In this document: positions 1-32,000 of the stretch, piece by piece
How the letters are laid out: every line of letters begins with the position of its first letter
Position numbering within the stretch: position 1 is the stretch's first letter
NCBI GenBank assembly: GCA_017450465.1
Contig: JAFSUW010000021.1
Span: 69,856 to 101,855 of the forward strand
Reading direction: 5' to 3'
Length of the DNA: 32,000 nt
DNA from: Clostridia bacterium
GTDB lineage: Bacteria; Bacillota; Clostridia; TANB77; RGIG9151
Made by a program: the position numbers and the translations under genes
The notes under the pieces: generated by a model
The model's input: only the letters and a program-made list of their open reading frames with translations
What the model was told of the DNA's origin: nothing
The model's database searches: none

Positions 1-518
1 GTAAGAATTACCTTTACAACTGCTTCTTCAATTTCTTTAAAGTTTGTTGCATCATTCACTTCCATTCGAATACAATCTAATATATCTTGTATACCAAGTG
101 TATAAAGTTTAGATATTTGTGCACCTGTAAATTTATATCGAAGTAATGAACCAATATGTATAAAATCTTCTCTAACACTATCATTTAATCTATAGCTTAA
201 TATTCCATTCCCAATACCTGTAATACATGGAGCTTTTACTATGTTTATTTCTGGCACTCTTACATGTACCCCTTCAAGCATCATCTTCTCAAAATGACTA
301 CTTATAAGCTCTGCTTGTGCACCATCAATCTCTTCAGGATCTTCTGGTTTAAATAGTGCAACTTCTCCATTTCGTCTGTCACCATATACTCTAACCCACA
401 CTGAACCATCAGTTGTACCTACTGTATCAACGGCAAATGTTTGCAAATAAAGCGTATTTGCCGCATATTCCTGTGGTACCTCTTCACATAAAACTCCTCG
501 ATAAATTTTTTTATCCAT
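1..518 (-). CDS. hypothetical protein, N-terminal part only (ORF runs off the left edge of the window)
   Basis: Open minus-strand frame from ATG at 518 (MDKKIYRGVLCEEVPQEYAANTLYLQTFAVDTVGTTDGS...) with no stop before position 1. It begins 12 nt after the ffh stop. No family recognised. Confidence 0.5.
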   Translation of the reverse strand, partial: MDKKIYRGVLCEEVPQEYAANTLYLQTFAVDTVGTTDGSVWVRVYGDRRNGEVALFKPEDPEEIDGAQAELISSHFEKMMLEGVHVRVPEINIVKAPCITGIGNGILSYRLNDSVREDFIHIGSLLRYKFTGAQISKLYTLGIQDILDCIRMEVNDATNFKEIEEAVVKVIL

Positions 519-529
519 TACTACCCTTC

Positions 530-1855
530 CTATCTACGTGGGAATGGCATCCCACCTAACTTACCACCTTTTGCTATTTGCTTCATCATCTTTCGCATTT
601 CATCAAATTGCTTTAGTAATCTGTTTACATCACTAACTTGCATCCCACAACCTTCTGCAATTCTTTTTTTGCGACTTGCATTTATTATGTCTGGGTTATT
701 TCTTTCCTTTGGTGTCATAGAAAGTATAATTGCTTCTATTCGGCTAAATTGCTTCTCATCTATATCTACATCTTTTAACTGATTACCCACACCAGGCAAC
801 ATTTTAATAAGTTGACCAAGTGGTCCCATCTTTTTCATTTGTTGCATTTGCGCCAAAAAGTCTTCAAGATTAAATGTTGCTTCTCTTAGCTTCTTTTCCA
901 ACTTTTTTGCCTCTTCTTCTTCAATAGTTTCTTCTGCTTTTTCTATTAAAGAAAGCACATCGCCCATACCAAGTATTCTTGATGCCATTCTATCTGGGTA
1001 AAATGGTTCTAACTCATTTAATTTTTCTCCAACAGATGCAAATTTAATTGGCTTACCTGTAACTGCTTTTACAGAAAGTGCTGCACCACCACGGGTATCA
1101 CCATCAAGCTTTGACATTATTATGCCATCTATTCCAAGTTTTTCATTAAACGAGGTTGCAACATTTACTGCATCTTGACCAGTCATTGCATCAACTACTA
1201 ATAATATTTCATATGGTTTTACACCAGCTTTTAATCTTACTAATTCATCCATTAATTCTTCATCAACATGAAGTCGACCTGCAGTATCAACAATTACAAC
1301 ATCGTTGCCCTTGCTTTTTGCTTCCTTTACGCCTTCTTGTGCAATATGGACAACATCTTTTGAATCTTCAATTGCAAACACTGGTATATTAAGTTGTTTC
1401 CCTACTACCTGTAATTGTTTTATAGCAGCGGGTCTATATACGTCACACGCAACAAGTAATGGTTTTTTACCTTGCTTTCTTAAGTAATTTGCAATTTTCC
1501 CTGATGCCGTCGTTTTACCAGAGCCCTGTAAACCAACCATTAAAAATACTGTTACACCATTTGGATTAAAATTTAATTTTCCTGTTGTTCCACCAAGAAG
1601 TTCAACTAACTCATCATGTACTATTTTTACTACTTGTTGACCTGGTGTCAAACTCTTTAACACTTCTTGACCTGCTGCTTTTTCTGAAACTTTAGCAATA
1701 AAGTCTTTTACAACCTTAAAGTTTACATCTGCTTCTAGTAATGCAAGTTTTATCTCACGTGATATTTCTTTTATATCTTCTTCACTAATTCTTGTCTTAC
1801 CACGTATTTTTTTCATTATATTTTGTATTTTATCCGAAAAACCTTCAAATGCCAT
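530..1855 (-). CDS. ffh: signal recognition particle protein Ffh (SRP54 GTPase)
   Basis: 441 aa. Has the NG domain (GLQGSGKTT, DTAGR, SKLDGD) and a Met-rich M domain (MQQMKKMGPLGQLIKMLPG). Sits in the classic ylxM-ffh arrangement. Confidence 0.95.
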   Translation of the reverse strand: MAFEGFSDKIQNIMKKIRGKTRISEEDIKEISREIKLALLEADVNFKVVKDFIAKVSEKAAGQEVLKSLTPGQQVVKIVHDELVELLGGTTGKLNFNPNGVTVFLMVGLQGSGKTTASGKIANYLRKQGKKPLLVACDVYRPAAIKQLQVVGKQLNIPVFAIEDSKDVVHIAQEGVKEAKSKGNDVVIVDTAGRLHVDEELMDELVRLKAGVKPYEILLVVDAMTGQDAVNVATSFNEKLGIDGIIMSKLDGDTRGGAALSVKAVTGKPIKFASVGEKLNELEPFYPDRMASRILGMGDVLSLIEKAEETIEEEEAKKLEKKLREATFNLEDFLAQMQQMKKMGPLGQLIKMLPGVGNQLKDVDIDEKQFSRIEAIILSMTPKERNNPDIINASRKKRIAEGCGMQVSDVNRLLKQFDEMRKMMKQIAKGGKLGGMPFPRR

Positions 1856-1874
1856 TTAATTAATTCAGTCCCTT

Positions 1875-2114
1875 CTATTTCGTTGATTCTAAATGCTCTT
1901 TTAATAAACCTAATTTACTCTCTGTATCATAAAGTGTTTTTTCTGATCTTTTTAATATATCTGATACTCCTTGTTTACTAATTGATAAGTCTTCTGCTAT
2001 TTCGGTCAAAGAAAGATTGTCATCATAGTAAAGTGACATTACCTCTTTTTGCCTGTCTGTAAGCAGATTACCATAAAAATCAAGAAGTAAATTTATCTCA
2101 ACGTTTTTATCCAT
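1875..2114 (-). CDS. ylxM: YlxM/p13-like putative DNA-binding protein (UPF0122)
   Basis: 79 aa. LLDFYGNLLTDRQKEVMSLYYDDNLSLTEIAEDLSISKQGVSD is a sigma-70 region 4-like HTH. Lies immediately upstream of ffh. Confidence 0.85.
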   Translation of the reverse strand: MDKNVEINLLLDFYGNLLTDRQKEVMSLYYDDNLSLTEIAEDLSISKQGVSDILKRSEKTLYDTESKLGLLKEHLESTK

Positions 2115-2197
2115 ATCTTTTCCTTCCTTTTTAGATAGTTATAGACAATAATATAATACTACAAATTGGCACTATTAGTCAATATAAATTATTTTAC

Positions 2198-2229
2198 AAA
2201 AAAAAGCCCCAAAACCGTAGTTTTGAGGC
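2198..2229 (-). terminator. rho-independent terminator after the 148-aa gene
   Basis: Minus strand reads GCCTCAAAAC-TACG-GTTTTGGGGC (10-bp stem, 1 mismatch) followed by T8. Confidence 0.65.
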
Positions 2230-2247
2230 CATAGATAGCATATAATA

Positions 2248-2694
2248 TTATCGTTTTTCTTTTCTTGGAATATAGATATCTTCTTCGCCGTAGTAGTTTT
2301 TAATTCTTTTTTCTAAAATGAATTTTGCATCAGGTGCAATTACTTCTTTTCCAGCAGCATTGAGGTAACCGATCTTATTGCTTTTATCTCGCCTCACCAT
2401 AAATCCAGTACCATCAGCCATAAGCTTTTCGATAGCATCAAAGTCAATTTGTGCCAAATCATAATCTGAGCTTACAGATGCCTTATAAAGTGTCTCAGCG
2501 TAGGGTTTCTTAAAGATAGGATTTGCCTTTACATGTTCCTGATGCTGTTTCATTGCAGATAGTTTTTGCGTAATTTTGGGAGAGATGTACCTAAAACCAT
2601 TGTACCCAAGTAAAATTCCCGAAAAAACTCTTGCCCAAAAGACAGTATTTTCAGGATTTACTTTAAGAAGTTCAACTAGTTCTTTGAATTCCAT
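2248..2694 (-). CDS. hypothetical protein with one N-terminal hydrophobic segment
   Basis: 148-aa ORF with GGAGG 5-9 nt upstream of the ATG and its own terminator. No recognisable motif. Confidence 0.6.
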   Translation of the reverse strand: MEFKELVELLKVNPENTVFWARVFSGILLGYNGFRYISPKITQKLSAMKQHQEHVKANPIFKKPYAETLYKASVSSDYDLAQIDFDAIEKLMADGTGFMVRRDKSNKIGYLNAAGKEVIAPDAKFILEKRIKNYYGEEDIYIPRKEKR

Positions 2695-2828
2695 TTTTCC
2701 TCCTCTTTCTTTTCTCTAGCTCTTCTTTCATTGCATGTTTGTTTGTGTTCCAAAACCATTAAGCCAGTCACCGGTATTGAAAAGGCAAACACTAAAATAG
2801 CTAATATTGCAAAGTCAATTAATTCCAA
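2676..2828 (-). CDS. possible 50-aa single-pass membrane mini-protein (TTG start)
   Basis: Not in the ORF track because it is under 60 aa. AAAGGAAG sits 8 nt before the TTG. Product is MELIDFAILAILVFAFSIPVTGLMVLEHKQTCNERRAREKKEEEKWNSKN, a hydrophobic helix followed by a basic tail. It overlaps the start of the 148-aa gene by 19 nt, which suggests translational coupling. Confidence 0.3.
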   Translation of the reverse strand: MELIDFAILAILVFAFSIPVTGLMVLEHKQTCNERRAREKKEEEKWNSKN

Positions 2829-2993
2829 TTTACTTACTTCCTTTCACCCAATTGGGATTTTGATTCCACGACCTCTGTACGAATTTTTGCAGATTTTTGA
2901 CTTACAAAAACCAATTTATTATATCAAAAAGCGCATCAAAAGTCAAAATTAATAAAAAATGGCTATTTTATGCAGTTTTTTGCCAAAAGCTAT

Positions 2994-3020
2994 TAAGTTT
3001 ACATAATAAAATGACGATAT
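2994..3020 (+). promoter_or_regulatory. sigma-28 (FliA/SigD)-type promoter for the flagellin gene
   Basis: TAAGTTT-N12-GACGATAT compared with the consensus TAAAGTTT-N11-GCCGATAA/T. Lies about 45 nt upstream of the flagellin start. Confidence 0.6.
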
Positions 3021-3064
3021 AAATAATACAAGGATGATTATATCTCACGGAGGAGATGAAAAAA

Positions 3065-3916
3065 ATGAGCATCAACACTAATACGATGGCTATATCTGCC
3101 ATTAGAATGTACCAAAAAAATGTAGCTAATATGCAAAAATCTATGAAGCGCTTATCTAGTGGGCTTCGTATTAATAGTGCTGCTGATGATCCTAGCGGTC
3201 TTGCAATAAGTGAAAAAATGCGTGCACAAATTCGTGGACTTAAACAAGCATCTAACAATACTCAAGATGCAATTTCATTTATAGATACTGCTGAAGGTGC
3301 ATTACAACAAACAACTGATATATTACAAAGAATGCGTGAACTTACTATAAAAGCACAAAATACAGGTGTTTTAAGCGATACAGCAAAACAAGCAATCGAT
3401 GTTGAAATGACTCAGCTTCGCGACGAACTCGATAGAATTGCTTCTTCTGCTACTTTCAACACCAAACATTTACTAGATGGCTCAATAAGTGAAGAAAGCC
3501 CTGCAGTTTTCCAAATTGGACCAGGTGCAGAAGATTATGATAGAATTTCAGTTTCAATTGGTGATATGTCTTCAAAAGGATTAAGCCGTACGGGAGATGA
3601 AAGATTTACTATAAGTCTTGATACTCCAGCTGATACAAATACTACTCTTGAAAATATAGATTATGCAATAAATAAAGTTTCAATGGAACGTGCAAAACTT
3701 GGTGCTACGCATAATCGACTTGAATATACTATGGAAAATCTATCAACAACTGAAGAAAATCTAACTGCTGCAGAATCGCGTATACGTGATGTAGATTTTG
3801 CACAGGAATATATGGAATATGTAAAAAGTTCTATGCTTGCACAAATTTCTCTTGCAATGCTTGCACAAGCAAATAAACAACAAGAAATGATTTTAAGTTT
3901 ACTACAAAATATGTAA
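3065..3916 (+). CDS. fliC: flagellin (short form, essentially D0/D1 domains)
   Basis: N-terminus LSSGLRINSAADDPSGLAISEKMRAQIRGLKQASNNTQDAISFIDTAEGAL and C-terminus RIRDVDFAQEYMEYVKSSMLAQISLAMLAQANKQ are canonical flagellin. The ATG at 3065 is preferred over 3056 because GGAGGAG (3049-3055) abuts 3056. Confidence 0.9.
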   Translation: MSINTNTMAISAIRMYQKNVANMQKSMKRLSSGLRINSAADDPSGLAISEKMRAQIRGLKQASNNTQDAISFIDTAEGALQQTTDILQRMRELTIKAQNTGVLSDTAKQAIDVEMTQLRDELDRIASSATFNTKHLLDGSISEESPAVFQIGPGAEDYDRISVSIGDMSSKGLSRTGDERFTISLDTPADTNTTLENIDYAINKVSMERAKLGATHNRLEYTMENLSTTEENLTAAESRIRDVDFAQEYMEYVKSSMLAQISLAMLAQANKQQEMILSLLQNM

Positions 3917-3921
3917 TAAAA

Positions 3922-3944
3922 AGGGGCGATTAATAATCGCCCCT
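3922..3944. terminator. bidirectional GC-rich hairpin between the convergent flagellin and 96-aa genes (member of the TGTAGGGGCG repeat family)
   Basis: AGGGGCGATT-AAT-AATCGCCCCT, a 10-bp stem. Followed by T5 on the minus strand and a T-rich tail on the plus strand. Confidence 0.65.
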
Positions 3945-3963
3945 ACATTATTTTACACCATTT

Positions 3964-4254
3964 TTACACATGTGTTTTCATTGAATCTATATGTGATTTA
4001 ACTCTTTCTATCTCAGCATCCATTTGATTTAGTTGTATGCTAAAATATTTAAGCATTTCGTTTGCCTCTTCTTCTTTTAAGTCAAAACACATAAACTCAT
4101 CATCTAGTAACTGCTTCCCAAGTTTTTTCTTCTCCATATCTGTAAGCATTACTTTTGTTTCTACTTTCGGTACTGAAGTTAAAGTAATTTTTTTATTGAA
4201 AAACTTTTTTAATTTATACCAAAATGTATCTGTACGTATAAGTTCTTTATTCAT
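3964..4254 (-). CDS. hypothetical 96-aa protein, probably coiled-coil
   Basis: Starts 4 nt after the stop of the 563-aa gene, so the two are likely coupled. No recognisable motif. Confidence 0.5.
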   Translation of the reverse strand: MNKELIRTDTFWYKLKKFFNKKITLTSVPKVETKVMLTDMEKKKLGKQLLDDEFMCFDLKEEEANEMLKYFSIQLNQMDAEIERVKSHIDSMKTHV

Positions 4255-4258
4255 ATTC

Positions 4259-5950
4259 TCACCTATCTTTACTAGATTCCTTTATTCTAGATTTTAATTT
4301 TTCTCTTCCCTCTTTTATTCTTCTTTCTTCCTCTTGTCTTAAACGTTCAAGTTCTTCTTGCTTTTCTATTGTAACTTGAATTTTCAAGAACAAATTCTTT
4401 TGACTTGTAGTACCATATTCTAAAAAGATTCTATGTACTTTATCAAAAATTTCTCTTGTTTCTGGGAAATGTGCAAGATGCTTTATTTTAGCATTTTCAT
4501 CTCTTTGACGTAATGCCCTAAAGTATGGATTTAATATTTTCTCACGAACAACCATAAAATTCCTTGCCATTCTCTTTTCTACTGCATCGGTTGAATCTTT
4601 TCTTGGTAAAGCCCTATGTTCATCTACCCATTCATAAATTTCATCTACGCATGCCACATATTTAGGAACTACACCAAATTCTGCTGCTCTTACGATATGC
4701 TCTACCGCATCAAAATCTTTATGTTCTTCCCTAAATTTCTTTTGTTCTTCTTCTGTTTGTAATGCTCTATATGGTGCAATTAATGCATCATTTATATATA
4801 AAATTGCTGAATAACAATCACGCTCTAACTTATCTTTGCTACCTCTTTGTGGTAATACATTCGGATGGTCTTTTTTCCAACTTTCAATGAGGCGCGCTTT
4901 TTTCAAAAACCTTGAAGGTGGATTTACCTCTATAGAATAATATAAGCTTAGCAAAGTATTCATATCAGGATTTGAACGCAAAAACATCATTCTCTCGTTT
5001 TCGGATAATGATTCATATTTTGATATCAAATTTTTACTAACTAAGTTATACGATTCCTTAAGTTCCTTTGCTTTAGGAGTTTTACAATTCCTTGATGAAA
5101 GATTTTCAAGCCCCTCGCTTATCATACCTTCTTTTATAGTTTCTAACCTTTTTATATATTTAGGTATATACGCATTTTCTGTCGACATTTCTTCAGTAAG
5201 TAGCGCTGCCTTAAACATTTCTAATGGCTTTACAAGGCCTGGATTTTCTAACATATACTGCTCACGTTCTTCTGGAGTTTTTAATGACATATATGGTTCA
5301 GTAAACGCTTTTACTTTATTTCGTAAATATTCAAAGCCAATTCTACTACCATTTAAGGTAGCTTTCTTTACATCCCCTTCTGCTTTTTTTATCTCTTCTT
5401 TTATGTCTAAAAAATTTAACATATATAAATTCGAATTTCTTCTATAAATTTCATTCGATAAACTTAATGCCTCTTCTATATCAGGATGCTTTCTTAACAT
5501 TTCTTTTTTGCCTTCTAAAGTTCCTCTGTCATAAAGAAATAGCACTTCATTATTTATCTTCATAAAACTTTCATATACTTTTCTTTGCTCATCACTTTGA
5601 CTTTCTAAATCAACACCATTGTCAGCAAAATATTGTTTATATGAATTCATTTTTGTCTTTAAGTGTGTATCTACAATTTCCATGGTTTCTTCATAGATTC
5701 TTTTTACTTCACTTACTTCTGGATGCATTTTATCGTACTCTTCTTTTTGTGCATCAGAAAATCTATCATAGTTTTTAAGTGTATAATGTAAAAGTGAATG
5801 AAGACGAAGTGCTAACTTCCTTTCTTCTGGGTCTTCAGAATTTCTATATGGAAGTCTACCTAAATCACTATTTTTTACCCAATCTCTTACTTCTTCCATT
5901 TTCACAACAATACTTGGCCTACCATTTATTGTGTGAGGCATATTTGCCAT
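4259..5950 (-). CDS. hypothetical protein with six tandem ~75-80 aa helical repeats and a K/E/R-rich C-terminal tail
   Basis: 563 aa. A recurring module is visible, for example VRDWVKNSDLGRLPYRNSEDPEERKLALRL..HPEV, IESWKKDHPNVLPQRGSKDKLERDCYSAI and IYEWVDEHRALPRKDSTDAVEKRMARNF. There is an RBS upstream of the ATG. Confidence 0.7.
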   Translation of the reverse strand: MANMPHTINGRPSIVVKMEEVRDWVKNSDLGRLPYRNSEDPEERKLALRLHSLLHYTLKNYDRFSDAQKEEYDKMHPEVSEVKRIYEETMEIVDTHLKTKMNSYKQYFADNGVDLESQSDEQRKVYESFMKINNEVLFLYDRGTLEGKKEMLRKHPDIEEALSLSNEIYRRNSNLYMLNFLDIKEEIKKAEGDVKKATLNGSRIGFEYLRNKVKAFTEPYMSLKTPEEREQYMLENPGLVKPLEMFKAALLTEEMSTENAYIPKYIKRLETIKEGMISEGLENLSSRNCKTPKAKELKESYNLVSKNLISKYESLSENERMMFLRSNPDMNTLLSLYYSIEVNPPSRFLKKARLIESWKKDHPNVLPQRGSKDKLERDCYSAILYINDALIAPYRALQTEEEQKKFREEHKDFDAVEHIVRAAEFGVVPKYVACVDEIYEWVDEHRALPRKDSTDAVEKRMARNFMVVREKILNPYFRALRQRDENAKIKHLAHFPETREIFDKVHRIFLEYGTTSQKNLFLKIQVTIEKQEELERLRQEEERRIKEGREKLKSRIKESSKDR

Positions 5951-5961
5951 AAAATCATCTC

Positions 5962-7359
5962 CTAAATTACAGTTGCTTTATTTTCAAAATCTGTTAATTC
6001 TTCATTAAAACCATATAATTTTTTCTGACGTTCCTTAAAAAAGTTCATTGCAATCTGAGGGAACAATGCATAAGTTAAAACATCTTCCTCTTGTTCCATA
6101 TACTTTGCTATTTCTTCTTTCATTTTTAGTAACTCTGGTTCTATTAAATCTGCAGGTCTACATGTTATAGGCGTATCAGAGCCAATTATCTTTTGCTTTA
6201 TTTCATCACTAATTGGTGCTGGGGTTTTACCATACTCACCTTTCACTATACCCTTTGTTTCCTTAGTAACCATTTTATATCTTTCGCCTGTAACCACGTT
6301 AAAGACTGCTTGTGTACCTACTATCTGACTTGTTGGAGTAACTAAAGGTGGATATCCTAAATCTTTCCTAACTCTTGGTACTTCTTTTAACACTTCTTCA
6401 TATTTATCTAATGCATTTTGTTCTTTTAATTGCGAAACCAAGTTAGATAGCATGCCACCTGGTACTTGATAAAGTAATATATTAGAATTTACGCCAAGCA
6501 TCTTTGGTGCAAGTGTTCCATTTTCAATATATTTATCCTTTATTTTATCAAAATAACTTGCGATTTCATTTAATAGTTTTAAATTTAAACCAGTATCATA
6601 GCAAGTACCACTAAGCGTTGCAACCACCGATTCTGTGGCTGGTTGTGAGGTACCAAGTGCGAATGGAGAAAGTGCTGTATCTACAATATCCGCACCTGCT
6701 TCTATTGCCTTTAAGTATGTCATACTTCCAACACCACTTGTATAATGAGTATGAATTTGTAAAGGTATTTTTACAGATTCTTTTATTTTGCTTACAAGTT
6801 CATACGCATCATAAGGAAGTAAAATACCTGCCATATCTTTTATACAAATAGAGTCTGCACCCATGTTTTCTAAAGTTTTTGCATACTCTACAAATGTTTC
6901 AATATTATGAACTGGACTTGTTGTATAAGACACTGCTACTTGTGCATGTCCACCTTCTTGCTTACACGCTTTAAGTGCAACCTCAATGTTTCTAAAATCA
7001 TTTAATGCATCAAAAATTCTAATTATATCTATACCATTTGCGATTGATTTTTTTACAAAATATTCTACTACATCGTCTGCATAATTTTTGTAACCTAGTA
7101 AATTTTGACCACGAAGCAACATCTGAAGTTTTGTGTTTTTTACATTTTTTCTTATTGTGCGCAAACGTTCCCATGGGTCTTCGCCTAAAAATCTAAGGCA
7201 TGAATCAAAGGTTGCTCCACCCCAACATTCTAAAGAGTAAAAACCAACCTCATCTAATTTATTTAACATAGGTAACATTTCATCGGTAGTCATTCTTGTT
7301 GCTATAAGCGATTGATGTCCATCACGAAGTATTGTTTCGGTAATATTAACTCTATTAAT
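5962..7359 (-). CDS. oxaloacetate decarboxylase alpha / pyruvate carboxylase subunit B-type carboxyltransferase domain protein, without a biotinyl domain
   Basis: ECWGGATFD, LLRGQNLLGY, IKDMAG and HTHYTSG motifs of the 5S/OadA carboxyltransferase family. The first ATG is at 7293, but the conserved ITETILRDGHQSLIATR lies in frame upstream of it. The start is therefore placed at the ATT at 7359, 8 nt after AAGGGGG. Confidence 0.8.
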   Translation of the reverse strand: MNRVNITETILRDGHQSLIATRMTTDEMLPMLNKLDEVGFYSLECWGGATFDSCLRFLGEDPWERLRTIRKNVKNTKLQMLLRGQNLLGYKNYADDVVEYFVKKSIANGIDIIRIFDALNDFRNIEVALKACKQEGGHAQVAVSYTTSPVHNIETFVEYAKTLENMGADSICIKDMAGILLPYDAYELVSKIKESVKIPLQIHTHYTSGVGSMTYLKAIEAGADIVDTALSPFALGTSQPATESVVATLSGTCYDTGLNLKLLNEIASYFDKIKDKYIENGTLAPKMLGVNSNILLYQVPGGMLSNLVSQLKEQNALDKYEEVLKEVPRVRKDLGYPPLVTPTSQIVGTQAVFNVVTGERYKMVTKETKGIVKGEYGKTPAPISDEIKQKIIGSDTPITCRPADLIEPELLKMKEEIAKYMEQEEDVLTYALFPQIAMNFFKERQKKLYGFNEELTDFENKATVI

Positions 7360-7372
7360 ATCACTCGCCCCC

Positions 7373-8527
7373 TTACCGTACTCTTAGTACTATTACTTCA
7401 TCTATCGTTTGTAAACACGCAAGTGTTCCATTTGAATATAATTCAATATCTTTAAAATCTCCTTGCAAAGCATAACTTGTTAGATATCTACCATTTATAT
7501 CAAAGAAATCTACTCTATCACTTAATACAACTGCTATAGTTCTGCCCAAAGATTCTACTGCTTTAACTTTGCCAGATACTTCACCTAAGCCCACTTTTTT
7601 GCCATTTGAATTAGATATTTTTATCTTACTTTTATCAGCAAATAACTCTTTTGCATCTCTATATATTTTTATTATTTTATTATTTTCAATGTTCATACCT
7701 TCAACATTTTCATCAGTAAAATCATCTAAAACTACTTTATTATAGTCTTTATCAATTTTTATAATTTTATTATCTCCCACACATATTACTGAATTTCCAA
7801 AGAATTTTATGCCCATAAGTAATGCATCTTTTACTGCAATATTGCTTATAACTTCACCACGTGAATTTAAGTAAACGATTCCAGAACTTACAACTGCACC
7901 TGTAGTATCTGCTTCAATCATTGCAACAGTTTTGCTATCAGAACTTATATCTGCAGTCAAAAGTGTTGTATTTGCAAAATACTTTGTATAAATTGTTTTA
8001 CCTGTATCATCTAACAAAGCAAAAACATTTTTATATCCTGCTTTATCATAAATAACTCCAAGATAACCATCATTACTTAATACAATGTTTTGAATTAAGC
8101 CCTCTATTTCTGTTCTGTATGCCAAATTATGCATATTGAAAACAACTATATCTTTACCATTTTCTTCTGCTATGGCAAGATATCCATTATTTTCAGCAAG
8201 TTTTGGACTACTAAATTGTGTCTCGTAAAACCAAGTAGGATTACTAGAAACGTTATATTCTTTTATTCCATTCTTATTTACTATAACAATGTTATCTTTT
8301 CTTGCAATTATATTACCAGCAATCGCTTGGTCATACTTAAAGCTATACACAAGTTCTGCTATTTTTATTTCCTCTTTATTAAAACTTGCAAATAAATCAG
8401 AATAGAAATTTTTAAAGTTGTCGCGTGCATCTTCATTTTTTGCTATATATATGCCATAAACTAGGATTACAACTAATCCTAGTAGTATAAGCATTCTTAA
8501 GAAAAATTTACCTTTGTTTATTTTCAC
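7373..8527 (-). CDS. membrane-anchored hypothetical protein, repetitive beta-rich ectodomain (DUF5711-like from memory)
   Basis: 384 aa with an N-terminal signal-anchor (FFLRMLILLGLVVILVYGIYIA). The remainder shows beta-strand periodicity. Confidence 0.6.
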   Translation of the reverse strand: MKINKGKFFLRMLILLGLVVILVYGIYIAKNEDARDNFKNFYSDLFASFNKEEIKIAELVYSFKYDQAIAGNIIARKDNIVIVNKNGIKEYNVSSNPTWFYETQFSSPKLAENNGYLAIAEENGKDIVVFNMHNLAYRTEIEGLIQNIVLSNDGYLGVIYDKAGYKNVFALLDDTGKTIYTKYFANTTLLTADISSDSKTVAMIEADTTGAVVSSGIVYLNSRGEVISNIAVKDALLMGIKFFGNSVICVGDNKIIKIDKDYNKVVLDDFTDENVEGMNIENNKIIKIYRDAKELFADKSKIKISNSNGKKVGLGEVSGKVKAVESLGRTIAVVLSDRVDFFDINGRYLTSYALQGDFKDIELYSNGTLACLQTIDEVIVLRVR

Positions 8528-8558
8528 GAACCAATCACTCTCTTTTGTACAAATTTTA

Positions 8559-9797
8559 CTATTTTTTTCTACGCACTACATAGTCTTTTTCGGCAAAATT
8601 AGGTAATTTCATTAGCACTTTTTGTCCTTCTTTTCCTGGATTTATACAAGGTATATTTTCGTTTGTGTCTACATCACGAAGTGCATCTACTGTAAACTTT
8701 ATTGGTTCAAGTTTACCTGGTACCATGAGTTCCATTTCATCATTTACAGAAATCTTATTTCTTATTTCAAGAAGTGAAAAATCATTTTCACGATATTCAA
8801 TAACTTTTGCTCCATATTCATAACCAACATCACTTCTATCATCGCCGTCTTTGTAGTTTTGAATGTCGTCGTTTGCTATATTATCATAAAATAATTCACT
8901 ATAGTTTCTACTCTTTGCTTTTATTAACTCGTTTTCATATTTAGTAGGTTCAAAAGTTCCTTTTTCCGCATACTCATCTATAGCATTTCTATAGGCATTT
9001 ACTACAGTTGCTATATAATATTCAGTTTTTAATCTACCTTCAATTTTTAAGCTTTCTACTCCCATATCAACTATTTCAGGGATTCTATTTATTAAGCACA
9101 AATCTTTTGCAGATAGTAGATACGTACCACGATTATCCTCTTCTACTGGGATTAATTTGCCTTTATTTCTTTCTTCTTCAATATACACATTATAATTCCA
9201 ACGACAAGCTTGTGCACAATCACCATGGTTTGCTGCTCTACCTGTTAAGTAGTTACTTAATATGCATCTACCAGAATAGCCAACACAAACTGCACCATGG
9301 ATAAACATTTCGATTTCTAAATCTTTATCCTTATTTTCCATTATATATTTAATTTTATCTCGACTAAGTTCACGTGCAAGGATTATTCTTTTAGCACCAT
9401 TTTTTTGCCAAAAGTTTGCAGTCTCTAAGCTTACAGTATTTGCTTGTGTACTTATATGTATCGCAACATTAGGAGCATATTCTTTTAATACTTCAACTAC
9501 TCCTCCGTCACTTACTATTACAGCATCAACACCCATATCGTTTAATAATTTTGCTTGTTCTTTTATTTTTGGATAATCCTCATCAAACGCATAAATATTT
9601 AACGCCGCATACACTTTCTTATCCATTTTCTTTGCAAGATCTACAATTTTAGTTAAATCGTCATTACTCATACCAACACGAGTACGAAGTGACAAATCGG
9701 TTGTACCTGCATACACTGCGTCTGCTCCATACATAAATGCTATTTTTGCTCTATCAACCGAACCTGCTGGTGCAAGTAATTCTGGCTTTTTCTTCAT
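8559..9797 (-). CDS. peptidase U32 family protein (TrhP/YrrO-like)
   Basis: MKKKPELLAPAGSVDRAKIAFMYGADAVYAG is a typical U32 N-terminus, and cysteine-rich motifs follow (CVGYSGRC, CAQACRW). The ATG at 9797 is preferred over the TTG at 9806 on RBS spacing. Confidence 0.8.
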   Translation of the reverse strand: MKKKPELLAPAGSVDRAKIAFMYGADAVYAGTTDLSLRTRVGMSNDDLTKIVDLAKKMDKKVYAALNIYAFDEDYPKIKEQAKLLNDMGVDAVIVSDGGVVEVLKEYAPNVAIHISTQANTVSLETANFWQKNGAKRIILARELSRDKIKYIMENKDKDLEIEMFIHGAVCVGYSGRCILSNYLTGRAANHGDCAQACRWNYNVYIEEERNKGKLIPVEEDNRGTYLLSAKDLCLINRIPEIVDMGVESLKIEGRLKTEYYIATVVNAYRNAIDEYAEKGTFEPTKYENELIKAKSRNYSELFYDNIANDDIQNYKDGDDRSDVGYEYGAKVIEYRENDFSLLEIRNKISVNDEMELMVPGKLEPIKFTVDALRDVDTNENIPCINPGKEGQKVLMKLPNFAEKDYVVRRKK

Positions 9798-9816
9798 TTT
9801 TATCAATTCCTTTCAA

Positions 9817-11001
9817 TTACGATAATAATTCTTCAATTTTCTTTGCTGATTCTAAAGTATCTTCAATGCTTCCAAATGTAGAGAACCTAAAATAACCTTC
9901 TCCACATTCACCAAACCCAACTCCAGGAGTTCCTACTACTTGAATTTCATTAAGTAGATAATCAAAAAACTCCCAACTTGTCATACCCTTTGGGCACTTT
10001 ATCCAAACATATGGTGCATTTTTACCACCACAATACCAGATGCCAAGCTTGTCGAAAGTTTTAGTTAAAATCTTTGCATTTTCTTTATAAAACTTTATAT
10101 TTTCTTTAATCTGTTTTTGGCCTTCCTCAGTAAATACTGCAGCCCCACCTTTTTGAATAATGTACGAAACACCATTCGTTTTGGTTGTACGATTTCTAAC
10201 CCACATATCATGCAAACTCATATCTTCGCGTACAAGCTCTCTACTAATTATTGTATAGCCAAGACGTGTTCCGGTAAAACCAGCTGTTTTAGATAGCGAA
10301 CAAATTTCAATAGCACAAGTTTTTGCACCTTCTATTTCAAAAATACTATGTGGCAAATTATCATCTTCAATAAACGCTTCATATGCCGCATCAAAAATAA
10401 TAATTGAACCGTTTTTATTTGCAAAATCTACCCATAACTTTAATTGTTCTTTGTTATAAACCGCACCTGTTGGATTGTTTGGTGAACAAATATATATTAA
10501 ATCTGCTTTTACTGTATCGTCTGGAAGTGGCAAAAAGTTATTTTCTATACCAGAATTTAAGTGTACTATTTCTCTTCCTGCCATGATATTTGCATCAACA
10601 TATGCTGGATATGCTGGTTCAATTACAAGTGCTGTACTTGATGCATCGAATAAATCTAAAATGTCACCCAAATTATCACTTGCACCACTCGATATAAATA
10701 CTTCATCTGCACTAATTTTTACGCCTCTTTCCTCATAGTATTTTACTATTTTTTCTTGTAAAAATGGTGCTCCACATTCAGGCAAGTATCCATGAAAAGT
10801 TTCTTTTACACTTTGGTCATTAACCGCTTCGTGTAATGAATTTATTACTTCAGTACAAAGTGGAAGTGATACATCTCCAATACCTAATCTATATATTCTA
10901 CTATTTGGATGTTCAGCTAAATACGCCTTTATTTTTTGTGATATATTGTAAAAAAGATAAGAGTCTTTTAAGTTTTTATAATTCATATTTGGTTTTAACA
11001 T
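9817..11001 (-). CDS. dapL: LL-diaminopimelate aminotransferase
   Basis: 394 aa. N-terminus NYKNLKDSYLFYNISQKIKAYLAEHPNSRIYRLGIGDVSLPL is typical of DapL, and SLSKTAGFTG is the PLP-lysine region. The start overlaps the dapF stop (TAATG). Confidence 0.88.
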   Translation of the reverse strand: MLKPNMNYKNLKDSYLFYNISQKIKAYLAEHPNSRIYRLGIGDVSLPLCTEVINSLHEAVNDQSVKETFHGYLPECGAPFLQEKIVKYYEERGVKISADEVFISSGASDNLGDILDLFDASSTALVIEPAYPAYVDANIMAGREIVHLNSGIENNFLPLPDDTVKADLIYICSPNNPTGAVYNKEQLKLWVDFANKNGSIIIFDAAYEAFIEDDNLPHSIFEIEGAKTCAIEICSLSKTAGFTGTRLGYTIISRELVREDMSLHDMWVRNRTTKTNGVSYIIQKGGAAVFTEEGQKQIKENIKFYKENAKILTKTFDKLGIWYCGGKNAPYVWIKCPKGMTSWEFFDYLLNEIQVVGTPGVGFGECGEGYFRFSTFGSIEDTLESAKKIEELLS

Positions 11002-11786
11002 TATACCGTATCCCCCTCATAAACTGTTTCAGCAGGTCCTGTCATTGTAATGTTATTATTTTCACTGATTTTTATATTTAATGTTCCACCATCTAAATTA
11101 ACATTTACTAGTTCATTAAAGCTACAATATCCCTTGCATATTGCTGCAGCTACGGTTGCACATGCTCCAGTTCCACAAGCCATTGTAACACCACTTCCAC
11201 GTTCCCAAACACGCATGCGAAGTGTATTTTTATTAATAACTTGAACAAATTCTACATTTACTCCATCCTTAAATTCAGGATTCTTTTCTATCTTAGGGCC
11301 TATAGTAGTAAGTGGTGCATTATTAATATCATCAACAAAAATCACTGCATGCGGATTTCCAACAGACACAGGTGTACATGTAATTTTATTTCCGTCTATA
11401 GTTAACGTTTTATCTTCACTCACTTTAGACACACCCATATCTACTGTGGCACTACTAACTTTTCCATCAGTTAAATTTAGGTCTAGTGTGCGAATTCCTG
11501 CTAATGTTTCGATTGTAAGGTGTTCTTTTTTTGTATAACCTTTATCGTATACATATTTCCCAACACATCTAATACCATTACCACACATCTTTGCTTCGCT
11601 ACCATCGGCATTAAATATACGCATTTTAAAATCTGCAACATCCGATTTAGATATCCATATCATACCATCTGACCCAGCACCAAAATGACGTTCTGATAGT
11701 TTTCTTGAAAGCTCCTCTGGATTTTCTGGTTCACCATACACATATAAATAATCATTACCAAGGCCATGCATTTTAGTAAAGTGCAT
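11001..11786 (-). CDS. dapF: diaminopimelate epimerase
   Basis: MHGLGNDY, the catalytic cysteines (MCGNGIRC, ACGTGACA) and VGNPH. Confidence 0.9.
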   Translation of the reverse strand: MHFTKMHGLGNDYLYVYGEPENPEELSRKLSERHFGAGSDGMIWISKSDVADFKMRIFNADGSEAKMCGNGIRCVGKYVYDKGYTKKEHLTIETLAGIRTLDLNLTDGKVSSATVDMGVSKVSEDKTLTIDGNKITCTPVSVGNPHAVIFVDDINNAPLTTIGPKIEKNPEFKDGVNVEFVQVINKNTLRMRVWERGSGVTMACGTGACATVAAAICKGYCSFNELVNVNLDGGTLNIKISENNNITMTGPAETVYEGDTV

Positions 11787-11797
11787 ATATATTCCCC

Positions 11798-12376
11798 CTA
11801 CTCATTTTTAGATATAAGCATTACTCCATCGCCTATATTTAATAATACTGAATGTAAAGATTCATCACTTTCTACTGTATTAATAAATTCACGAAGTTTA
11901 TTAACAGCAGTTCTTTGCTTGTGGTCATTATAATCACTTGTTACCATGCCCTTATAAATTACATTGTCTGCAATTATCATACCATTATCATTTAATAAAT
12001 TAAGACACATCGGCAAATACTCAATATAATGGCTTTTTGGACCATCAATAAATATTATATCATATTTTTCTGTTAATGTAGGTATTACTTTTAGTGCATC
12101 GCCTTTTATAATATTTACCTTATCTGATAAACCAAGCATTTTCATATTTGCTTTTGCTATTAAGTACATTTTATTATCGATTTCTATCGTATCAATCTTT
12201 CCATCATCACCGATATACTTCGAAAACTGTGCTGCTGAATAACCTATCGCTGTACCTATTTCTAAAATCTTTTTTGGCTTTTTTACATTTAAAATTATTT
12301 TTAATAGTTCAAGCGTATCATCCAAAACTACAGGTATCCAGTTATACCTTGCATACTTTTTCATTTCGTCTAGCAT
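11798..12376 (-). CDS. class I SAM-dependent O-methyltransferase (YrrM/TrmR-like)
   Basis: 192 aa with the ILEIGTAIGYS SAM-binding motif and the caffeoyl-CoA O-methyltransferase-like layout (IFIDGPK, ADNV). Confidence 0.75.
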   Translation of the reverse strand: MLDEMKKYARYNWIPVVLDDTLELLKIILNVKKPKKILEIGTAIGYSAAQFSKYIGDDGKIDTIEIDNKMYLIAKANMKMLGLSDKVNIIKGDALKVIPTLTEKYDIIFIDGPKSHYIEYLPMCLNLLNDNGMIIADNVIYKGMVTSDYNDHKQRTAVNKLREFINTVESDESLHSVLLNIGDGVMLISKNE

Positions 12377-12401
12377 AACAAATTCCTTTCATCCAAAATA
12401 T

Positions 12402-12428
12402 AAAACCCGATGTGTTTCATCGGGTTTT
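12402..12428 (-). terminator. rho-independent terminator after proS
   Basis: AAAACCCGATG-loop-CATCGGGTTTT, followed on the minus strand by TTTTATATTTT. Confidence 0.75.
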
Positions 12429-12439
12429 GTATGTTTATT

Positions 12440-13882
12440 TTAATATGCTCTTCCCCAATATACCATATATTTTGCAGGTTTTCCGCAGCAAATACATGTG
12501 TCTGACAAGTGTTCTTGTATCTCACCAATACATCTTGAAGTTACTCCACCTGTTTTATCTTTTATATCAAGTTCACATTCCTTTTCACCGCACCACATTG
12601 CTTTTACAAAGCCAGGTTTTGGTTCATTTAATAAATTATTAAATTCTTCAAATGTGGTAGCACTTCTTGTTAATTCTTCTTTCATTTTAAGTGCTTTTTG
12701 ATACATATCATTATGAATTACTTCAAGTAATTTTGTTATTTCTTCTTCAATGTTATTTAATGATACAGATATCTTTTCACGAGTATCACGTCTTACTAAA
12801 ACTGCTTGATTATTTTCAATATCTTTAGGGCCAATTTCAACTCTTATTGGCACACCACGCATTTCATATTCACTAAACTTCCAACCAGGCATTTTGTCTG
12901 TTGTGTCAATTTTAGTTCTTGCAACCTTAGATATCCTATCTTTAATTTCAGTTGCCTTTTCTATTACACCTTCTTTATGTTGTGCAATAGGGATTACAAT
13001 AACTTGTGTTGGTGCAAGTTTTGGAGGTAAAACTAAACCAAAATCATCACCATGTACCATAATTACGGCACCAATAAGTCTTGTTGATACACCCCATGAT
13101 GTTTCATAAACATATTGAAGTTCATTATTTTTATCTAAAAATTGTATATTAAATGCTTTTGCAAAACCATTACCAAAGTAATGTGATGTACCAGATTGAA
13201 GTGCCTTACCATCATGCATTAATGCCTCTATTGAATAAGTTTCTTCAGCTCCTGCAAATTTTTCTTTATCAGTTTTTCTTCCCTTATTAACTGGAAGTGC
13301 TAAAAAGTCTTTACAAAAATCTGCATAAATATTTAACATTCTAATAGTTTCTTCACGTGCTTCCTCTGCTGTAGCATGAACAGTATGCCCTTCTTGCCAT
13401 AAAAATTCCCTTGAACGTAAGAAAGGTCTTGTTGTTTTTTCCCAACGAACAACACTACACCATTGATTATATAACTTTGGTAAATCTTTATATGACTTTA
13501 CTATGTTTGCATAGTGGTCACAAAATAGTGTTTCAGAAGTTGGCCTTACACATAATCTTTCTTCAAGTTCTGTTTCACCACCATGAGTTACCCAGGCAAC
13601 TTCTGGAGCAAAACCTTCTATATGATCTTTTTCTTTATTAAGCAAACTTTCAGATATAAACATTGGCATGTAAACATTTTCATGTCCTGTTTCTTTAAAC
13701 ATTCTATCTAATTCTCTTTGCATGTTTTCCCAAAGTGCATACCCATACGGGCGTATTATAAGACACCCTTTAATAGATGAATAGTCTGCAAGTTCTGCAT
13801 TTTTTACTACATCTGTGTACCATTGTGCAAAATCTTCTGACATAGATGTAATAGATTCTACTTGTTTTTTGTCGTTACCCAT
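12440..13882 (-). CDS. proS: proline--tRNA ligase, archaeal/eukaryote-like class IIa form
   Basis: 480 aa with class II motifs ([19 protein letters not shown]), an anticodon-binding domain, and a C-terminal Cys cluster ending ...[18 protein letters not shown]. Confidence 0.93.
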
Positions 13883-13948
13883 TATAATACCCCCTTTGGT
13901 TCAATATTTTATCACAGAATTGTTATTTATGCAAACTATTGTTTAAAA

Positions 13949-13973
13949 GGCGAACACTGTTCGCCCCTACATT
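13949..13973 (-). repeat. TGTAGGGGCG-family hairpin, probably also the NUDIX gene terminator
   Basis: Minus strand reads AATGTAGGGGCGAACAGTGTTCGCC followed by TTTT. Confidence 0.65.
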
Positions 13974-13975
13974 AA

Positions 13976-14410
13976 CTAATTAATTTTTTGCAAATATGTA
14001 ATTATCTCTGTTGGATATATAATCTTTCTTTCTTCTATAAATTCATTTATATCTACCCATTTTGCAACAAAATCTTTGCCATCTTCTACTGCTTTATACT
14101 CCTCTTTATAATCCTTATCATCTATGTCTATTTTATATAAAAACACTATTTCATGTGCTCTTTTTCCTTCATATTCAAAAATATTTTCTACAACTTTAAT
14201 TAAATTTTTGATATTAATTGGAATACCTAGCTCCTCCATATATTCACGTTTAAGTGCCATTTCACTTGTTTCGCAAAACTCGATTCCGCCACCTAAACAT
14301 CTACAAAACAACTGATTTTTTACACTGTCAATGCTTTCTGAAACAAGAAGTTTTTTATTTCTAACCGCTACGCCCAATACAATTGGGCGAATCTCACGAA
14401 ATTTATCCAT
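13976..14410 (-). CDS. NUDIX hydrolase
   Basis: Nudix box GGGIEFCETSEMALKREYMEELG. The start is moved to the ATG at 14410 (MDKFREI), 5 nt after AAAGGAGG. The longer ORF would run into the upstream hairpin. Confidence 0.8.
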   Translation of the reverse strand: MDKFREIRPIVLGVAVRNKKLLVSESIDSVKNQLFCRCLGGGIEFCETSEMALKREYMEELGIPINIKNLIKVVENIFEYEGKRAHEIVFLYKIDIDDKDYKEEYKAVEDGKDFVAKWVDINEFIEERKIIYPTEIITYLQKIN

Positions 14411-14433
14411 GAAGGCCTCCTTTAATTGCAAAC

Positions 14434-14460
14434 GGGCGGGTGAGGACACCCGCCCCTACA
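14434..14460 (-). repeat. TGTAGGGGCG-family hairpin
   Basis: Minus strand reads TGTAGGGGCGGGTG-TCCT-CACCCGCCC, a 9-bp GC stem between the GNAT and NUDIX genes. Confidence 0.65.
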
Positions 14461-14495
14461 AATTTATAAACGTGTTGCAAAATCAATTTAACTTA

Positions 14496-15032
14496 CTAAA
14501 GTTTTATCCAGTATCTTTCGAGATTTACTGATTTTTGTGGCTCAAAAACTGTTTTCTCATAAACACCACTATTAGCAAGTATAGTTTTCCTACTTCCTAT
14601 GTTGTCATCCTTACAAGTTACCAAAACTTTATCCATATTTAATTCTTTACAAAATGGCAAACAATTTTTTAGCATCCATTTAGCATAACCCTTTCTTCTT
14701 TCAGAAGGTCGGACCGAATAACCAATATTACCACCAAACTGTTTTAAGAAATCATTAAAATAATGGCGAACCTGTATCATACCAACTAATCTATTATCTG
14801 ATTTTCTTATACACAAAAACTGTGTTGATACAACCCAATTTTCAGGAAGTGTATCAGGACTTAAAAGTGCATTAGTTTTATCTAACCAATCTTTAGGGTC
14901 ATCACAATTTCTAAGAGGTCCGCAACCATCTAAAGAACTATTGGCATCCAAAAATTCTTTACGATATTCTGCTACTTGACTTAAATAACTTTCATTTGCC
15001 TTTACTAAAAAAATTTCATTGTCTAATTCCAT
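14496..15032 (-). CDS. GNAT family N-acetyltransferase
   Basis: 178 aa. VRPSERRKGYAKWML is an acetyl-CoA-binding Q/RxxGxG/A-like motif within the overall GNAT pattern. Confidence 0.75.
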   Translation of the reverse strand: MELDNEIFLVKANESYLSQVAEYRKEFLDANSSLDGCGPLRNCDDPKDWLDKTNALLSPDTLPENWVVSTQFLCIRKSDNRLVGMIQVRHYFNDFLKQFGGNIGYSVRPSERRKGYAKWMLKNCLPFCKELNMDKVLVTCKDDNIGSRKTILANSGVYEKTVFEPQKSVNLERYWIKL

Positions 15033-15043
15033 AGATATCCCTC

Positions 15044-15649
15044 CTATAATTCATCAGATTTAAATTGATTATAACCCTCATAGAAATAACTATTGTCTAT
15101 TCCTTTCATAAACATTTCTCTATCATTTATTTTATCAGTAAGTGCATTCTTCAATAACTCTTTTATTTCAATATCCTTAATAGGACTTCTTTCCATCGCA
15201 AGTAAGTAATCATTTTTATCTACTTTACACCAATCAACAACCATTTTCAAATTTTGCTTTAACATCAAATCAAGCCATATACGCATAGCTCGTCCATTTC
15301 CTTCGCGGAAAGGATGAATAACATTCATCTCAACATATTTAGCAATAATTTCGTCAAATGTTTTTTGAGACATATTTTCAACATTTTTAATCGCTTCAGA
15401 TATATACATTACTGGAGCAAATCTAAAACTACCTTTTGCTATGTTTTCAGTACGAATTTCACCAGCGAAATCGTAAATATCTTCAAATAAATATTTATGT
15501 ATCAATGCTAGTGAATTAAATGTTCCTGGTTCTAAGCTGTCTAAATAATTAGTATCAAATAGCTCCTTTGCTTTTTTCTTACTAATTCTTTCTTCTTCAC
15601 GTGCAAGCATAGAAGAATCTGTTATACCAAGTTTATTTTCTAGTGCCAT
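15044..15649 (-). CDS. fic: Fic family protein (AMPylase type) with a C-terminal auto-inhibitory motif (class III)
   Basis: Fic motif HPFREGNGRAMR. The C-terminal SYFYEG matches the inhibitory (S/T)xxxE(G/N). At 201 aa it is the size of E. coli or Neisseria Fic. Confidence 0.88.
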   Translation of the reverse strand: MALENKLGITDSSMLAREEERISKKKAKELFDTNYLDSLEPGTFNSLALIHKYLFEDIYDFAGEIRTENIAKGSFRFAPVMYISEAIKNVENMSQKTFDEIIAKYVEMNVIHPFREGNGRAMRIWLDLMLKQNLKMVVDWCKVDKNDYLLAMERSPIKDIEIKELLKNALTDKINDREMFMKGIDNSYFYEGYNQFKSDEL

Positions 15650-15665
15650 ACAAACACCTCCACTC

Positions 15666-16493
15666 CTATTTCACATATTGATTATATATTTCGCGTTTTG
15701 TAACACCACGGTCTTGTGCTACTTTTTTCATTGCATCCATACTTTTTAATCCCTGGCCTATATAGTACTCTACATGTTCATTTATGCTTAAATCTTCCCA
15801 AAAATTTTCTTTTACTACTTCATTATTTCCTTCAACAATTATTACAAATTCACCGCGTGGTGAATCTATTTCGAATTTTTCTATTATATTTGATAGTTTA
15901 TCTCGTATAATTTCTTCATGTATTTTTGTCATTTCACGTGCAAGTGATACATTTCTATCTCCCCACGCATCATACATATCTTTTAATGTATATCTTATCT
16001 TGTGCGGTGCTTCATAAAAAATCATTGTACGCGTTTCGTTTTTAAGCTCCTCTAACCTTTCGCGTCTATTTCTTTTATTCATTGGCATAAAGCCCTCAAA
16101 AGTAAAGCGTCCAGTAGTTAATCCAGATACTATAAGTGCAGAAGTTGCAGCTACAGGGCCTGGCACTGGTGACACTGTGATACCTCTTTCTATCGCCATT
16201 TTTACAAGTTCTTCACCCGGGTCAGATATCGCTGGTGTACCTGCATCAGATACTAATGCTACATTTTTTCCTTCTTCTAAAAGTGATACTATGTATTCGC
16301 CCTTTTTATCCTCATTGTGTCTAAAAAAACTTGTTAAAGTGTTTTTAATTTCAAAATGATTTAATAATTTTAGCGTTTGCCTTGTATCTTCCGCTGCTAT
16401 TACATCTACTTCTTTCAATATTCTTATTGCACGAAATGTTATATCTTCTAAATTTCCTATTGGTGTCGATACCAAATATAATGTACCTGCCAT
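15666..16493 (-). CDS. rsmI: 16S rRNA (cytidine1402-2'-O)-methyltransferase
   Basis: GTLYLVSTPIGNLEDITFRAIRILKEVDVIAAEDTR and the tetrapyrrole-methylase fold, typical of RsmI. Confidence 0.9.
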   Translation of the reverse strand: MAGTLYLVSTPIGNLEDITFRAIRILKEVDVIAAEDTRQTLKLLNHFEIKNTLTSFFRHNEDKKGEYIVSLLEEGKNVALVSDAGTPAISDPGEELVKMAIERGITVSPVPGPVAATSALIVSGLTTGRFTFEGFMPMNKRNRRERLEELKNETRTMIFYEAPHKIRYTLKDMYDAWGDRNVSLAREMTKIHEEIIRDKLSNIIEKFEIDSPRGEFVIIVEGNNEVVKENFWEDLSINEHVEYYIGQGLKSMDAMKKVAQDRGVTKREIYNQYVK

Positions 16494-16505
16494 TTATTTA
16501 CCACC

Positions 16506-18020
16506 CTATACCTTTTCTATATCTTCTTCTTCCACTGTCATTAAAGTTTCTTTATCGAGTGTATCTAAATTACTTATACGAAGTGCTTGATTTGTAATTG
16601 CCTTTTCAAACATGTTTCTTACATATCTACCATTACCAAAACGTGTGTCCACTCTTACTTCATCCAAAATAGCTTTAACTTTCTCCTTTGCACCATCTGA
16701 TAATGTATATCCATTAGAAGCAAATGTTAAATCTGCAATTTGCATTAACTCATCTAATGTATAATCTGTAAATTCTACTCTATTTGGGAATCTTGAAAGA
16801 AGCCCTGAGTTTGCATCTAAAAACTCTGTCATTTCCTTTGTGTAACCTGCTAAGATTACTACTAATCTATCTCTATTATCATCCATTAATTTTACAAGAG
16901 TATCTATTGCCTCTTTACCAAAACTATCATTTTGATTTGATAACGAATATGCTTCATCAATGAAAAGCACACCATCCAACGCTTCTTCAACTTTCTTTGT
17001 TGTCTTAATTGCAGTTTGTCCAACATATCCTGCAACAAGCCCTGCTCTATCGGTTTCAACTAGTTTATCCGTATCTATTACACCCAAACTATAAAGCATT
17101 TTGGCTACTGTTCTTGCCATCATTGTTTTACCAGTACCTGGGTTACCCATAAATATCATGTGAAGAGTTTGAGTAGTGTTATTGATAAGACCTAACTTTT
17201 CACGCTCTTTACTTACTTTAATCTTTGCAGCTAAACCACGAATATAGTTTTTTACTCCATCTAACCCTATTATCTTGTTAAAGTCTGCTTCATAGTCAAA
17301 TGTAGGGCCTTCGTCTACTTTTGCTCCCAAATCCTCTTTAGTGATTAAGGTCATCTTATCTTGTGAAATATCATCATTTACTATTCTACTACTTTGATTT
17401 CTTACTACTTCATCTAAAAAGTTTCTTACCATTCTTCCGTTTCCAGATGCCGCATTTGATCTCTTATAAAGTTCACCTATTTTTTCTTTTGCAAACTTTT
17501 CAGCATCTGGGTCTAGCATAAATCCCTTTTGTTTTACCATTACATTAAATATACTATAAAGCTCATCAGCATTATAATCTGGAAAATCAATTGATATTGG
17601 GAAACGTGATGTAAGTCCACTATTTACCTCTAAAAACTCACCCATTTCTTTTTTATATCCAGCAAGTATTACAACAATTTCACCACGATTATCTTCAATT
17701 AATTTTACAAGTGTATCAATTGCTTCTTTGCCAAAAGTATCATTACCACTAGCTAACGCATATGCTTCATCTATAAATAGCACTCCACCAAGAGCAGACT
17801 TAAATACATCTTCCGTCTTTACCGCAGTTTGCCCAACATACTCTGCAACAAGTCCACGTCTATCTGTTTCTACTAAATGGCCACTCTTTAGTACGCCCAT
17901 TTCTTTTAACATTTTGGCTACAACTCTTGCTATTGTTGTTTTACCTGTACCTGGATTACCTGTAAATATCATATTTAAGCTTTGAGTTGTATCTACTTCT
18001 TGCCCTGCTTCTCTACGCAT
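16506..18020 (-). CDS. tandem double AAA+ ATPase, CbbX/SpoVK type. The annotated start is probably not the real N-terminus.
   Basis: Two modules, each with GNPGTGKT (Walker A), VLFIDEAY (Walker B), VVILAGY and SRFP. In-frame conserved sequence (DIIGLENVKDFLRKQYNILKAQK) continues upstream to 18131 without any ATG, GTG or TTG. Confidence 0.85.
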   Translation of the reverse strand: MRREAGQEVDTTQSLNMIFTGNPGTGKTTIARVVAKMLKEMGVLKSGHLVETDRRGLVAEYVGQTAVKTEDVFKSALGGVLFIDEAYALASGNDTFGKEAIDTLVKLIEDNRGEIVVILAGYKKEMGEFLEVNSGLTSRFPISIDFPDYNADELYSIFNVMVKQKGFMLDPDAEKFAKEKIGELYKRSNAASGNGRMVRNFLDEVVRNQSSRIVNDDISQDKMTLITKEDLGAKVDEGPTFDYEADFNKIIGLDGVKNYIRGLAAKIKVSKEREKLGLINNTTQTLHMIFMGNPGTGKTMMARTVAKMLYSLGVIDTDKLVETDRAGLVAGYVGQTAIKTTKKVEEALDGVLFIDEAYSLSNQNDSFGKEAIDTLVKLMDDNRDRLVVILAGYTKEMTEFLDANSGLLSRFPNRVEFTDYTLDELMQIADLTFASNGYTLSDGAKEKVKAILDEVRVDTRFGNGRYVRNMFEKAITNQALRISNLDTLDKETLMTVEEEDIEKV

Positions 18021-18103
18021 CTTTTGTGCTTTTAAAATATTATACTGCTTCCTTAAAAAGTCTTTTACATTTTCAAGACCAATTATGTCTTTTATATTAC
18101 TTT

Positions 18104-20377
18104 CTAAATCGAATTCCTCTTTTTCTTTAATTCAAAATCCACAAGTTTTAATACTTGCAAATCACCATCATTAGCATTTACAATTCTGTTTGATTGATTT
18201 ACTATTGCTTTTTCTACTACATTTCTTACAAGTCGTCCATTACCATTATCATTTCTACCTTTAATATTCTTTGATTCAAAGTATGTAATAAGTGGCTCTA
18301 TGCAAGAATTATCAATAATATAATCATTCTTCTTAGCAATTTCATCCGCAATCAAATACATTTCCTTTGGCGTATAGTCAGCAAATTCTACAAAGTTTGG
18401 AAAACGTGATTTTAGGCCAGAATTACTCTTTAAGAAATGTTCCATTTCCGCTTTATAACCTGCCAAAATTACCACTAAATTATCTTTATTGTCTTCCATC
18501 ATTTTTACTAATGTGTCTATCGCTTCTAAACCAAAAGTATCATTCTTATCTCTTGATAGTGAATATGCTTCATCTATAAATAATACTCCACCAAGTGCTG
18601 AACTTATCTTTGCAGTTGTCTTTGCAGCAGTTTCTCCTACATGTTCTCCAACAAGGTCTCCACGCGTTACTTCAACAAGCTGACCTTTTTCAAGTACTCC
18701 AAGAGCTTTTAAGTACTCCGCTACTATTCTTGCAATAGTAGTTTTTCCTGTTCCAGGATTACCTGTAAATATCATATTCATTGAAATTGAAGAATTTTTA
18801 AAACCTGCTTCTTCTCTCATTTTCCTAGCTACTACGTTATCTTCAAGTTTTAGTACATATTCTTTTACTTCATTAAGTCCTATTATTGAATTTAACTCTG
18901 CTTTTACTTCTTCTAAAGTTTCATTCGTCTTTTTTTGTGCAAATTTACTTAGTTTTATTACATTTTTCTCATCATAAACCGCAACTTCATTCTCTACTAC
19001 AACAAGTGTTAATTGTTGTTCATTTGTTGGTTGCATTTTTAGTTTATAATCTACCAATGGCTTATGAATATTTTGCTCTATATAATACTTTATACTTCGC
19101 ATACCTATATTCTTGCTATAAAATTGTTTCAAAAAGTCGATAAGACCTTCATCATAATATAAACTTAACTCTAATTCACTACGACAGCTAACTACAAAAT
19201 AATTTGTATAATTTGCAACCATTCTTGTAATTTCTTCATCAGAAAAATCTTTTACCTCAATAACATCTCCAATTTTACTAAATACAGAATCTCCAACAAT
19301 AGCTCCAAAATCTCTTGGTTCACCCATCGAAATGAATACAAAATACTTATTGTTACATGAAATCTTTGCTCTACCATCGTTAGTATCTACATAAGTAAAG
19401 TTATTTTTTAATAAATCCACCAAAAAGGCGGTATTTTTACTAGATAATGCTTTAAAATTTTCTATAACTATTACTTCTTCTTGATCATTTAATAGATGTA
19501 TAAAATTATTTGCAAATTCTACATAGTTTTCATCTTTACTATATTGTGCACAATCAAATCTTGATACACCTGCTTTTATAACCAGCTCCTCCGTCATCAT
19601 AGACGAAATAACATTTACAAGTTCTAATAATAATTCGGATTCATTTGTAAATATTGTTATTATGTTTTTAGGTGCATTTAAGTCATTTTTTATAAGATAT
19701 GGTCTTTCAAATGCTACAACTAGATTATTTATTAAATCTTTACTAGTCATATACATATTTGAAAGTTCGCTTCTTATTTTAGCAAAAACATCTTTGTAAT
19801 TTATTTCACGAGTTACTTTTTCTTCTTTTTTGAATTCAGTTATAACGTTTGCTATTCTTTCATCTGTAAGACCGAATGTTAGTTTATACATATCTAGTAT
19901 TTTCATTTGTTCTTCATTTGGCCCACCACCAATGGTAGCCATCTTGTAGAATAGTTGGAATAAGCTATCTTCAAAAGCTTCCTGCTCTTTCATTGGCTTT
20001 GCCTTATAATACAAATCGATGCCTTCGTGTAAATTATATACTACATACTTAGTCTTTTCGTGGAAAAACTTTTTCTTTTCATCTTGATAAACTTTAGTTA
20101 TATCCAAAAATTGCGATTTAGTTAAATTAAATCTATTTATATAGTCTCCCACAAATTTATCAAACTCAGCAAAAAACTCAGGGTTCGCACGAGCTATTTG
20201 AGCAAACAATAATACGATACAATATATATCATTATCTGCTATCTCTTCTGCTCTATAAGCACGCCCTTTTCTTAATCTTAAGTTTGCTCCACATTTTGGA
20301 CAAACGCAATTAAAAATCACTTGATTTGGAAGTCCTACTATACTTGCACAACTTGGACATTCGAAAGTATTATTCAT
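18104..20377 (-). CDS. zinc-ribbon / TerB-like / degenerate-AAA / CbbX-type AAA+ multidomain ATPase
   Basis: 757 aa. N-terminal CPSC...CPKC ribbon, a helical region, then a C-terminal module IIGLNEVKEY...GNPGTGKT...LFIDEAY...VVILAGY closely similar to the modules of the downstream gene. Confidence 0.85.
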   Translation of the reverse strand: MNNTFECPSCASIVGLPNQVIFNCVCPKCGANLRLRKGRAYRAEEIADNDIYCIVLLFAQIARANPEFFAEFDKFVGDYINRFNLTKSQFLDITKVYQDEKKKFFHEKTKYVVYNLHEGIDLYYKAKPMKEQEAFEDSLFQLFYKMATIGGGPNEEQMKILDMYKLTFGLTDERIANVITEFKKEEKVTREINYKDVFAKIRSELSNMYMTSKDLINNLVVAFERPYLIKNDLNAPKNIITIFTNESELLLELVNVISSMMTEELVIKAGVSRFDCAQYSKDENYVEFANNFIHLLNDQEEVIVIENFKALSSKNTAFLVDLLKNNFTYVDTNDGRAKISCNNKYFVFISMGEPRDFGAIVGDSVFSKIGDVIEVKDFSDEEITRMVANYTNYFVVSCRSELELSLYYDEGLIDFLKQFYSKNIGMRSIKYYIEQNIHKPLVDYKLKMQPTNEQQLTLVVVENEVAVYDEKNVIKLSKFAQKKTNETLEEVKAELNSIIGLNEVKEYVLKLEDNVVARKMREEAGFKNSSISMNMIFTGNPGTGKTTIARIVAEYLKALGVLEKGQLVEVTRGDLVGEHVGETAAKTTAKISSALGGVLFIDEAYSLSRDKNDTFGLEAIDTLVKMMEDNKDNLVVILAGYKAEMEHFLKSNSGLKSRFPNFVEFADYTPKEMYLIADEIAKKNDYIIDNSCIEPLITYFESKNIKGRNDNGNGRLVRNVVEKAIVNQSNRIVNANDGDLQVLKLVDFELKKKRNSI

Positions 20378-20401
20378 ACCTTTTCCCCCTGTTACAAAAT
20401 A

Positions 20402-21991
<1,590 letters not shown>

Positions 21992-22079
21992 TTATATTTC
22001 CTCCTTAACTTAGTTATCAAACTAATACAATTTACTAAAATGAAATATCAAATAAATATAAGCGAACTTTTAACGAAGT

Positions 22080-22201
22080 TTTTCACATTTATCCAAAACG
22101 TCTTATGGTGGTCAAAAAAGCCGGATGCTTTTTTGAGTGAGTATAAGGCATGGAGGCCGCATACGAACGACCACCATTCGTTTTGGCTATAAATGTGAAA
22201 A
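22080..22201. mobile_element. MITE-like 122-bp imperfect palindrome flanked by an ACGAAGT direct repeat
   Basis: Arms TTTTCACATTTAT+CCAAAACG (22080-22100) pair with CGTTTTGG+(CT bulge)+ATAAATGTGAAAA (22179-22201). An inner 9-bp pair is ATGGTGGTC/GACCACCAT. AACGAAGT occurs at 22072-22079 and again at 22200-22207. Confidence 0.4.
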
Positions 22202-22254
22202 CGAAGTGCTTGTGAGCGATATTATTTGATATTTGGTTTAGTAAAATCAATTTT

Positions 22255-23346
22255 TTATACATTAAACCTAAATAACACAACATCACCATTTTGCATTACA
22301 TAGTCTTTTCCTTCTAAACGCATTAAACCCTTTTCTTTTACAGCATTTACAGAGCCATATTTTATTAAATCATCATAATTTACAACCTCTGCTTTTATAA
22401 ATCCACGCTCTATATCTGTGTGTATCTTGCCTGCCGCTTGTGGTGCCTTAGTTCCTTTTGTTATTGTCCATGCCCTTACTTCTGGTTCACCTGCTGTTAA
22501 GAAACTAATAAGGCCAAGCAAATCATAACCTGCTTTTATTAATTTATCTAAGCCAGATTCTTCTACACCAAGTTCCTTCAAAAATTCCATCTTTTCATTA
22601 TCTTCAAGTGTAGATAATTCTTCTTCTATCTTTGCAGAAATCGCAATTGCTTTTGAATTTTCAGTTTTTGCAAATTCTTTTAATTCTTTAAAGTATTTAT
22701 TATCATCAGCAGTTGCTATTTCTTCTTCGCTAATGTTTCCAACATATATTACTGGCTTAGATGTAAGTAAGAATGTACCGCGAATTATTTCTTGTTCTTC
22801 ATCGTTTAAGTCTAGCGTTCTTACACTCTTTCCAGCTTCTAAAACTTTTTTTGCTTTTTCTAGCGTATCTACTTCTATTTGAAACTTCTTATCGCCACGA
22901 GCTGCCTTAACTGCTTTTTCTAAACGCTTTTCTACCATATCAAGGTCTGCTAAAATAAGCTCTAAATTAATTGTTTCTACATCACGAAGTGGAGATATAC
23001 TTCCTTCAACGTGGACAATATCCGCATTTTCAAAGCATCTTACAACGTGGACTATTGCATCAGTTTCACGAATGTGTGATAAAAATTTATTTCCAAGTCC
23101 TTCACCTTTACTTGCTCCCTTGACCAAACCTGCTATATCTACAAATTCTACAACTGCTGGTGTAACTTTTTGTGGATGATATATTTTTGCAAGTTCATTT
23201 AATCTTTCATCTGGCACCGCAACAACTCCAACATTTGGTTCTATGGTACAAAATGGGTAATTAGCGCATTCAGCCCCTGCTTTTGTTATCGCATTAAATA
23301 AAGTACTCTTTCCTACGTTTGGTAGTCCTACTATTCCAAGTTTCAT
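22255..23346 (-). CDS. ychF: redox-regulated ribosome-binding ATPase YchF
   Basis: MKLGIVGLPNVGKSTLFNA, a coiled-coil insert and a C-terminal TGS domain (GFIKAEV...GKDYVMQNGDVVLFRFNV). Confidence 0.95.
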   Translation of the reverse strand: MKLGIVGLPNVGKSTLFNAITKAGAECANYPFCTIEPNVGVVAVPDERLNELAKIYHPQKVTPAVVEFVDIAGLVKGASKGEGLGNKFLSHIRETDAIVHVVRCFENADIVHVEGSISPLRDVETINLELILADLDMVEKRLEKAVKAARGDKKFQIEVDTLEKAKKVLEAGKSVRTLDLNDEEQEIIRGTFLLTSKPVIYVGNISEEEIATADDNKYFKELKEFAKTENSKAIAISAKIEEELSTLEDNEKMEFLKELGVEESGLDKLIKAGYDLLGLISFLTAGEPEVRAWTITKGTKAPQAAGKIHTDIERGFIKAEVVNYDDLIKYGSVNAVKEKGLMRLEGKDYVMQNGDVVLFRFNV

Positions 23347-23370
23347 TTTATCTATCTCCTTTTCTAATGT

Positions 23371-24123
23371 TTACATCATATCGCTCATTGAATATAGTTT
23401 GCCTGGTTTTTTATCCACAATATATTTAACTGCTTTTAATGCCCCGGCAGCAAATATTTCTCGTGAAAACGACTTATGCGTAATTTCTAAAACTTCATCC
23501 TGGCCTAAAAACATTACTGTATGTTCACCAACCATATTACCACCACGAATAGAATGTATACCTATTTCGTTTTTAGGACGTTTTTCGTGACGTGAATGAC
23601 GTTCAAAACAATAATTTTCTTTTTCATCAACCACCTCATTTATAGCATCTGCTATCATTAATGCAGTGCCACTTGGTGCATCTACTTTTGTATTATGATG
23701 TATATCTGTTATTTCTATATCAAAATCATCTGCTAGTACCTTTGACGCTTGTTTTACTAAACTTAAAAGTAAATTTACTCCAATAGACATATTGGCTGAA
23801 CGAAATACTGGTATCTTATGTGCAGCTTCTTCTATTTTCTTTGACTGCTCATCATTAAATCCAGTTGTTGCAATTACAAGCGGTGTGTTTGTTTTTTCTC
23901 CATAGCTTAACACGCTATCTAAGCAAACTGCATTTGAAAAATCTAGAACTACATCCGCTTTTTCAGTGCATTCTTCAATACTCTTATAAACTGGATAATC
24001 GTTTAATGCTTGTCCATCTATAGAAACCCCGGCAACAACTTTTAGGGTTTCATCTTTTTCAATGAGGTGAGTTATTACCTGCCCCATTTTTCCATTACTT
24101 CCAGACAAAATAATATTAATCAT
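23371..24123 (-). CDS. dapB: 4-hydroxy-tetrahydrodipicolinate reductase
   Basis: N-terminal GSNGKMG Rossmann motif and EITDIHHNTKVDAPSGTA, the DapB signature. Confidence 0.9.
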   Translation of the reverse strand: MINIILSGSNGKMGQVITHLIEKDETLKVVAGVSIDGQALNDYPVYKSIEECTEKADVVLDFSNAVCLDSVLSYGEKTNTPLVIATTGFNDEQSKKIEEAAHKIPVFRSANMSIGVNLLLSLVKQASKVLADDFDIEITDIHHNTKVDAPSGTALMIADAINEVVDEKENYCFERHSRHEKRPKNEIGIHSIRGGNMVGEHTVMFLGQDEVLEITHKSFSREIFAAGALKAVKYIVDKKPGKLYSMSDMM

Positions 24124-24132
24124 ATGTATCTC

Positions 24133-25014
24133 CTACTTTCTATATTCTTCCATTGCTCTATATAAAATTTCTTTATTCTTTTCACTCATTTCAATAAGTG
24201 GAAGTCGCACGCCTCCAACATCAAAACCAAGTTTTCTTACAGCGGCCTTTACTGGAATAGGATTTACTTCACAAAATAGTGCATTTATTAAATCTAAAGC
24301 CCTTAACTGAATTGCCTTACTTGCTTCTATATTACCATTCATAAATTCAATTACCATGTTATGCGTATCTTGTGGTTCAACATCTGCAAGAACTGATATA
24401 ACACCTTTTGCACCTAACGCTAGCATGGGTACTACTTGGTCATCGTTCCCCGAATAAATATATAAATTATCACCACAAAGATATGCAATTTTAGCAACTT
24501 GTGAAATATTTCCACTGGCTTCTTTTATTGCTACAATGTTTTCAATTTTAGATAATTCATACATTGTTTCAGCTGTCATATTTACACCAGTTCTTCCTGG
24601 CACATTATACATAATAATTGGTATATTTATACTATTTGCTATTGCTTTATAATGCTCTATTAAACCATTTTGCGTTGTTTTATTATAATAAGGCGTAACA
24701 ACTAAAACACCATCTGCGCCTACAGATTCGGCGTATTTTGACATTTCTATAGCTGCCTTAGTAGAATTTGAGCCAGTTCCAGCAATAACAGGAATACGTT
24801 TATTTACTTTATCTATCGTGTATTTTATTACTTCTTTTCTTTCTTCTTCTGTCATAGTTGATGGTTCACCAGTTGTTCCACATATTATTATTGCATCCGT
24901 ATTATTTTCGATATGAAACTCAATTAATTTACTTAAAGTATCATAATTTACCCCTGTTTCTGTAAATGGTGTTATTAGTGCAACTCCCGAACCTATAAAT
25001 GGTATTTTTTTCAT
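24133..25014 (-). CDS. dapA: 4-hydroxy-tetrahydrodipicolinate synthase
   Basis: GSGVALITPF, GTTGE, YNVPGRTG and an active-site Lys region (AIKEASGN). The start is moved to the ATG at 25014, 6 nt after AAAGGAAG. Confidence 0.9.
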   Translation of the reverse strand: MKKIPFIGSGVALITPFTETGVNYDTLSKLIEFHIENNTDAIIICGTTGEPSTMTEEERKEVIKYTIDKVNKRIPVIAGTGSNSTKAAIEMSKYAESVGADGVLVVTPYYNKTTQNGLIEHYKAIANSINIPIIMYNVPGRTGVNMTAETMYELSKIENIVAIKEASGNISQVAKIAYLCGDNLYIYSGNDDQVVPMLALGAKGVISVLADVEPQDTHNMVIEFMNGNIEASKAIQLRALDLINALFCEVNPIPVKAAVRKLGFDVGGVRLPLIEMSEKNKEILYRAMEEYRK

Positions 25015-25144
25015 TTTAATCTTCCTTTCGATAAAATTATCCAAAATGAGTATATCACGAAATTATAACTATGTAAAACATATTATTTAATTTTATGAAT
25101 ATAATTTTAATACATATTATTCATTTAAACGAAAGAAGGTTACA

Positions 25145-26269
25145 ATGCGTAAATTATTATTATTTATTTTTTTACTCATAACCCCTTGCTTTGCTATTAC
25201 TAAACCTACAGTAAATGCTACTTCTGCTATTGCGATTGATACAGTGTCCGGGCGCATTTTATACGAAAAAAATGCTTTTAGTAGAAAACCGATGGCTAGT
25301 ACCACCAAAATTATGACTGCTATTATTGCCGTTGAAAAATGCTCACTGGATGATATTGTTACAATAAGCAAAAAAGCGGCAGCAACTGGTGGATCTAACA
25401 TAAACTTAAAAGAAAATCAACAAATAAAATTAAAAGAATTGCTTTATGGACTTATGCTTGCTTCTGGCAATGACGCCGCCGTCGCTATTGCAGAGCATAC
25501 TGCTGGAAGTGTTGAAGAATTTTCAAAACTTATGAACGAAAAAGCAATAAAAATTGGTGCTTTTAATACTAATTTTGTTACTCCACACGGCTTAGATAAT
25601 GATAACCACTACTCAACTGCCTATGATATGGCAATAATAGCTGCTTACGCATTAAAAAATCCAACAATAAAAGAAATTGTTGGAACTAAAAATAAATACA
25701 TAAACTTTACTGATGGAACTGGCAGAAACCTAAATAATACAAATGCTCTTCTTTCATCTTACGAAGGTGCAGACGGCGTAAAAACTGGATATACTTCGCT
25801 TGCTGGAAGATGTTTAGTTGCCTCTGCTACACGAGATAACTGGCAAGTTATTAGTGTTGTATTTGGCGAACCCACTTCAAAGTCTAGAATAAGTGATAGT
25901 ATAAATATTTTAAACTATTGCTTTAATAACTTTACATTTACCGACCTTAGAACTCTATATAAAATTAATTTTTCAATACCTATCTTAAAAGGAATTAAAA
26001 AAAGCTTTTATCCTATTTATGAAAATGAACTACTTATCCCCCTTACAAATGAAGAAAAAGACGCAATAAAAATTCGTAAAAATAAAAAGAATTACTTAAC
26101 CGCACCAATCATAAAAAATGCCAATGTAGGAGAAATCGAATTTGTTTTAAAAGACGAAGTCCTTGGAAAAATAAATTTAATTTGTGAGAATGAAATAAAA
26201 AGAATGCAGATATCTGACTATTTTTCAAATATTGCTAAACAATATTTTAGTCTATCTGCATTCAAATAA
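25145..26269 (+). CDS. D-alanyl-D-alanine carboxypeptidase (PBP5/DacB-DacF type, S11 peptidase)
   Basis: Signal peptide plus the ASTTK (SxxK), SGN and KTG motifs in the correct order. Confidence 0.87.
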   Translation: MRKLLLFIFLLITPCFAITKPTVNATSAIAIDTVSGRILYEKNAFSRKPMASTTKIMTAIIAVEKCSLDDIVTISKKAAATGGSNINLKENQQIKLKELLYGLMLASGNDAAVAIAEHTAGSVEEFSKLMNEKAIKIGAFNTNFVTPHGLDNDNHYSTAYDMAIIAAYALKNPTIKEIVGTKNKYINFTDGTGRNLNNTNALLSSYEGADGVKTGYTSLAGRCLVASATRDNWQVISVVFGEPTSKSRISDSINILNYCFNNFTFTDLRTLYKINFSIPILKGIKKSFYPIYENELLIPLTNEEKDAIKIRKNKKNYLTAPIIKNANVGEIEFVLKDEVLGKINLICENEIKRMQISDYFSNIAKQYFSLSAFK

Positions 26270-26270
26270 A

Positions 26271-26723
26271 TCACTCTTCATCCTTTGCATTATTTAATTT
26301 CCAAAACCAAATTACAACATATAATATTCCAACAAAAACTACAGCTAATTCTTTTATTATCCATTCAACAAAAACTTGGTGTATTTCTAATGAGGTAATA
26401 GACGTATTTTCTGGATCAGAAGCATCATAATAAACTATTAAACTATTATCTTCTGGCACCTTGGTAAACGAAGTAAGTCCATATAAATTAAAACTTGTAT
26501 ATTCTTTTCCACTTACTTTATATGTATATCTTATTACTCTTTTATCATTTTCACTCATATTATGTGTTGTAGTTTCAATAATTGTTCCATTAGTTCCACT
26601 ATATCTTTTTTCTTTAATAAGCAAGCTAATCGGCGTTATCGATAAAAACACCATTATACACAATAAAAGTATTCCTACAATACAAAGTATATTCACTCTT
26701 TTAGCGCTTTCTTCTTCTGTCAT
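26271..26723 (-). CDS. small membrane protein, two transmembrane segments flanking a beta-rich domain (DUF3592-like from memory)
   Basis: Start placed at the ATG at 26723 (MTEEESAKR), 7 nt after GAGGGAGGA. Confidence 0.55.
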   Translation of the reverse strand: MTEEESAKRVNILCIVGILLLCIMVFLSITPISLLIKEKRYSGTNGTIIETTTHNMSENDKRVIRYTYKVSGKEYTSFNLYGLTSFTKVPEDNSLIVYYDASDPENTSITSLEIHQVFVEWIIKELAVVFVGILYVVIWFWKLNNAKDEE

Positions 26724-26743
26724 ATGTATGTCCTCCCTCATAC

Positions 26744-26769
26744 GAGCGACTTATTTGTCGCTCCTACAC
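26744..26769 (-). repeat. degenerate member of the TGTAGGGGCG hairpin family
   Basis: Minus strand reads GTGTAGGAGCGAC-AAATAA-GTCGCTC, between the sleB-like gene and the next gene. Confidence 0.5.
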
Positions 26770-26796
26770 TCAGTAATTATTTTACCACTTTATACA

Positions 26797-27453
26797 TTAT
26801 TTTGCAAAGTAATGTTTTCCTATTACTTTTACAACTGGTCTACTCCATATCCATTTACTTGTACTAGTTGCTGGATTAAAAAAATAAATACATCCACCTG
26901 ATGGATCCCAACCATTCATAGCATCACTCGCTGCTTTTAATGCTGTAGTTGATGGCGACAAATTAATTTGCCCATCTGAAACTGAGTCAAATGCTCCTGT
27001 TTGATAAACTACACCTGCTATTGTGTTTGGAAAACCTGCATGTTTTACACGGTTTAGTATAACCGCCCCTACCGCTACTTGCCCTTCATACGGTTCACCT
27101 CGTGCTTCACCATTTATAGCCCTTGCAAGAAGATTTACATTACTGTTGTTATTTGTTGTTGTAGTACTTATACCAAGCTTTTTAAGTGTAGCATTTCCAA
27201 CAATTCCATCAACAGTAAGTCCATTCTTTGCCTGAAAATTTCTTACTGCTTGATATGTTTGATAACCATAAATACCATCTACAGTTCCTTTATAATAACC
27301 CCAATCTTTAAGTTTAGTCTGAATTTGTCTAACCTCATTACCACTAGAGCCATAATATGAATAGACTTCTGTGTATTTCATATAACCAAAATAAAACAAT
27401 GTACAAAAACTATATACGAATAAAATAAAAAAAGCAAATACTATTTTTCTCAT
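26797..27453 (-). CDS. sleB: spore cortex-lytic enzyme SleB-like (PG_binding_1 + Hydrolase_2 domains)
   Basis: Signal-anchor; peptidoglycan-binding repeat (VRQIQTKLKDWGYYKGTVDGIYGYQTYQAVRNFQAKNGLTVDGIVG); SleB/CwlJ catalytic region (ARAINGEARGEPYEGQVAVGAVILNRV...VVYQTGAFDSV). Confidence 0.82.
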   Translation of the reverse strand: MRKIVFAFFILFVYSFCTLFYFGYMKYTEVYSYYGSSGNEVRQIQTKLKDWGYYKGTVDGIYGYQTYQAVRNFQAKNGLTVDGIVGNATLKKLGISTTTTNNNSNVNLLARAINGEARGEPYEGQVAVGAVILNRVKHAGFPNTIAGVVYQTGAFDSVSDGQINLSPSTTALKAASDAMNGWDPSGGCIYFFNPATSTSKWIWSRPVVKVIGKHYFAK

Positions 27454-27556
27454 AATGTCCTCCTTTAGTATTTGCTTTTATTTTGCCTATTTTTGTTTTT
27501 ATTATACTTTTTTTAATAAATTGTTGTTTATCTAAATAAATGAATTAATTAAAATC

Positions 27557-27713
27557 GTAGGGGCGGGGTTCCATCCCCGCCCACCAACATTGTACACGGG
27601 CGGGTTACAAACCCGCCCCCACATTAGTTTGATCCAATTTATTATTAGTACTGTTTATACGCAAAAATGTAGGGGCGAATATCATTCGCCCGAACGCGAA
27701 CAAGGTTCGCGTA
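27557..27713. repeat. cluster of four GC-rich hairpins (three of the TGTAGGGGCG family, in both orientations) downstream of the pilin-like gene
   Basis: GGGCGGGG-TTCCAT-CCCCGCCC (27561-27582); GGGCGGGTT-ACA-AACCCGCCC (27598-27618); GGGCGAAT-ATC-ATTCGCCC (27673-27691); CGCGAAC-AAG-GTTCGCG (27695-27711). Confidence 0.75.
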
Positions 27714-27759
27714 GTTTTTTAATTCTCCCTGCAAACAACAATTTATCAAACAATTTATT

Positions 27760-28917
27760 CTATAGACCTATCGTATAAGGATTACCTACGTCCCCAGTTC
27801 CGCCTGTTATCTTGATTCCAGATTTTAGAGTTATTACTGGGCGCACCCCGTCCGTAGGGACGCCCGCGCCAGCGCTGCCGTCCGAACCCGCAATGAACAC
27901 GTCGTTGTAGCTGACACTACCACTCGTGCCCAAGCAGCGCACGTAGAAATGGGAGGTGCTGGAGTAGGTGTTCAGACCACGCGAAGCGAGCCATACGTAT
28001 CCACTGCTGTGCTTTAGGTTTGCATTACCACTTATCACGCTTTGGTCGGTGGTGTAGTATGTGTCGCTATATGGTAACACTGCACTTCGTGCTGCATCGA
28101 ATGTTAGTGGATTTGCCGTTGTATCTATTTGCGCTATGCTACTACTCGTTGCTCCTACACTTCTTCCACTTGTTGCATATGTACTATTTACATATGTTGC
28201 ACATTTATCGTTTAGTATTTGTACACAATTTGCATAGTCGCTTTTTGCTTTTTCGGTATCATGAAGACTACTACCACCTAATGTTAAGTTGCCTACACTT
28301 TCTTTACTTATTATTTCTATTACTCCTCCACTGTTTCTTAATACTACCCATTTACCACTATAATCTCCTCCTGTATATGCTATGTAATCTCCTACTTGTA
28401 CATCACTATTGGCCATTATGGCTGTACTGCTTCCGCCACCACTACCACCTTCTGCTAGTACCCAGTCAGTTCCTTCTGCTCCTTCGCAGTATGCCCAGCC
28501 AGCTTCTCCATAGCCATATGTTATATTTACAGGACTGCTTGGTGTTGCTAAATTGCAACTTGTACTATCTCCTATTCCTACTGCTATTTTTTGATTATAT
28601 CCTTCTCCTACTGCACATACATAGTACGCTCCATTTCCACCTTCGTATGATTTAGCTGTATAACCGCTACTTATGTATAATGGTGTTACTCCACTTATTT
28701 CGTAGTATTTTGTTGGTGTTGTTGGTAACTGCCCTTCTCCTATATCTGTTTCCCATATACGTACCGCTTTTCCTATTTGTTCTGCTGTACGTTTATCAGC
28801 ACTTACTTGTGCACGCTGCCTTATTCCTGCTAGGTTTGGTACTGCTATTAATGCAATTATACCGAGTATTGCTATTACGATTATTAGTTCTATTAGCGTA
28901 AAGCCTTTTTGTTTCAT
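27760..28917 (-). CDS. type IV pilin-like protein with a large C-terminal globular domain
   Basis: The N-terminus MKQKGFTLIELIIVIAILGIIALIAVPNL carries the prepilin peptidase site G/FTLIE and a hydrophobic alpha1 helix. RBS AAAGGAGG. The C-terminal part has a W-VL...WLASR...GVRPVITL pattern. Confidence 0.85.
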   Translation of the reverse strand: MKQKGFTLIELIIVIAILGIIALIAVPNLAGIRQRAQVSADKRTAEQIGKAVRIWETDIGEGQLPTTPTKYYEISGVTPLYISSGYTAKSYEGGNGAYYVCAVGEGYNQKIAVGIGDSTSCNLATPSSPVNITYGYGEAGWAYCEGAEGTDWVLAEGGSGGGSSTAIMANSDVQVGDYIAYTGGDYSGKWVVLRNSGGVIEIISKESVGNLTLGGSSLHDTEKAKSDYANCVQILNDKCATYVNSTYATSGRSVGATSSSIAQIDTTANPLTFDAARSAVLPYSDTYYTTDQSVISGNANLKHSSGYVWLASRGLNTYSSTSHFYVRCLGTSGSVSYNDVFIAGSDGSAGAGVPTDGVRPVITLKSGIKITGGTGDVGNPYTIGL

Positions 28918-28948
28918 ATTGTGTTCCTCCTTTATGTTTTGAATTTAA

Positions 28949-29063
28949 AACACCTCATCTGTCACTACGTGACATCTTCCCCTCAAGGGGAAGACTTTAA
29001 ATTTTCACTAGCCGTATGCCTTCCCCTCGAGGGGAAGGTGGCCGTAAGGCCGGATGAGGTGTT
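28949..29063. repeat. 115-bp composite palindromic element in the 5' leader of the pilin-like gene
   Basis: Outer arms AACACCTCATC / GATGAGGTGTT enclose four hairpins: GTCAC-TAC-GTGAC, CTTCCCCT-CA-AGGGGAAG, CCTTCCCCT-CG-AGGGGAAGG and GGCC-GTAA-GGCC. Confidence 0.7.
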
Positions 29064-29092
29064 ACAATTTCTCATACAAAAATTTTAAAATA

Positions 29093-29141
29093 CAAAAAGC
29101 AGATAAAACTATGCCTCACATAGCTTTATCTGCTCTATTTT
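29093..29141. terminator. bidirectional rho-independent terminator
   Basis: AGCAGATAAAACTATG-CCTCA-CATAGCTTTATCTGCT (15 bp paired, 1 mismatch), with T-rich tails on both strands. Confidence 0.7.
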
Positions 29142-29157
29142 TTCAATTAATTTTACG

Positions 29158-29208
29158 TTACCCCCCCCCGATGTAAATATTTACCATATTATTTAATTCA
29201 TATCCCAT
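29158..29208 (-). CDS. possible 16-codon mini-ORF ending in three GGG codons (G9 tract)
   Basis: GGGAGGTG lies 5 nt before the ATG (GGAGG core 7 nt upstream). Product is MGYELNNMVNIYIGGG followed by a stop. The terminator hairpin starts about 20 nt downstream. Confidence 0.3.
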   Translation of the reverse strand: MGYELNNMVNIYIGGG

Positions 29209-29304
29209 CAGGGCACCTCCCTAAATAATTAATAAATAATAATGAATAACGAATATTTATCCATTCATTTATTTTTATCGGCTTGTTTTGGTTTTTCTTT
29301 AACA

Positions 29305-29979
29305 CTATATTTCACCAAAATCTATAGTTTTAATAGTACCATTTTCTTCATAAACTAATGCACCATTTTCATCTACATCTTTTATAATAACCTCTTTATT
29401 AAGCGACTTTATAAAATACTTTTCATTTTTATAAATCATATTATTCCTAAATGTATCTACAATATCTTCTACATCAAAATTTGCCTTATTCTTGATAAGT
29501 ACTTCACAAATATTCATCATAATTAAACCATTATCCACTTGTTTATTTAATTCATTTAACAATGACGTACCTGTTGTTATCAAATATTCTTTACTTATAT
29601 TAGTATTTATTCCTATTCCAATAATAACCTTATTATCTATAATCTCAGCTATAATACCACAAAGCTTTTTGCCATTTATATATAAATCATTAGGCCATTT
29701 TAATTTAACATCTATATCATAAAGTTCTTTTAACACATTAAAGACACTAACGCCAACAAACATAGTAAATAATTCTAATCTTTTGCTATCCACATTAGAT
29801 ACATCAAAAACACAAGAAAACCATAGTCCGCCCTCTTTCGACTGCCATATGTTGCCTGTCCTACCACGACCAGCAGTTTGAACTTTCGCACATACTACAG
29901 TATCGTCTTCAATATCGATTATATTATCTTTTATATATTTCTGCGTCGAATCTATCTCATCAAATTTTATTATTTTCAT
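29305..29979 (-). CDS. birA: biotin--[acetyl-CoA-carboxylase] ligase, group I (no N-terminal HTH)
   Basis: GRGRTGNIWQS and KWPNDLY motifs. Start placed at the ATG at 29979 (MKIIKFDEIDSTQ), 5 nt after GGGGGA. Confidence 0.85.
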   Translation of the reverse strand: MKIIKFDEIDSTQKYIKDNIIDIEDDTVVCAKVQTAGRGRTGNIWQSKEGGLWFSCVFDVSNVDSKRLELFTMFVGVSVFNVLKELYDIDVKLKWPNDLYINGKKLCGIIAEIIDNKVIIGIGINTNISKEYLITTGTSLLNELNKQVDNGLIMMNICEVLIKNKANFDVEDIVDTFRNNMIYKNEKYFIKSLNKEVIIKDVDENGALVYEENGTIKTIDFGEI

Positions 29980-30859
29980 ACAATTCCCCCACATTACAAA
30001 CATTATATGACCGGTATTTATCTATATAAATAATTTTTTCAAAAACACCTTTATCAAGTAATTCATACAATCTAGTACGTCTTTTTAAATCAGTTTCATC
30101 TTTTCCGTGTGCTGTTGCAACTATTTTTACACCTGCATTTACAGCTGTTAAGATTGCTTCTATATCACTATTTTCTCCTATTTCATCAGTTGCAATAAAA
30201 TCTGGTTTCATTGCACGAACTAACATAAGAATTCCTTCAGACTTGTGAATGCCATCTATAACATCCGTATGTATACCAAGATCATTTTGTGCTACACCTT
30301 TATATGTAGATGCGATTTCAAAACGTTCATCTACTACTCCTACATTCTTACCAGAATTACTTATTTGCCTTATTATATCTCTTAAAAGTGTTGTTTTACC
30401 AAGCCCTGGTGGTGAGACTATTAGTGTACTTAAAAAATCACCATTGTTATTAATATTAGAAATTACACTATCAGCTACACCTATAATCTGTCTTGCAACT
30501 CTTATATTTATAGAAGAAATATCTCGAAGAGAATAAATTGCATTTCCTTTATAAAGTGCTTTACCACAAATACCTACTCTATGCCCTCCTGGAATTGTTA
30601 TAAATCCATTTGCAATTTCTTCTTGATATGCATAAACCGAATTATTACAAATCATTTCAAAACATCTTAAAAGCTCTTCTGACATAACAATATGACTTAA
30701 AACTTCTTCTTTATCGTTATATGATATAATAAATGGCTTGTTTACTCGAATTCTAAACTCTTCAACGCCTTCTAACATTTCATCTGTAATTAATGCCTTT
30801 ATGCTACTTGGAAAAAATTTAATTATTTCACTTTTTATTCTTTTTATATCATTTTCCAT
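29960..30859 (-). CDS. spoIIIAA: stage III sporulation protein AA-like ATPase
   Basis: Clear similarity to B. subtilis SpoIIIAA as recalled (NNSVYAYQEEIANGFITIPGGHRVGICG, INIRVARQ, SPPGLGKTTLLRD, VDERFEIA, ATDEIG, ATAHG). Start moved to the ATG at 30859 (MENDIKR), which has an RBS. Confidence 0.8.
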   Translation of the reverse strand: MENDIKRIKSEIIKFFPSSIKALITDEMLEGVEEFRIRVNKPFIISYNDKEEVLSHIVMSEELLRCFEMICNNSVYAYQEEIANGFITIPGGHRVGICGKALYKGNAIYSLRDISSINIRVARQIIGVADSVISNINNNGDFLSTLIVSPPGLGKTTLLRDIIRQISNSGKNVGVVDERFEIASTYKGVAQNDLGIHTDVIDGIHKSEGILMLVRAMKPDFIATDEIGENSDIEAILTAVNAGVKIVATAHGKDETDLKRRTRLYELLDKGVFEKIIYIDKYRSYNVCNVGELYENNKI

Positions 30860-30935
30860 ATTAACACCCCAATAAATTATATGAAATGAATAAAAAATAA
30901 ATAACCTGTCTATACTTATTTTGAGGTGAATTATT

Positions 30936-31139
30936 ATGGAAACTACAATATTTGATGTAGATGTTTTGTCTTTAGCACAAGCAGTATCACTTAGCAACTT
31001 TTTACATTCAAAACCTGGTGTTGATGATGTTATAGTTGATGCAGAAGGCTCTAAAATAACTGTTACCTATGATCCAGCCACTACTGATAGAACAACTATA
31101 AAAAACTCTATTATTTCTGCTGGCGTTTTACTTCATTAA
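30936..31139 (+). CDS. HMA (CopZ)-fold-like 67-aa protein lacking the CxxC metal site
   Basis: GAGGTGA RBS. The pattern of a beta-alpha-beta-beta-alpha-beta HMA domain (...PGVDDVIVDAEGSKITVTYDPATTDRTTIKNSIISAG) is present, but the usual GMxCxxC position reads DVLSLAQAV. Confidence 0.55.
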   Translation: METTIFDVDVLSLAQAVSLSNFLHSKPGVDDVIVDAEGSKITVTYDPATTDRTTIKNSIISAGVLLH

Positions 31140-32000
31140 TCTATTTAGTCTTTCTTCAGTAAGCATACAATAACCTTCATCAAGCTCAATACCGCAGTAC
31201 CTACGATTCATCGAAAATGCAGAAACGAGTGTTGTCCCAGAGCCAGCAAACAAATCAAGAACAAAATCCCCTTCATTTGAAGACGCTGTAATAAGACGCT
31301 TAATTAGTTTCTCGGGTTTTTGAGTAGGATGTTCAGTATTTTCACTCATAGACCAATAAGGTACAGTTATATCTGTCCATACATTTGATGGACAGGTATA
31401 CCTATACTTTTCTCCATTTTCAACAAACCAATCCTTAGCATTGCCATTTTCATCTTTATATGGTGCAATTACTTTTTTCTTTACTTTCACATCTTGTAAA
31501 TTAAATGTATAGTCATCACTATTCATTGTACAAAAAAATATATCTTCAATGTTATTTTTCCAGTTTTTCTTAGCTCCACGCCCCTTATCACGTTCCCAAG
31601 TAATTCTATTTTGAATATAAAAATATTTTTTTAGAATATTATAATAAAGTGGAGTACTACGAAAATCACCGCAAAAATAAAGGCTTCCAGTTGGTTTCAT
31701 AATACGAGGTATTTCTGACATCCATTTATCTAGCCAAATTTCATATTCATCGTCATCTTTTCTATTAAAAGACTTATCATTATAGTGTTTTGTTAAGTTA
31801 TATGGTGGGTCTGTTATAAGTAAATCAACAAAATTATCTGGTAATTTTTTTATTATTTTTAAGGTATCTCCACAAATTAACTTATTCGTTATATTTTTCT
31901 CGTTTAAAGTTTTAGTGTCAAAAATTACATTTTTAAGTAACTCATTTTTTTTATTTGCTAAACTTTCTATTGTAAGCGTTTTATTGCGTTCTGATTTCAT
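31128..32000 (-). CDS. beta-class DNA methyltransferase (DPPY type, likely N6-adenine; N4-cytosine not excluded)
   Basis: Motif IV LLITDPPYNL precedes motif I LDLFAGSGTT, which is the beta-class order. HPTQKP motif also present. The ATG sits exactly at the window edge. Confidence 0.85.
   Translation of the reverse strand: MKSERNKTLTIESLANKKNELLKNVIFDTKTLNEKNITNKLICGDTLKIIKKLPDNFVDLLITDPPYNLTKHYNDKSFNRKDDDEYEIWLDKWMSEIPRIMKPTGSLYFCGDFRSTPLYYNILKKYFYIQNRITWERDKGRGAKKNWKNNIEDIFFCTMNSDDYTFNLQDVKVKKKVIAPYKDENGNAKDWFVENGEKYRYTCPSNVWTDITVPYWSMSENTEHPTQKPEKLIKRLITASSNEGDFVLDLFAGSGTTLVSAFSMNRRYCGIELDEGYCMLTEERLNRLMK

Follow-up and report, generated by a model that had tools for sequence, protein, structure and literature searches.

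Two overlapping reading frames on the minus strand of the window (the whole stretch of 32,000 nucleotides that was analysed) are pieces of one 1290-residue gene, separated from each other because a single A is missing (Table 1). Comparison of the sequences indicates that the split arose by ordinary frameshift mutation or by a base-call error, rather than through programmed frameshifting. The parts of the gene product are, in order, a zinc ribbon, a helical region, a probable degenerate Clp-D2-like AAA+ module and three AAA+ modules assigned to the SpoVK/CbbX/EccA clade. Re-reading of the sequence confirmed the positions originally given for the ORFs, their frames, the TGA and the heptamer.

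Table 1. Positions in the window of the interrupted gene, its two reading frames and the features at their junction.
Feature	Position	Strand	Description
Whole gene	16506..20377	minus	Interrupted by a 1-nt deletion; one 1290-codon ORF in conspecific contigs
Upstream ORF, 757 aa	20377..18104	minus	Intact-protein residues 1-751, then out-of-frame KKRNSI
Downstream reading frame	16506..18131	minus	-1 relative to the 757-aa ORF
TGA	18132..18134	minus	Closes the downstream frame at its 5' side
Deletion site	18126..18128	minus	A3 in the window versus A4 in L004 and L005 (TTAAAG versus TTAAAAG) by DNA alignment
AAG AAA AAG	18127-18119	minus	Codons in the 757-aa frame
G AAA AAG heptamer	18119..18125	minus	Flagged in the original prediction

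Intact relatives and the lost base

Exact-sequence look-up identified, in the same 90% cluster, a protein of 1290 aa encoded by one ORF (P0088) that is the same as the fusion of the window's two frames except for ELKEKEEF at the junction. Six contigs belonging to other assemblies (ENA ERZ28018714, Logan SRR12529396 and others) encode this protein within the same gene neighbourhood. The junction was read at the DNA level in two of the six, L004 and L005, which are 99.98-99.99% identical to the window: L004 differs from it by three SNPs and two indels over 23,874 nt, and L005 by one SNP and one indel over 15,299 nt. Because the junction reads GAATTAAAAGAAAAAGAGG in these two relatives and GAATTAAAGAAAAAGAGG in the window, the missing A belongs to an A4 run and not to an A5 run. 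The original prediction had offered a missing A, through assembly error or pseudogenisation, as one of its alternatives; an A is indeed absent by comparison with the relatives, but from the neighbouring A3 run (A4 in the relatives) rather than from the A5 run in which it had been sought. By this loss the codons TTA AAA GAA of the intact gene become TTA AAG AAA in the window, and the junction peptide is ELKEKEEFDLES instead of the ELKKKEEFDLES that had been anticipated.

The upstream ORF has its zinc ribbon at the N-terminus and an ATG at 20377, both confirmed by alignment with P0001 and P0004, and its 3' end reads ...VDFELKKKRNSI-TAG (stop at 18106-18104). From 18128 onwards the downstream frame encodes residues 751-1290 of the intact protein. 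As in a frameshift-disrupted gene, there is an intact single-ORF relative, P0088, with which both ORFs are collinear, and the downstream piece lacks translation start signals of its own. The split products (629 and 504 aa as called) are on record for a single contig only, and the deletion allele occurs in one assembly; an exact look-up of the contig that bears the 504-aa protein gave no entry.

Whether orthologous loci encode one ORF or two, a question raised by the original prediction, has a uniform answer: the gene is continuous in the six contigs, in a sister species and in seven more distant relatives. The sister-species orthologue (P0001, locus L001; 1300 aa, 70% identity, one ORF), flanked in synteny by ABC-F (96%) and RsmI (91%), reads in frame through TTG ATG CCG AAG GAA GAA at the junction, which has no A-run. 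The seven others (P0002, P0005, P0007, P0008, P0011, P0016 and P0045) are unbroken at the linker according to the continuity pattern DF.[LF]....[FY][DN]LE....[IV][IV]GL..VK. Members of the family have lengths of approximately 680, 950-1016 and 1215-1300 aa, corresponding to one, two and three modules. Genomes scanned with the profile of the N-terminal domain yielded zero relatives, in a collection that may mask or lack the window's own genome; a scan with the adjacent ABC-F gene gave a best match 76% identical, with the N-domain at none of 80 loci and no extra syntenic orthologues; and searches of JGI metagenomes returned nothing, either with the junction DNA pattern allowing A3-A5 or with the N-domain profile.

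AAA+ modules of the 1290-residue protein

The protein matches TIGR02881 with 842.6 bits (cut-off 422.95) in three full-length stretches, the best of which aligns residues 759-1017 with profile positions 2-261 of 261; TIGR03922 and TIGR02880 also score above their cut-offs, PF00004 and PF17866 are found in each module, and the nearest solved relatives are CbbX and EccA1 (E about 1e-54). According to Delerue et al. 2024 (PMC11513918), the clade is recognized by a helical hairpin before Walker A, by a GY at sensor-1 and by a second arginine, that of sensor-2. In the translations, each of the three modules contains IIGLxxVK...GNPGTGKT, LFIDEAY, ILAGY (the sensor-1 'GY') and GNGRxxRN (GNGR being sensor-2); as had been noticed at the outset, the IIGLxxVK motif comes before all three. 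On the strength of these motifs and profile matches the three modules are placed in the SpoVK/CbbX/EccA clade of classical AAA+ chaperones, with a predicted hairpin fold. SpoVK proper, the stage V sporulation protein K, is a MurG chaperone with a single module, a short beta-rich N-terminal domain and a sporulation-specific function; by its architecture the protein is not SpoVK proper, since it has 1290 aa and three modules, and its N-terminal region of 480 aa is unlike that of SpoVK.

Upstream of these modules, a degenerate AAA+ module is likely present at residues about 195-480. Residues 384-451 give a weak match to Pfam ClpB_D2-small (E = 0.015), and Foldseek returned ClpB, ClpC and Skd3 NBD2 structures only (E down to 3e-8; TM about 0.47-0.49 to 300-aa targets), which is a hint only, the query being a low-confidence AF2 model of residues 1-480 (pLDDT 58.9). 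Walker A has been lost from this region here (FTNESELL), and its counterpart is intact in P0002 (GPEGTGKRT), P0011 and P0045. Alignment of the N-terminal module with the SpoVK-type modules by hhalign was not significant (probability 0.8%). Thus, of the fusion of roughly 1290 aa originally proposed, the three SpoVK/CbbX-type modules stand and the whole finds its match in P0088; the degenerate module is likely, though with weaker evidence behind it, and would belong to a different clade from the other three. The gene encodes a rare, fast-evolving protein in a spore-forming, low-GC lineage of the Bacillota.

Translation across the junction

The first ATG of the 504-aa ORF, at 18020, corresponds to residue 787 of the intact protein, and the conserved start of the module (EEFDLESNIKDIIGLENVK) lies 5' of it in the -1 frame. 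Among the 37 codons between the TGA and this ATG (from 18131 to 18021), which begin ATT AAA GAA AAA GAG GAA TTC GAT TTA GAA AGT and continue AAT ATA AAA GAC ATA ATT GGT CTT GAA AAT GTA AAA ..., there are zero ATG, GTG or TTG. The same open stretch is 100% identical in protein to the corresponding part of the intact 1290-aa protein and covers profile positions 2-29 of 261 in the spore_V_K model TIGR02881; on account of this identity and alignment, its conservation is not due to chance. No Shine-Dalgarno sequence precedes ATG 18020, whereas most genes of the window have GGAGG-like sites. The downstream ORF is, as originally stated, devoid of its own start codon.

These observations weigh on the suggestion of a recent gene fission, whereby the downstream part would start at ATT/ATA or at ATG 18020 and the locus would encode a functional pair of one-module and two-module proteins. 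Gene callers do emit the 504-aa protein, and the family has members with fewer modules; but no Shine-Dalgarno sequence stands ahead of ATG 18020 or any in-frame ATT or ATA, a distance of 19 nt separates the GAGGA at 18119-18115 from the closest ATA, a start at Met787 would shorten the match to the SpoVK model by about 28 positions and so drop the IIGLxxVK helix before Walker A, and one assembly only has the split. We therefore regard fission as very improbable. The helix of the IIGLxxVK region belongs to the adenine-binding bihelical hairpin that defines the clade (PMC11513918). Initiation at ATT or ATA, the non-canonical start that the original prediction had allowed for, and reinitiation at ATG 18020 were both rejected, since a Shine-Dalgarno sequence is lacking and the module would be deprived of its N-terminal helix.

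The original prediction also interpreted the G AAA AAG heptamer as a site of programmed, dnaX-type slippage, and this too is contradicted by relatives that are intact in frame and by the lack of stimulators. Under an evolved -1 frameshift a 757-aa protein and a fusion of approximately 1290 aa would be made in a set ratio, which is compatible with the geometry of the overlap, with the existence of one-, two- and three-module family members (making both a short and a long product plausible) and with what is known of A_AAG tetranucleotides, which in bacteria are prone to -1 shifts (PMC5009743). A -1 shift could reconnect both parts within an interval of nine codons, bounded upstream by the TGA at 18134-18132, and this interval contains two minimal shift-prone A_AAG sites, one in 18125-18119 and the other at 18128-18125; the heptamer G AAA AAG as a whole deviates from the canonical X XXY YYZ. 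Its register is moreover a by-product of the deletion: intact alleles read the bases of the heptamer as (A)AA GAA AAA GAG, so that it is non-slippery in frame there. Downstream, the predicted fold of 89 nt is no more stable than that of shuffled sequences (MFE -9.2 kcal/mol; shuffle mean -8.3; z = -0.40), and the 25 nt upstream (AAACTTGTGGATTTTGAATTAAA) are free of any GGAGG-like motif that could act as a Shine-Dalgarno-like stimulator. Rfam has no matches in the entire window. Conservation of the two-frame arrangement and slip site is absent from all relatives examined: a single reading frame codes for the protein in the conspecific contigs, in two of which the DNA is 99.98-99.99% identical to that of the window; the syntenic orthologue at L001 has no A-run at the junction; and the seven distant relatives are continuous. 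Programmed frameshifting is accordingly as improbable, in our estimation, as fission. Transcriptional slippage and phase variation were also considered and rejected: runs of A3-A5 are too short for either.

Origin and consequences of the deletion

The split is probably due to a real frameshift mutation that the sequenced strain alone carries in its DNA, and we prefer this cause to an error in the consensus. In the 23.9 kb shared with L004, 636 of 638 homopolymer runs of at least four bases agree, as do 59 of the 60 runs of at least six bases; the sole differing runs are the A3/A4 at the junction and a C9/C8 tract at 29161-29169. Since just two of 638 runs differ, the assembly is not generally prone to homopolymer errors, and it would be strange for an error to strike a 4-mer and spare 59 longer runs; this speaks for a real variant. 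An SNP at 12674 is private to the window relative to both L004 and L005, which points to genuine divergence of the strain. The deletion allele is known from a single assembly, and this was counted against a real mutation.

The less likely reading, which nevertheless keeps appreciable weight, is a sequencing or assembly artefact: the organism would have A4, the consensus would have dropped one A, and the gene would be a normal 1290-aa ORF. The two indels that distinguish L004 from the window both fall in homopolymers, as would also be seen with technical errors; the ORF is intact on all six other contigs, and only the single contig has split products. Yet error-prone chemistries fail first at long runs and not at 4-mers, and the run at the junction is only a 4-mer, within an assembly in which 636 of the 638 runs match L004; tracts of the C9/C8 type are truly variable among strains, and the window has real private variation in the SNP at 12674.

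If the mutation is genuine, translation would depart from the true frame after Lys751, append KKRNSI and terminate at 18104, leaving the remaining 539 codons (modules 2 and 3) in the -1 frame with neither a start codon nor a ribosome-binding site. The expected outcome is a truncated one-module protein, with the two distal modules largely silenced. At most, -1 slippage of tRNA-Lys at the level of error might leak a little full-length protein: a slip at TT[A AAG] would restore the exact wild-type sequence (predicted junction peptide ELKEKEEFDLESNIK), a slip at AA[A AAG] within G AAA AAG would cause the substitution E752K (predicted junction peptide ELKKKEEFDLESNIK), and without a slip the C-terminal end in the 0 frame would be ELKKKRNSI. 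It is unlikely, by our analysis, that A3 is real and that such non-programmed slippage within the nine-codon overlap yields a useful amount of the full-length 1290-aa protein, in the manner of the 'pseudo-pseudogene' discussed by Atkins et al. 2016 (PMC5009743); if so, the strain would make, in a new combination, the one-module protein of 757 aa together with a little of the three-module protein. Slippage by -1 at A_AAG tetranucleotides is known to offset -1 mutations that lie close by. In test cases from E. coli, 1-bp deletions were suppressed without programming to 1-10% in aggregate, according to Springstein et al. 2024 (PMC10861913).

The entries of 629/757 aa and 504 aa are thus fragments of one 1290-aa gene, frameshifted or mis-called, and represent neither two proteins nor a case of recoding; the value of this result lies mainly in annotation. 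When a 1-nt indel shifts the frame of an A-rich Lys/Glu linker, the linker can imitate a dnaX-like slippery site, and comparison of conspecific assemblies settles such mimicry at once. Apart from its junction, the gene itself may be of interest to those who study the SpoVK/CbbX/EccA chaperone clade.

In dnaX, the heptamer A AAA AAG is accompanied by an upstream Shine-Dalgarno-like element and a downstream hairpin, and the conserved shift truncates the protein. The locus described here resembles dnaX in that AAA AAG encodes two lysines in the 0 frame and that the -1 frame runs on, but its heptamer starts with G rather than A, the Shine-Dalgarno-like element and the hairpin are both lacking, a shift would extend the protein instead of truncating it, and the arrangement is absent from the relatives examined. 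As in the SpoVK/CbbX/EccA clade (PMC11513918; CbbX, PDB 3SYL/3ZUH; EccA1, 9LUR), TIGR02881 is matched over its full length by each of the three modules; in contrast to SpoVK of B. subtilis, with its single module and short N-terminal domain, the protein carries its modules in tandem after a zinc ribbon, a helical region and the putative degenerate Clp-D2-like module. Compared with disrupted alleles that undergo compensatory slippage (PMC5009743, PMC10861913), the compensating interval is just nine codons and the deletion is read from an assembly only; the resemblance to such alleles (PMC5009743) consists in a single-base deletion, two frames and A_AAG in a short overlap.

A single gene interrupted at one base

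The adjoining 757-aa and 504-aa ORFs belong to one gene, as originally predicted. The two database proteins of this gene, the 504-aa ORF and an upstream ORF called at 629 aa, are each on record from just one 102-kb contig. An exact-sequence cluster look-up places both in the same 90% cluster as P0088, an intact 1290-aa protein encoded by a single ORF and identical to the conceptual fusion save at the junction, where it reads ...LVDFELKEKEEFDLES.... Six contigs belonging to other assemblies carry P0088 in an unchanged neighbourhood: YchF, ABC-F, the gene, RsmI, Fic, GNAT, NUDIX and ProRS. Two of these contigs were compared at the DNA level: L004 (ENA ERZ28018714) differs from the window by 3 SNPs and 2 indels in 23,874 nt, and L005 (Logan SRR12529396) by 1 SNP and 1 indel in 15,299 nt. 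Both read GAATT-AAAA-G-AAAAA-GAGG at the junction, versus GAATT-AAA-G-AAAAA-GAGG in the window, which is therefore short of one A at minus-strand 18126-18128, where the two contigs have A4. The fallback alternative of the original prediction, an undercalled A in the A5 run, was thus essentially correct: one A is missing, but from the neighbouring run, the A5 run being the same in all three sequences.

Re-reading the window reproduced every predicted coordinate (ORFs, open frame, TGA and heptamer). The 757-aa ORF ends ...GAT TTT GAA TTA AAG AAA AAG AGG AAT TCG ATT TAG; the 504-aa frame is the -1 frame relative to it, open upstream of its ATG as far as a TGA at 18134-18132, with no ATG, GTG or TTG among the 37 intervening codons (IKEKEEFDLESNIKDIIGLENVKDFLRKQYNILKAQK). 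Pfam assigns one AAA plus AAA_lid_6 pair to the upstream protein and two to the downstream protein, and TIGR02881 (NCBIfam spore_V_K, 261 positions) matches the joined protein three times. The middle match covers residues 759-1017 and begins at profile position 2, whereas the 504-aa ORF opens only at Met787; its product therefore misses roughly the first 28 positions of the module, as had been supposed.

Recoding, independent initiation or deletion

The original prediction favoured programmed -1 slippage at G AAA AAG. In bacteria, A_AAG is established as a minimal site for -1 shifts (PMC5009743), but evolved recoding is very improbable here: among four defining features of programmed sites, three were tested, and two, stimulators and conservation, were not found. 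As to the third, the slippery heptamer, G AAA AAG departs from a strict X XXY YYZ pattern yet contains the shift-prone A_AAG. Folding of the 89 nt 3' of the heptamer is no more stable than that of shuffled sequence (z = -0.40), the sequence upstream of it holds no SD-like element, and the two-frame arrangement is not conserved in the six P0088 contigs, the sister-species orthologue or seven inspected relatives. The intact allele reads TTA AAA GAA AAA GAG GAA at these bases; the 'slippery' register AAG AAA AAG is present solely as a consequence of the deletion. The orthologue, P0001 (1300 aa), identified as syntenic by its neighbours ABC-F (96% aa identity) and RsmI (91%), is a single ORF whose junction, GAT TTT GAG TTG ATG CCG AAG GAA GAA TTT GAT TTA GAG, is in frame and without an A-run. 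The relatives, P0002 (48% identity) and six of the 83 family representatives described below, P0005, P0007, P0008, P0011, P0016 and P0045 (17-33% identity to the first 480 residues of the protein encoded here), are all continuous polypeptides across the linker DF.[LF]....[FY][DN]LE....[IV][IV]GL..VK. The comparison of orthologues proposed with the original prediction, one ORF or two, thus comes out as one ORF in one frame, which speaks against recoding.

Given a real deletion, leakage of some full-length protein is plausible, since A_AAG is shift-prone and, in PMC10861913, non-programmed suppression of 1-bp deletions, taken in aggregate, reached 1-10% for E. coli test cases. The interval open to a compensating -1 slip spans 9 codons, from the TGA to the TAG at 18106-18104; slipping at TT[A AAG] would give back the exact wild-type sequence, and slipping at G AAA AAG would yield E752K. 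Such slippage would be error-level compensation with no programmed signal.

Fission of the gene, with the downstream part translated independently, is just as hard to credit. Most window genes carry a GGAGG-like site 5-10 nt ahead of the start codon; the sequence ahead of the downstream ATG is TTTTAAAAGCACAAAAG, and no in-frame ATT or ATA of the downstream frame has a suitably spaced SD, which speaks against the proposed non-canonical start. Initiation at Met787 would also cut off the IIGLxxVK helix, part of the adenine-binding bihelical hairpin upstream of Walker A in the SpoVK/CbbX/EccA clade (PMC11513918).

The junction marks either a gene disrupted by an ordinary indel or an error of base calling. 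The 23.9 kb common to the window and L004 contain 638 homopolymer runs of at least 4 bases (221 of at least 5, 60 of at least 6), of which only two differ: a C9/C8 tract at 29161-29169 and the A3/A4 run of the junction. With an error-prone chemistry, mistakes should show up at the long A/T runs before anywhere else, yet these agree. A SNP at 12674, private to the window versus both L004 and L005, is evidence for genuine strain-level divergence. For these two reasons, a genuine strain-specific frameshift is somewhat favoured, and a consensus error in the record is the less likely explanation, at perhaps one chance in three. The SNP lies within the ProRS gene (GAA, Glu, in the window; GAT, Asp, in L004 and L005). 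The observation is confirmed and its interpretation partly supported, as one gene and not as a programmed frameshift. Its main use is annotation correction, with the caution that apparent slippery sites can be made by the indel itself.

Features of the window and gene context

Features of the window and of the joined protein
Feature	Position	Strand	Basis or remark
757-aa ORF	20377 to 18104	minus	translation
504-aa ORF	ATG 18020, end 16506	minus	translation
G AAA AAG heptamer	18125-18119	minus	sequence
Mini-ORF, SD-preceded, MGYELNNMVNIYIGGG-stop, 16 aa	29207-29157	minus	G9 tract at its 3' end
Long nested inverted repeat (AACACCTCATC...GATGAGGTGTT)	28950-29060	minus	sequence
spoIIIAA (Spore_III_AA), dapA/dapB, PG-binding Hydrolase_2-domain (SleB-like) protein	29960-30997 and 22255-25044		Pfam labels
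CxxC...CxxC zinc ribbon	residues 7-29, ahead of modules		weak Pfam zinc-ribbon matches
Helical region	after zinc ribbon		weak TerB match
Degenerate P-loop module	about residues 195-480		Walker A lost (FTNESELL)

The poly-G tract at 29161-29169 (C9 on the plus strand) is G8 in L004, where the mini-ORF extends to 32 aa (called at 1171-1269). In the window it is followed, at about 29135-29095, by a terminator-like hairpin. The mini-ORF may encode a leader peptide subject to phase variation, or the tract may merely be hypervariable or error-prone. Within the inverted repeat lie two GC-rich hairpins, CCTTCCCCTCGAGGGGAAGG and CTTCCCCTTGAGGGGAAG; the repeat sits directly upstream of a 385-aa prepilin-type (N_methyl) gene starting at 28917. 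Rfam gave no match across the entire window. GC content is 32%, and spoIIIAA, dapA/dapB and the SleB-like protein suggest an endospore-forming member of the Bacillota; a genome scan with ABC-F found no close species representative (best match 76% identical).

The protein and its relatives

P0003, the deposited 629-aa upstream protein, begins at Met129. The zinc-ribbon N-terminus from ATG 20377 (19994-20377, minus) is conserved in P0001 and P0004 (MxNTxECPxC...CPxC), indicating that the 757-aa start is real and the deposited call short by 128 N-terminal residues. Searched exhaustively with HMMER, the N-terminal 520 aa retrieved a family of 83 representatives, with lengths grouped near 680, 950-1016 and 1215-1300 aa. 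Among proteins P0005-P0086, which have the N-terminal domain in common, the number of SpoVK-type modules is one, two or three, in line with these three length groups; speculatively, hexamers could form from 6, 3 or 2 chains, respectively. The second module of P0016 looks internally truncated (...LVETDKGEKDLSGIVGLDNVK...). Relative to loci L001 and L002, the gene has diverged much more quickly than the genes around it; identity to the sister-species orthologue is 70% overall and 51% across the N-terminal 500 aa.

The predicted description of three intact modules plus one degenerate module is fair, with the caveat that the fourth has no detectable match to the SpoVK type (hhalign probability 0.8%). 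Its Walker A is intact in P0002, P0011 and P0045. Structure search with a low-confidence AF2 model (pLDDT 58.9) retrieves ClpB/ClpC/Skd3 NBD2 structures only, in agreement with a weak ClpB_D2-small match. The three intact modules, each with GNPGTGKT, LFIDEAY, ILAGY and GNGR, are of the SpoVK/CbbX/EccA clade, and among solved structures they are best matched by CbbX (3SYL/3ZUH) and EccA1 (9LUR; E about 1e-54).

Follow-up and report, generated by a model that had tools for sequence, protein, structure and literature searches.

A probable remote DGR target in the gene for a clostridial type IV pilin-like protein

How does a gene in a genome of ~30% GC come to carry, close to its 3′ end, a patch that is GC-rich against that background and in which codons ending in A are nearly absent? 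The patch lies at 27838-28008 of the window, by which we mean the whole stretch of DNA analysed here (32,000 nucleotides from a Clostridia bacterium, GCA_017450465.1 JAFSUW010000021.1:69856-101855). A preliminary description had read it as the variable region (VR) of a DGR, that is, as a segment overwritten by cDNA from a template repeat (TR), in a pilin-like protein and with the TR and reverse transcriptase (RT) outside the window. Three other origins come into question: a VR that was written in the past and is now static, a patch received by recombination or horizontal transfer, and ordinary diversifying selection combined with a local nucleic-acid constraint. We take up in turn the gene and the composition of the segment, its variation among relatives, a homologous subfamily in which template and target can be compared, and the reading that these results favour.

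The pilin-like gene and its adenine-depleted segment

The gene and two parts of its product are as follows (coordinates are those of the window).

27760-28917, minus strand: pilin-like gene, 385 aa plus stop, with prepilin N-terminus, pilin-like head, Gly/Ser linker and C-terminal variable domain (ORF; Pfam N_methyl; AlphaFold model).
28843-28917, minus strand: class III (prepilin) signal and N-methylation motif, MKQKG/FTLIELIIV..., aa 1-25 (Pfam PF07963 at residues 1-25, 36.2 bits with a cut-off of 21.2, E = 3.8e-9).
27763-28422, minus strand: C-terminal globular domain, aa ~166-385, ~220 aa (full-length homology to a target adjacent to a DGR cassette; remotely DUF6273-like).

The N-terminus has the class III signal peptide features of a type IV pilin or pseudopilin (MKQKG/FTLIELIIVIAILGIIALIAV, with G/F at the cleavage site, E at +5 and a hydrophobic alpha-1 helix). 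The genes of the window are an ordinary chromosomal set of a low-GC spore-former (ffh, flagellin, dapA/B/F, proS, SpoIIIAA, a SleB-like hydrolase and others), and the neighbours of the pilin-like gene are BirA-like, SpoIIIAA, SleB-like hydrolase, DUF3592, DacB and DapA/B genes. Pilus assembly genes (prepilin peptidase, PilB/PilC-type ATPase, platform) were found neither in the 32-kb window nor at the locus of a paralogue described below.

Protein model. The AlphaFold model, computed from 20 family sequences, has a helix at residues 8-59, a small sheet with strands at 97-116, a disordered Gly/Ser linker at 126-166, and a confident C-terminal domain (~170-385, pLDDT ~90+) in which the adenine-depleted segment forms beta-hairpins. 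As modelled, these hairpins would lie on the surface of a probable binding domain. The C-terminal domain has no Pfam match, and the Pfam DUF6273 HMM (PF19789) matched 0 of 20 family members at E <= 1. The preliminary description had proposed a C-type-lectin-like fold for the C-terminal residues. A confident fold was indeed obtained, while Foldseek with the domain model gave no match to such a fold (Mtd, TvpA, FGE-type), or to anything else in PDB, below E = 0.4, and phmmer found nothing relevant in PDB. DUF6273 phage proteins were among the top structure matches in BFVD, at non-significant values (E 0.1-0.25), and hhalign in global mode gave 93.5% with the DUF6273 domain of P0028, a prepilin-DUF6273 protein.

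Composition. Read on the minus strand, 27838-28008 comprises 57 codons whose third bases are C29 G13 T12 A3, whereas A is the third base in 177 of the 328 codons in the remainder of the gene (54-57%; Fisher p = 2e-13). Eleven of the 25 codons that follow the segment end in A, as do 12 of the 20 codons at 28081-28140. These counts agree exactly with those first reported for the three sets of codons, and the stretch of ~35 nt described as ~80% GC was located at 27839-27873 (35 nt, 83% GC). From the surroundings to the segment, A falls from ~0.42 to 0.17 and G+C rises to ~0.6, while T is ~0.21 in both; since T is unchanged, the shift is a replacement of A by G or C, and the earlier statement that the bias is specifically against A is borne out. 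Across the 27 other genes of the window (~7,600 sliding 57-codon positions) the third-position A fraction never falls below 0.19 and GC never exceeds 0.46, against 0.035-0.05 and 0.61-0.63 in the segment. The adenine depletion at 27838-28008 is an extreme local anomaly, and chance is excluded as its source.

Boundaries. The parts of the segment that matter for its limits are these.

27841-27993, minus strand: A-free core and predicted DGR VR, W309-R359, 153 nt (third positions A0 C27 G13 T11; scaffold codons shared with the orthologues on contigs L009, L010 and L021).
27817-27849, minus strand: predicted 3′ end of TR homology (IMH-like), GGGGTGCGCCC then AGTAATAACTCTAAAATCTGG (nucleotides nearly invariant among A-depleted orthologues).
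28009-28072, minus strand: zone over which the 5′ boundary was first said to fade; NNC-rich, not A-free, probably outside the VR (5 of 21 codons end in A; no equivalent bias on L009 or L010).

The two ends fare differently. The 3′ edge, at GGGGTGCGCCC, is as sharp as had been claimed and is kept in the A-depleted orthologues. At the 5′ end, where the VR had been extended gradually to 28072, the bias is weak and is absent in orthologues, and the TRs of the homologous subfamily described below begin at about the W/L of WLASR; on these alignments the VR most likely starts near 27993-27999 rather than at 28072.

Variation among relatives

Close relatives. Six ENA metagenome contigs encode the exact protein; they come from at least four samples, and the protein is alone in its 90% cluster. 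The strain occurs in the ENA samples ERZ28653997, ERZ28018714, ERZ28018705 and ERZ28654060, with 190 kb as the length of its longest contig. The segment is identical in five contigs that have at least 99.95% overall identity with the window (at least four samples); since these contigs are near-clonal, the identity tells little against diversification. In a second lineage the two almost identical contigs L009 and L047 also have identical segments. They differ upstream, in a mosaic patch of ~300 nt that includes a 21-nt indel, has a normal A-rich composition and ends exactly where the A-free segment starts. Among closely related strains, represented by the five near-clonal contigs and by this pair, no hypervariability was seen.

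Other lineages. The orthologues on L009, L010 and L021 encode proteins ~50-60% identical to that of the window. In the segment their third-position A fraction is ~0.04, and they keep the non-preferred scaffold codons TGG CTC GCT TCG CGT NNT CTG ... GGG GTG CGC CCA GTA. A more distant homologue, on L012, has no adenine depletion.

Paralogue. The same samples contain a paralogue (P0002, 69% identity) at a separate locus, L005 10001-11104. Its segment has third-position A 0.09 and T 0.40, with a few codons ending in A (e.g. TCA, GAA, ACA), and to judge from this composition it looks partly decayed. A single TR for both paralogues is ruled out: they differ at many non-A positions, in some codons at all three, and the paralogue has A-ending codons, so that it could not share a TR with the window gene. 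The two genes have in common a structured leader, for which Rfam gave no matching family; a scan of the region returned spurious microRNA matches only.

28941-29071, minus strand: GC-rich, highly structured 5′ leader of the pilin-like gene (minimum free energy -72.1 kcal/mol, z = -8.8), with ~97% identity to the leader of the paralogue on L005.

Position of the differences. Pairwise differences between lineages at codon positions 1, 2 and 3 amount to 0.31, 0.27 and 0.24 inside the segment, compared with 0.06-0.19 at positions 1-2 and 0.33-0.35 at position 3 in the flanks. Among the window, L009 and L010, none of the 40 third-position differences in the segment involves A, compared with 263 of 382 in the flanks (p = 3e-19). 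Within the segment, A occurs in 40 of the 49 variable columns at positions 1-2 and in 2 of the 21 at position 3. Since not one of the 40 differences is of the A type, the exclusion of A must have been maintained after the lineages split. The alignments thus indicate that each lineage has, independently of the others, excluded A from its synonymous sites, with change concentrated at positions 1-2 that contain A. Such a pattern is predicted by A-mutagenic templating, and not by a one-off horizontal patch or by plain diversifying selection.

The preliminary description had expected variation among strains to concentrate at the first two positions of the NNC codons, and had named identity in related strains as evidence against a VR. 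Both are found, at different distances: between lineages the variation does concentrate at positions 1-2, while the near-clonal contigs are identical in the segment and L009 and L047 differ only upstream of it.

A homologous subfamily with a cassette, and the search for the cognate template

Template and target in the sister subfamily. A profile search with VR segments and with Asn-substituted versions of them recovered short ORFs that are translated TRs, namely the P0094 cluster (MNANSSNSNFNVRNVNTSGSLNNNNLCNVNSDGNTNGNSNSNGLRLVAP...) and P0103 (...VVWLASPCVNCNSNNANFNVRYMNSGKINNNNLFNSNGNTNNNSNGVRAV...). On one contig, L048, the order is target gene (VR at 903-1074), a 153-aa MutS_I-domain protein, a bAvd-like protein and the TR (TR48, at 2051-2222); the contig stops where an RT would be expected. 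A second TR of the subfamily (TR50) is on L050. The VR of another target, on L051, differs from TR48 at 26 of 156 positions, and 24 of the 26 fall at TR adenines; no cassette lies within its 4.5-kb contig. By this alignment the pair carries the classical DGR signature, on a remote target.

The window protein resembles this subfamily in sequence and in composition. Its residues 157-383 match the L048 target by BLASTP at 6e-23 (32% identity over 245 aa), and on this alignment its C-terminal domain is a homologue of a demonstrable DGR target. Third positions in the two TRs, on L048 and L050, are A2 C21-25 G8-9 T12-20, the profile also seen in the window segment, and the loci around these TRs have 30-35% GC. 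Sister TR homology starts at about the W/L of WLASR and stops at the codons of G-[LV]-R-[PL]-V; the equivalent codons in the window coincide with the sharp edge at ~27838-27849, and we infer that the GGGGTGCGCCC edge is the IMH-like end of TR homology. TR48 itself, when considered as a template for the window VR, was ruled out by 37 non-A mismatches. When the C-terminal domain alone was used for a homologue search, there were fewer matches than in the full first search.

Hairpins. The stop codon of the pilin-like gene is followed by a group of GC-rich hairpins.

27557-27712, minus strand: four GC-rich hairpins 3′ of the stop codon, at 27694-27712, 27669-27691, 27597-27620 and 27557-27582 (hairpin search).

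Every A-depleted family member has GC-rich hairpins after its stop codon, as do the two proven targets; the non-depleted homologue on L012 has none. Here they begin ~125 nt past the end of the predicted VR. Since an identical hairpin motif occurs elsewhere in the window, they are no more than possible elements of DGR targeting.

Search for the TR and RT. A repeat search of the whole window revealed no TR-like duplicate of the segment, and neither the 32 kb nor ~7 kb beyond them were found to contain a gene for an RT, Avd or MutS_I-like protein, in agreement with what had first been said of the window. When five VRs were used as BLAST queries against the fetched loci, the matches were homologous VRs only. 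No RT was found near the homologues P0003, P0004, P0010, P0005, P0007, P0011, P0006 and P0072. An A-tolerant pattern of the VR (C to M, G to R, T to W), which matches the VR locally, had 0 matches in 185,579 representative genomes; the VR itself is unmatched there, so the source genome is absent from that collection. The family scaffold pattern TGGCTCGCTTCGCGTNNTCTG gave six short chance matches in the representative genomes, all in unrelated GC-rich MAGs, two VRs, the positive control included, and no TR in JGI metagenomes, and 0 matches in IMG/VR. Patterns for the mid-scaffold, the 3′ end and the TR flanks, as well as the exact TR48 and TR50 strings, gave chance matches or none on viral contigs, and neither GenBank phages (blastn, tblastn) nor viral contigs yielded relatives of the family.

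Reading of the segment and comparison with known systems

Preferred reading. We consider it probable that 27841-27993 is the VR of a DGR, in a pilin-anchored lectin-like adhesin, and that it is served by a remote, rarely acting cassette. The segment would have a TR and RT of its own, in the genome or on a visiting mobile element, and since that cassette lies outside the window the VR would be a remote target. Retrohoming at it would be rare or tightly regulated rather than ongoing, and present DGR activity at this VR is unproven. The reading is in essence the one first proposed, and most of it stands: the composition matches the sister TRs, the homology to a DGR target is clear (6e-23), sister targets are themselves remote, and A is excluded across lineages. 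Set against it are a TR and RT that were not found, in collections without the source genome, and a VR that is identical in the near-clonal contigs.

Proposed mechanism. The protein would combine a type IV (pseudo)pilin N-terminus and a flexible linker with a C-terminal ligand-binding domain related to DUF6273/C-lectin-like DGR targets. A TR located elsewhere would be transcribed and then reverse-transcribed by an adenine-error-prone RT, and the cDNA would overwrite the ~150 nt that separate WLASR from GVRPV, with TR homology (IMH) ending at the sharp 3′ edge, GGGGTGCGCCC. If selection allows the TR no adenines except at positions 1 and 2 of AAC/AAT-type codons, the scaffold codons and all third positions are left A-free, and the VR would inherit a make-up that is conspicuous in an A-rich genome.

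A wider picture can be offered tentatively, and with more doubt than confidence. In it, rumen Clostridia, which are Gram-positive, would display a type IV pilus or pseudopilus subunit with a lectin-like tip that is rewritten in trans by a distant or mobile DGR. Of the two paralogous pilin targets, with their nearly identical structured 5′ leaders, one would stay 'fresh' while the other decays. Diversification would come in episodes, confined to times at which a cassette is present or induced, and clonal populations would otherwise have a fixed VR.

Alternatives. The main rival to an active remote target is an orphan or fossil VR, which a DGR wrote in the past and whose cassette has since been lost or was carried by a mobile element no longer there; the protein would then be static and the composition a relic. 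No TR or RT turned up in any collection searched (all without the source genome), the segment is the same in all contigs of the strain and again in L009 and L047, the paralogue looks partly ameliorated (third-position A 0.09, T 0.40) next to an undepleted homologue on L012, and DGRs can travel on transferable ICEs (bioRxiv 10.1101/2024.11.15.621889). All of this would suit a fossil. However, a relic exposed to the mutational bias of the genome should already carry A-ending codons, as the paralogue does, and W309-R359 has none at all, against 54-57% in the remainder of the gene; among three lineages, moreover, the 40 pairwise third-position differences include none with A. The complete absence of third-position A and its upkeep across lineages argue, as far as sequence comparison goes, against a long-dead relic, and we regard a fossil VR as unlikely.

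Far less probable is a patch acquired from a GC-rich donor by recombination or horizontal transfer, pilin-style cassette exchange by gene conversion included, with no retroelement involved. The segment is GC-rich in a genome of ~30% GC, and the gene family does recombine, as the mosaic of L009 and L047 attests by ending exactly at the segment start. That mosaic, however, lies outside the segment and has the normal A-rich composition, whereas the segment is depleted in A specifically, with T unchanged; at least four lineages have it with the same boundaries and scaffold codons, and its variation sits at positions 1-2 of NNC/NNT codons. A close homologue in a GC-rich donor, named at the outset as evidence against a VR, was not found, nor was a silent copy; the six matches of the scaffold pattern in genomes are short, due to chance, and in unrelated GC-rich bacteria. 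Diversifying selection on exposed loops, joined to a local constraint from RNA or DNA structure or an overlapping element and without templated mutagenesis, would account for the predominance of nonsynonymous change in what are predicted to be surface beta-hairpins of a probable binding domain, yet it is just as hard to credit, since selection on the protein leaves A at synonymous third positions, bona fide TRs of the sister subfamily have just this composition, and Rfam has no match.

Significance. If the cognate cassette of this probable VR exists, the locus would be a clear case of a DGR-diversified adhesin displayed on a type IV pilin in Firmicutes. It would extend the idea of a hypervariable pilus tip beyond Bacteroides Type V pili, and would add to the DGR targets an unannotated domain family that the Pfam DUF6273 model misses. 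A remote DGR target may be recognisable by composition alone, and cross-lineage exclusion of A from synonymous sites can serve as a test where the TR is inaccessible.

Known systems. The classical variable proteins with a C-lectin fold are Mtd of Bordetella phage BPP-1 and TvpA of Treponema denticola, which have AAC-type codons, a C-terminal VR and a sharp GC-rich 3′ boundary, with remote targets in Treponema. The window gene shares the AAC-type codons, the C-terminal position of the predicted VR and the sharp GC-rich 3′ edge; unlike them, its protein has no detectable similarity to either in sequence or by Foldseek.

The sister subfamily (L048, L051 and L050) is alike in its homologous C-terminal domain, the frame WLASR ... 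G[VL]RP[VL], third-position composition, VR length, the placement of the VR ~25 codons before the stop, the GC-rich hairpins after it, and remote targets that have no local cassette. It differs in its scaffold nucleotides and in an N-terminus of Ig/Fn3-like repeats instead of a prepilin, and L048 carries bAvd and TR whereas no TR, Avd or RT was seen with the window gene.

DUF6273 (PF19789) is a C-lectin-like DGR target domain with the VR at its C-terminus, found in gut phages and Firmicutes, among them tentaclins and targets of Faecalibacterium prophages (PMC10743442, PMC11792537). The window domain is similar in having its predicted VR at the C-terminal end, in beta-hairpins and in the motif W.L(S/A).R ... 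GVRP, and proteins that join a prepilin to DUF6273 exist (P0028, P0029). In contrast, the window family is unmatched by the Pfam HMM, its Foldseek matches are non-significant, and it was not found in phage or viral collections.

For pilins and pili there are precedents of two kinds. Domains of 'G-type pilin' with a VR are rare cases in a survey (PMC11661182). The tip adhesins of Bacteroides Type V pili are DGR targets, and many of the DGRs concerned are tightly regulated, of low activity and ICE-borne (bioRxiv 10.1101/2024.11.15.621889). Like the window protein as we read it, these are hypervariable lectin-like adhesins on a pilus, with DGRs that are mobile and often low or regulated in activity; the differences are that Type V pilins are lipoproteins rather than proteins with a type IV prepilin N-terminus, that they belong to another phylum, and that the cassette there adjoins its target. 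The arrangement had at first been called uncharacterised. With DUF6273/C-lectin-like targets, VRs in 'G-type pilin' domains and Type V tip adhesins as precedents, the mechanism and the domain class are already known, and it is the fusion to a type IV pilin in Clostridia that is barely documented.

A structured leader before the pilin-like gene, and other genes of the window

The pilin-like gene is preceded by a structured leader; the paralogue of the gene lies at L005, another locus from the same samples.

28941-29071 (-): structured 5′ leader of the pilin-like gene
L005, about 9780-9990: leader of the paralogue

Nested GC-rich palindromes are the building blocks of the window leader, which adopts a very stable multi-branch fold (-72 kcal/mol, z = -8.8). 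The two leaders are ~97% identical, whereas the coding regions are far less conserved (69% amino acid identity). Other species lack a conserved version of the leader, and Rfam contains no matching family. The leader may be a regulatory RNA or DNA element shared by both paralogues.

Elsewhere in the window, two large AAA+ (SpoVK-like) genes lie side by side at 16506-20377 (-), and the pair contains tandem AAA modules, seen as three direct repeats of ~800 nt each that have diverged to 61-73% identity. Two open reading frames adjoining the flagellin gene, of 563 aa at 4259-5950 (-) and 148 aa at 2248-2694 (-), have no Pfam matches.

Mosaic and hybrid sequences in the C-terminal domain

Contigs L009 and L047, from two strains of a second lineage with an adenine-depleted orthologue, are nearly identical apart from a ~300-nt mosaic patch containing a 21-nt indel (L009 about 780-1085). 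The patch lies within the C-terminal domain and its end coincides exactly with the start of the adenine-free segment, which suggests homologous recombination among family members, with crossover at the conserved scaffold of the variable region (VR).

Two short proteins encoded on ENA contigs of ~600 nt combine features of the template repeat (TR) and the VR. The first half of P0086 (71 aa) is Asn-rich and TR-like and its second half VR-like; in P0093 (105 aa), a normal C-terminal tail comes after a VR that is rich in Asn and appears unmutated. Such sequences are either TR-VR chimeras from assembly or VRs with partial or recent homing.

In some relatives (L007 260-1885, L008 327-3733) a single protein contains the whole C-terminal domain two or three times in tandem, and third-position A is only mildly lowered (0.2-0.38) in each WLA(S/A)R...GVRPV stretch.

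The sister-subfamily cassette

The DGR contig of the sister subfamily carries two overlapping genes, with the TR downstream of both.

L048 1240-1701: MutS domain I protein, 153 aa (E = 9e-9)
L048 1673-2017: bAvd-like gene (31 bits, under Pfam's cut-off)

Both TRs found, one in this contig and one in L050 (region noted: 1-132), have the common 5′ flank TTAGGGCATTG(N)TTGTA.

GC-rich hairpins after gene ends

A hairpin motif of the form GGGCG-loop-CGCCCCTAC recurs in the window directly past gene ends, in gene orientation, and resembles a family of terminator-like or REP-like elements. The spacer 3′ of the pilin-like gene holds a stack of four hairpins.

3924-3946 and 14434-14459 (+): recurring GC-rich motif, just past gene ends
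27557-27582 and 27669-27691 (-): same motif, downstream of the pilin-like gene
27597-27620 and 27694-27712: further hairpins in that gene's downstream spacer

The distant, non-depleted homologue (L012) is without GC-rich hairpins after its stop codon; such hairpins follow the stop codon in every adenine-depleted family member and in the two proven DGR targets.
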